The notes under the pieces were generated by a model, which was not told where the DNA came from, ran no database searches, and saw only the letters and a program-made list of their open reading frames with translations. DNA of 64,000 nt from Phallusia mammillata. Lineage: Eukaryota. The stretch lies in NCBI GenBank assembly GCA_965637545.1, contig OZ281494.1:8618001-8682000 (forward strand), in the 5' to 3' direction. This document shows positions 1 to 64,000 of this stretch, in pieces. Both the position numbers and the translations under genes were made by a program. The stretch's first letter is position 1. Each line of letters begins with the position of its first letter.

Positions 1-1021
1 TCAAATGGCCTTTGCAAAATAGCTTTTCAAAATTAGTTGCTTCCCATTTTAATTTGGCGTCATATTTTGGATTAAAGAAAGTTAAAAAATGTGTCAATAC
101 GCTAACATTGCACAATTTCGGAGCCAAGAAATACCGTACCAACAATGCGTTACATTTTGTTATGCCTGGATGCTACTTGACGGATTTAGGTGCGAAACTA
201 AGCAAAGCGTAACCTAAAACTTTACCGATCTCTTTCGATGCTGTCGAGCAACTGGCGCGTGTTGAGGTTTACGCTTTTCGGAACGTCGCGGCCCCATAAC
301 ACGAGAATACGCACGCCCCCAAGGCTTTGCGTGCTCACGCAAGGGCTGGCTGTGGTGCATGATATGTCGTTGACGCTGGTACGCAATCCCCCGTTACTTG
401 CAAAAAGCATGACGTTTTTTGTGAACTACAGTCGGGGGGTATATAATGGTCTTGATTTGGGGTTAACATTGCGGAATTTGGCCGTCTGGCAGAACGAGGC
501 CTTTTTAGCTTATCAGTTATGAGTTAAGTTTATAAACTGAGTTTATGCATGTTTGTGGTGTTAAACGGACTGCTAGTGAAATACTATTTATTAGATATAC
601 CAGTAACATGATTCTGGCATTGTTCTCGTTTTTGTCTTTGTCCTAGCTAATCAACATGTGATCTTGACTCGCTTCGATGTGCGCTTAAAACAATGACTCG
701 TCATATATAGTATGTAACCATTGCGGGAGTATCGAAACCCGTTGAAAAATTATAGTGGGTGATTTTTTTAGCAACACGTAATCTCTTCCCACGCTTGGGC
801 AGGCATGCGCTGTTTGTTAGCCCAAAGGCGCCCAAGCGTGAAAACCTTTTTCGCGACGCCCGAAACGCGAAAGTGCTGGACGCTTAATGTCTGGCCCAGG
901 TGCGCACTCTTAACACAAGCGCTGCTAAACGTTACGCTTAGTTTCGGCCGGTAAGCATTGGGAAACATGGATAGCAACAGCAACGGCGTTTCACAACGTC
1001 TACGCAGGAGGCTACTGCGTC

Positions 1022-1081
1022 TGAGTCATCACACTCAGAGGCTATAAAAAGATTTATATTGGACGACGCTTTAGTATAAAA
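1022..1081 (+). promoter_or_regulatory. Core promoter of the secreted-protein gene: AP-1 site plus two TATA boxes
   Basis: TGAGTCA at 1022-1028; TATAAAA at 1043-1049 and 1075-1081, 150-190 bp upstream of ATG 1234. Confidence 0.6.
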
Positions 1082-1233
1082 CAGCGAGCGAGTTGCTATG
1101 GACATTAGTTGAAACGAGAACAAATCCCGAGCACACTAGAATCATGTTACTGCTGGACACTATTTTGCTACTCTCACTTTGCCGATTCGGCACCTACAGT
1201 CAGCCAGCACGCAGGAGAAAATCAAATAGCGGA

Positions 1234-1917
1234 ATGGCATTACTGCTTTGTAAATTCGGACTGTTGTTATTAAGCTGCAGGTTGGTGCAGTCAGCCGCCC
1301 TACCCCAGGGCGCGCAAAGTCTTTCTTCAGCCGCCACTTCGGAGGCCTCCTCGATGGCGGGTCAGCGTATCAGAACCAGGTCACTGCTCAGGCGGATCGC
1401 CTGCGCTTTTGACGACTGCAGAGGCAAAACTCGTAGCGTGAGGGACATTACGTTCAACGCTATGCAGCAAGACGTTACTGAGCGGCTACACGTGGAGGTA
1501 GTCAACCAGGTCAATCTTCGCAGGCTGTGGCCTCGTCACTTGAGCAAAAACTCAAGAATGCGGCTTGCCAGGGGTCGTAAGAAGCGAGTGTGGACGGTCT
1601 GGAAACGCAACGAGACCGTTATGTTTGGTATTCCAGTTGCCAACACACCTATCAACAACATGTATCGCTTCATGTCTGTTGCCAAAAAGACCGAGAACAG
1701 GCCGGCGCGTCTGTACCTCACTGGAGCGATGCCTGCCCCTGAACTTCTTCTGCAATCCGACGACCGTGCTTTTGAGATCACGGGGACGAAACTCACAAAC
1801 CATCGCTATCTTTTACACAACGTGTCCGGCGCGTTCCTCGGCACCGATGATGGCCGTAGTGTACTTTTGACCGAGATGGGAGACGCAATCGACTGGGGCT
1901 TCGAGCTAGAGGACTGA
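1234..1917 (+). CDS. Intronless secreted protein (227 aa from ATG 1234; 257 aa from in-frame ATG 1144) with a putative beta-trefoil (IL-1/FGF-like) C-terminal domain
   Basis: Longest ORF in the window (1093..1917), GC-richer than its flanks. Signal peptide MALLLCKFGLLLLSCRLVQSA; basic convertase-type sites RSVR and RKKR; sequons NET and NVS; twelve short hydrophobic strands in three repeats from ~1489 to the C-terminus. TATA boxes upstream. Fold assignment is by eye only. Confidence 0.8.
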   Translation: MALLLCKFGLLLLSCRLVQSAALPQGAQSLSSAATSEASSMAGQRIRTRSLLRRIACAFDDCRGKTRSVRDITFNAMQQDVTERLHVEVVNQVNLRRLWPRHLSKNSRMRLARGRKKRVWTVWKRNETVMFGIPVANTPINNMYRFMSVAKKTENRPARLYLTGAMPAPELLLQSDDRAFEITGTKLTNHRYLLHNVSGAFLGTDDGRSVLLTEMGDAIDWGFELED

Positions 1918-2052
1918 GTACGATGTTTTATTTCTGTACGTATAGAACCGATTTGAGGTGCTAAAAGTTTCCGTCGTAGGTACCTCAAGTTCACTCGCCG
2001 ACTGATCGTGACCTTGAAGGGAGATTTTTATTTTTTATACAAATGCAAGCCT

Positions 2053-2110
2053 ATTTATGTATTATTCTATTATTATTACTATTTAAAGTAGATCTAAATA
2101 TTTATTTATT
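2053..2110 (+). promoter_or_regulatory. AU-rich element cluster in the presumptive 3'UTR
   Basis: ATTTA at 2053, 2081, 2100 and 2104, including nonamer TTATTTATT at 2102-2110, 135-190 nt past the stop. The AT-rich background lowers specificity. Confidence 0.45.
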
Positions 2111-4686
2111 GCATTCGCGGCGTACGCGAGTACCCGCCCTTTTTGTTTTTGTTGTTGTTTATTTTTTTATTGACGTTTCCTTGCCCCCATGTTGTTCCCC
2201 TTCACAGATTTATCTGCTACAAAACGCCAATGAGCGATTATGTTTTACGGTCGGTTCCGGAATAGCCGCGTTGCACGCGATGGCTTTTCGCACGCGCTCT
2301 AAAAGCGTCGTTAAGGATTTTTAATTTGGCCCTGCTCGCACAGAAAATTAATTGCATCAGCAGGTCGGATCACAAGCTGGGATGCGCTTGCAGATCGTGA
2401 CTGGCGATTTCCCCTAATAGTTATCCCTTTGTCAGAAGCTTGCGTTGTCACGGCAGATAAGTGCCAACCGCCTTTTTACATTTGCCACAATACTACTGTT
2501 TCTGTATCTTGTCAGCACTGTGCGTATACTGTCTTAGGCGTGATAACTGAATGCAATGTGCCCCCGTTGCTCCCTATATGATATAGCTAACCTTACATCA
2601 CACGTTACTGCCCGCTGTGCTTTCAAATGCTGTTGTGTTGTTCACTTGCCATTTTTGTGTGTCGCGATAGAATCTATTTACCTTCTGTGCAGTGCGAGTA
2701 CACATGCCTTGTTGCCAAAGCTCTTTCAAGCACCGGGCTCGTTTTGTTTACTTAGCGCATATCCCTGTGTTCTGTGGCCGTTCGTTGTTTTTTGTAACAC
2801 CAAAGTATCTTGTTTTTTTTTACTTGTACTGTCAAAATGCACTTTTATGCTGTTAAACCTTTTTTTTACGACACGCTATACGAAATGGTTCAATAAGAGT
2901 TTATATATATTCCATACCTAAAAGGCTGTTGTTTGAGACTAGTAAGAAACAGACAGGTTATAAGGCAGGCTTTTGTGCGACCGCAGACAATCAGCTGACC
3001 GAAAAATTGACAAATTGCTCGCATGCGTAAGTTTCAGAATTCTTCGGAATGCTTCTATTTTTAACCGCAATTTGTGGGACTGTTGGTACAAAAATACTGG
3101 GCGGTATGGGGCGCAGAGGCAGGGATACCTTCCACGCCCCCAATTTAGAATTCGATTGCATTAAATTAGGCAAGTCAAGCTGAGATTCAAACATAAATTC
3201 AAACCGCAAAGTTGACGGTGATAACCGTGGGACATTGGCTAATCTGAAATGTGTGTTATCAAAACACAAACGTTTTGACAAACAAGTCTTTTATAGCGCC
3301 CTTAAATATGGTCAGTCCAATTTATTTGAAGTACTCAGTCTGCGTGTTAAACAGAAGAAAAAAATTGGCTGCGTGTAAAACAGAATAGACTGCTTGTAAA
3401 AACAGCAGGAAATACAATCCACATAATTAAACGTAACATTTGAAAATGACTTTGGCACGTTGCCCTCTCCCATTGCCTGGCATGAAAAGGGGGATTCCGG
3501 ACTACAACCTACGTCAGAATGACGTCAAAGTGTCGGTTCGCGGTCATAAAACATTCTGTGGGCAGCAATCAATCAACAGCCAATTCTTACTGATCAATTC
3601 TGCCGGTATTGAGCTATTACTTCGTTTCCCAATGTTTGTGTCACATAGTTGACTTAAAAAATAACCTAATTTTTCGGTTTCTATTCTCGGTGCAATTTTG
3701 TGACTCTATTTCAAATTGTTCTATTAACTAAGATACTGCGTCTTGGTCAATTTTGTCATTCATTTAGTCAAGCGAAATAAATTGAAACAAATGACAAAAA
3801 TCTATTGCAGGTTGCGCCATTAACAGCAAAGGAGAAGTAGAACAGTAACAGGCAGGCGAGAAAGGAAAGAATAGCAGTTACCAATTTTAGCGCTGCAGTT
3901 TTGCATGCAATCGATGTAGTCGCATTTTTCCAGACGACTGTCACATTTCGTTTTGTTTTTTTCACGCGATTTGCGTAAACGCGGCCGGGCGCGTTCCAAA
4001 ACAAATGAATTTGCAATACTGCGCAAAACGAGGAGAATTGTTTCCGGAAGCGCCTAATAATAATATGCGACAGACGCCTAGGCTTCATAAACAAAAACAA
4101 AAAGCGCTACCGTTGGCAAGTGCTACCAAGATTGGTTACGGAATGTCGAATGTAGGCAATAGGTCGCCGGATATTGTCAACACAGAATCACCTGGAACGA
4201 TTCCTGTTTGTGATTTTTGAGCCACAGTCAAACAACGCAGGGCAAATATGTAAACCCATGCGGGTGTTTTACCATTAGGCCGCCAATTTTATGGCTCGCA
4301 ACTACACCACAATAAACAAATAAATGGTCTGCGCTCGTTTAGTTAGTTTGTTGTTGAAACAAAAGTATGACACGTTTAAAAACGTCTTGGGTATGAAAAC
4401 AGGAAAGCCTAAATTTACAGTCAAAACTATGGGTGTTTTCAAATTGTTTCAAGTGACCAAAGCAATACGGCCATAGAGCTGATATGTTTAGCACTCATTC
4501 TATCGCAGACTTTCAATAATCGTTGTTATCAGTTTTCACTTATGATGACAACAGCGATTGTTAAAATGTTTGCAATATAATATATTCCTTGTACACAAGC
4601 ATTTCATGTATAGGTTACAATGTATTTTCTAGTTTAATGTATTTTCTTGTTAGGTACTTTTAAAGGCTGTCTGTAATGCTCTAATG

Positions 4687-4902
4687 CAGGGGTTTTTAAC
4701 CTGGGGTGCACGCACCCCCAAGGGGTGCGAGAACTGTTCCTAGGGGGTGCGGGGATGCTGAATCATTAAGGTTGGTTAGGTCTATTCTATTTAAGCAATT
4801 ACAGAAGGGGGAGCGAAAATTGGTTAGTGATATGAAAGGGGGTGCGAAAATTGGTTGGTGATTTGAAAGGGGTGAGCAAGGAAAAAAGGTTAAGAACCAC
4901 TG
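4687..4902. mobile_element. hAT (Charlie/Buster-type) MITE, 216 bp
   Basis: TIR CAGGGGTTTTTAACCT / CAGTGGTTCTTAACCT; perfect 8-bp TSD CTCTAATG (4679-4686, 4903-4910); short internal tandem repeat. Confidence 0.9.
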
Positions 4903-7900
4903 CTCTAATGTTCAAATGATATGTTGTTATAAAACGCAAATGTCCTAAAGCCTGCTGGCAGCCCACGTGTATCTCGCAGATAAGATTGCAAGCGTGCCGA
5001 TGCTTACAGACCAGTTGCAGTTGCAGCCGAGTTGTGCAATGACTCATAAACTATTTCGAATAATCCGATCCCGCCAACATGAGTTCGCCGGTCGGTTACA
5101 GATTCAGGCCTCACCCACGCATAGTAAGCCTTACATTTATGAATCGAACTTCTCACATAGGCCAATTCAATGAATAAGCTTTTGATCCCAGGCATAACGT
5201 ATAAACGAATATTTCACTTCCAGCAGTTTTTATCATAAATAATCGACGTTTCGGCGTCCCATAAAAAACGCTTTCATCTCAGGGTAATGGTATCTTGCAA
5301 CGTCGATTATAACAATAACTGCTGAATGAACAATAATCGTTTATTCACACACAGACATTTTCATAGGCAAAGCGTATGTGCTGTTTGAAAGCAATAGCAA
5401 TTAAATGATTTGTGCAGTACGTTTTGCTGTAGGTTACACTAACAATGAGAAGATGGACAGGTTATGTATGGGCTATGTTTGAAGTTTGAAATTGTTGACG
5501 CAATGAACTTAATTTAATGGCTGCAAAGGTTTTGTGTTATTTGATTGGTTTTCAGGGTCTGACCGCTACACTTCCCACATACACGAATATTTGATTTGAA
5601 TTTAGTGAGAGATTTTTGGTCTAATAAACTTGCTTGACGTAGCTGCGACCGCTATCTACGTAAAAAGGGAGTAGATTTTTAGGACTTTGCAGCAATCTTT
5701 GCAATTTATTGCCCGTACCCCGCCAACAGTTCACCAAGGTTTAAGCAAATCAAAATAACGGAACACAAGAAAGCTTCCAAAAAGACGCCATTAAAAAGGT
5801 GATCCTCTATCTCCATATAGTCGATTTGGGCAAAAAGGTAATTCGTTCATAAAGTGCCAAATCGACCAGCAGCCATCGCTTTTTGGTAGCAGATAAAACA
5901 TCTTGCTCATTACATGAAATAGTGGATAAATTTTGACATGTGCAAGCTAATTTGTAAAATTAAATAAAACTATTTTAGTTCTGTAAGTAAAGTTTGGAAC
6001 ATTCAGGTGACAGTTATAAAGGTTAATTACTCTAAACCTTTAGGCTTTTACTTGACCAGGGAATCCGAAAACGAAACAAGATTTGAAAGTGAGGTGTTCG
6101 TGTTGAAGTCGTAGACTAGAATATGTTTACATAAACTGATCTGTATGTAACTTACCTTTGAAAAAACGAATTCCAAAGTGAAACATACGAACAAAATGAA
6201 CCAACTTTGACTATTTACATTTCCCACTAAATTCTGACGGGCCGAATTAACATTTGTGGGTGGGGGGGTGCCTTCTCTCCGATGTGTATTTCGGCCACAA
6301 ACGTGTAAGAGCGACACTGGCATGGTTTCGTCCAATTTAGTCTTCATTACGTCAACATATTCCGAGAAGACATACCTCCAACCAATGCAGTTTCGTCTTT
6401 ATATGACTATTATGCATTTGCGTCTTGCTTAATGATACGATTTGCATATGAGGCGATATTCAAAAACCTGTAGGCATTATTTGTCATTTTTTCGAATGGG
6501 ACAAACGCACAATACGAACTTTGATCCGCATGACGAAAAATAGTTGGTATTTGAAAGATCGGTTTCTGCGAACGCGGCGATTTGAAATAGTTGAACTTTG
6601 GGTTAATGAATTAAAATGGCAGAATGAGTTATTAATTTCCCTGTTTGCTGAGCTGTTACTTTTTTGTGGCTTTTTTGAAGTTTTTTTGTGTTTTTTCGTG
6701 GTTTTTGTTGGTATAACAGCTTGTTTAACGAAAATTCTAATCCGATTGATTTTTTTAGCGGCAATAAAGAAGTCTTGGTTTAACAGTTTAAAGATATTTT
6801 CGAAATCTAGGACGTTTGACACAAAAATTTTCGTGTTTTGATGTTTGTAATTCCCGTTGTGGGTACTTTTATTTTGAATACGTTCTGTTTCAGTTTCCCG
6901 ATTATCCTTTTTTTTCAAAACATGATGGCATTACACAATCGAAACGGAAATAGTTCGCAATTTCACAGTTTTCGTTAAGCAAGAGCGGTCGATTTCAATC
7001 CGACTCACTGACAAATGTCATCTTACGTTCCTTAGCCCCAAGTGCATATGAAAGATCACATTTAAACTCGCCGCGCAGTTATCAAAATGTCAAAGATCCC
7101 GAAGAAAAAATATCAAACTCAGTTTCCAAACGTCTGCGTCAAATCAATACGATATGAATTATACGTAAATTCAATAATTCTTGAAAATTTATGATGTACG
7201 TAAAACTACGTGATAAATAACGTTTGGTTGACTGCGTGCTGCAGCGACGTCTTATGCGTGAGCACTGACCTATGAAACGTCGAAAACCGTAGGGACGGCT
7301 TGAGCTGACATTATGTGGCGTGGTAATTCATTCCGAATTTGTTTCTGATTACAGAAATGCATTAAACAGGAATCAAAGGCCGGTCACTGTCCAAGATACG
7401 ATCTCAATTTTACGGTTAGATATCACGAAGCATGGATTAGTATTTGCAAATGCTGTTCCCTAAGAGCTTATACGGCAACGTTATTTAAGACGAGAAACAG
7501 TAAGATATCATTGCTGTGCTTTTATTTTCTGGTGTAAAAAAATCGTCAGCTGTTCAAAAATACATCTGTTATTATTTCCATTTTTGTCTTGAACCGACTG
7601 AATTGTCAATAACGTACACATAATCGCAAAACACACAAATAAATTTAACGTAAACACACTAGGCCTACCTGATGAATTTTGAATAAGAAAACACCCGAAA
7701 TTGAAATTTTGATACCACGTTTAATTATGGACACCTATAGAAAAAACAATCCAACAGTTGCTTAAGCACCATGTACTTTTTACTATTTAACAACATATTT
7801 GGTTGCAATATGTAGATCGTGTTAGATTTGCACAAGGTAGTTTCTCAGTAACAAGGTGAAAATTTAGTAACAAACAACCTGAAAAGGTGCGTGCGCGGAA

Positions 7901-10900
7901 GCCACGGTTCACCAAGCAAACATCAGGCAAACCCACTGCAGAGCAAAGTCCGCGTCAAGTTTGCGAAAAGTCTTGTTGCAATTATAGACAAAGTGGTTAC
8001 AGAGAGTTTGATGTTTTTTTTAAACATACATTGCACTGTTTTGCAAGTTTACATCAAAATATGTGCAACAGAAATGACAATTTTGAAGCAAATAGAAGGC
8101 ACTATGTTCGGAAGCAAAACTAAGCCCTAACATATCTTCAACTAAACTGAGAATAAAGAAAAGTGGGCGGGGCCAAGAAGGCGTGTCTACGGCAAAATTC
8201 GACTTCAGCATGACGTTTCCACGAAAGCGAAAATCTGACCGGACTCAAACAATTTCAGTTAAAGAAACAAGAAACCATACGTAATTGTTCACATCATTCA
8301 TTTAAAGTCAGCATTGCGCAAACGTGCTGGCCTATAAATCAGGACTCGGTGCAAATGCCCTATCACGTAAAGCTGTGAACATTTAAAAAACAATTAAAAT
8401 AGCGAGGCAAATTCGAATTCCTTGTGTGAGGCTTTTACAAGGCACAGATGCCAAACGACCCTGTTGTGTACCCCTAAACAATATTGTAATTCCGAGAAGA
8501 TCGGGCCCATATTAAATGGCCAATAAAAATACGGATATGAGCCGTGCGTATCTTAAAGGACTTTAGGTCAGTAAATTTATTACGGCTGCAATCTGGGTTG
8601 TGCAAGATGCAGAGTTTTCAGACATTGCCGCACACGCCGCTGATGCCAACGCGCAATGGTCCCTTTTCTTGATCAACCGCGCTGCAATGTGTCGCAACCC
8701 TCGTGCAGAGTGACGTCATAGCAACGGATGCTTAACTTCCGGCCGATGGGCACGCCACTTTGCTGATGTGCTGTGTCACTATTAAGCCAGATTGCCTTTC
8801 CTGGTTGTCACGTGTTTTGCTCCCTGGTAAGCGAGGCTTGTGTAATAACATACGCATTTGTCGGCGCCGCTATTTAACAAATATAGCGGAATGTCTCATA
8901 GATTTGCATACAGCGGGTCCGCTTTATCGGCAGCAAAACGTGGATTGCCATGTAGTATTTTTGTGAGCTCAAAAGACGAGTCTTCAATGACTCAATCTAA
9001 GATCAAGTAACACTTTCTCATTTCGGGTTTAAATTTAGCACTTTAGATGATAATTTTCGGATTTTAATCAAATCGAAATGCGATTATTCGTTTTTTCGTG
9101 TTCTGTTGGGCAGCACGCTTGTTTTGCCTGGAAGTTCCCACTACTTTGCAACATTTCTTCGTCACCATGACGTAGTTTATAGAAAGAAGTCTCATTCTAT
9201 TTGGCAGGGGAACAAAAATGATCACTTTTCGTTTGTTAATTACACAAAAGGTTTTTGCTGTATTACAGCGTATAAAAGGAACAAAACCTATCATTTTTAA
9301 TTGCGTTCAAACCTTGAATACAAAAGGCCTATAAATGTTGCTACCATCACTAATTAGGGTCAATTAAGCCTAAATTTCTAAAGATAGCTTCTCAAATCTT
9401 CACATTATGAAAGTTATTTGAAACATAAAAAAGCAAATGTAATTTAAACCCAGATTAACTGAATAATAACGACTTGCAAGCCGAATGCGAAACCAATTTT
9501 AATCGCATTCTTGGAACTGAGGGGCCTCTCGGAAACGCTTGGGGGCATTGGGGTTTGTGTCAACCTCCCTAAACTCCTAGCATTTACTGACATTAGGGAT
9601 TTGCGCGCATTCTTTCGCAAAAAGGATGCCAGAAAAAAGCTAAACACCTTTGCCAGGTAAAAATCATCGCACGTCGTCCCAATAAGGAGCTGTCAATCAC
9701 TTGGCCCAAAGTATCGTGACAGTATTACGTCAACGTCCCTGCAGATAATGTAGGTATAAAAATCATTAAACCGACGTGAACGTATTTGTCTAGCAGTAGC
9801 CAGAATTCGACGCATACTCGTGCACATCAACTAATTTATGCGGATTGGGTTTCTGCTATTTGGGTTCTGCTGCAGGTCAAATGCCCTCTTAACCCTTCAA
9901 ACCCTTTTGCACCAGCATTGCGAAGCACCAAAGGGCCACGTATGTTTAGTAAAGGCTTTGGTTGAACAAGCACCAGCAGTTTGTTTTGCAGTGTACGCTT
10001 TGGTCCCAATAAAGGGCAGAGGGGCGCGTCATTCGTGAAATTCAAACATGTTTTGTAAACAGTTGTAAATAGCTTGTTAAAGGTTATGGTAAACCACGCC
10101 GTGATGTTGACCGAATGGTTTGTTTTTGTTTGCCTACTGTCCTTAACAAAGCCTTAGATAAATAAAGGTTTTTTTGCTAAAGGTATTTTTTTTATCTCGC
10201 GTGGGCATAGAAGACATACAGTAACATTTATACCTGTCTTTTACCAATATACTTGAGTTTAAATACATTGTTATTGTAATCATTTATCCTCTAGTACCCT
10301 CCACCCCTTCCCTACGCAAAAAATTTAATGTGTCACTTGATTTTTCGAAAAAAAGTAAAATACTGTTGAGATTGCTTAATCAATCTATGCGACATGAAGA
10401 ATTTGGAAGTTTGCAAATTTAGTTTGAGTGTAGGCCAACTTTATGCTGCAGTATCAAATGTACATGCCAATACTTCGAAATGCTAATTTTCCAACAACGA
10501 ACCCGACCACCATCAGTTGAGTAAATACGAGTTAAGTTTGGATTGGGAAACAAGACCTATATGAACTTTGCCTTCTGTTGCGAAGTGCGGTTACAATTCC
10601 AAGTATTACAATAACTAATATTTATTCATTCATTGTCAAGTGGGATTTCGCAATTACTGCTGTCTGAAATGATCATTTTTTTTATCGTCAAATTTATAAT
10701 GTTGTTTAGGCGCAAAATGCAACAAACCGGAATTAAATTCCAGTGTGAAAGCAAAATTCTTTTGGCGAAACTAAAATTTACAGTTTAACAAGCAACCGTA
10801 TATTGCGTAAGAAAACGAAATTTGGCTATATAAACAGTAATAAAGGAATTGGAAACTAGTTCTGCAAACAATTTCTCTGTGTTTTCCCCCTATTTCTATT

Positions 10901-12938
10901 TCACCACAGGGCGCCGGGACCAAACAATAGCAACCTGCTGGGCGTAACAGTAAGTGTTGGGTGGATTGCTAAACGAAACAGCCGTCATATGGGAATTCCC
11001 AGTTAACCAAACACAATTGCCATATAGCGTCAAGGCGTTGGAAATGACTCTGTCCGCTTTCACTTTAGGCACGTGCCTCACAATTCCCTCACATTACGAC
11101 ATTTCAAGAGAGTTCTGTCAGTCAAAATTACGTCATCATTCTCTTTGACAATGTAAATTTCTATAGAACGGACCATATCTTATGCAGATATTTAAACGAG
11201 AAATGTTCTAATTATAACAAAGCCTGCTGGAAGAGCATTACTTGTTGATACATTATGTCTATGAGCAACGGTATTACAGATATATTGTAATACCATGATA
11301 CCAAAATAACTGTGCTCAATTAAAAGTCATTTTAATACATTTCGACATATTTAAGATTCGATAAAAATTATGACGTAATTCTAAACCTCATTATGACCTA
11401 AACACAAATATTACGTTCATTTGAAAAATCCCACGACAGTGTTTTATTTTTTGCGACAGCGTTTTTCGATGGACTGATTGAAAATAGAATCGGAATGATA
11501 ATTGTATCTCACGCTTTAATATAGATTTATTGGGGGAAAGATTTTTTGCTCCGCATAAGACGGAACTGTTTACTTGTATTAATGTGACTCGTTACACCAA
11601 CGCTATATCATCACATTTGCCGTCGCAAATATAGGATCCGAAAAAAAGCGAATATAATTCGAGAACTTTCCAAGGAAATGACACTCGTAAAATACACGTA
11701 GAGCACGAATTATGGCGTTTTACTTGAATATTTATCCTGATTACAAAACTTTCTAGGTTGTTACGTGGTATAGGAATAACGTCATCGCCATAGGCTTCGA
11801 CGATCGTGCAGTAACTCTATACACATCCGGGCATGCCCTTCCGTAGCGCAGCTATTCTGGAACTGAACGCGAAAGCCATAGGAACATAACTCGGTTTACG
11901 ATTTTCCTTTACGACAAAACGCGTATCCGGGCATTGCATGACTCGCATTATAGATTAAATTCATTGCAAGAGGAAAATTCCCATATTCCTTTTACAGGAA
12001 GGATGCAATAACGTAAAACATGCAAGGCAGGCCAAAAGAGAGAGCGATGTCATTTCTAAACGCAAGAGCATGAATGCTATTTTTGCCTTGCACGCATAAG
12101 TATACAGAGTATTTTTTCGTGTGAGCTGTACAAAATTAGGTAGTAAAACGCAATCGTTGTTTAAAATTACACCCGAAAATCGGTTGCGTATTGAGGTTAC
12201 CGGAGTGCTTTAGTCGATAAATAACACTGCGATCTTCCCACATATGGAGTTAAAACAAATATACAACGCAACTGCTATTTAAGAACCAGCCGTTTATGCT
12301 CGCAGTTCTGCATTTATGTCAACAGAAAAGTGACTGTGCTGAATTACGTAACGCAAAATTGCTGCGTCACCATAAGTTAGGGGCGGCATTAGTGGTGAAC
12401 CACAATGACCTTTTACCCCAAATGAAAGAGAAATAAGCCAACAAAACATTTTTTATCTAACAAGCATGCATGCAACTTAACATTTATAAGCATAATCACC
12501 ATTTTTGAAAATGATACATAAATCACTTATAAGTCTTATACGGTCTTTTTGGCAAGTTTTTGGGGGGCTTACAACAGCCGATACCTAATACCCTCGTCTC
12601 TACATAGACCATCGCCCACTCACCTTTTGTGAATGAAAAAGTGACGCGCTTTGGGAAAGCACCAGGGGATTTTCGTTCAAGTGTTTTTCTCCCTCGGTCG
12701 AGTTCCAGCATCATACACTTCTGTGAATTCCTCTCTATCTGGTTTCGAGGGTCGTATTGTGACGCTGGTGATATTTTAGGATTAAAGTCGCTTTTTTGTC
12801 TTACACGGGCCAGGAACAGTTCTCTGTCTATCTATTTTTACTACACATAACAGTAACGGCTACGAAACTTAAAAAATATATAACAAAGTTAGTGCGTATG
12901 TTGCAACACAGTTTCAAAATATTTCCAACCCTTTGTAT

Positions 12939-13133
12939 CAGTGGTTGGCAAGCTGGTCCGCGAGGGGCTTGTTACCGGGCCGCAGAAAACTTTCTCAAGG
13001 TTTACATTATATCAAAGTTGTAATAACTGTAATTAGTTTTCAGTGCTGAACATCCGTGGTTTTTAAAGGCCGGTCCGTGATAAAAAAATCAGTTTCAAAC
13101 CGGCCCGCAGTGCAAAAAAGTTGCCGACCCTTG
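12939..13133. mobile_element. hAT (Charlie/Buster-type) MITE, 195 bp
   Basis: TIR CAGTGGTTGGCAA / CAAGGGTCGGCAA; TSD CTTTGTAT / CTTTATAT (7/8). Confidence 0.8.
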
Positions 13134-16100
13134 CTTTATATTACTATAACTTTCATCTTTAACCATCCTCCAAAAAAATAAACAATGAATTAAAACAAAA
13201 AATTGCACGATGTTATAGTTTTATAGTTCGGTAGGTAGTGAGATTTAATGCCGGCTTTTCAAATCACAGGGTAAAATTATTTCATTACTCATTCAGTGTC
13301 TAATATGGGTGACAAACCCTATCGCGACAGCGGATTTTTTGCCGTGTATTTTTACGTTTAAAGTCGTAAACTTTTGAGATATAACCAACCCGGTAAAACT
13401 CGCTCGTTACTTGAAATGTTTTCAACGCTTGATCGGAAAAACTCAATACACCATAAAGTCACGTGATTTTCGGCGGCTCGGTGATTGGTCAGAATCTATA
13501 AATAACCGTCCGGGGTTGAAACGCTTCACCCGAATTTTGCGCACTCTCGCTGGGAAAGTTTTGCAAGACTATTTGCAGAACCTCAATAATTACCCCCAAA
13601 CTGTTTTCGGAGTATAACTCAACGATCTCCGGTTCGAAGAAAGCCTAAAGAGACTCGAATGACCTCAAATAGCTGCTGATTTATTTAAATTAATGCAGTT
13701 TTCACATGACCTCTTTTATAGCTTTGCAATGTTGCAATTTATACGAATTTAGTTGCTGGGTTCAGCCGAAGCTAAGATGAATATTACAAATTTGTTCAAA
13801 ATAGAACCATACATATTCAGCGATATACACATAATTACTGTCTCAAAAAAAATTCTTGCACCACATTTCAACTATTTTTGCATTAGGAATTCTAAAGCAA
13901 ACTAGGTCCATTGTAAAAAGTCTTCATTTTATTGAAGCTTATAACTCAATGAGCAGTTACACTGACTTAATTAGTTCATAAGGACGCTTATGCAGCATTA
14001 GATACGCACGCTATGGCTACACTGCAATTGACCAGCAGAATATACTTTGTATGTGCAAGCAGTAACAATTACAACCATAACCAAATCTTCAACCATAAAC
14101 TAAAAGTTTCTAACCAACCATACCCTAACCTTTAATGTATAATGCGTTCTACAGTGTACCAAAACACACACCAAACACAACAAAACAAAAGCCAAGTTTG
14201 GCATCTTGCTACAGGTGAGACGAACTGCATGCAAGTTGGTTTCTGTTCACTGTTGAGTTGATTGAAAAGCGGAAAGCGCCGCAAGCCTTTAAACGTGAAC
14301 CCCGGGAACAATTATGTCTGAAACGCGCCGCAACGGTCAAGGTAAATGGGCAGTATAGTCATTCCTCTGCTAAATTGGGAATTCTTGGAAAATTTAGAAC
14401 ATGGCTTGTGCTATGTAACAGTTGATGTATAAACATAGGATTTAAACAAGTCAATGTAAATTTAATTGGCAAATCTATAGGTTTAGAAAAATTCAAACAG
14501 TCGGTAAAATATTCCTTAAATTGGCTCATTGCGCTTCAAAACGTTCTAAATGATTTAATGGACGTGAACATTTATTGCCAGAACCCGACACGGAACAATT
14601 AGATACTTGAATTAGATTTTTTACTGTGGATTTATGATACACAAGGTTTGTTATGTTATTTCGAAGAAACTGTATTTCAATCGCAGAGAATATACAATAC
14701 AAATTGTGGCGACATCAATCACATGCTGTCAAAGCCAAATTTCTGACACATTACCATTTTAAAGCCTAATTCAAATTTCAGAATTTCGTAGAACAGTTGT
14801 TGGAACGAGCTGGCGACGATAATGAACTGGCTTAGCTCCCATGTTATTGCAACACAAATCAAAAAAACAAGATACTTAAGGCACTTTAAAGGGCCCGGAC
14901 GCAGAGAAAATGCTTTTTATGAAATGAAAACGTGTCTCATTAGTTTCATTAAGATCCGCGAGGCATTCTGAACAGCGTCCTCGCCTCACAAAGACCCGGA
15001 TTGTCCATCAGTTGACCTCTGCATCGGTCGGTACACTGAGGTCAAACCGTCACAAATGAAATGTTTTTTAATGTAAGAGCGGACACATGCATATGTTAAT
15101 TACGTCGGTGCTGCCAAGACGGGTGTTGTTTTAAACCAGGACCGTGCGCCATTTTTCAGGGCAAATAGAGAAACATATACAGCTGTTGGCCACAATGGAA
15201 AGGGCAATAGAAAAGCATATGTCAGGCACCATCCAAAGTTTACCGGTTAACAAACTTTTCTGCGTTGTGGTCTGTGTGAAATTAGTTTATTTATTTCGTA
15301 ATCGCTAACAGCATTGTGGTAAAATTAATCGACTTTTGGGTACAATGTCATTTTAGTGCTCCAAAATCAAGTTAAACCCTTGTCCACTCTTGTGCTTGGT
15401 TTTACCCTTGAGAATTCGCAATTGCTGTTGTCGTTGGAGACATGATGCAGCAAAAAGTTTGTTCTTCCCGTGTCCTGCTGCACGTACTCAAAATTTGTTG
15501 CTAAACAAGCCAAAGACCGAGAAAGGACGAGAAGTTTTTCCCAATAGATTAAAGTCAATACATCTCATTTGTTTTCCCATAGTTAGTGGTCTAAAATTTA
15601 AGTCCAAGTAACTTTAAAATTTCCTTAAGATAATCATTAAACGTTATGATACTTTTTCATTTTTGTCTTGTTTAGGTTTGACAAACCAATATAAGGGTTT
15701 TGAGAAGGCTGCATATGTTCCTTTCTGGGCACAATGAGTTAGCAGCGTCCATTTTTGTTTAAATTCACCGAGCTTTTTGATATGATTTCTATGCGGACAA
15801 AAACAACGCTAAACTAAATTTTTAAACAAGGTTTTGTTCATTTTGGGGGAATTTTTTGAGGACAAACCGCATATAGCTTACCGCTTCTGCGTAAAAACGA
15901 GACGCTTACGTTTTTAACATTGAGTCAAGAATAGAAACACCGAAGTGCCAAAACATGTTACCTAAGTGTTGGAACGTGCTTGGAAGCGTGGGTTGAACGG
16001 AAGTCAACCGGAAGTAGCATCCGTGATTTGACCACAGCAGCAACGTGACTTGGCTCAAATAAGCATCAGTTAAATAAACTTAGCGAATTATAAATAACGC

Positions 16101-19100
16101 AAATATAGTCTGCAAAAAGCAATAAAGTAGAAACTGGCCTAAAAACGAACACAGTCTTAAAAAATCTTCCAAAAATACTTTTTTTGACGTACGTTGTGAT
16201 GAAAATAAACGGCAAGGTCGAGTGGCAAGTGAAAGTGTCAAATTTGTAGGCTTAAAAGAGACCGAAAAAATCACCTAAGACACTAAATTGATTCTTTGAA
16301 CGACGACTGGGCAAACACGAAAGAGGATTAATATATCAATTGTAAAAATCGTTTAGGTAAACATTATTCCAATAAGGAATGAAATCCCAAACGAAACTAA
16401 AATCTTTCCAGCCAATGTAATGTGTATTTTGAATGTGATAGACATGAGTAAAAAAACACATAATATTAATTCGATTGATTATATTTTTTGGACATGTGTG
16501 GTGCGATTTATTTTTAGGTGGCATGCTAAACTAAACTGTTTCCGCAACCCATTAGCCTTGTACAATATAAACAGGGGTGCCACATTGTATTCAAAGTGCA
16601 ATTCGGCGTCGAAATATTAAAATTTTACTGATTGCTTTCGATTTTTTGATCAGGGTGTTCCAAAGGAATGACAAAATTTGTCTTGCATTCGGCGAATTGG
16701 CAAACGTTCGCACCAAATTCGGTGCTCAGACGTTTCCCCGAAGTGAACTATTTTGGTTGTCTGGAACTATTTCCGATCAATTTGTAAATACAGCGACCCG
16801 CTGGATCAACTCAAGACCCCCCTAACAGCCTGTGTCACGAAATATCTGGTCACTTATCAAATCTTCTCTGTTTCTTATTCCACGACAGTGACATTCGGGT
16901 GTAGCTGGTCACTTAAACACGTTTGAGGAGCTAAAAACGGAATACAAACGTAACATGACGTTGCGTCGAGACGGCGGTTTAGGGCACAGGGATTATGTCT
17001 TTTAACATATCATTGTTTTCTATTTACAAAACTAGGGTTTATGGCGGTTTGCTGCACTTTTATGGCGCCAATGCAAAAGGTTATTGCAAGGATTCACACG
17101 ACACGTTAAACAGCCCAGGCCTGAACTTAATTACGGAACTCGTGAAATGACATTAAAGCGCATTGCCGACATTTTAAACACCAAACTTTTGCGCAATAAT
17201 ATAGTAATCGTTCATCAAAAGTTGACACCAATAAAGTTCCAACCCGGTTCAGCAGGCTGTGTGACGTACCTTCTATGACGTATCGTCCGGCCATTATGAC
17301 GCATGCCATTTACAGTTCCGTGTCTTTCCTATGTAATTCGGGAACAGAGTGAAGGCTGAGCCGCGAAGTAGACATGATCTCATGCCAACAGGCAGAAACA
17401 GAAACTGGATCATCATGCTAGCTTTTGTAATAAAAAGTGGCTAAATGATGAAATATCCTTGAAATTGCTCGGACCAAAATATAACCCAGTTCGGGTAAAA
17501 TAAATCTGTTTTATTTCCAAAATATTCACTTCTTAAAAAAACATGCGAAAATTAATCTTGTTTTTTTTGTCAGATTGTAGGTTAATTTCTTAGAAGCTCT
17601 TGTAGTTTGAAATATGTTTTAAGGGCAGTTTGTTTTTAACATGTTTGAGTGTGGGTGCAAAATTTTGTTGATTACTGTAAATGATTCATTTTTTTATTCT
17701 TGACGTTTAATTTTGCAAAACATTGACAAGGCAAGCATTTTCATTGAAAGCATGTTTAAACATTTTGAAACTTTGCAACATAAAACTACAAGCAGAAAAT
17801 GCAACATGCTTGAGTGCTCTACATATTTCGATTTCGTAATCGTCTACTTCATCTATATTACGAAACTGAAATAGCAACATGTGTGACATTCCGTTTGTAA
17901 TTGTTTTCCCGTGCGGTGCTTGCATGAATAAACTTCCTCAGTCGAGTGGTGCTTCATGCAACCCCGTCTAGGCGTTTAAGTGCCTTTCATGGTGTTCTCT
18001 TTATGCTAAGGTTTTTGCTGTGATCGAAACGCATTTGATATCGTCATACACTTCAACACAAGCAGGCTGTGTAGTTATATTTAGAACTCAATGTTATGTA
18101 CTGATATGACAACTATTGAATATTGCCCAGGCAGCGGTACAACAATTACGCGAGTGTACAAGATTTATTTACTAACACGCCCATAGGTGAAATTATGGTG
18201 ATCAGTATCACAAGTGTGTACCATGCAACAGATGGCACAAGTTCGCCTTCCCGTCACAAAACAGAACAAAAAACAGGTAAAGGTGTGACTGATGTCTTAC
18301 CCGTGAACTTTTGCGACAAGAAAACTGCACTTTAAAATTTCATTTCGACCGCCAATCTGCTAAAAATGCAAACTTACGTAATAAGATCAATGAATACATG
18401 ACTCGATTAAGCAACTGAAAAAAATCATGTTTTTAAACTTTGTTTGCTGTACCCAGTTCACAGAAGTTCATACAACTGACTCGACGTTCGAATTTTAAGA
18501 AACTTTTTTTCTCTTTAGGAGCATTGTCCATGTTATAAAGTTATTACATTGTTAATAATAAACCCACATTTACTTTATGTTTCGTATACTTATCTAAAAA
18601 AAAACGAAACAGAAAGAATAAAGAAGGTATTGTAATTTGCCTTTATTTGCTACAATTTGCGGAAATTGGCCGCAAAAAGAAACGAGAAGTGTGCCTCTGA
18701 GCAGAGATTGATATCTACAACAGATGTTACCTCACGGTCGAAATTTAGCCACGGCACTTGGGCTTATCGGGTCAGGTTCAAGGGCGTAACAGATTGTATT
18801 TCAGACGTTTATTCTCAAAACCAAAACATAGCGGGTGAATTCCGGCGAAACGATTGTAAAATGAGTGCAAATTCGTCGTGCGAGGACTTGTCCGCTGACC
18901 CGTTCTGAATATATGTTTGGATGCCACGTTTTTTTGGTTGGGTTTATTTCGTAGGCGGCCCGGTTAGGTAAATGTACTGAAATGTATAGGTTTCTTGTGA
19001 CCGATTTAGGAGGATTTTTTACCCTAAATTGATCTTAGAACACCGGACTTGGTTGCTTTTAGATCAAAGCTGTGTCACACCGACGTGAGAAACGATATAG

Positions 19101-22100
19101 ATTAAAATAGTGGGAAAACTTTTTGCCTTAGTGTTAACGGTATGAAGACAGTTTTCCATTCTGGAAATTTTGTTTATTCTAGATTCTAGAACACTATACG
19201 CGGATCTGTTCATAAGTTCAAAGAGGAAAAATCATCACTAATGATGGCATAAGCATTAGTCAAAACATCTGAATAATAAACCTTGTCGCTTTTTATGTCT
19301 GTTTTTTGCCGTTTTTCCTCATTAAAGTAGTTTATTCTAAATAAATCATAATCCTAAATAACTTGAAAGTTCGGCCTCAAAACGCATAAACCGAAAAGTC
19401 TGTAAACTCCAGAGACGGATAGGGGTGAGTGGGTGAGTGGGTGAATCATTACCCCACGTGCTTCACACAAACCGCGACCCAACTAACCTTGAACACTAAG
19501 GAACCTTTGCGTGAAGGGGCTGCGTAAAGGGAGTTTTTTGAAACCGATTTGTGTTTGTGCTTTTCTATGACCCACATAACACTTCAGAAGAATCACAAGC
19601 GAAACAGGAAATGTAACATGTGACACAAGTTGCTTTTGACGTAATGGTACCACTTGATGAATCATTTTTGACACAACAATGTCGTCTAATAAAATCGGCG
19701 GGGGTTCGAAGGGTGTTTTCCCGTCAACATTCTGGCTTTGTTGAAGAAGGCTTTTTATCAGGAGGACCGCAAAGCGAGTGCTATGAAGCATAACAAGGGT
19801 AAATAGGAGAAAAGGTCTTCCGCCGAACACTTTACACCTTAGCCTATGTTAAGCGTTTAAACTGTTAAGGAAACTAATGATTCACAAAAAAATAAATTTA
19901 GACCAAAAATTCCATTTTGAGAATGAAATCTGTTTTCAGTTGTGAAAAAAAGGTTTTCTAGAATTACTAGTCAATGTACATATCTGTTTTAGCTGTATGT
20001 TGCATATTTGTCTTTGCTAGTCATAAAATTGAATGACGAAATATAACAGAAACGATTCTGCACTATTTGACAACAGAAAATATGCCTTGGCTGAAAAGAC
20101 GTTTCTGCTATTCGTTGTTTGAATTTAACAATTTGAAAATAGCCTTGCAAATTGCTCGACGTCGCTATATGTTCTGTTTCCATATAAGGTCAGAACAGGC
20201 CTAGCGAAATCACAGTTTTGGGTGATGACATCAGCAAGTTGCCTTGTTTAATAATAAAACAACAAATAAGTTGCACAATCGAAGAGTAATACAAATTTCT
20301 TTTTTTTACACCACCTATGTGCCCCACCTTTTTGTTTCAAGTTCTCTTTTCGGTAACGTCACAAGAACAGGTGCTATCGTAGGCGATAATCAGACGATAA
20401 AACACAAAACATGTTCATGTCAACGTCCTCCGCCAATCCATCGAGTCGCACCCTTTGATCGCAGTATAGATGCTTACGACATCGATGGAATAGTCGTAGG
20501 CAGACATTTCTGGTTCCCAGCTACTGCCTACTCAAATTGATAGAAAACCGCCTAAAGCAGCAGATTGGTGCAGACTTATTCCGAATTTAACAATAACAAA
20601 AACTACTTTGTGGTTATGAATCTTATCAAACTTGTTCATCGACTAATTTGCAATTTGTGTAGGCAATTGGGAGAAAATTATCGCTGCCACTGGAAACAAA
20701 ATTAGCTGCGCAAACGTTGCTTAATTATAAAAAAGATGTTTTTTTGTGGTTTTAATGTAATTGTGTCTATGCTGTACGTCTGGAGTCACAAAACGAAAAA
20801 AAACGTTTTTGTAGTCTCGAAAATGCAAAATTCTGTTAAAGTGGAATTTCGGTAAGTGCAAAGTGGAAATCACATAAGCGCCAGTTTTTACAGTTTGTAA
20901 GGGGAGAGAGCAATACATAATTGAACCACATTAAAAAGTTAAAATCTTAAAATGACAAAAACCGCCACCAAAGCGCTCCCTTTTCCTTTTCAACCCCCTT
21001 GCAAGTAATGGATATATGAGCCACACACGAATTGCGGCTCATCAAGATACACCGCTCCCGCAAGACAACCACACGATTGTTTAGGCTTTTTTTTCATTTT
21101 TGATCTTTTGCCACATCGCCTGCGGGCCTTAGGAGGCTGTCTGCATTTGCGCCTGAGCGTTGCACGTCGTCGGCAACCCACAGAGCGTCTCCCACCCGAT
21201 ATTCTCACGCACCACGCAGTTCAATGCAAATTCGGTTTTGTCCGGAAAGAACACAGACATGTTTCCAAACATGGTTGAAGTCAACAAGATAGCTCCATTC
21301 AGGAAAGCTTATATGTTTGCATGTGAAATTTGCGTTTCCGTTTCTGCAGTGGATTCGTCATTATTGTTATTGCACGTGTGGGGTGAGGTCTGCTAATATG
21401 TCAAACGTTTGGCAACGCCTATTATGAACTGTCAATTCCGTTTTATTTCTTATATCAACTTGTATTCTTTCAACTGTTGCAAGATCAATGCATTTTAGAA
21501 AAAAATACTTTTGCATTTTTGTATTCATAAAATGGTTCTTTCGCTTCCTGTGAAAAAAGTTGTAAGCGGTACAAAAAACTTTGGTATGGCTCGGTTGTGT
21601 GATACAATTTTATCAATCAATCGACCAAAATCAATTTAGGTCATTTTTAGATTACGCTTCTTCAGAAAACTAAATTATATTGAAAATATAACAGTTTTTT
21701 TCTGAAATAAAATCGCACCACAAATGAACCCACAAAGGTAACAGAATTCGTTCAGTAAACTTTTAAGTCGCTTCGTGATGAAAATCATACTAGAAAAATC
21801 GTTTAATCCGCTTCTGAGACAAAAAAACACGATCATTTGTAGACATGTCTTTGCAAAGATGCGCATGAGAAACGTTAGTTATAAAACGCTCTTCTCTCAT
21901 TTCTATTGAAAAAAGTGTTTCTCCAAAGTACTTAAAGATAACGGGGTGATTTTTTGGGGGACTTAGGGGATAAAAGTTTCTGAATACTGAAATGTTGACG
22001 CAACGCACGTAAGGTTAATACCCGGACAGTAAAACAATTCTCAAAAACAACAGGTAATGCTGGTTGAATAATTAACAAAAAAAGTCTAGTTTTTATTTTA

Positions 22101-24760
22101 CAAAGCTTACTGACGAATCGTTTATTTTTGCCGACAAAACACACAGTCTCGCATTTTAGGTATTTTCTCCTAATGCACCACGTTACTACATTTTTTTGTG
22201 AACCAAAAAAATCGCGAGGCATCGCTTTCAGTTGGTTAGCCGGCGCTCGAGGCCAAATTTAAAGCTCTATATTTACATAAGCGCTGCGGATAATGCGACA
22301 ATGCAGATATACTTTTAATGTCCAAGAGCTTTCACTAAAAATACGCACAGTAATTAGGCAGGCCAGCTGAAAATAATACTAATACAATTTTTAACGTACT
22401 GGACAAAAAAAGATTACGTAGTAAGTAATATAAGATTGTTTAAGTAATATGTCGTAATGCGGTAATGGAAAAAATGTTTGAATATTCGGTAATGGCCAAC
22501 ACAATTATTTGCATTTATCACTACGTTAATCCTTGCGTAAAGCCAAAAATGGTGTTTTCGTTGCTTTTCCAGGAACGAAAACTTTTACAATTTTGTTTCC
22601 AAGTCAGTGGTGCCAAATTTGTGTCTATATACAACACATCCGTCCATGTTTCCGATTCCGTTTCCCGTTCAGTAGCCACCGCACCTTAACGTGTGCGTCG
22701 GTGCGTGTTGCCCGCAAGAGATTATGAATCAGTTAATCAAGGCACCTTGTCTAGACACACCGCGAGTCCATACTTTTGCGTAAGCTGCAACCAACCACGC
22801 ATAATCTAACTCTAAGGTCGAGACCTTTTAGTATAGAAACAGAGCGGAACCAAATAACCTCGTCGAGGTTTCGCTTTTATCCTTGCAGAGAATCTTAGAA
22901 AGGTGCCAAGGCACCGAAAAATGGTAGCTCTGTTTGTTCATTAATGTGCGATGTTTTGTGTTAGCAATGTGGCATGAAGCCTATTTAATAACCACGGCCG
23001 CTGTGGAAACTGGATTGTCAGATGTAAGGAACGTTTTTCTGATACTGGAACAATAGCTCAATAAGGCGCAACTGTTCGGCAAAACAACTCTCTTTTTTTC
23101 TTAACATGATTGTGTAATACATTTCAGTTTTGTTGCGCAACATGTGCGCCTTCTTCAAAGGCAAACTTATTATTCCATGTAATATAATAAAACCTTTCCA
23201 AAAAAGGCAAATAATTTTTCAATTACAATTTCATTATTTTAACCCAAATAGCAATTAATTCGAATTTTATTGTTTAAAAGCCAATCGAAACAGCATCTGA
23301 GTCAGCCTTGGTACTTTCCTTTAAAAAATCTTTTTACCAAATGATAAAGTAGGTCGTGCTCGTTAAAGGCTCTGTTAAACGAGTCGTGCTTTCATATGAC
23401 ATGATTACAAATTCCCTAAAAGTTCCTTTGAAAGTGTGGACGAAACCATTAAAGGAAAGTTTATTGCACATCGACTTCCCAACCCCATATAGTTCAATCA
23501 AGCTTTGTCACGCAAAGATAAATGCCAGGAAAGTGCTGAGTCATACTGCCACGCCTTGGTTGCAAAGTCATACTTTTATGTGGGGTTTTCCACATGTTGC
23601 ATAATTCCACATGCATCCTTTGGCACCTAATATAAGAATTTTCTCGATTTGTTTGTACGTTCTGCTATATCATGGGGAAAAGGCAATTAATTGTAAAGTG
23701 ACAAACATTTCCGGACAATCACAGTTGGCGTGTCAGTCAGGGCAATTTATAACGCTTCTTTCAAACGTTGACTTTTGATTGACAGCGCACAGCAGCACCA
23801 CCCAGCGGCAAAAATCACTTGACCCGCGTTATGTTTAATTGGCTGCGTACCTACCACAATGGTTTCTGCATTAAAATTGTAAATTTAATAATATTTTTTA
23901 CAGATGTTCTGATATTACTAAAATCGCAAGTAGTAACTCTTTTACTTAAGATTCAAGCAGATGCCTCCTAACAGTTCTAGATGTTTAGTCCAATTATTTA
24001 AATGGAATGATGGTTTACAACGTACTGCATTAAAAATATATTTATGACTATGTGGAGGTGATAAAATACGTAAATTAGTACAATCTGTTGAAAAAACGGT
24101 GTGGTCTCCTAAAAATGGCTTCGCTTTTCCTATGCTGGATTTTAGTCCTGCGATTAGCAACAAACGAGAAACAAAGTATAAGACTAAAAAGTACCTTAAC
24201 GGGTGTCAGTGTAACGTTTTTTTGCTGTTTGATGCTCTTAATTTTGTTAGACTTAAAAATGTAGCCCAAATCAGGCGGTGAATGTTTGGAGTTTTTGATG
24301 CGTTTTTTTTTCAAATTTAGCGAAATTGTTTTACTAATGATTTCACAAAAGAAAATTTAATGATTGCATTTTCGGAAATAGCTTTACTTTACGCCTTATC
24401 GTACAACGCGCATTTATAGTTTAAGTTTTTTACAGCTTTTAAAATCGACGGATATAGCTGCTTAAAATAGAGAGGCCTAAAAAAGATGTTTATGCTTTAT
24501 TTGGTTGGCTTCTTCCATGTCAAGGCAAAGTATAAAAGAAAAATTTGGTTTTTAATTATAAGTATCAGGTCAATGCTCTTTAAAAGCGTCATTTATTTTT
24601 ATTTTCAATTTCAACTGGATAAAGAAACAAACGTTGCCTGAAACCGGTATTCCCACTATTTGTCACTTCTTGTTTCAAAAGCAGTGTTTTGTTTCTAATT
24701 TGTACTATTTTATAGGGACATGTTATAGGTCAAGTTTACTTTGCATTTTGCACATACTTC

Positions 24761-24938
24761 CAGTGGTTGCATTCAGCCGGTTCGCAGCAGTTCTATAGAA
24801 CCGTCTCACGAAATTTTATGAGATCAGCGAACCGGTTAGCATTACTGGTTACTGTCAATGGACTTTTTGTAACAGAACCGACTGAAAAATATATGACTTT
24901 TGTGATAGAACCGGCGGACAAAAAATTTCCCACCACTG
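24761..24938. mobile_element. hAT-type MITE, 178 bp
   Basis: Termini CAGTGGTTGC / CAGTGGTGGG, subterminal GAACCG repeats; degenerate TSD CATACTTC / CTTACATC (6/8). Confidence 0.7.
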
Positions 24939-26453
24939 CTTACATCAGCTGTGAAATGAGATTAAATAATCGCGGTTTCAATCTTGTTACTCCAGACAGA
25001 TACGACATATTTATGTCGCATAAAAGCCATATTTTCGCCGGAGGCTTATCATTTCCCGACATCTGCGTAACAATTACTAAAAGCAACATCCTGAAACAAT
25101 GCAGGTATATTTGGTTCTCAGAATTCTGTTGATTTTGGGCGTTTTATACCCACACATTTATTTCTACCCCGTTTCAGTAAGGTTGATATATTTGTGGCTG
25201 GGTGCAGATTTATGGCGTGTGAAACCACGCATAAAGTTCTTCGAATTGTAAACAGTTTTGATGGCGTTATGTCAGAGGTAACTATATGTTAGAGGCGTTC
25301 AACTTTATGCTATATTAACAGAGGTTCCAGTTCATCAATTTAACCAAAATGCTCATATCGGGCACTGGGCGATGTGTTCAAATACGTTTATCATATATGT
25401 TTGAACATTTGAGTTTAGGCCGAGACTACCTGCATTCGAACATACAAATTGTGTAAATATATACATACCATTTTGCTAGTTTCTTTAATTGGTATGTTAA
25501 CACGTTCCAGAAAAAACACACCAATTTTTATATCCTAGCAATGCGAACACAAGCAGCCTGTGATCTAGGCTCGCTGGGAGAAATAGGAACCTGCAATGTG
25601 ACGAATATGTCAAACAGGTTTGTGCACTCCTATATTAATCGACAATTGCCTAAAGCTTTGTGATTAGTACAAAAGCCACAGGACGTTGTATTTCAAGAAA
25701 CTTGGAGACAATAGTGGAACAAACAGGGGATAAAGGTGTGTCAATGTGTAAAAGTTAAAAAGTGATCCATGAAATGGATGAAGACGTATGTCTCTGCAAA
25801 ATGTTACAGCTTTTAGTGCAATGGTAAATGTTGTATATATTTTACATTGAACAACATTACCTGTCAATTTCTGTGCGTTGGAAACTTTGTGGGGATAGTT
25901 CAAGACTAACAACAGCATGGAAACCTCGATTGTGTATGGCCTTTCAGTATGGCGAAAAACGGGGAGACGCAAAAACTGTTCTCATACGCCATCTAGTGTA
26001 GAATTTGAAAAACAAATTGTGCCACTGGGGAGCGCAAATAGTAAAACGATGTGCAATCTAACAGCTTGGAAGCATTTACCCGACAATACAAAATAAAAAG
26101 AAATTTTTCCCAGCGAAAGCAATAACGAAAGCGGCGGATGTCATCTAATAAGGGGAGCAATAAAATTATTGAATAACTTTCAAATTAAAGTCTGTTTATG
26201 AGCCAAAAAACATCCCAGTGTACAATGCGCGTATAAAAAATGTAAGCATAGAAAAGTTGGACGTAGTTTCGCAAAATATTTATGGGCCTCATGTTTAAAT
26301 CAGATTTTAACTTAAGTCGGAAAGATAAAACGTAAGCATTCGCATATTTCGTGGGTAGCAGCAGTAATACTTAGCACAGTATGGATAAAAAGCAGTTAAA
26401 ATTTTTCTTTCTTGTTTTTCCTCAATTTTTACATGGCTCTACACACCTATAGG

Positions 26454-26830
26454 CAGGGTTGCCATACCGTCCTCATTTCTAAGATTTGTCCTTATTTTGA
26501 TGGCCAATGTCTTAGAAAAATGGATTATCCTTATTTCTAAGAAATGTCCTTCTTTTTGACTTACGTCATTATTTTGTCTTGTTTTCAAAAATTACAAGTT
26601 AAATCACTGCTACAAGTAAAAGTAAACCTAGACCTGAGCTGTCGTGAGATGCACGAAGTATTTTCTTTGAACAAGAAGTTGCTGGAACAGATTATTTCTG
26701 GCAAAAAAAGCATTGTTGGGGATATGTCATGGCTTGTATAAATGCACTGTTTAAAATGTTGGTTTGCATGGTATGAAAAATTAATTTTTCGGTTGTCCTT
26801 ATTTTGGGGTCCATGTCGATGGCAACCCTG
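26454..26830. mobile_element. hAT MITE (CAGGGTTGCCA termini), 377 bp, just downstream of GT31-A
   Basis: Perfect 11-bp TIR CAGGGTTGCCA; subterminal TTGTCCTTATTTT repeats; TSD CCTATAGG / CCCATAGG (7/8). Confidence 0.85.
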
Positions 26831-26942
26831 CCCATAGGGATCCACAAAAAACAGCAATTTGAACCTGAAACTCGTAAAACCACTTTAACATAGGTAGGCA
26901 GTCGCAAAACGTTCAGGTATTTTGGTTATAGGCTACCCGCTG

Positions 26943-27513
26943 TCATTTTGCATCGTAACTGCACAGTGTCACATTTACCAATTTGTCTTTTAACTCTTTC
27001 CACTCTTTCCACATAAAACCTCGTATGTCTCGCGAAGTTTGACCTCTGTATCCCTTCCAATGGGTCGCGACGTGACCACTAGGCTCAAGAACCATGTCCG
27101 TGGGCATGCCCAGTTTTTCACGCAGCACCCCGGTGATCCATACGTCATCCATGCGCAGGGGTTCGTAGCGACGCGAAAGGTCCCATAGTTGGCGCGCGAC
27201 CCGCACAGACGTGGTGTACATGCCTCCGAGACAGAACTTCGGCCATTTAGCCCATTTGTACTCCTCGTTCGAAATGTAATATTTGCTATTGTTATGGCGT
27301 TCGGGTTTGGCGCCTGACCATTCCTTATACATACAAGCGATCGGAAATTCCGGCCAGCCAACCCTCTCTACTCTAGCGACCAAATACTTCAGTGCCGCTG
27401 TCATGGCAACCAGGTCGACCATGACGTCATCATCGGCACTCGAGTAGAATACGTTATCTGGAAGATTGTCAGACGCCCAGCTCATCCCGGCTAATGATTT
27501 CAGCGCAATGTTT
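26943..27513 (-). CDS. GT31 beta-1,3-glycosyltransferase paralogue A, exon 4 (catalytic C-terminal half)
   Basis: NIALKSLAGMSWA, SADDD (DxD motif), WPKFCLGGMY, RMDDVWITGVL; acceptor ttgcag at 27514; TGA at 26943-26945; Galactosyl_T family motifs. Confidence 0.93.
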
Positions 27514-27939
27514 CTGCAAGCAATTTTGTTTTGAATGATATTCTCTCGCAAAATCACGTGACCAGAAAACCGCAAAATATGTAACAACTGGGTGAAATAC
27601 AACCACTGCAGACAATTTATTCCATATAAGTCATCTATTAACCAGCACACAATTTCTACATAACTACGTGCTACCCTGACCAAAAATACCATATTAAATA
27701 TACACTGCGTATTATTACTAAAGCAATTCTAACATATGTATTTGAATTTTTATGCGGCCCTATCAAAAACCCACTTTCACATCCATTTTACGTTGAAATT
27801 GTTGACACAGACTAGAAAGTCAACATGCTATCATATAGCACATACACATACAGGTATTTTGATGTTTAAGACCTACTGGCTAACTCGAGTGAAACGTAAA
27901 AGTGCTTAAATCTTTCAAAACGGCAAAATTGGGACTTGC

Positions 27940-28168
27940 CTGTAATTGTCTGGTCCATTGAATTGTAGAATATCCCCGTAACGCCACGTTTCTTCATCAA
28001 TCAGTTTTGCGTTACGTGTAGACGAGGAAATACTGCCAACTACGAAGACCGGTCGAATCATTAGCCCGTTTACATAGCTGAACGACAGCCAGGTACGGCG
28101 GAATAACTCGCGTCGGTTAAAGTAGTGAATAGTAGATTTCACAAACACCACCATACGCCATTTGACCC
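27940..28168 (-). CDS. GT31 paralogue A, exon 3
   Basis: VKWRMVVFVKS, RRELFRRTW, EETWRYGDILQFNGPDNY; 229 nt, phase 1 acceptor, phase 2 donor AG|GCAAGT (GC-AG intron); colinear with exons of B and C. Confidence 0.9.
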
Positions 28169-30297
28169 CTGCAAACGATATGACCGGTTAATGGTTAACC
28201 CTGGGAAGACGTAAGGTTAAGTTATACATTTGCAAATACTATGGATCTTGTAAAAAAAGGTTTACAGTACAAAGACGTGTTAAAATATTGTGTTTGTATG
28301 GAAGCTATAAATTTAAATACTGTTTCATTGGTCATATGATTTACATGTAACAAATCAATCAACAACACACACAAAATGCTGCGTATTATATCAAAAAATG
28401 ATGTGATGCTTCACTAGCTTGCAATGGGTATTCTTCGTCAAATTAATTATATTATTGGATATAAATGTATTTCAATTTCATTAGCTTTTTAGGTTTCAAA
28501 AAAAAGGTTTTATATCGAAATGATATAGTTTTAATAGCTTTTAGAATAAAATGGTAAGCCTTTAGTTAGTATATCAATATATTTTTTCCTTAGTTGCTCA
28601 TATAAACCCCGGTTCAAGAACAGTTGACAACCTGAAGAAGATGTATTCTATACATTATCAAGTTCTCTGGCAGTTAGGTTTTTGGTTAAGTTACTTCTAA
28701 GTCCGTGTATAGTGTTCCTGAGAATCGCAGTAAATTTGTTGCACATATATTTTGTGCCACACAGAGATCGAAAGTTTAGTTTATCGCCGGGTCACAGCAC
28801 ATAATACATTGCCAAACTTAAATTTTTAACGGGAGTTGTTGTTGAACACAAATAGAGTTACTTGTGGGAAATGATCTATAACATGGAAGGGGTTTAAACG
28901 CAACAACTGTTACAACGGTATGATTTACCAAAGCCTGTACAGTTTTCAATGCCAAATGGAAAGCAGAATTCGTGAAACAGCTTTCGCGAAGATTAACTAT
29001 TGGTGGCGGTGGCGTAGCAACCGTTACGCATGAAACATTTGCTTTACAAGGCAACGCCCGATGTGTCGTACAAGAAATATCCCTATACATTCAGTACTTT
29101 GACATATTTTAGCCAGCTATTGTACTTCGTGTTGCCCGTCTTTCAAAATCAAAGCCGTTTGTTTGAGACAAAGAAATACGCACTTTGTATACTTGTGGGA
29201 AAAGGGGAACTAAAAATGTAATCTCAATAAAAGAGTGTAGATAGAGAACAAGTATGGTTGCCGACAACTGCCACTCGAAACAAATAAACAAATTAATAAA
29301 AAATCACTAAAAATAAAAATATTCCAAAATAAATCGAAAAATAATAACCTAATTTTTGATGAACAAAAAGTTTTTCAAAAAAATATCTAAAAAAAGTAAA
29401 AGCCAAAAAAATTAAAAAAAAGTTTTGTTCAACCAGTGGCCGGGCACTGTCATTGCTTTTGAAATGCATTCTGCCAGCTGATGGCTGTTATTTAGCGGTT
29501 TGCCTGCTCAACTGTGGGCTGGTTACTGACATTGGGTTGCGGTTCTTTGGTCTTGTTTTGTGCAACCATAAACTTTAGCTCGTTTTGGGTTTGTTTTTAA
29601 TTTACTTCGCAATTATTGCGGAGTGTTTTGCCAACTGGGTACTTTTGTTAGTGTGGTATGAAGTACTCATCGAATTCGAGAGCAAAAATGCACAACTTCC
29701 TTCTGGTGTGCTATACCACATATACAACTCAGACAAATATGGACTTGAGAAAAGTGCTGAGAAGTAATAGGATACTTACTTTTTCTACTACATTGTAAGC
29801 TTAATTGACACGTTTAATAGTTTGAGTTAACTGCTGAAAACCACTGCCTGTTAAAATTACCTTATAAAACATGTTAATTCAAAAAACGGCTATTACATAT
29901 TAAAAAAAAAAAAAATCTACATACACCTGTAACGTCTAATTCTGTTTACAGTCGAAATGATTATTGTTGTTTTCTTTGCATGAATTTCAAACTATGTGAA
30001 TAAACCCGAAATCACGTGGTGTTTGTATAAGAAGGAAGGGAGCCAGGAAACATACGACACGGTACACATGCCATGACGGGGTTATGCGGGCAAGGATCCG
30101 TGTGGTATGTTAAAGTTTTATTGCGGCACGAATACAGCTAGAATTTCGTAAAAATATTGTTCCGAACAGTGCGTGGGTCATGGTTACGGTTGCATGTGTC
30201 CATATACTTTTTAGTTGAGGCGCTACACCAACAAAATCGATTTTAGATGCCAAACAAACCTAATTAAAACAAATAATTTAAACTAGCCAAGTAACCG

Positions 30298-30540
30298 CAG
30301 TTGCTGGACCTGACCTAATGTCAAACAGCCCTAAAACGCTTTGTTTAAGACCAATTGTCTATCTATTATGTTTGTCGCCTCGGTCGTTCCTGGGGTTTCA
30401 ATGTATAGGCCTGTCAAATAAACTTTAGGGCCTAAACAGGCTTTTCAAAAACAATTCGGATTCGGGCCGGGTTTCAGGCTTGTACTTTTGTGTGTTTTGA
30501 CCGGGGTTGGGCTCAAATTTCAGGCCCGTTTACAACTCTG
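30298..30540. mobile_element. Degenerate hAT-like element (CAGAGTTGTAAACGGGCC terminus), sister of 34079..35862
   Basis: 30345-30540 aligns by eye with 34135-34169 plus 35701-35862; left end approximate, no TSD found. Confidence 0.55.
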
Positions 30541-31154
30541 GTTCAGGAATATGGAACCAACAAAACTAGAAATCAAGTGTTACTCTTAAGATCCATAATT
30601 ATGTAACAGCCAGTTTCAGCCGACATTTTACCAACAAAAGAATATTATACAAGATTGCGGTCAACAGCCAACGAATCTTGGTACACATCGTCATTTTATT
30701 ACTCTTAGCTTGATGACAAAATTTTAAGGGGATAAACATACGCGCGTCAGTTTGCGGAACTGTAAATAGCTTGGGAATTTATCTTGAAATTTGTTTGGAC
30801 ACTTTGACGTACTGTTTGCACTACTTTCTCATCGTAGGCTATAGTTTCGTCAATAAAGTTAGTTATTCCATTTACGTACAGCGCCAATTTATAGACAATA
30901 AAACCGCATTTACAAGATAATAAGGTTGGGTATTTTATTTCAGTACAGTCCAATAAAAACGCAATAAAGCCGGAGTTGAATTTATATTGCCCATTTTGTC
31001 ATAGTTCAGTCTGCCGACGCGAAGCAACCAAAAAACGAGCCTGCTTGAAGCACACAGCCGCTTAAAACTTGGCTCGTTTTGTAAGATTCTGCTAGCAACT
31101 CCTTAAGTAATTCATGACACATGGACATATAAGCTAGTTTTCAAATCAGGTTAC

Positions 31155-31312
31155 CGTCTTTCTTTGCACAAGGGGGATCCACTTTAAGCCATTCTGCTAG
31201 TGAATCTGGTTCATGGAGATATACGAAATCCCGAGATGTGGACTCCCGTAGTGTAGTTGTTGGCAAAGTAGTGATGGCAGTGGTGGTTGATGCCGTTTTC
31301 CATTGTTTGTCA
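31155..31312 (-). CDS. GT31 paralogue A, exon 2 (Thr-rich stem)
   Basis: DKQWKTASTTTAITTLPTTTLRESTSRDFVYLHEPDSLAEWLKVDPPCAKKD; acceptor tttttatacag, donor G|GTAACC; 158 nt, phase 2/1 fits both neighbours; FVYL..EP..C stem typical of B3GALT/B3GNT. Confidence 0.85.
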
Positions 31313-31550
31313 CTGTATAAAAAATGCTCATTACTGAGTGGTATACTGTATACGGTTTTGGCATTTTTGACAAATTAAAGACTCGAAAATCCTATAGACA
31401 AAATAATCTAATCACAAAACAAGCTTAAATGCAAAACTGATGCTTTAATTTCGAAATGAAAATAAAGAAACGAAACAAAACATTTTTAGCCACGTTTGTC
31501 TTCCAAAATTTTGAACTTAGCAATAAAGCAAAGACATCATGTTGTTTTAC

Positions 31551-31645
31551 CTTTTCATAACTGCCGTGAAGGTAAGCTGTAGAAATATACATGCCACCAT
31601 AATCCCCCATATTGTGGCAAGAAGGACAATCAGCAAGCGACGCAT
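31551..31645 (-). CDS. GT31 paralogue A, exon 1 (type II signal-anchor)
   Basis: MRRLLIVLLATIWGIMVACIFLQLTFTAVMK, donor AG|GTAAAA (phase 2); upstream acceptor at 31713 suggests a 5'UTR exon or trans-splicing; spliced CDS 1053 nt = 350 aa. Confidence 0.85.
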
Positions 31646-32948
31646 TAGACAGAGGCTTTCTTGCTAGTTCCAGCACTATTAATCTGGGCCAACTTCTCAG
31701 CTACTTGATCCGCTAGAAATCAAAATAAACTAAAGGCAAACTGTGTACCGGGTAGACCACCGCCCACGTGCGATCCAGTTTCCTGGACCCAACAAACTGT
31801 TCAATTGATCGTTGCGAACGCGTTTACTTCTGCGATCTGGTTTATTTACCTACTGTTACATCACAATCGGACAATTGGTTTTCTCAACCCACTGATTTTA
31901 ATGTTGTAGCTTACATCGCCTTGTTTTACTATTGTTTGTAAAGGCGTGAAAGTACCGTCCATACAGAAATTAAACAGGAAAAGATTTTGAAGTACTGTGC
32001 ATTACCAACAAACCTCAACGTACTATACGAACATGTTGTTTTGACATTAACACTATAGAACTTTGCCTGATTAGTAACTTTTAGTCAATGAACTGCTTAA
32101 AATATACGGATGCATTTAAAAGAAAACTTTGTCGACAAATAGGAAGTTTAATCACTAAGTCGCTTAAGTCAAACGTTTCAAATTAGAAATTCAAAAAACC
32201 GATAATAACTTTTATTACCTGTTTACTTGCTGTTTGTCTCTTCTGTTGGGTAGAAAATCTTAAATACCAACAACTTCGGAATAAATCGATTGTACGGACT
32301 GCATAAACTAAAGTTACACTGCCTTCCTGAAGCAGCACTAACATTTATGTCACAGTAAAGGCAAGTTCAGACACTGAACAGCAGAACAGCCACGGAAAGG
32401 ATTTGCTTTGTGCGATGTGTAATAGATGAAACGCCAAAGCAAACAGAAAAAACATTTCAAATTTGAATTTTAATAAATAGCGGTTAAGTACACGGTCCAA
32501 ACTGTCACAGACTCTGATAAGCGCTGCGGCCTTACTTGTAAAGTCTAAACTTCAAGTTTTCTTAAGCTCACACAACTTTGTCTGTGACAATTGATTCCAA
32601 TACAACAAGGAAATATTTGTTATGATACACTATACAGTCAATTAAAGCACCTCCAGATTTTCAAAGTTAACACAAGATCAATAAAGTTCTATTTGTAATG
32701 AAGCTCAGATAGTCGCTGTCGCTGACGATTTTATTTTAACATACGTTGTTTTTAAGCATGCGTTGCGTGAAATAAGTGGCCGTGTCGTGGTTGCCCAGCC
32801 TCAAGACTTTTCAGACCATTTATATTTATGCCCACTGGACCAGAAAATGACAGATACCACATAATCAACCAACGCCAATCAGCCGTATCAATCTTCATTC
32901 AGGTCAATCGTAGTTTAACAATACTGTCGCATAGGGAAAATCTACTAA

Positions 32949-33232
32949 CACCATAACTCACGTCAGCCGCACATTTAGCTAATTTTCGATAGGTGGTGCA
33001 AAAATCACAAATCCTATTGAAAACGGTATATCTCAAAATATGCCTACGGTTAGGGCTAATAGGGCTGGGGTGAGGTATTATCATTAAAAATTCAATGAAA
33101 CTAACCCCAGAATTTGGTTGTTATTGAAGACGTTTCAAAAACCTACCCCTATTTAGCCGCCAAATAAATAACTCAGCTCCTGCGCCACCTATCAAAAATT
33201 GGCTAAATGTGCGGCTGGCGTGAGTTATGGTG
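32949..33232. mobile_element. MITE with ~52-bp TIRs (Tc1/mariner-like, TA target)
   Basis: 32949-33000 is the reverse complement of 33181-33232 with ~4 mismatches; flanks AA / TA. Confidence 0.7.
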
Positions 33233-33995
33233 TAAGTGGCTCTACCGTCGGATGGAAAGGTAAACTTTTTAAATCTTCGGGCCATGGCCAAACACAGCGT
33301 TTGGTGGCTAATATTACGTCGTAAGTAAGTGCATTTTTCTAGTGTGACTTCCTAAATTCTCAAAAGAGAGTGAGAAAACCTGATAAAAATCACACTTGTG
33401 TAAGAATTTTGCCAATTTGAATCAATTTAAAACTTGCTTCTGTGCTTAGTCATGCATCCAGTCGCACCTTACTCACGTTTCTGCTTTGTTTGTTGTGGTT
33501 CTGTTTCGCTTTGCAGATCACGTGCAATGTCAAAGAAAGCCAAGAATTACTAAAACCAGTCATTGGCATAAAAACTGTAACTAAAATTACAACTCAAGTC
33601 GAAGCCTATAACTCGATTTTTCAAAACTAGACTAGAATTACCGGCATTTTGCTGTCATGTGCTGACTTATTTAACTAGAAATATCTAGTTGTCATATTCT
33701 GATAATATGCCACTCTACCTTTCGGGGCTCATGCCCCCCTATAAGTAACCCAGCAATACCTCTGCCCCCCTAGCAAAAAAATTATGTAGCAAACTCAATT
33801 AAACTGTAAAGTCCATAATCTATCTTTCTAGATGATTATTTTGCTTAAAATAAACCTCAATATGGGCAAATAATGTTGGAAATAGTCGACTAAATTAGCA
33901 AATTAAATTATTTGCAATACACACTTAGCCCAAACTTAATAAAATAAAATGCCTTTTTAACTTTTGCTGGGTGTTTATAGTGAGTCTGTACCCGT

Positions 33996-34069
33996 GGCGC
34001 CCCTAAATACACCTCGTCCCCTGGCCCCCTAAATACACCTCGTCCCCTGGCCCCCTAAATACACCTCGT
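33996..34069. repeat. 26-bp tandem repeat, ~2.7 copies
   Basis: CCCTAAATACACCTCGTCCCCTGGCC starting at 34001, 34027 and 34053. Confidence 0.9.
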
Positions 34070-34599
34070 GATAGCACTCAGAGTTTGAACGGCTTTGATT
34101 CGGGCCTGAATTAACACCCGTGTCAGCACTACGCCTTGTTCAAGACCTATTGTCTATCATTGTTTATTGCAGTAGTTCTCAACCTTTTTGCCTTTGCGAA
34201 CCCTTTGCGATATTATAATCTATATGCGGACCCCTTTAAGTTCTACGTATTTTCGTCCCATTTTTATTACCAAGCAACCAAAAAATGGTCCATAAAATAG
34301 CAACCACTTTCGGTCTAATAGCAAACAAAATTTAAATCCTTTTGTTTGGGTTGTGGTTTTGTAAAGCACGGTGGCGGTCACCGTGAAATTTTTTGTTTGT
34401 TTGTAGCGGTATTGCACAAAACATCGTAAAATCTTGAGAAAAATAACGAACGATTTTGCTTTTAAACAAAAGCACTGGCGAAAAAGCAACAAAAACACTG
34501 CAACCTGTTTAGGTTATGCGTTATTGCGTTGTTTGTGACGCGATTATGGCCATTATTGTGTACGATTTGATTGTGCTGTTGTTAATGGTTATTTTAGGT

Positions 34600-35161
34600 C
34601 AGTGGTTCTCAAAGTATGGGTCGCGACCCAAACATGGGTCGCGCACCGTCAAAAAATGGGTCGCGCTATGGTGATTCAATTCTGCCTAAATGTTTTTTTT
34701 TTTAAATTTTTTTCATTTCATTTTTCAAGTATTTTCAATTCCTAGTCATGACTGAATTATTGTATCATAGGCATTTTATGTGGCTTTATCTTCGTAACCT
34801 TGGAGTATTGCACCGTAAGTAAGTGGTTTCTGAGAGTTTAGATGGCACCCAGCTACAGTACTACCATAGCGAAATACAGCCTCATTCGACCACGTTGTTC
34901 GGCAAATTGAACCAATCATTACAACATACAGACAATAGGCTTCCAATATTCTGTTACGCACACGGCGATTGTAACGTGTTAGCGCAGGGATTGATAGGAG
35001 GTTAATCATGCGAAACTAAACTTGGAATGTAACAGTTATCATTCAATGACAAGTAAGTTACAAGTAATAAAAAATACATATTTTGATGTTTGAGGCTTGG
35101 GTCGCAACATGTTCATAAAGCTCAGATTTGGGTCGCGCACAAAAAAGTTTGAGAACCACTG
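34600..35161. mobile_element. hAT (Charlie/Buster-type) MITE, 562 bp, nested
   Basis: TIR CAGTGGTTCTCAAA at both ends; subterminal GGGTCGCG repeats; TSD TTTTAGGT / TTTTAGTT. Confidence 0.88.
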
Positions 35162-35514
35162 TTTTAGTTTATACAAAGCAACGACAACGTGACAAAACAT
35201 ATTTTAACGCTGCTAAACCAATGATAAACGTTACAGCAAAGTGTTCCGCATAAATATTATTTCAATTTGCATTCTATGGGAAGTTTGTTGGGCTTTCCGT
35301 TTGAGCTCATGTGGTTGCACGCATTAGTGACGTCACATAAAATGACGTCATACGTTAAGTCCGCCACCTGTTTTGTAAAACTCGGTGCCTTTGGTTCCGA
35401 CGTCAGGAATCAACAAGAAAAAAATAATGATTTTAAACAAGTTTTTTTTGCTATTTTGAAACGCCGAATTTTTTTTAGTCTAGATTTCTCAATCCAGTTG
35501 TGCGAATTAAGAAG

Positions 35515-35626
35515 TTTTTTTTTTCACGGGGTTCGAACCCAGGACTCTCCCGGGGACGAATCCCGATCAGGGTTTTTTATTTCTGTATACGGGTCAGGCG
35601 CGCCAGACCGTTCGGCCTAGTTCTTG
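35515..35626 (-). other. tRNA-derived (SINE-head-like) sequence or tRNA pseudogene with A-tail
   Basis: Minus strand: A-box-like TAGGCCGAACGGT, B-box GGGTTCGAACCCC, then A10; no complete cloverleaf could be folded by eye. Confidence 0.5.
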
Positions 35627-36799
35627 ATACGGACCGTCTAGAAACGCTTTGCGGACTCCTAGTGGTCGGCGGACCCCGGTTGAGAACCACTGGTCTATTG
35701 TCTTGGTATTTTCTGAGGCTTCAATGTATAGGACTGTCAATCAAACTGTTGGGCCTATAAACGGGCTTCTCAAAAACGATTCGGGTTCGGCCCGGGTTTT
35801 GGGCTTAACTTTCGGGTTCGGGCCGAGTTTCAGCTCCAATTTCAAGCCCGTTTGCAACTCTGCCTGGAAGTGGGTCCCGAAACCGAAAGTACATTCTCGA
35901 AACTACGTCGTTCACAACAAAGTCAAGTCCGAATCAAGCCATTTTTATTAAAACTCTAACCCGACGCGAACCCGACCCGTGAAGGCCGGTCCACTTACAA
36001 TCTCTTACGCGCATTGTACATATATAGCCGAACTAACTTTCTGGGCATTTAAGTCTCGCACATCATCAAATATTGTTGGTAACCGGCTAGATAGAGAAAC
36101 AGCAATGAAACTTCGTCGTACATGTGTGAAATCGCATATTTCGTCAGTAAACATGATTTAATTTTGAAATTAAGTAACCATCTGAAAAGGTTGAACTTGG
36201 CTTTTATTTTTATGTAAAAAGTCACCACAACCAAATTTGCAGATATTGCTGCCACTTTAACGGAAGAAGTAAAAATGGCAATAAAAGGTTTCTTTCTAAC
36301 TTTTGAACAAAACGGTTGTCACTCACATAGGCCTATTTCAACGCGATTGTTTTTGTAAACACGACAAAAAATTAGAGATAGGGCAGTACACATAGCAAGG
36401 TTCAAATAGAATCCAGTGACCAAAAGCGCCTTGAAGCTAAAAATAGCAGTCTGCAAAAATAAAAGTAAAATACGCTGGAGGCAAAAACAGATCAAAAACA
36501 AAGGAAAATAAGCAGATTCACAGTTTCAAGTCATAGGTACATTCGAAGACTTTAAAAATGTCACCGTCGTTCGTTCTGCCACCAACTTGGAAAACTTTGT
36601 ATTGCATGGACGTCTGCTGGACGGATAAAAAATGAAAAGTAAGTTCAGTTTCTTATATTTTTAGGTTTACATTTTAAATTTAGATTACTGAATTTTAACT
36701 TTCTCCCGAAAAATAAATTTTACCCCATAACTTAACATCTTCCGCGGTTACTTTGGTATGAACATAATGAACCTCACAAAAGGTTTACTTGTCTATAGG

Positions 36800-37364
36800 T
36801 CAACAAGTACAAACGGTTTTGTTTTCAGCGAGCGCAAGAAGTTTCGTCCACTCATCTTGCATCATGGTCCCTTGTGAAGTCAAATCCGCCTTTACTTTAA
36901 AGCCGAGGTAATGGTGGGCCACAGGGTCACTCAACAAGGTGACAAAATCGGCTGGAACACCGAGTTTTTTGCGTAAAATCCCAGTGATCCAAACGTCGTC
37001 GACCCGCATAGGCCGATGAAGTTGTGAAATCTCCCAAAGATCTCGCACCATGGCTAGAGAGGTGACATACATACCGCCCATGCAGAACTTAGGGTATTCA
37101 GGCCACCTGTACTCCTCCATTGAAATATACCACTTGCTGATCTTGTCACGAAAAGGTTTAGCCTTGTCTCGTCCGTCAAACATGCATATGATAGGAAAGA
37201 TGTTCGTTCCGTTTTTGACCATGAAGTCTCGATATGAATCAATTGTCTCCTGCATCTTGGCAATATTAACTAGGAAGTCGTCGTCGGCTGATGCGTAGTA
37301 ATAATTTCTGGGCAAATTTTCAACGGCCCAACGCATTCCAATCAGAGTCTTAAATGCGATGTTT
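36800..37364 (-). CDS. GT31 paralogue B, last exon (catalytic C-terminal half)
   Basis: NIAFKTLIGMRWA, YASADDD, YPKFCMGGMY, RVDDVWITGIL; acceptor tttacag at 37365; TGA at 36800. Confidence 0.93.
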
Positions 37365-38670
37365 CTGTAAAGTTTTCAAACATGTTTAGATTTAAACAAA
37401 ATATTGCAATAAAGGAAAAGGGAAAAATTATTAGAAAGGGAACGAGGGTAAAACAAACTGGGAGATAATTTTAGCTGATTACCTAACCTAATAAACTGTT
37501 ACAAAGGTCATTAAGCAATTATATTGGCATATTTTACCGGCCTTGTTTTAAGTGCATGTACTGGCATGTATGGCATATATATAGCCTAAACTGATTAGTT
37601 ACAAAAGCCGCATTCTATTTGACATAATATGACTGCGTGCTATTATCAACAACATGGCATTTCAAGCAGCAGGGATCAGACGTTTTTGATTCAATTTCTG
37701 CATATTCTGTCATGTATGATTTAGGTCAATGCATTGATGGCGCCTCAAGAGGGTTTCCCTGTCCGCTGGTATAACCCTCGGAATATGACATATAATTTGT
37801 TGTTTTGCAAGCAGCGGTCGCTGTAGACACTATACGAGTCTGGAAACAGTGGTTTAAACCCATGAATGTCCGAAAAACGAAACCAAGTAATGGTAATATG
37901 ATAGTGGGCAACGTGAACACAAACACAACGATAATCTTGGATATTTCAGAGATAACAAAGGCCCAACATGTAAAATCAACAAAATGGTTGGTTATTGCGG
38001 ACGCATAGTAAGCGGGCCTAAACTGGAGCCGCTAACAAGGCCCAAATTTGTCATTGAAAACCAAAACCCGTATTAGGCCCAAATGTTCTTGGAATTGCGG
38101 CACAAATGAAAGGGTGAAGCCAAGCTAGAATCAAGACCGTTTCAATCGAATTTAACCCCAAATCAGAACCATATCCGCAAAGCCCACAGGCCCGACTTGG
38201 AATTCTGTAACTGGTCTGTGAAGCGTAAATGTTGGGATTTTGTGGTGTGTTTTGGCTGAGCAAATATTACCAGGACCAGGGTATAAAGTCATGGGGGACG
38301 GAATACAACTATTGGAGCGCCGTCACGGTCCGACGAGTAAATACAGTATAAGTTCGAAAGTGTAAGTAAATATTTTGCACAACTCATTTTAGAAACATGT
38401 CTCGATGTTCGTGCTTCAGGGGACAATGTCACAAAGTAATGAACAAGTCCGTACATAAGGGAAATTCTTATAACGCCAAAAAAGACTTTAGTTAATGGAG
38501 TCCTAAATTCTACGCAATCGCTGAATAAATTTCTGGATATCCAAAAGAGTTTTATTGAACAGTCCAAAAGAAATATACTAATTTAAAACAATTCAAATAA
38601 CTCGATTAGCTAGCGGTTAAACTACATTTCATTCCGTCACTTAAGTGGAAGAACGCCATTTCCATTATAG

Positions 38671-39314
38671 CAGTGGTTCTCAATCTTATATGGATCGCGT
38701 ACCACCTGACAACTTTTTCTATCGCTGCGTACCACCTAAAATCCTGTTTGAATGGATAGACCAAGAAATATCGAAAAAAAGAAAAAAAATCCCAACTTGG
38801 TTAACATAATTAGAAATTTCGAAAAGATATTCAAAACACGAGTTTCGTACAAACCAGGGCTGATCAGTTGGGCCAATTAGGTTGCAGTTTTAGATCGGAC
38901 TTTAATTAGGTATCACAGAAAGCTAATTGCGTACCCCCTAAAACAGGGGTGGGCAACCTTTGTCACTGTGTGGCCAAATACAATTGCAATAATTAGATCG
39001 CGGGCAGCACCTTTTTATAACACAAGGTGATTTTACTTCGTTGTATACCAAAAATGCCTTACTACAAGTAAAATTCGCATTTGATTCTCGCTGCATATTG
39101 TCAGGTCGCAGAAAAATAGCACCAGGCGCACTAATCTGCTCAAAAATATATAATAATTGCACTCGTTTGCCAGTACATTTGAAATCCAAGTGTCTCTGCG
39201 GGCCGCACAACCTTTAATCAAGGGCCGCATGTGGCCCGCGGGCCGCAGGTTGCCCACCCCTGCCCTAAAATGTTTCGGCGTACCACTAGTCGTACCACAG
39301 TTTGAGAACAACTG
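38671..39314. mobile_element. hAT MITE (~317 bp when empty), inverted sister of 41529..41849, with a nested MITE
   Basis: TIR CAGTGGTTCTCAA / CAGTTGTTCTCAA; TSD CATTATAG / CATGATAG; GTACCAC subterminal repeats. Confidence 0.85.
38944..39262. mobile_element. hAT (Charlie/Buster-type) MITE, 319 bp, nested
   Basis: Perfect 16-bp TIR CAGGGGTGGGCAACCT; perfect TSD CCCTAAAA. Confidence 0.93.
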
Positions 39315-39485
39315 CATGATAGTAACAATATTTAAAACTTGATCAAGGGTAATGAGTTGAGTAAATCAACGTTGTGCTGTGGATATGTATGTTGTCTGTG
39401 CGTTACGAATTGAATTTACTATTAAATCTAAAAGCCGTATTCAGTTAAGTCCAAAACATTAAGCAAACATGAAAGCTGTAGTTAC

Positions 39486-39711
39486 TTGTAATCGTCAGGT
39501 CCGTCGTAGTGCAAAATATCGGTATATCTTCGTTTTTCCTCTTTTAGAATCTCGGACGCGTACGGGTCCTCGTTTCCGCCGATGACAAACAAAGTAGAAA
39601 AGTGACCGCCATCGACAAAGCCCCAGCGCGCCCACGTGCGTCGGATAATTTCGCGATGGAGAGAATGAGTGGCAGATGATTTTACAAATATTACAAGATG
39701 CCAAGAAACGT
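39486..39711 (-). CDS. GT31 paralogue B, penultimate exon
   Basis: VSWHLVIFVKS, HREIIRRTW, EEKRRYTDILHYDGPDDY (frame absent from the ORF track); 226 nt, phase 1/2, acceptor ttttaag, donor AA|GTAAC. Confidence 0.92.
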
Positions 39712-40426
39712 CTTAAAAACAGAAATTAATTGTTAAAAAATAAATCACTGATTCAAAAAGTCACAAAATTACACTTTTTTGTGTATTTTTTTTAAATGCG
39801 TTTTCTACCGAAGGATATACTAAAAACACATTATAGAATGGCAGTAAATTCAACTTGTATTTCTAATAGATATTCTCAAGGGTATAATGTTTATCCATTT
39901 TTCCCCATTAAAAATGCAGTTGATGAAAGCCGAAAAAAGTTGTTTGAAACTAGAAGGGTGGCTTAGCACATATTGCCCTTGCACATACACTATATAGCAT
40001 ATTTTGAAACAATAATATATTTCCTACACTTATTTATATTGGGTCCCATATTAGCCATCGCTATAACCTTGGTTGTTTCTGCAAGCAAAAACTCATGGGT
40101 CCCCACACATGCAAAGTTGTAGATAATGCATTTCAATAGATAACAATGAGTAAGTAGGATAACTAATTGAGGTTCAACACACACACAAACTTAAAAGTAG
40201 GAAACCACAATGACTCAATCAATAGTACTGCAAAATTTCAGTCCAATCTGCCAACGTTTAAAATTTCAACCACTAGAGGTGTTTTGAGCAACAACCGTTA
40301 ATGTTTCTGACGTCAAAGGGCTGTTAACAACCCCCGAACTGCAATGGCGCAATAACGATAATTGGCATACTTTACAAGCTATCCAAATTTTATCCAATTC
40401 TGACATTGTTTACAAACTCACCCCTT

Positions 40427-41450
40427 TCAGGGGGCTAGCGGGGTAAATACTAGGGTTATCGGGACAAACAAAGTGGGATGCACATCTACATAACTATATC
40501 TACCATCTGTATAAGTTTCAGCCACATCCATCAAGCATTTGATGGCAAAACGAGTCAGACAAACTTCGGGGAAAAAAACTTTTTAGGGGGCTAGCGGGGT
40601 AAATACTGGGGTTATCAACAAAAACAAAGTGGAATGCACATCTACATAACTACATCTACCATCTGTGTAAATTTCAGCTGAATCCATCAAACATTTGATA
40701 GAAAAACGAGTCGGACAAACTTCGGGGGAAAATACCGATTTTAGGTGGCTAGCGGGGTAAATACTGGGGTTATCAACAAAAACAAAGTGGGATGCACATC
40801 TACATAACTACATCTACCATCTGTGTAAATTTCAGCCAAATCTATCAAACATTTGATGGGAAAACGAGTCAGACAAACTTCGGGGAAAAAATACCCATTT
40901 TAGGGGGCTAGCGGGGTAAATACTGGCATGGGCGTCCGCAACGGGGGGCAAGAGGGGGGCAAGAGGGGGCGCGTCCCCCCCCCCCTCCCTGGAAAAAAGA
41001 AAAACACAAACGGTCGTAAAATCCGCATCTTTAAACAAAACCCAATAAACATTCACACAGTGTTATACAAAAACTATTCCTGGAGATACCTTCACTGTGT
41101 CTGTTGTTACATCTGATAAGGTTCGTGTATGTAAATCCTACTTCCGTTAAAAATCGTTTGCCAACCTTCAACATATTGCAGTAATAGTTGATATTGTGTT
41201 TATTGCACTACTTTGCTACATTGGGATTGGTAAGAATGAGTATTTTTGTTCTGAAATACCGTTTATCGAACGGCGATGTGACGATAGTTTGCCCTCCCCT
41301 GTATTTTTTCCTGCGGACGCCCATGAATACTGGGGTTATGAACAAAAACAAAGTGGGATGCACATCTACATAACTACATCTACCATCTGTGTAAATTTCA
41401 TCCAAATCCATCAAGGATTTGATGGAAAAACGAGTCGGACAAACTTTGGG
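40427..41450 (+). repeat. ~158-bp tandem repeat, 4 copies (fourth interrupted by a MITE)
   Basis: CTAGCGGGGT anchors at 40435, 40591, 40749 and 40908 (periods 156/158/159). Confidence 0.92.
40927..41325. mobile_element. hAT-type MITE, 399 bp, inserted in a satellite monomer
   Basis: Perfect 14-bp TIR CATGGGCGTCCGCA; perfect TSD AATACTGG. Confidence 0.93.
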
Positions 41451-41528
41451 GAGAAGAAAATTAAAAGAAAAAAACAAAGAAAAAAAACAAAAACATTTTG
41501 AGTAAAATCAATATGTGTCCCCTTAAGG

Positions 41529-41849
41529 CAGTGGTTCTCAAACTGTGGTACGCGTACCACTAGTGGTACGCCAGGACTTTTCAGGTGGTACGCGAGCAGC
41601 TTTCTATCATACCTAATTTAAGTCTGATCTAAAATTGCAACTCAACTGACCCAATTACTCAGTCCTGGTTTGGGCGAAACTCGTGTCTTGTACAGTCTTT
41701 TGAAATTACGAAATATGATAGACTATGTCAGGGCGAGAAAATGGCCCTATTTCTTGGTCTATCCATTCAAACAGGGTTTAGGAGGTGGTACGCAGCGATA
41801 AAGAAATTTGTCAGGTGGTACGCGGTCCGTATAAGATTGAGAATCACTG
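41529..41849. mobile_element. hAT (Charlie/Buster-type) MITE, 321 bp, inserted in the H1 terminal hairpin
   Basis: TIR CAGTGGTTCTCAA / CAGTGATTCTCAA; perfect TSD CCTTAAGG. Confidence 0.92.
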
Positions 41850-42521
41850 CCTTAAGGGAAGGGGACCCATAATTATTTGCTTTTTTATGTAAATATCTTA
41901 CCTTTTCCGCTCGGACAAAGTTCAGCAAGACAGTTGTTACGTAAAACCAGTTGAGGCTCAGTTATGTATTCGATGTCGGTCGCATTGATGTTTGCCAGCT
42001 CTCGAAGACGAGCTTCGTTGTATCTACTGCAATGAAAAGTTACAACTTTTTTTGTTTGCCATTCAATGTATGACACACCTGCCAAAACGTTGAAAAAATT
42101 GAAACTAAACGAGTTTCAAACTTTATGAAACAAATTAAAATAGGAGCTTCCACCATGACAACGAAGAAAAAAGATTTCTTAGCCATTTTACTTTACCGAT
42201 AATTTTTAAATTAAGTTCATAAGATTAGGAACGTATGCTTATGTACAGGTTTTTTTTTTAAGGTTTGGTTTGGGTGACCGCTAAGTAGTTTTAAGAGACC
42301 GCAAGTGTTTCATTTAAATACCAAAAAATCCAAAGTCCAAATTTTGGGAAACCGCTGGAGAAACCCAAAACACCTTAAAAAAACACTGCTTATGTATTGA
42401 CTGGTAGACCAGCAGGGCTCCCAACCTTTGCCATTCGAAAACGTGTTTGAAACAAAATCATCATTTTTCTTATTTAAACTGTAACATGCACTCCGCTTAG
42501 CTTGTAGCAATTTGATACCAC

Positions 42522-42914
42522 CAGCGCCGGATCAAGCCCTTTACAGACCCGTATCACGTTTTTAGTGTCCTGGTTAGTGGCGAGCAAAACCAGCCTAAAA
42601 GCAGCGACGACGACGCCACAAACTTTCTGAGCTGCCCTTTTTCTTGGTACCCTAAGCCAGTGGTTCTTAAACTTTTTTTGTTGCGACGCCCCTGGAAAAG
42701 TTTTCTGGACTTGCGACGCACCAACAAAAAAAAGTTAATGAGGAAACTTATTATTAAAGTTATGTTTATTGATACAATAACAAAACCCACGAAACGCAAC
42801 TATTCTGCGACGCCCTTGGAAAACTAAAAAGACGCACATGGGCGTCGCGACGCACAGTTTGAGAACTACTGCCCTAAGCAATTGCGTACTTTGCCTAATG
42901 GTTAATCCAGCCTA
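42522..42914. mobile_element. Older hAT MITE (~170 bp when empty) with a nested MITE
   Basis: Termini CAGCGCCGGATCAAG / TAGGCTGGATTAAC; TSD GATACCAC / CATACCAC (7/8). Confidence 0.65.
42658..42871. mobile_element. hAT (Charlie/Buster-type) MITE, 214 bp
   Basis: TIR CAGTGGTTCTTAAACT / CAGTAGTTCTCAAACT; perfect TSD CCCTAAGC; GCGACGC repeats. Confidence 0.92.
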
Positions 42915-43128
42915 CATACCACAATGAAATAGCAATATCGCGAAACCAAATAAAACGCACCGAAACGGAGCGTACATTTAAAGTGCTTATTACAGTTTGG
43001 AAACTACGTAAAATTTTGCGACTTGCATCAGTTATGACTTTTTCACGATAAATGTCAAAATACTGCAATCTGTTTAGGAAGCCCTGGTGTAAATCAAGCA
43101 AAAAGTCAGCATGAGTGACTGAAATAAC

Positions 43129-43643
43129 TAGTGATGTACCGAATTGGCTAAATTTCGATTCGGCCGAAACCGAATATTCGGCGGTTTTGCCGAATAAATT
43201 CGGCCGAATCAACCGAATCATTTATGACGTCACGCGAAGTCGCACGCTTCGCGTTTAACGTGAAAAAAATGCTCATCTACCAGGCAACCAGTGCAAAATA
43301 GTTGTGTTTCGTCCTTATTTCAGTTCTATGGGGTTTAAAACTGCCTTAAGCATGATTGGCAACCTACCAATGAATTATATACTAATTTTTTTACTACCGT
43401 GGGAAAAACGATAATGTGTTGAAAAAGATAAACATTGACGCAATTTTCGTTATGTTTGGGCTTTTGAAAGATTGCGTGGACCATAATAAGCAGAAAAGAC
43501 ACGTTTAACGATTTAAATTTGTGTTCGTAAAAGATTCGGTTTCGGCCGAATCGCAACAAATTATTCGGCCGAAACCGAATCTTTGCAAAAATGATCGATT
43601 CGGCCGAATAAATTCGGCAAACCGAATATTCGGTACATCTCTA
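43129..43643. mobile_element. hAT-type MITE, 515 bp, with palindromic subterminal arrays
   Basis: TIR TAGTGATGTACCGAAT / TAGAGATGTACCGAAT; perfect TSD GAAATAAC; many TTCGGCCGAA / CCGAAT motifs at both ends. Confidence 0.92.
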
Positions 43644-43746
43644 GAAATAACCCCTCCACGTGGAAAAAGGCACTCCTAAACGCAAACAATAGCTCAGTTG
43701 CCCACCTTTATATGCAGTGCAAAAAAGAGTACAACATACTTTAGCT

Positions 43747-44054
43747 CAGTGGTTCCCAACCAGGGCCCATGGGCGTATAGATTCACAAGAAACACCAACT
43801 AAAAGTCATTTTCACTTTAGCTTTATTCCCGAATTTAATCGACTATTTCACAAACTATTTGTTTATAGTGAGGTTTATCACGCTCATTTACTCTATTAGA
43901 CCTGTTTAAGGCCAAAATTAATACCGCATTCCAACGCGAGATTGCTATCTACATTTTAAGTGGCCTCAGGTCCTACATGGTAACTTGAAGGGGGCCACGA
44001 GGCCAAAAAGTTACTTTAAGGGGGCCATGGTCCACGAAAGGTTGGGAACCACTG
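43747..44054. mobile_element. hAT (Charlie/Buster-type) MITE, 308 bp
   Basis: Perfect TIR CAGTGGTTCCCAACC; TSD CTTTAGCT / CTTTAGTT. Confidence 0.9.
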
Positions 44055-44502
44055 CTTTAGTTGCAGAATTGACTATAAGACTGCGCAAGGCAAATAAACG
44101 GATTTAGCCATATGTTTTTGCAAGAATTTACATTTGTTCCTGCAATATTTACTTGCTGCTACCATGAGGCCAAAAGCCAAATAATTACAAATTGGTCCAT
44201 TAAATCGATGTAATGCGTTGAACCCTGTTCATGCATTTCTGCTATAGCGCGTTGTTGGAATAAAACAAGACTTCGGAATCAATTATTTACAGGTTGTTTC
44301 CTAAGTACTGCGAAAACGAAAGTGGCGTAACTAACCGGTCACAAAGCCGTGAATACCGAACACACATGTCCATGTGAACGACTTTATAGGACCAGATATT
44401 TTGCAAATACCTTCATTTTCTTTTCTTTTTAAAACCAGTTACTTGTCTGCACTTTTAGACAAATTAGCGAACGTTCGTAAAAGCGTTAGTGTTGCTGTAA
44501 AG

Positions 44503-44835
44503 CAGTGGTTCCCAACCTGGGTTTCGGAACTACTTTTTTGTGATTTTTATCTCCATTGTGACATCACAACACACATGAAAAATGAAATTTGTGGTGCTTT
44601 GTTTTAACCTTTGTACACTAGAAAATGTGTCTCTTTGTTGCTGCAGCACAGAACTTCATTGAGATTTAAGGACTCAATAAGACTGATTAAAATGCCGCCC
44701 AAAAATATATTAACATGTAATGTAATGCAAGAAACGAAAAACATAGAGAGACTTACGGAAAATTACGTTGGGTGTACGCTGGCGTATAAAATTTATAAAA
44801 GGGGTCCGTGACTACAAAAAGGTTGGGGACCACTG
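44503..44835. mobile_element. hAT (Charlie/Buster-type) MITE, 333 bp
   Basis: TIR CAGTGGTTCCCAACCT / CAGTGGTCCCCAACCT; TSD CTGTAAAG / GTGTAAAG. Confidence 0.9.
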
Positions 44836-45961
44836 GTGTAAAGGTAAAAAAGCACAAATTGCTTCAGAATACGTACTTTACTACCACAAATGACAAGCAA
44901 CCGGTTACCAATAATATTGTCATGGCCGATTTACAGGATTTAATGTTGTAATATAAATTTGTACATTCGTAAAGCCGGATTATTTGCAAAAAAATTGTTT
45001 TAGGAAACACATACGTATCTGAAACGACTTAGTCTAGTTCGAATATCTTAAAATAAGCAGTTTAATGGAAGTGGTTTAGAAGCCAAGCCGGTTAATCGAG
45101 ACAGGGCGTCCAATCTAATACAAATATTGACTTAATGCTTGGAGATTGTTGACCCGTCTGTTACGTCACTTACCAATTCTTGTGACGAAATACGTTTTCA
45201 GCGCTAGTTAAGTTCATGGTTAGGCTGTTTGCTTTCCAATTCAAAGCGGGTAAATTATTACCCAACACAGGTTCAAAAGTTATGTAGCAGGCAGAACTAG
45301 CCGTGTTCGACCAAGGGACAAGATAATAATTAATTGACAGAATTCGACTTTTGACTGTTTGCAAACCATTATACTGAATAACATTAAACCAAATGGAGTG
45401 ATTTGCAATCCAAACGCCAGTACAGGGTCTATTGACCAACTTTATATATACCCATTATACAGCCTTAGAGCCGGTATTACATCAGTTTCTGTCTCTGTAA
45501 ACGTAAAATCGCAGCTAAGGTCTTGTGCTTGCGGTAGACGTTTCCATAAATTGCGCGCACAAACGTGATAGACTGTATACAGCACTCGCATTTCAGGTCC
45601 AATACATTTGCATTTAATTCTTGATAATTGAGTGCTAAACAGGGCAAATGTGTGCGACAGCAGCGGTTAACCAATCATCATAACGCCTCATTTGTTTGGC
45701 TTCTATTTTTCATGCCCAACTCATACAACTGCTTTTAGTTTTTGTCTGTGGTGACCTACACGGTTTTCACATCAGTGAAAACTATTGATAAGGGGAGAGA
45801 GTCAACTTTTTACACGTCAACTTATTACACAAAGTTTTATTTTCTTTGCGTTTTGGTTTTTCCATTCATTTGCTGTCCGTTTTAATGGCTCCACAATAAC
45901 AAATAAAAAGGAGTATAATACTTGCGTAGATTAGTAGCCAAACATTGGCTATTCTCTAACA

Positions 45962-46175
45962 TAGTAGTTATCAAACTGTGCATCGCGACGCCCTGGTGCG
46001 TCGTTTCAATTTTCCAAGGGCGTCGCAGAATAGTTCCCTTTCGATGCTTTTTTTGTTGTATCAATAAACACAACTTCAATATTAAGTTTCCTCATTAACT
46101 TTTATTTGCTGGTGCGTCGCAAGTCCAGAAAACTTTTCGAGGGGCGTCGCAATAAAAAAAGTTTGAGAACCACTG
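45962..46175. mobile_element. hAT MITE, 214 bp, inverted sister of 42658..42871
   Basis: Same length and GCGACGC internal motifs in opposite orientation; TIR TAGTAGTTATCAAACT / CAGTGGTTCTCAAACT; TSD only half conserved (CTCTAACA / CTCTTGTC). Confidence 0.82.
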
Positions 46176-46726
46176 CTCTTGTCTGATGTATATAAATCAT
46201 TGGGTTTCTTTTTACAAGTTGGCATTTCACTTTCACATTTATGTTTGCAAAGTATAGGCTGAACTTTAGTGTTTAGCGAAAACCTCCAACCAGCAACTAG
46301 AATGGTGGCTTTCTGATATACTTCCATTTTATATATTCTATACGATATTTACCAATTTACTATACACATCATTTGATCTACACATATGATTGTTTTTGTA
46401 AACAAAAACTAATGGGTCCCCACACGCGTGTTTGTGCGGATTTACGGTAAACAAATGTTGCGGTGATTTTTAAATTCTTAAGAACAAATTTTTAGAAAGC
46501 GTTAACCCAACAATGAAAAATTGTGTTGTATTTTTTTGCACTATTATTGTCGTATAATTACAAAAGCATTAAAAAAGAACGAAACAAATACTTTCAATTT
46601 AATCTCTTGCTTTGACCCAGATATTGTCGTCCAAGGTCGGGTTTTAAACACAATTTTTTTCTAGAAAGCTGTAACAGTTGTGTTACAGACAATTAAAATA
46701 CGATTTGCTGCAAGTGTATACATAAC

Positions 46727-46787
46727 TTTTCATTTAACTTTGTTTCGCAAAACGAGTTTTTCATTTAACTTTGTTTCGCAAAACGAG
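46727..46787. repeat. 31-bp tandem duplication
   Basis: TTTTCATTTAACTTTGTTTCGCAAAACGAG at 46727 and 46758. Confidence 0.9.
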
Positions 46788-47364
46788 TACCATTGACCTG
46801 TAGTAACCTTTAGGGTGCACACACCAAACGACTGTTTGACCTTTTGACACCGTTTTCAATAGCACGCCGTCCTTGGTGTTCAACAACACCGTTTGACCTA
46901 ATTTATACATGCCTTGAGTATTTGATTCAAAAAAAAACAAAAAACGCTACGTTATGGCGAAAGAAAGTTCTGAACTGTGTTAGTAATACCTACTAATTGA
47001 CCTTAAGTAACCCGTGGTCATGCAGCGGCCAACCTAACAACGAGCATTTAAAAAAAACTTTTATCTTGCAAAAAAGTCAAGTTTATTTTTTCATATTTAG
47101 TTTGTTTAACAAAGTTTTGCTTGACATTATACGAAACCGAAGCACGCTTATTAGGTTTAAATCGCGTCATATGTGTGAAACCTTTGCCAAAACTGAAAAT
47201 GTGAGTGATAACTTAATAAAACGACATGCATTGCTGTGCAAAACAGCTGATTTCTAATCACCGAAACGACGTCTCGTAAAACGTCTGTCCGACGTCAAGC
47301 TGAGCCCTCCCGCTCTGCCCTATTATTCGTAAACGTACTCTCTTGGGACTTCTGCCTACAGTGT

Positions 47365-47860
47365 CTTTCTTGACCAAACGAGCGTTAGACACATTTACGT
47401 TTCGGGGGTCTGTGGGTGTGTCGCTGGGTCATTCGGGGTCAAACTTCAGGTGGATCAAGTTCAGATTAATATCTAACATATGTCCAAATTTGAATAAATT
47501 TGAAGCACTCTTTCTTTACTAAACGACCGTTACAAACCAGCGTTAAAAATTTTACGTTTCGGGGGCCTGTGGGTGAACCGCTGGGTAATTTGGGGTCAAA
47601 CTTCTGGTTGACCAAGTTTGAATTAATATCTAACATATGTCCAAATTTCAATAAATTTGAAGTACGCTTTCTTCACTAAACGAGCGTTACAGACCAGCGT
47701 TAAAAATTTTACGTTTCGGGGGCCTGTGGGTGAACCGCTGGGTAATTTGGGGTCAAACTTCACGTGGACCAAGTTTGGATTAATATCTAACATATGTCCA
47801 AATTTGAATAAATTTGAAGCACTCTTTCTTGACCAAACGAGCGTTACAAACCAGCGTTAG
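47365..47860 (+). repeat. 157-bp tandem repeat, 3 copies plus a partial
   Basis: CTTTCTT anchors at 47365, 47510, 47667 and 47824 (periods 145/157/157). Confidence 0.92.
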
Positions 47861-50013
47861 ACAGAAAAAAGAAAAAAGAAAAAAGAAAAAAGAAAAAAAG
47901 AAAAAAAAAATACGGACAAAAACAATATGTGTCCCCTTCAGGGAAGGGGACCCATAATGAAGACAAAAAATACGAGGTTATAAGTTATGAAGAGAAACAC
48001 CGCGACAATGTTATAACAATCTTAATTTTTTTTACAAAAGGAACCGACATTTCGACATTATCACAATATTTTCTCGGGCCTGCGTTTCGGCTTTAAGAAT
48101 ACCTTCTTGGTAATGACATGAAATTCAGTACGTCGAAGCTTTGCGTTTCAATCGGTTCGAATATCGTGAGCCGCTGGGTTTTTACATGAAAAATGCAACA
48201 GACGATCAAGAGAAAATACACTCAGTCTGTTCTCCCCTTGGTTGTTAACTCTGATAACGAAAAAGCTTTAGCTGGAAGTGCATGGTTTAAAAAAGAAATT
48301 AGATAAAATGGGTACGCCATGCCTGTTAAAGGCGTGTAACCGAATCAGCTGGTCTCCCAAGCATTCCCATATGGCAAAGCACTGGCTAAAAAATCTAAAC
48401 ATATTCCAATGCAATCGCATCATAATAGAGAGAGACGGATCCATCATGTGTTATACATATGAAAAACTTCGAACAAGCGAAAAAATTACAATACTACAAA
48501 ACTAGGTGACACACTTTCAACGACAAATGATTTGTAGTTTATTGCTCAAATCCAAATGATTGGTGCATGTTTAAAAGTATGAACTTTTTTCAGGACAAGA
48601 CAATCGTAAACCTTAGCATAGCATTATACGACATACTGTAAGTCACAAGACGCGGCGCTGGCACGTTTCACCACGTGATGTGACGATTTCGACGTCGCGG
48701 ACCACAAAGGTGTTAATTTCATTTAGGCAAACACCGCGGAACAATGAATTTCAGGAATATATGAACATTTATGCACAGTATATGGGAACATATCACGTCA
48801 GCGAAAAAGAAATTTGCTGCTGTTCACTTATACAGTAACAAAACGTCCCTAAATGGTTTTCCGCATTATAATTTAGTTTCAACCAAATCTTTCAAATCAC
48901 GATTATGTTATGTATTTTAATCAAGCAGTGCGTAAAATTCGAAACAAGGCTTTTGTGTCAGAGGATTGCAATTGCTTTCACGTTTTTACATAGGATAACG
49001 CTAAAACTAATAGAAGATTGCGCTGACTATATAGTTCTCATTATCACGTACTTAAATAGTAATGTTCAACCTAAAAACGGCCAACCATCATAAGATGTAC
49101 AATTAATGTTTGTTTGCGTTAGAGAAAACGTACAGTTAATGTGCAAAGAACAAAGTTGTTTACGTTATTAGACAAAACGTAAGCAAAGGACAATGATTTG
49201 TTTACATTAGAGAAAACGTCAACGGACGTTGCATATAAGGAAAGGCGGAATGATTTTACTATTTGGCTTGCCTGTTTTAAATTATGTTCTATAAACTGAG
49301 CACAAGTTTCTGTACCGTTTTTCGATGTATCGCGTTTTTTGTGTGTAAGTCAGGCGGAAAGTAAAACGCAACGCAAAATTTAAGTTCAATGCTGCGGAAT
49401 TTTGAAACTTGTGGATATAAGGTTGACGCCCTCGTTATGCTCTAAGCGGCAGCTGCTAAACCACGCAGTAATTTCATTAAAGGAATTTACAAAACAAGTT
49501 TTGTACTTGTCAAAAAAACGGTGCGAATCCTAATTACAGTTTAAAACCACACACTTGCCAAACAAGCCAAAATGTTTGCCATTATGTAGAACTGCCTTCC
49601 AAATAAGGTAAACATTCAGGCTTGTTGGACAGAATTTGGCGAACATTCAAGACAGACTTTACATCATAAACGCCTTGATGATAGTACACAGGTACTAAAG
49701 TGATATAGTCGTTGCCACACGTCACAATGCATACGACCTCTTGTCAAAAGAGGAAACATCCGTTTATCAATCAAAACAGTTGCGGTTTGTTATACACCCT
49801 ACCTACTACGCTACTCATTTTTATATTGTTTACAAAATGGATATTTGGGGTGGGTGGTTTTTAGGAAGTGCCAAACCTTGTTGACAGTTTCGCCAGGAAA
49901 CGCGATTACTGCCAGTTTTGCTGTAGAACAACAATATGCTGGTAAGCTAAAAAAAGACCAGAGCCTTCTGCCGTGTCCACTGTTCACATCACGATATTTG
50001 CAAGACAGTGTAC

Positions 50014-50106
50014 CGTTAAGTTTTGTAAAACAATCGCCAACATATGGTAACCAGGCGTGTGTAACACAATACAATTTGCATTTGCCACACGAACGACCTT
50101 CACAAA
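50014..50106 (-). CDS. Candidate stem exon of GT31 paralogue B
   Basis: Strong acceptor ctcaattttactttcag; CEGRSCGKCKLYCVTHAWLPYVGDCFTKLN, phase 1 donor joins in frame to DVSWHLVIFVKS; WL-x5-C spacing equals paralogue A (WLKVDPPC); its phase 1 acceptor does not fit the candidate TM exon. Confidence 0.35.
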
Positions 50107-51720
50107 CTGAAAGTAAAATTGAGGAGCAGGTATTAAAATCTTATTGTTAGTCACTTGTTCATCATAAAAAGATATGCGTCACATTCTTTGAAAGTCAACA
50201 AAAACGGCGCATTCGAAGAGGTTGTTTACGAGATTTTAAACAATTGGAACGTTAACCTTGCACCGTTATATTCACGTTGGTACCAACTATTTTCAAACAA
50301 AGGCATTTTTTGCAAGTCATCCCCCTTTTTTAAAATTTTCCAATAATACCAACAAACAAAAAATCAAACCAAGACAGCGGTGTTACACAGCATGACTGTT
50401 AACAAAAGACAATACTTTAAACCGTTTTGTAAAAAAGCTGCTCTAAAATGTGCCCTGTAATGTTGCCTTTTATGACATAGCTTCGAGGAAGTTGCATCAG
50501 GGGTTGATTAAAGTCCACTCCAGGGTGGTGGGGGACTAACCATCAGTAAGCAGGTGCTTACAGGCCATCGAAGAGATGGGGCACCATACAACTTTTTATA
50601 AACCAAAGTTTAGTGGTGACTCAGAATTTAAATGATGATGTTTTTTCAGTTATGTTGTATCGCTTTCTGTTGGTGTACAATCGCAACAATCCAACTCCAG
50701 TTTTAGCTTTGAAGCTCGATTCGCTGGACAACAAACTATACCCTCTCTCCAGCCACAGGCTACCGCTGCATGGGGCACCAAATTCATAAAAGCTTGGTGC
50801 TTTAAACGGACTTATCCGACTCGGTCCCAAACATAAAAAACGATGTAACGTGATTTGAGGTAGCGTAAACAAATGAGCTGGACGCATGCTCAGAGTATAA
50901 GGTACGGTTCCTAGCCCTTTCTTGTTGTAATCTCACAGAGAGCCGCTTACATACAAGACAAAAAACGTGCTACGTCTTCGGCGCAGGCGTCATGGAAGTT
51001 GTTATGTAACATGCAATAACGAACCTTTGTGATTGTTTTTGAGCATACACAACAAACCCGACATCCTATGTCACAGGTACATATACAACGTTTTGTACCA
51101 CACTGAAAATAGCCCTTGCAGTTGACTTCTTAGACAAGTGCCTTTTTATGTTATATGTTATGTTACTGAAGGCGTTTTTACATTTTGTACAAGTGCAACT
51201 TCTATGTTACAGAAGTCGAGCGCACCAAATTTGTACATGGTCACGGCGTACATGGTAAGAAAGGTCACCTATAGACAGCCGAGTTGAACAACCAAATGTT
51301 TGAAAAGCCTTATCGATTTCGTGAGCGTAAAGGCAAGCTCCAGTCTCCAAACGGACGACCCGTAGCAAAAGGATCGATGGTTTTGCCCCAACACAATTGC
51401 TTTCAGACTCCGTAATACGATATATGTTTCCTGGATCGAGTCACAATGATGGCTGATCCAAACGTTTTACTATTCATCAGAAATCGAAGGAAACGCTTAA
51501 ACAGTGCTGCACTGTATGTTTTTGGTTAACGCGGTTCTGTTTCAGGCGTACTGTTGAAATTAAAAAACAAAACATTCATCCGACCAGGTCCTTAATTGCG
51601 GTTCGCAAGACCAGAATCTACCATAGACACAGCACACGTATTGTCCCCCCTAATGAACCTACTAAACCGGACAGCAAATGCGCGTTTTTCAAGCAATGCT
51701 ATTCACATATGGAAACCTAC

Positions 51721-51852
51721 TGTGTGCTGGCGACATAGCTGATCAATCCGTAACAGCCGATCAGCGAAGTCGACACCAGAATGAGGTAAACTCTAAATAT
51801 TTGCCAATCAGAAGGGTGCATTTGTTGGTAATGGTAATCGTCACGGCGGCGT
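51721..51852 (-). CDS. Candidate signal-anchor exon of GT31 paralogue B
   Basis: CTGAC branch plus cctttcag acceptor; RRRDDYHYQQMHPSDWQIFRVYLILVSTSLIGCYGLISYVAST; donor CA|GTAGGT phase 2 right after the TM, as in A and C. Confidence 0.45.
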
Positions 51853-51946
51853 CTGAAAGGCAAATGTCAGGCATAATGTCACATATGATCGATCAACACA
51901 AATGTCAGTCACCTTCGCCGTCTTGAATGCAGTGATGCCATGTTAC

Positions 51947-51972
51947 CTTGGTCGGCCTGGGCTGTCAGTCAT
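51947..51972 (-). CDS. Candidate start exon of GT31 paralogue B (MTDSPGRP)
   Basis: ATG at 51972, donor AG|GTAACA, 94-nt intron in phase with 51852; frame open back to an acceptor at 52025. Confidence 0.35.
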
Positions 51973-53437
51973 AATGGGCTGGAATGCAACATCTTTCTTG
52001 GCTTGAGCAGCAAAAGTCTCTGACCTGTTTTAGTTCTTTCGCCTTAAAATTTATGATCACCTATTGAACTAGGCCAAAATGTGCTCTGCAAAAGTGGTAA
52101 ATACAAATTAATTGGGGCGTAGACCTGCTGTGTCACGTAAAGACAACGTTGACGTCAGGGCTTAAACAGCCTGCGCCAAAGGAAACAACTGGTGAATCGC
52201 CTGACTAAACTATGCTGATCAAAAACTGAACTTTGGAAAATGCTTTTATTACTCACACAATCAAACCTTTGAGACTGTCCCATTTACCTACTTGTACAAA
52301 AGCTTGCTATTACGTTTTCCTATTACTCATACGCGCACAAACAAAACGTCACGTTGCTTGCACAAAGCTAGAACATAGAACAAAAACAGTCACTGCAACT
52401 GGCACGCGAGTCTACTAGAAGGCTGCTGTAATGCGTAGCTTGCGCAACAGCCCCTTTCAATGCACGCCCGTCACCATCGAACGCTTGAAGGACTTTGAGC
52501 AAAGCCTGCAAGTTTCAACCGACTTGCCTTTCTCGCGTCTATAAACGTTTAACAGGTGCTTTGCATGTTATGCCTGAAAAGAGCATGGCAGCAGGACAGC
52601 AACCTTGCGCTGTCAACAAACTTGGACGTTAAAACTAAACAGCTTGCACATGCATTGATTTACTTCCAAGTTATTTCATGATTAGTTTGTACATGAATTG
52701 CAACTAATATTCTCAAGCATTATGTATGTACACAAAAATGTAATGTGTTTACACACATGTCGAACCTACGGAATCATACAAGTCTTCAATAGGTCAAGCA
52801 AAGAATGTTACAAACCGTTTAGTCGTAAAGCTGTTAGGTTATATTAAACGTTTGTACAGCAAATATATGCAAACACTTAGGCTTAGTGGTATACAATAAG
52901 AAGCTGTTGTTACAATTACAACCATGGGATTAAGGATTGTTATTTGTGTGAAGCTCTTAATGCCGAACCTACAATTTCTTGTTCTGAAATGTTACATAAC
53001 TGTGCTCGTTATGCCACCTTTTCAGATAAACTTGCTAAATCATTCTCGCTAATCGATGGCGTTAATGAATTGTGCTGTGCCGTTCCCTTGTGCCTACCTC
53101 CAGCAATACTGAGAACACGCTCCAACTACTATCGATTTGTCGCATTTTGCCAGTCTAGGCTAAATTCACTCAAGCGTGAAAGGAAACGCAAATAGCCAAG
53201 TCGGGCAAACACAAAATAGCCTTTAGGCGTTAATTCGCTTTAATTGCCGTTTTTACGATGATGCTGCAAAACAATGCATAACAATACCAATAAAACTTTT
53301 AATATTCAATGTTTTCTGCATATCAAAGACGACTTGCACAATTTTTTGTGACTCATATACCTCTCTGGGGCGAACAAGGCCCAAGAGCTTTCAACGAGTT
53401 CGTATTTATTTGCCCGTAAGCAAGTGCAAGTGCGTCA

Positions 53438-54086
53438 TTAAGGCCAGCCCCTTCGCAATGTTGCACTTTCACGTTTTGTTTTTTGTTTCTTTTTAGTCCT
53501 TGTTCTGCGTGCCTGTATCTCGGAGAGATAAACGAAAGGTCGCACGCACATCGATTTGTGTCTAAACAGCTTGTACATTTCAATCCACTGGCTGCGCATG
53601 TACATGCGCTGTCCGTAAAATCGGGTGTTTTTATAATTGTCCAAGTGTTTGGCGATTGTGTTCGATGGCTTAACCAGCATAGAGGGCGACAGGCCAATTT
53701 CCTCTCGTAGAATGCCTGTGATCCAGACATCGTCTACTCTCATTGGTGATCGAAACTGAGCGATTTCCCACAGCGTTTGCACAAGGCGCACACGCATGGC
53801 GTACATGCCACCAAGGCAGAACTTTGGATAAGCAGATTTGCTGAACTCTTGTTTGCTAATGTACCACTTGCTTGAGGGGTCGCGGAAGGGCGCAGCGTTT
53901 TCATACATTCCGAAGCCGCAGATAATTGGGAATGGGTCGGTTCCATTGGTCACATATCCATCGATTAAATCTTCGAGTTCTCCAATGTTTAACATGAAAT
54001 CATCGTCGACAGAAGCGTAGAAAAAATCGTCTGGTAGATTTTCGGATGCCCATCGCATACCCATAAGGGTTTTGAAACCAATATTC
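53438..54086 (-). CDS. GT31 paralogue C, exon 4 (catalytic C-terminal half plus basic tail)
   Basis: NIGFKTLMGMRWA, YASVDDD, YPKFCLGGMY, RVDDVWITGIL; acceptor tttatgcag at 54087; TAA at 53438. Confidence 0.93.
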
Positions 54087-54859
54087 CTGCATAAATAAAA
54101 ACAGTGTCGTAACTAAAATGTGATTAATAAAACATGCATGTTTATTAATATCAAGCTACCTTTAAAAAATGACTAAATGTGTAACAAAGATGAATTTTCA
54201 ATTCAATGAAGCTACAGTTTTCCCCAACAAGAACCTATAGATATCGATAAGGTTTAAGCTCAATTTAGCGTCAATTGAAAGATCGAACACGCCTGCTTTC
54301 TCTAAAACTTTTTTATATCCATTTGTAAGTTTTATTTTAAGAACTAATGAAATGAAACAAACATGTCAAACTTTACCCTTACATGCTAAGAACCCTTACA
54401 TGTTAAGAACTCGATGTTGACTTTAATTGCGCAATTGGGCGTGGCATTAAGGTTACAGGGCTTAGTAGGTTACATATTTCTTTGCAACTTAACGTTGGAC
54501 ATATATATTCCTCGCTTAAACTATGTACATTTTTACCAAACACATTTATCAACTTATATGAACAATTGCAGAAGGAAATGCTGTATTTTAAGTTTATTGA
54601 GGTAATTAACGGCCCAAAAAGACTTGACGCTTGTTTAGCACCTTTTTATCAATATTTTATGGGACTTGAGCGCTTATAAGCGGGTGTAACTGGTACGGCT
54701 CCTCATATCCCTGGTAATGGCATTAGCATTTACCCAAACGTTCGATTAATAAAGCAATTCGTTTTTAAGTTTATTTGGTCGTTATTTTCCTCATTAAATG
54801 CTGTATTAATTCCTTAACGCAAAATCCTAATGAATAACTAAAAAACAGAAGGTGATTAC

Positions 54860-55106
54860 TTGTAATCGTCGGGACCGTCATAATGCAATATATCGCGGTA
54901 TCTGTATTTCTCCTCTTCCAGAAGGTTATTGTAATATTTAAATCGCTTCTGAGAAACAGCAAACTTGGCTTCCCCAATCACGAACACCGTTGTGAAGTTG
55001 GCTCCGTCAACATTGCTCAAGGACGCCCACGTGCGGCGAATTAGTTCACGTCGTTGAAAATTGGAGGCTTGGGATTTCACAAAAAATACCATGCTCCAGG
55101 AAGTCT
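54860..55106 (-). CDS. GT31 paralogue C, exon 3
   Basis: TSWSMVFFVKS, RRELIRRTW, EEEKYRYRDILHYDGPDDY; 247 nt, phase 1/2, donor AA|GTAATC. Confidence 0.92.
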
Positions 55107-55560
55107 CTGGTCAAGCAAAAAAAAAAAATCGGGATAGTTACAAACTAGTGCTCATGTATTTCAGCAAAAAAATGTCGCAGGTGGTCAAATCTTTGCTTCA
55201 TTTTATTATGTATTTAATGTGGCAATATGGTGTTAAGTTTAGTTTATTGCTCCATTGAATTAGGCGCTATTTTGACTTAGCTTATGATAATGCTGACCTA
55301 GATTTTGACATGCTTTGTTGTCGTAATTCGTTCCAAGAGTTGGTTCATCGATGTAGGAAATATTAGCAGGTGTAATGTTTGCAACTTTTAGCGATTTTGC
55401 AATCTCTTTCTCGATTTTGTGGGCTGTTCTAAAAAATAAAATGGAAAAATTGAATCAAAATGTTGCTTTTTAAAAATATTTTTAAACAACTTCTAAATGG
55501 CACTTCATGGCGTGTGTTGAAAGCAAGCACTGCAAGTGGGGGCGCGGCCCACACTCCCGC

Positions 55561-55616
55561 CCTCCATAACCCACCCATTGAAGTCTATTGGTCCTCCATA
55601 ACCCACCCATTGAAGT
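55561..55616. repeat. 24-bp direct repeat, period 32
   Basis: CCTCCATAACCCACCCATTGAAGT at 55561 and 55593. Confidence 0.85.
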
Positions 55617-55802
55617 AAGTTTTTGATTGAAATGGGCAATTTTGCATGTTTTTTGATGTTGCATTAAAAATCTAAATAATATTCCTTCTTATAAAGTATA
55701 TCATGTTGGATTTATTTCCTGATAGTCTATAAATAAGGCCCAATCTACACATCACTGGTGTTTGAATAAAACAGCCAGATATTGTTTAGCACCTTTTCCT
55801 AC

Positions 55803-55885
55803 CATTGTAAGAACAATATGTTTTTCTCATGAAAGTAGGATAAACAAACAAGGAAGTGGTATCGATGGTAATTTTTTTCCAGGCA
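55803..55885 (-). CDS. GT31 paralogue C, exon 2 (short stem)
   Basis: AWKKITIDTTSLFVYPTFMRKTYCSYN; shares WK, FVY and C with A exon 2; phase 2/1; donor G|GTAGGA; acceptor caattaaag is weak. Confidence 0.65.
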
Positions 55886-56442
55886 CTTTAATTGAGGGTT
55901 ACCCGTTAATGGCCCTGATATTGATTCTACGTCTGGTTTATGTGCTGTGACGCAGAACACCATAAAATCAGTTGCATTGAACTTTGCCGACACTAAAAAT
56001 GACAATGCGGTGTGTTTTTTTGGGCGTCAAAACCCGTCAAATGAAATCTTTTACATCAACAATGAAAGTCACAATGATAATTACCAATCATAAAGAGCCT
56101 TATGTGCGTTTCGCTTCCAAAAGATATAAACAATCGAATGTATAATGGATCCGAAACCCCTTTATGTAAGCCTATTTCCTGTTCTATAGTCCGGGTAGGT
56201 GCATACGTTTCAACAACGCCAACTTTCATATCCTTGTAGACTATAGTTCGATGCTATATCAAATGTCTACAACAAGTAAGCCGAACTGTTTGGAGGTTCC
56301 TGCTATAAATGTAACTTGAGATCTTTAAATAACAGTTTTCAGTGTTTTTAAATCCTTTGTTTAACCCTAAAACATTTGTATTTTGTAAACCTTTGTTTTC
56401 TAACTCTAATTATTCAATCAAATTGACCATACCAGATCTGAC

Positions 56443-56558
56443 CTGCGCTTAGCATCAATTGCGATTCCATGCACAAGTAAAGCCACAAAAGTACTCCCCA
56501 CCACAATCGCCATCATTTGTATTATCGCACATTTTAACCACTTCGGCTCCTTTCGCAT
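56443..56558 (-). CDS. GT31 paralogue C, exon 1 (type II signal-anchor)
   Basis: MRKEPKWLKCAIIQMMAIVVGSTFVALLVHGIAIDAKR; donor AG|GTCAGA phase 2 (alternative phase 0 donor at 56433); model gives 364 aa. Confidence 0.75.
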
Positions 56559-59500
56559 CGTTTGGCGTCTAATAGACTGTAATTTTCCTCTATTGTTTGA
56601 AGCAACTGAACACCAAATGATAGGGTTATAACACACAACCGAAAAATCAATATTGACCGGTGTTCAGCAATTGCTCCTCGGATAGCGGCGCTTTATCATT
56701 TAAGTGTATACAAGTCAATGCTTTAAACTTTAAACAGTACATGTACAATTGGGCATACATCTACTTAGCAGTACTGGGTATCACTTCTTGGTCATCGTTA
56801 TTTTAGTTGCGCTTGGAGAAAGCAGGATACAGTATTCACTCGATCTGTTTTGAGTTGTTTCAAAACTTTTTCGACTTACACTCACAAAAAACTCATAAAA
56901 ATCACCTAATTCCGACGTACTCTGCTCATTACCATCAATCAACCGTCAGAAAATAAGCTATGTTCTGCCTATTGTTTATTGCGCAACCGTACGACAAGCT
57001 AACTTCTACAAACAAACTATTTTTGGGTCTTACCTGCATACTGTTGCACTTTCGAACCTGGTCGTCTTACATACTGATCCATAATAGAGAAAAATATATG
57101 CGAAAGACTACCCAGACCAGCACCGACTGATAGAAACTCGTACGCGCTGCTCTATGTATTGTTTCCCATCCAGAGTATCCGGTGTCTATAGAAACAAAAA
57201 AGGTACTGTAACTCGCACTTACCATGCCTGAACACCTTGTAAGGTTTCTGTGCACAAAGAAAGGTCCTGTAATCTTTCACGTAACACAAACTTAAGGGCT
57301 TTTGTTTAATGTTGATGCTGACTTTGGTTTGGTCATGATTTTTGTACTTATTAGTCCAAAACGAAAGCATTTGTACAATTTGGACATTTAGCCTATTTTT
57401 TCTGTTTATAGCTGATATTGAGTGTGTAGTTTCATGCAATAGTGCTTTTTGTACAATATTTTTTATTGACAGATATAAACAAGCGACAATATTCCAAATA
57501 AAACTCGAAAAAGGCGTTGGTGATAGTAGACAACGAAAAAATTGTTGTTTAACAGAGTTTCTTTACAGCGTCGAATAGAATAACATTCGGCATACTGCAA
57601 GAGAAGTGTATGTCAGTCAAAAGACAGTGCAATTGCAAAGCAGGAAACAAGTGATTGATGTGTTTCTGATGATACACGGAACAGGCCGCATTTGGTTCCT
57701 TCAGAGATAATTTGCTGACAATACTTCTTCGGATCCGAAAAGTACCAAATGCATAGGTTTTTCACTTTTACTTTCCGATGGTGTACTATATGAAGTACTG
57801 TAGGTATGTTGTCTTTGAAGATTAAGACCAATATGTAATTGATGTTTTTGTCATTCATGTCTGAGTTAACGCCTTAATGACGGTTTAGCTGCAGTGCGTT
57901 AGCTCTATTCCACCAATTGTGACCCCCCCCCCCCCCCCCACTTTTACGTGCTCCATGACGTTTCATTTCAACGTTGCGCAGCTATTTCCGGCTTGTTGAT
58001 TGTTTTAGTGAATTGTTTCGCCATATTGTCATTCACCAAGTGAAATAAACCCAACTCAACAAAAAGCAGGAAAGCAAGCGCTTCTTTGTTCGCAGTGCTA
58101 AAAATGCAAAGTGAATAATTACTAAAATATGTACAAAAATGTTACAAGTGCAAAGCAGCGCAAGAGGTATAAAGATATGTAAGGCAAAATATAAATGGTT
58201 AGTTCTTGGAGAGAAAATAAAGCAGTGCAATAAATAGGAAGTGAAGAACAAACGATAAAAGGCACAACAAGAACAGTACTCTATCGAAAGCATAGCACAC
58301 AGTTGATGATTAGTATATAAATTATAAAACACTAAATAGTGGTTAAAACCTAATTTGTACAATCTTTTTGTTCCTCAAATCTGCGGCTTCCTTTTACTTC
58401 AATTAATATGCAACATTTGTTTGTGAAAATCAAAATCCAATAAAAAAGTTTGGCACGAACACTAAACATTTTTAGGCACAAAGATGAACACTAAAAACAG
58501 GATGATGAGCACCCACACAAACTACATTCACAAACTGCATCTTACGTTTTCATAGCTTGTACGTTGTAATATTCAATTAATGACATCAGAATCTAATATT
58601 TCTTCTGATAATTATCAGAATCAAAAATTATAATGACTATAATCGTTGGTAATGGTATTTTTGCAGTAGAAAGTGAGTTACAAGCATCAGTTTTCACTGA
58701 GTTGTTGCCATAAGATAAATAAAATGGGTTTTAGGGATGTGTCAAAACCACAATGTTCTGCCAAGCACGTTCGGTGCATTGTGACGTCACAAACATACCC
58801 TACTACACGGTGAGCGCCTAATTTTGCTGACTCAGCAAAAAAATTGTTTCGAATTTTTTATTTTTTTTGAAAAAACGTTTCCGAATTTTAAATTTGTTTT
58901 AAGGAAAAATCGTTTCGACAAAAATGTTTCAACATAAATAAAAGCAAAATAATGTTTGAACGTGGATCAAAAATGACTATGTCTCCCTAATTGCTTTTTT
59001 TATAATTATTGCAGGGCTTTAAAATAATTATTTAAAAAATTCCACTGCGGTGGCGATAGAGGACCATTTTGTATTCAGTTTGCGGCGAAGATTATTGTGT
59101 ATCAAACACAAGTTGTTGCACGCGAATTCAAGGATTGTGAAACGGGGCTACTTTTAACGCAAAAGATATGGATTTTGGTGTGTTTTTCAATAACTTGTTT
59201 TAACGACCACCTATTTTTTTTGTAAATTGTCTTGCTAACAATAAAATTAAATGTTACGTAAAAATGACGTCATTGGTTGCTGGGCAACGCGTATTCTTTG
59301 CTGAAAAGCAGTTTTATTGGCACTAGTTTGACGAAAAATGTTTTTCTGCATCGTTTGCTGGCAAATTTGAGAAAATAGTCTTTGAGAAAACTATTTTGAT
59401 GATAAAATGTAATAGATATAAATGACCCCGACTGTTTTAGATAATAAAAAAATGTTAAAAAATGATTTAATCAGTTCGATTTATCAAAGTTACACTGTTT

Positions 59501-61599
59501 AAAGTCTTTATCAAAAGTAAACTTATTTTTGGCTACTGGAAATAGGAAAGTGCAAACCAATGGAAAGTCACAATACATTTACCAGTTCTATGATAAGATG
59601 AGCGAAATGTGCACAGAAACTTGCTGCTTAAATTAGTGAAAAATTTATTCGGTGGCCAGTTATGTTTGCCAATATATTGAAGAAACTGTTGGATGGTTAG
59701 GCTTTCAAATGAATCAGTCATTGATATTTAAGTATCCTAACTAAACAAGAATTATCTACAAAATTGTCTACATGACAGATAAACAAGCAAAAATCATTTA
59801 TTTATTTAATTGCCTAATGTAACTTTCTGACATTTAGTATTCTGGCACCACATGCATTGGACTTCATGTAACTACTGTGTTTCAGTTTGTGAAGCTATAC
59901 AAACAGCAATGTCATGCCTAATGCAAGAAATAGAAAACTAATTAATGCAAGAAATATATTTTAGACTTAAAGAATCAGATTCAACTAAACTAGTCCCTTT
60001 AAATGCAGTCATATCAGGAAAGCCATGCCGTTTGTTAAGGGCAGGAAAGCAAATTTTCCAAATATATGTACTGCAACCTTTCCATTTTGTGTATAAATAT
60101 TAGATCACAGTGGGTTTAGTGTAAATTTTTGGTAAATGAATATTTTTCTGTGGAAATAATCGCAGGTTATTAAGATTAAACATTGAAATAACAATAGTAT
60201 GTGAAATGGAAAATCAGTCTACATGGTGAAATTTGCAACAGCTTGTCCAATTTTGTACCTCAAAGATTAGAACCTGACAAAACAGTGAAGCAATGCAAAG
60301 TGACTGTCGACGGTGGGAATTGGGGAAGCATTTAGGGTCACTTTAGGACAATACCTCCAAGAAGGCTAACAAGCACAAAAAGAATCAACAGGAACATGCA
60401 GAGGGTTGGCTGAGATTGTCATCCAGTAGACTATTTGTAAAAAAAGATCCCCTGTCAAGTCATTGTTTGTGAAAGAAATTTGCTTATATGAGCTCACTGA
60501 AGGTTCTAAAAGTGTCCACAAAACCATTAATGCAAACAGCATGTTACTTTTCTTAAAGTAATGTTGTTGTTTGGCCATTCTTTCCACCTGTACACAAGTT
60601 ACACTTAATACCTATTTGAAAACCTTCATTAATGTTAATGCCATTTAACCTTCATGCTGTTTATGGTCTTTATGTCTTGGATCTTGGATAAACGCAAAAA
60701 AGCTTTGTTCTCTAATGTTGAATTATTGGCAAAAGTGATCTATGAGATGATGAATTAAAAATCTGTTTTTAATTTAAGCATTCTGTTTGATGGCATGTTG
60801 TAATAACCTCATTATTTATTGATGTAGCTTAAACCATGACAGCTGGTTTATATATGTTAGTTTGAATGTAGCAAAGCATTGTAATGGCACCTATGCACAG
60901 CTGTTTCACCTTACTGTTTTTCAGTCTATATGCCTGATGACAAAAAATATTTGTGTAATTTTAAAGATGTAGGTAAAAGGATTACTGTCATGTATAATCA
61001 TTTGATTAAATCTTCTATCTTCAGGCTAGATCCCTTGTATATAAGCAGATTTTCATTTCTTGAACCAAATTATTGTGGTATATCAACTTACCATGTCTCA
61101 TTCACATTTATTTCTGCCTTTATATAACTGTGTGAACCAATGTCGAACTGTTGGTAAAGTGCTTTGTTTTACCTAATTTATTATGTTTACTATGATACTA
61201 ATTACTAATAAGCACAATACTGTATACTTTGTTCATATCATCAGGTTTTTGTGGCCACACAATGATTTATTTGGTGGTCAATTAGAGTCATTTTGCATGA
61301 GAAGCGCAATCCTCGTATTATGCTTGGGTAACTGAGTGACTTTATCTTTTTAAATCAATAAAATGTCGTTCTTACCATGTGCATTTGGTGTTTATCGTTG
61401 TAATTATTAACTAGTTCTAACAGGCTTTAGATCACAAACGACTTAACGTAAATGCAAAAGATTTTCTCAGGTCAACTAACCTATACCATGTAAGTAGTAA
61501 ACACAAGCAAAATACCGTTTCAATGTGATCAAAACTTGGAAAATGAGAGGCACACATCATCAGCGAATGCCAGGCATGACCGCTTAAAAGTGGTTTCAT

Positions 61600-61666
61600 G
61601 TGCATTTCCTTAAAAATGATTTTATGGGCACACGCCCCCTCTTGCACCCCGCTGCGGACGCCCATG
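61600..61666. mobile_element. Terminal fragment of the CATGGGCGTCCGCA MITE family
   Basis: Reverse complement of 61627-61666 matches the left end of 40927..41325; other end not found. Confidence 0.6.
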
Positions 61667-61776
61667 CAGGGATATGCAACATTTTTCGTTGGTGGGTCAT
61701 ATAACCAATTTCGAACATCAAGCGAGGGCCATACAATTTTTGTCATGTACACAATAAATTTAAAATTCTTCTAAAG

Positions 61777-62254
61777 CAGGGGTGTCCAACACGTGGCACG
61801 CAGAGCATTTGAAAATGGCACACAAGTTTTGCACATTTACATGGTAAACATAAGGATTTGTCACGCAATTAAATTTGTTTCTATTGATTTTTCATGGCCT
61901 TTATTCTAACTTCAGTAAAGATTATCAGTAGTAAAATTACACAACCCACTAATTTGTTCGTGAAATTGTTCGTTTTTTGACAAAACTTATGCCCCGTTGC
62001 AAACCATTTGTATTTTGTGTTGCATAAACAGAATAAAAGGTTTCTGGAGTACCATAAACAAGTTTACTCGCATTTGACGACATAATTTTTTTCTAATCAT
62101 TTAATAGGGTTCTACATATTGGCCAAATATTCGGATTGAGCCCGTACCGTTAAGACGTTTAAGACATGGTTTGGAAAAAGTACCAAACGTTGATACGCGA
62201 GTATATTTTAAAGCCAAAATTGGCACGGCGGTGTGTACGAGTTGGACACCCTTG
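61777..62254. mobile_element. hAT (Charlie/Buster-type) MITE, 478 bp
   Basis: TIR CAGGGGTGTCCAAC / CAAGGGTGTCCAAC; perfect TSD TTCTAAAG. Confidence 0.9.
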
Positions 62255-62262
62255 TTCTAAAG

Positions 62263-62749
62263 CAGGGGCGTGCAACTGTTTATCGCAGTGGGCCACAACT
62301 TACAGTTAAAATGATGCTGGGGGCCAGACAATAAAGCAACACATATCTTTTTAAACAGCTTATTTAATAGCAGAGCGCACACAATCAAGTTACTCTTTGA
62401 GTACTCTTTGATCAATGGAATATCTGCTAACCTTTTCGTAGAATAAATGCCAATATATTTACTGCACCTATAAATCATGTTACTAAATCATTGCTAGAAA
62501 GGCAGTTCTGTCATAATGCACATAATGATGCAACAATGGGAGTATGTTGTCACAGTGGATAAAACCTCATCACGGTGTGACGTTTTATAAAGTCAAAAAT
62601 ACCAGTGATGGTGTACAAATAGCAACATTCCATGCTCTAACAGTAAAAAGTATTCATATTTAATAGAGTACTTTGTAGTCTGCGTGGGCCACGAAAATAG
62701 GTGCCGCGGGCCGGACACTGGCCCGCGGGCCGTATGTTGCACGCCCCTG
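62263..62749. mobile_element. hAT (Charlie/Buster-type) MITE, 487 bp
   Basis: Perfect 15-bp TIR CAGGGGCGTGCAACA on the right end vs CAGGGGCGTGCAACT on the left (14 bp identical); perfect TSD TTCTAAAG. Confidence 0.92.
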
Positions 62750-64000
62750 TTCTAAAGCATCAATACATTTGTTTTCTCAAAAATACGGTTTCGCCACCAC
62801 ACTGGCTTTCACAACAAAGTAATTGTTTACAAGACGAAGGGAATTGTTACGTCACAGTCGGAAGTACCTTCAAGCTGCTGTATGGCCCACCTGATAGTAA
62901 ACGCTGGTTTAACTTATATTTGCTACGTATAGTATAGCAACTTAAAACATTTATTAAAAACAAGCGGAAAATTTTGCTGAATTCCTATATACAAGACTTG
63001 CATTATTTCTCTGAATCAGTGTGTTGGTGAGGGCCACACTAAATAGCTTCACGGGCCAGGTTGTGGCCCACGGGCCGCCTGTTGCACACCCCTGGTTTAA
63101 GGCAAATGCAAAGGTTCAACGCATTTGCTAATGATGTGCGCCTTACATTTTCTAAATTTTGATCACATTGAAACGATATTTTGTTGTGTTTACTACTTAC
63201 ATTTTATAGTAGACCTGTAAAAATCGTTTGCATTTACGTTAAGTTGTTCAATTGTGATTTAGTGCCTGTATAATTTAGCTGTGTCGACAGCACATAAAAT
63301 CATTTCAAAGCGGTCATACCTGGCGTTGCCTATGTAACGGCAGGAAACGAACTTTTAAAATGGTAACAAATTTTCTTAACGGTGAAATACGAAGTTTGTG
63401 GGACGTGCAAATTTGTTCCAAACAACGAAAGTTGTTATTGATTGTCCATTGTGGATGTGCTACTGGTTTTATTAGTTCAAGATAGCAAACAATATGCACT
63501 TTGATTGCTGACGATAAATTGAGTTTTCATTGATTAAAGTTGTCTTTGAACGGGTACCACAACGTCGTCTCTAAAATATGAACAAACAGAGATAAAATTA
63601 AACGGTTTTCACAAATCAACTTGGAATTGCAATCAGAAACAGCTTGCAAAGTTCAGTTAAGCGAAACAGAAATGACAAGCGACCATCATACTTATTTTCG
63701 TGGGCACAACCGCTAACGAAGTAGATCGCTTCAGTAGATGCATTGCGCCACAATCATAACAATTGACTGTTACGCCATAGGCGCGGTAACAAACAGCGGT
63801 TAGTGAACTAGAAATTGTTGTAGCCAATGGACCTCATAAACCCTGCCTTTTTAGTCCGTCAAGGATTATACGCACTATAAATTTTCGTGAACTTTTACAA
63901 AACGTATGCATTGATTCACAACAACCCAGTTTCAAGAAGTAATAAAAAAGGTTGGTGCCACTACCTTATTGGCTTTAAAACACGAACGAACAAAGATACA

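What the first reader, a model, noticed from the sequence alone, without database searches (positions are those of the whole stretch)
1234..1917. Intronless secreted beta-trefoil protein resembling an IL-1/FGF-fold cytokine in an apparently invertebrate genome
Seen: a signal peptide, a ~65-aa pro-region ending in RSVR, then twelve short hydrophobic strands in three repeats (HVEVVN/RRLWP/RMRLA/VWTVW; VMFGI/RFMSV/RLYLT/AFEIT; YLLHN/AFLGT/SVLLT/WGFEL). By-eye alignment to human IL-1beta keeps order and spacing: VMFGI~VALGL, NMYRFMSV..RP.RLYL~NLYLSCV..KP.LQL, DDRAF~EKRFVF, AFLGT~WYIST, SVLL~PVFL, IDWGF~ITDF. RF...RLY also echoes the FGF core. Established: IL-1 family ligands are regarded as vertebrate cytokines and mostly lack signal peptides, whereas FGF genes are normally multi-exon. 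Inference: a lineage-specific or previously unrecognised secreted trefoil ligand, potentially an invertebrate IL-1-like cytokine.
Basis: partly seen in the sequence, partly recalled or inferred. Interest (0 to 1): 0.85.

Follow-up and report, generated by a model that had tools for sequence, protein, structure and literature searches.

The report
Secreted sea-squirt orphan beta-trefoil protein
This is a real, intronless sea-squirt gene for a protein that is probably secreted and cut to size, folds as a beta-trefoil (the shape of IL-1, FGF and many lectins) and belongs to an undescribed sea-squirt-only family, but nothing tested shows it is an IL-1 or FGF cytokine.

Summary

The protein is the signal-peptide-bearing branch of a fast-evolving orphan family seen only in ascidians where the source is named. 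Its paralogues on the same chromosome have no leader. This scan already noted that paralogue cluster (s1-344577, s1-385309) and read this same stretch twice (s1-351738).

Secretion is inferred, not shown. It rests on a hydrophobic leader, a furin-type site (RSVR70) and an N-x-T sequon kept in 4 of 5 leader-bearing members and 0 of 11 others.

- Translation probably starts upstream, at ATG 1144.
- A conserved AP-1 site, TATA box, mini-uORF, 3' hairpin and AU-rich elements suggest tight, inducible control.
- No transcript evidence was found.

The parts
1022..1028 (+). AP-1/TRE consensus TGAGTCA, 19 nt upstream of the TATA block
   Evidence: It sits at the same offset (-19) in the orthologous contig L003. 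The third species (L022) has TGACTCA at -131. Function is inferred from the motif only.
1041..1053 (+). TATA box block (GCTATAAAAAGAT)
   Evidence: Identical 13-mer in window, L003 and L022.
1098..1112 (+). Mini upstream ORF (ATG + 3 codons + TGA) in the 5' leader
   Evidence: A 4-6 codon uORF lies between the TATA box and the main ATG in all three species.
1144..1233 (+). In-frame N-terminal extension of 30 codons; ATG 1144 is the probable true start, giving 257 aa
   Evidence: It is open and in frame in window, L003 and L022, and differs by a 3-nt indel. L022 has no Met at the position of 1234, so its leader needs the upstream ATG.
1234..1299 (+).
   Evidence: Hydropathy. It is 82% identical in L003, is preceded by RRRK (positive-inside rule), and AlphaFold models a helix at 2-20. 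Cleavage is inferred.
1300..1443 (+). Pro-region (L23-R70) with the conserved SLLRRIACAFDDC helix/Cys motif, ending in RSVR (1432-1443)
   Evidence: The motif is shared with the leaderless paralogues' N-termini. Basic sites at the same place in relatives: RHTR, RQKR, VQRR.
1444..1914 (+). Predicted mature chain D71-D227 (158 aa, 18.3 kDa, pI 10.0, no Cys); beta-trefoil domain about residues 80-227 (1471-1914)
1609..1617 (+). N-glycosylation sequon N126-E-T, right after the invariant WxxW
   Evidence: N-x-T is present at this column in 4 of 5 leader-bearing members and 0 of 11 leaderless ones.
1950..1991 (+). Conserved 3' stem-loop (13-bp stem) about 35 nt after the stop codon
   Evidence: Both arms are invariant and the loop differs between window and L003. 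Folding energy is -15.5 kcal/mol (z -1.8) here and -16.9 (z -3.2) in L003. There is no covariation, so the structure is unproven.
2020..2112 (+). AU-rich block: ATTTA at 2053, 2081, 2100 and 2104, and a UUAUUUAUU nonamer at 2102-2110
   Evidence: All four pentamers lie in stretches aligned as identical to L003, although synonymous sites are saturated.
2238..2440 (+). Conserved non-coding block, either 3'UTR or a downstream regulatory element
   Evidence: About 75% identical to L003, single copy in the genome, no Rfam match.

Best explanation
The gene is an intronless, TATA-driven gene of Phallusia mammillata or a very near relative. It encodes a pre-pro-protein that most likely starts at ATG 1144 (257 aa).

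Proposed pathway:
1. A hydrophobic leader, preceded by a basic cluster, takes the chain into the ER.
2. N126 in the trefoil is glycosylated.
3. A furin-type convertase cuts after RSVR70.
4. This releases a basic, cysteine-free beta-trefoil domain of about 18 kDa outside the cell.

The protein is the secreted branch of a fast-evolving orphan beta-trefoil family seen so far only in ascidians where the source is named. The other members have no leader; they carry N-terminal Gly2 or Cys-cluster motifs that look like lipid anchors.

The conserved AP-1 site, mini-uORF, 3' hairpin and AU-rich elements point to a tightly controlled, inducible, short-lived mRNA. On that basis I think the mature trefoil most likely acts as an extracellular binding or signalling ligand (about 0.4) rather than as a three-site lectin (about 0.25).

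Shown: the ORF, purifying selection, family membership, the fold and the conserved non-coding blocks.

Inferred: secretion, glycosylation, cleavage, inducibility and ligand function.
For: **Real gene.**
- Window versus L003 gives pN 0.28 and pS 0.71, which is saturated (omega about 0.16). The frame is open in three species.
- Intact relatives exist in several assemblies.

**Organism.**
- P0008 is a Phallusia mammillata protein record, CAB3263056.1.
- By eye it reads the same as the two-exon product of the paralogue at C1:18.081 Mb.

**Fold.**
- The alignment-based model has pTM 0.52 and block-mean pLDDT of 67-90 over residues 121-220.

**Family.**
- The exhaustive phmmer search gave 8 true hits.
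- There are five paralogues on C1 at 18.07-18.12 Mb.
- W120, W123, F131, D176, R178, F180 and H195 are invariant.

**Secretory route.**
- The leader and its basic N-flank.
- The N-x-T sequon in 4 of 5 leader-bearing members against 0 of 11 others.
- Basic cleavage sites at the same column in four members.
- Leader-bearing members are compatible with a single origin on the tree.

**Regulation.**
- TATA box, AP-1 site, uORF, hairpin, AU-rich elements and a single-copy conserved block are 72-81% identical between species although synonymous sites are saturated.

**Against a three-site lectin.**
- No internal sequence repeat.
Against: - No RNA run of this species holds the stretch in the index.
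- The neighbouring contigs laid on it come from Tn5-type libraries that were found because they hold the gene, so they prove nothing.
- The exact protein is not in the public protein collection.
- No signal-peptide predictor was available. The leader contains K7 and R16, and a second hydrophobic stretch upstream makes the topology less certain.
- RSVR is only a minimal furin motif.
- The first third of the trefoil (residues 80-119) is modelled with pLDDT under 60.
- No canonical poly(A) signal occurs before 3160, so the 3' end is unknown.
- Ligand function rests on analogy alone.
Confidence: 0.6

Rival explanations
1. It is a highly diverged member of the IL-1 superfamily: the tunicate IL-1 that the 2026 IL-1anc survey did not find. 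It would signal through an Ig-TIR receptor.
For: - The domain is IL-1-sized (about 148 aa) and has no disulfides.
- Invertebrate IL-1anc proteins are invisible to BLAST and HMMER, and none was found in tunicates (PMC13736523).
- Lamprey IL-1.1 also has an unusually long signal peptide.
- Most paralogues lack a leader, like IL-1s.
Against: - Z differences under 1 count as ties; a lectin scores 12.1.
- Pfam IL1 finds nothing in 13 members or in the genome at these loci.
- The (F/L)ES motif is absent in 15 of 16 members. The equivalent hairpin reads h-H-x-x-S/T-G-x-Y/F-L, as in MIR, fascin and ricin-type trefoils.
- There is no PDZ domain.
- The trefoil is on one exon, not three to five.
- No TIR locus is on chromosome C1.
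- IL-1 clusters never appear among the 100 nearest language-model neighbours shown, with or without the ricin-type families removed.
Confidence: 0.1
2. It is a secreted carbohydrate-binding (ricin-like) beta-trefoil lectin used in defence or in the tunic, not a signalling ligand.
For: - The nearest language-model neighbours are RicinB_lectin_2, CCL2-like, I66 and CDtoxinA clusters at 0.91-0.94.
- Mitsuba-1 and the Entamoeba lectin are among the top structural matches.
- Mitsuba-1 is the best PDB profile hit, although not significant at E 0.08.
- The ESM Atlas structural neighbours are ricin-type.
Against: - No Pfam ricin match.
- No three-fold sequence repeat or QxW pattern.
- The invariant residues are not repeated in the three lobes.
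- The rest of the family has no leader, and the basic leaderless forms look intracellular.
- Language-model scores at this feature overlap (121-135 of 256) are stated by the tool to be leads only.
Confidence: 0.2
3. It is an FGF-family growth factor, for example a divergent ascidian FGF-L.
For: - The fold is a trefoil.
- The mature N-terminus is basic (RGRKKR).
- One paralogue gives a weak Pfam FGF hit at E 0.12.
Against: - Pfam FGF finds six multi-exon loci in this genome, all elsewhere and none at the family's loci.
- The window protein has no FGF hit at E<=10.
- The gene is intronless.
Confidence: 0.02
4. The protein is not released. The hydrophobic segment is an uncleaved anchor, so the trefoil stays membrane-tethered, in the way the lipid-anchor-like paralogues may be.
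For: - The paralogues carry Gly2 (MGQxxS, MGSSNT) or Cys-cluster (CCLCLLIC) N-termini in place of the leader.
- The pro-region motif SLLxxxxCxxxxC is homologous to theirs.
- Two hydrophobic stretches follow ATG 1144.
Against: - The positive charges lie on the N-side of the main hydrophobic segment, which predicts an exoplasmic C-terminus.
- The cleavage region is small-residue (VQS-A, AQA-A, AHS-A).
- The conserved sequon and the furin-type site make sense only in the secretory lumen.
Confidence: 0.08

Closest known systems
Ascidian orphan beta-trefoil family (paralogue cluster at G000:C1 18.07-18.12 Mb; Phallusia mammillata CAB3263056.1 'uncharacterized protein LOC100187199'; Clavelina lepadiformis CAK8693009.1)
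   Same: There is significant sequence similarity: phmmer E from 6e-16 to 2e-4, and profile E down to 1e-61. The invariants W120, W123, F131, D176, R178, F180 and H195 are shared, as is the N-terminal SLL...C...C motif. Most members are single-exon.
   Different: The window gene, like P0001, P0002 and two Clavelina genes, has a hydrophobic leader. The window gene, P0001, P0002 and Clavelina P0005 also have a furin-type site and the N-x-T sequon, which the second Clavelina gene lacks. The Phallusia paralogues have none of these features.
IL-1 superfamily (IL-18, IL-1beta, IL-1Ra; IL-1anc of PMC13736523)
   Different: There is no Pfam IL1 match, no (F/L)ES motif, no PDZ domain, no conserved introns and no linked TIR gene. 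Sequence identity in the structural alignment is 10-16%, as for unrelated trefoils.
Ricin-B-like, fascin/FRG1 and MIR trefoils
   Same: They share the hairpin motif h-H-x-x-S/T-G-K-Y-L. The best (non-significant) sequence and profile hits are RyR2 MIR at E 0.048, Mitsuba-1 at 0.08 and Pfam Fascin at 0.088. They are also the nearest language-model neighbours.
   Different: No hit reaches significance. The window protein has no three-fold repeat. Fascin, FRG1 and RyR domains are cytosolic, whereas this protein has a leader.
Fibroblast growth factors
   Same: Both have the trefoil fold and a basic surface segment, and the secreted FGFs are ligands.

Membership tests
Beta-trefoil fold (structural class) | A twelve-strand barrel plus hairpin cap that superposes on solved trefoils over most of the domain | tested here: met
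Ascidian orphan beta-trefoil family | Significant sequence similarity and shared invariant residues with the Phallusia and Clavelina members | tested here: met
   for similarity; alignment A6 for the invariants; window and P0001 are sisters with 97/99 support.
IL-1 superfamily | Match to the Pfam IL1 profile (PF00340) | tested here: not met
   No hit at E<=10 for any of 13 members. The genome scan gives one E 1.7 hit on another chromosome. Caveat: invertebrate IL-1anc proteins also escape HMMER (PMC13736523).
IL-1 superfamily | (F/L)ES motif in the trefoil | tested here: not met
   Absent from the window protein and from 15 of 16 family members. The hairpin carries an invariant His instead.
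IL-1 superfamily | Trefoil encoded by 3-5 exons with conserved intron phases (PMC13736523) | tested here: not met
   The whole protein is one ORF here and in L003, L022, L023, L024 and L025. Only one paralogue has an intron, after WPR.
IL-1 superfamily (IL-1anc) | N-terminal PDZ domain | tested here: not met
   No PDZ hit in Pfam for any member. A minority of IL-1anc proteins also lack it.
IL-1 superfamily | Genomic linkage to IL-1R-like (TIR) genes | tested here: not met
   The six TIR loci lie on C2, C3, C4 and C5, none on C1. No domain-bearing ORF was found within 25 kb downstream, and the next genes are B3GalT paralogues. GCC2 and ESD were not searched.
IL-1 superfamily | Structure closer to IL-1 family than to other trefoils | tested here: inconclusive
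IL-1 superfamily | Binding to an Ig-TIR receptor and an immune-induced transcript | not testable with these tools
   There is no receptor model and no RNA evidence.
FGF family | Match to the Pfam FGF profile (PF00167) and the conserved multi-exon gene structure | tested here: not met
   No hit for the window protein. The six canonical FGF loci lie elsewhere, each split over exons.
Ricin-B-type lectins | Pfam Ricin_B_lectin or RicinB_lectin_2 match and a three-fold (QxW)-type repeat | tested here: not met
   No Pfam hit. hhalign between the three lobes gives probabilities under 1%. Language-model neighbours are ricin-like, but that is a lead only.
Classical secretory pro-protein | Cleavable signal peptide, lumenal glycosylation and convertase cleavage | tested here: inconclusive
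   The motifs are present and conserved within the leader-bearing branch. No predictor or experiment was available.

The most novel reading that the evidence does not exclude
The ascidian orphan trefoil family, with this gene as its secreted member, is the fast-evolved tunicate descendant of the IL-1 superfamily. It would fill the one deuterostome gap left by the 2026 IL-1anc survey and give a molecular candidate for the 'tunicate IL-1-like activity' described since 1989.
Probability: 0.1. Interest if true: 0.85.

Novelty: new variant of a known kind. Interest (0 to 1): 0.5.

Why it matters
- **The gap.** Tunicates are the closest living relatives of vertebrates, yet no IL-1-type ligand has been found in them. 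The 2026 survey that found IL-1anc across Eumetazoa found no candidate in three tunicate genomes (PMC13736523).
- **What this adds.** An undescribed, ascidian-restricted beta-trefoil family is a concrete and cheap candidate to test. One member has acquired a leader, a convertase site, a glycan site and heavily conserved untranslated regions.
- **If it is not an IL-1.** It still shows how a leaderless, probably lipid-anchored intracellular trefoil can be turned into a secreted pro-protein.
- **A second question.** It offers a compact intronless gene whose untranslated regions are more conserved than its synonymous sites.

Tried and rejected
- **Single-sequence AlphaFold** failed (pLDDT 33). Only the 13-sequence alignment gave a usable model.
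- **The search for homologous proteins** found one hit with the single sequence. With alignment A5 it returned only two proteins that were already known. The third search was not spent.
- **PDB sequence and profile searches** gave nothing significant.
- **Foldseek** on the PDB gave no hit at E<=0.001. Its best was a Culex CWRC salivary trefoil at 4.9e-3.
- **Profile comparison with IL-1 or FGF** could not be run, because no IL-1 or FGF alignment could be obtained without typing sequences from memory.
- **Run accession and gene name.** A paper search for DRR090687 and for LOC100187199 found nothing.
- **Read laying.** The four small runs carry Tn5 adapter ends. Their contigs lie only on 779-1924 plus a repeat at 4690-4900, but they were chosen because they hold the gene, so I draw no conclusion on expression or chromatin.
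- **Rfam and tRNA scans** of the flanks were blank.
- **Horizontal transfer.** I considered a bacterial ricin-like domain as the origin, because the family is intronless and its language-model neighbours are bacterial. The exhaustive phmmer search found no significant match to a bacterial ricin-type or other beta-trefoil protein; its one hit outside the family, P0007, is a BspA-type leucine-rich-repeat protein matched only through the leader region (residues 5-65) and I treat it as spurious. I rate this under 0.05.

Full report
**1. What is there**

Window 1234-1917 (+) is an open frame of 227 codons. It lies in a stretch of 48% G+C, against about 38% for the rest of the window. The window is G000:C1:8,618,001-8,682,000 of a 240-Mb assembly.

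A paralogue 9.4 Mb away encodes P0008 in two exons. I compared the two by eye and they read the same. P0008 is the Phallusia mammillata protein CAB3263056.1, 'uncharacterized protein LOC100187199'.

**2. It is a real gene**

- An orthologue with 48-55% identity (P0001) lies on a 3,978-bp Logan contig, L003. A second, at 35-37% identity, lies on a JGI contig, L022.
- Between window and L003, pN is 0.28 and pS is 0.71. pS is saturated, so omega is about 0.16 or less.
- The frame is open in all three species.

**3.

A 13-nt TATA block at 1041-1053 is identical in the three species. An AP-1 consensus, TGAGTCA, lies 19 nt upstream of it in both window and L003; L022 has TGACTCA at -131. A mini-uORF of 4-6 codons follows in all three (window 1098-1112).

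An in-frame ATG at 1144 adds 30 codons. The extension is open in all three species and differs by a 3-nt indel. L022 has no Met at the position of 1234, so there the leader can only be made from the upstream ATG. The true product is therefore probably 257 aa.

Downstream of the stop:
- A 13-bp stem-loop lies at 1950-1991. Both arms are invariant. Folding energy is -15.5 kcal/mol here and -16.9 in L003.
- An AU-rich block at 2020-2112 carries four ATTTA pentamers and one UUAUUUAUU nonamer, all lying in stretches aligned as identical to L003.
- A single-copy conserved block lies at 2238-2440.

These non-coding blocks are 72-81% identical although synonymous sites are saturated, so they are under constraint. 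No canonical poly(A) signal occurs before 3160.

**4.

| Residues | Feature |
|---|---|
| 1-22 | Hydrophobic leader, preceded in the long form by RRRK and ending in VQS-A |
| 23-70 | Pro-region with the conserved SLLRRIACAFDDC motif, ending in RSVR |
| 71-227 | 18.3 kDa, pI 10.0, no cysteine |

- Relatives have RHTR, RQKR and VQRR at the RSVR column.
- N126-E-T follows the invariant WxxW. N-x-T is kept at that column in 4 of 5 leader-bearing members, with the middle residue varying. It is absent at that column in all 11 leaderless members.
- This is the best indirect evidence that the trefoil is exposed to the ER lumen.
- Secretion, glycosylation and cleavage remain inferences.

**5. Fold**

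Without an alignment AlphaFold failed (pLDDT 33). With 13 family sequences (A6) it gave pTM 0.52 and block-mean pLDDT of 67-90 over residues 121-220; residues 80-119 are weaker.

- IL-1beta scores 11.3 in the second look. FGF12 and FGF18 score about 10 in the wide search.
- Foldseek's best hit was a mosquito CWRC salivary trefoil at E 4.9e-3.
- ESM Atlas structural neighbours are ricin-type domains at TM 0.5.

The fold part of the finding is confirmed.

**6. Which trefoil family?**

- *Pfam.* No model matches the window protein at E<=10. Among 13 members the best are Fascin 0.088, FGF 0.12 and an ulvan-lyase trefoil 0.18.
- *PDB profile searches.* The best hits are the RyR2 MIR-type hairpin (E 0.048) and Mitsuba-1 (0.08). 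Both come through the motif h-H-x-x-S/T-G-K-Y-L. No IL-1 chain appears.
- *Language-model neighbours.* Ricin-like clusters score 0.94. Once those are removed, fascin/FRG1 clusters score 0.91. IL-1 is never listed, and FGF appears only as a minor label.
- *FGF.* Pfam FGF run over the genome finds six split loci on other contigs or positions, none at this family's loci.
- *IL-1.* Pfam IL1 finds nothing relevant.
- *Internal repeat.* The three lobes show no sequence repeat, which argues against a three-site ricin-type lectin.

I also took the defining features of IL-1anc from PMC13736523:

| Feature | Result here |
|---|---|
| (F/L)ES motif | Absent in 15 of 16 members |
| PDZ domain | Absent |
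| Trefoil split over 3-5 exons | Not so here; one exon |
| Linkage to IL-1R-like genes | No TIR locus on C1 |

So IL-1 membership fails every test I could run. One caveat stands: the same paper reports that invertebrate IL-1s escape sequence methods, and that none was found in tunicates.

**7. The family**

The exhaustive phmmer search of 1.84 billion representatives gave eight true hits. The named ones are Phallusia and Clavelina. None has a Pfam domain.

In this genome five paralogues lie at C1 18.07-18.12 Mb. None has a leader.
- Three start with an acidic stretch and CCLCLLICPW.
- Relatives in other species start MGQxxS or MGSSNT, which fit the N-myristoylation pattern.
- All share the SLL...C...C motif that forms the window protein's 'pro-region'.

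The tree puts window and P0001 together (97/99 support). It is compatible with one origin of the leader-bearing branch but does not resolve it. Clavelina has two leader-bearing genes 5 kb apart, and another species has three members within 6 kb.

A second, much more distant set of leaderless ORFs lies at C1 17.55 and 18.08-18.11 Mb, with E of 1e-6 to 1e-4 against a small database.

The scan had already noted these clusters. The follow-up of s1-344577 reached the same verdict as I do: an orphan sea-squirt trefoil family with no proof of IL-1 or FGF kinship. I re-derived three of its ORFs independently.

**8. Expression**

- The run index lists DNA runs that hold the stretch and 13 probable RNA runs of the species that hold none of its words.
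- The four small runs I laid carry Tn5 adapter ends. Their contigs lie only on 779-1924 plus a repeat at 4690-4900. They were selected because they hold the gene, so this says nothing.

**9. Reading**

The best-supported account is a tightly regulated, probably inducible gene for a secreted, convertase-processed, glycosylated beta-trefoil. It derives from a family of leaderless, probably membrane-associated trefoils.

I lean towards a ligand-like role for four reasons:
- the protein has pro-protein architecture;
- the uORF, AU-rich elements and AP-1/TATA control are conserved;
- the secreted form is apparently single-copy in Phallusia;
- there is no three-fold binding motif.

All of that is analogy.

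| Reading | Odds |
|---|---|
| Real secreted trefoil of an orphan family | about 0.6-0.75 |
| Ligand-like function | about 0.4 |
| Lectin | about 0.2-0.25 |
| IL-1 superfamily homologue | about 0.1 |
| FGF | about 0.02 |

**10. Novelty and score**

The fold is known. The family is undescribed in Pfam and in the papers I could search, and this scan has already noted it on other DNA.

New here are the link of this gene to that family, its secretory adaptations, the corrected start codon and the conserved untranslated elements.

Interest is 0.5. It is a useful and testable candidate for the tunicate gap in IL-1 evolution, but the cytokine claim itself is not supported.

Noticed in passing
window 2238-2440: A single-copy non-coding block is about 75% identical to the orthologous contig L003 although synonymous sites are saturated. 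It has no Rfam match. It may be part of a long 3'UTR or an enhancer.
   Followed up: partly
window 4690-4900: A short stretch is covered at very high depth (up to about 800x) by many small contigs in four Tn5-type libraries, with variants. It is probably a multi-copy repeat. No tRNA or Rfam family matches it.
   Followed up: partly
window 26943-27692, 36800-37336, 53438-54064 (all minus strand): Three ORFs match Pfam Galactosyl_T (PF01762, E 1e-18 to 1e-20), which looks like a tandem array of beta-1,3-galactosyltransferase paralogues. The 25 kb between them and the trefoil gene holds no ORF with a Pfam domain.
   Followed up: partly
G000:C1 17.553-17.567 Mb (L026, L027) and 18.08-18.11 Mb (L010 minus strand, L011, L012, L028): A second, very distant set of leaderless single-ORF proteins (motifs YCWP, KWNF, HKxSGKYFG) matches the family profile only weakly, at E 1e-6 to 1e-4 in a small database. 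It may be a sister trefoil family in tandem arrays.
   Followed up: partly
L025 146-985 and 6001-6630 (Clavelina lepadiformis GCA_961645235.1): Two leader-bearing family members lie 5 kb apart. The upstream one also has a long N-terminal extension before its hydrophobic core, like the window gene.
   Followed up: no
G000:C8:3354380-3354547 (L006 ORF 1348-1794): A marginal family hit has a DKRFF motif. It may belong to the 'birth-and-death cluster' noted by the scan on another contig.
   Followed up: no
L024 2030-2524: One paralogue in another species carries H-LES-SKYL at the conserved hairpin. It is the only member with the IL-1-style LES tripeptide, and this is probably chance.
   Followed up: no
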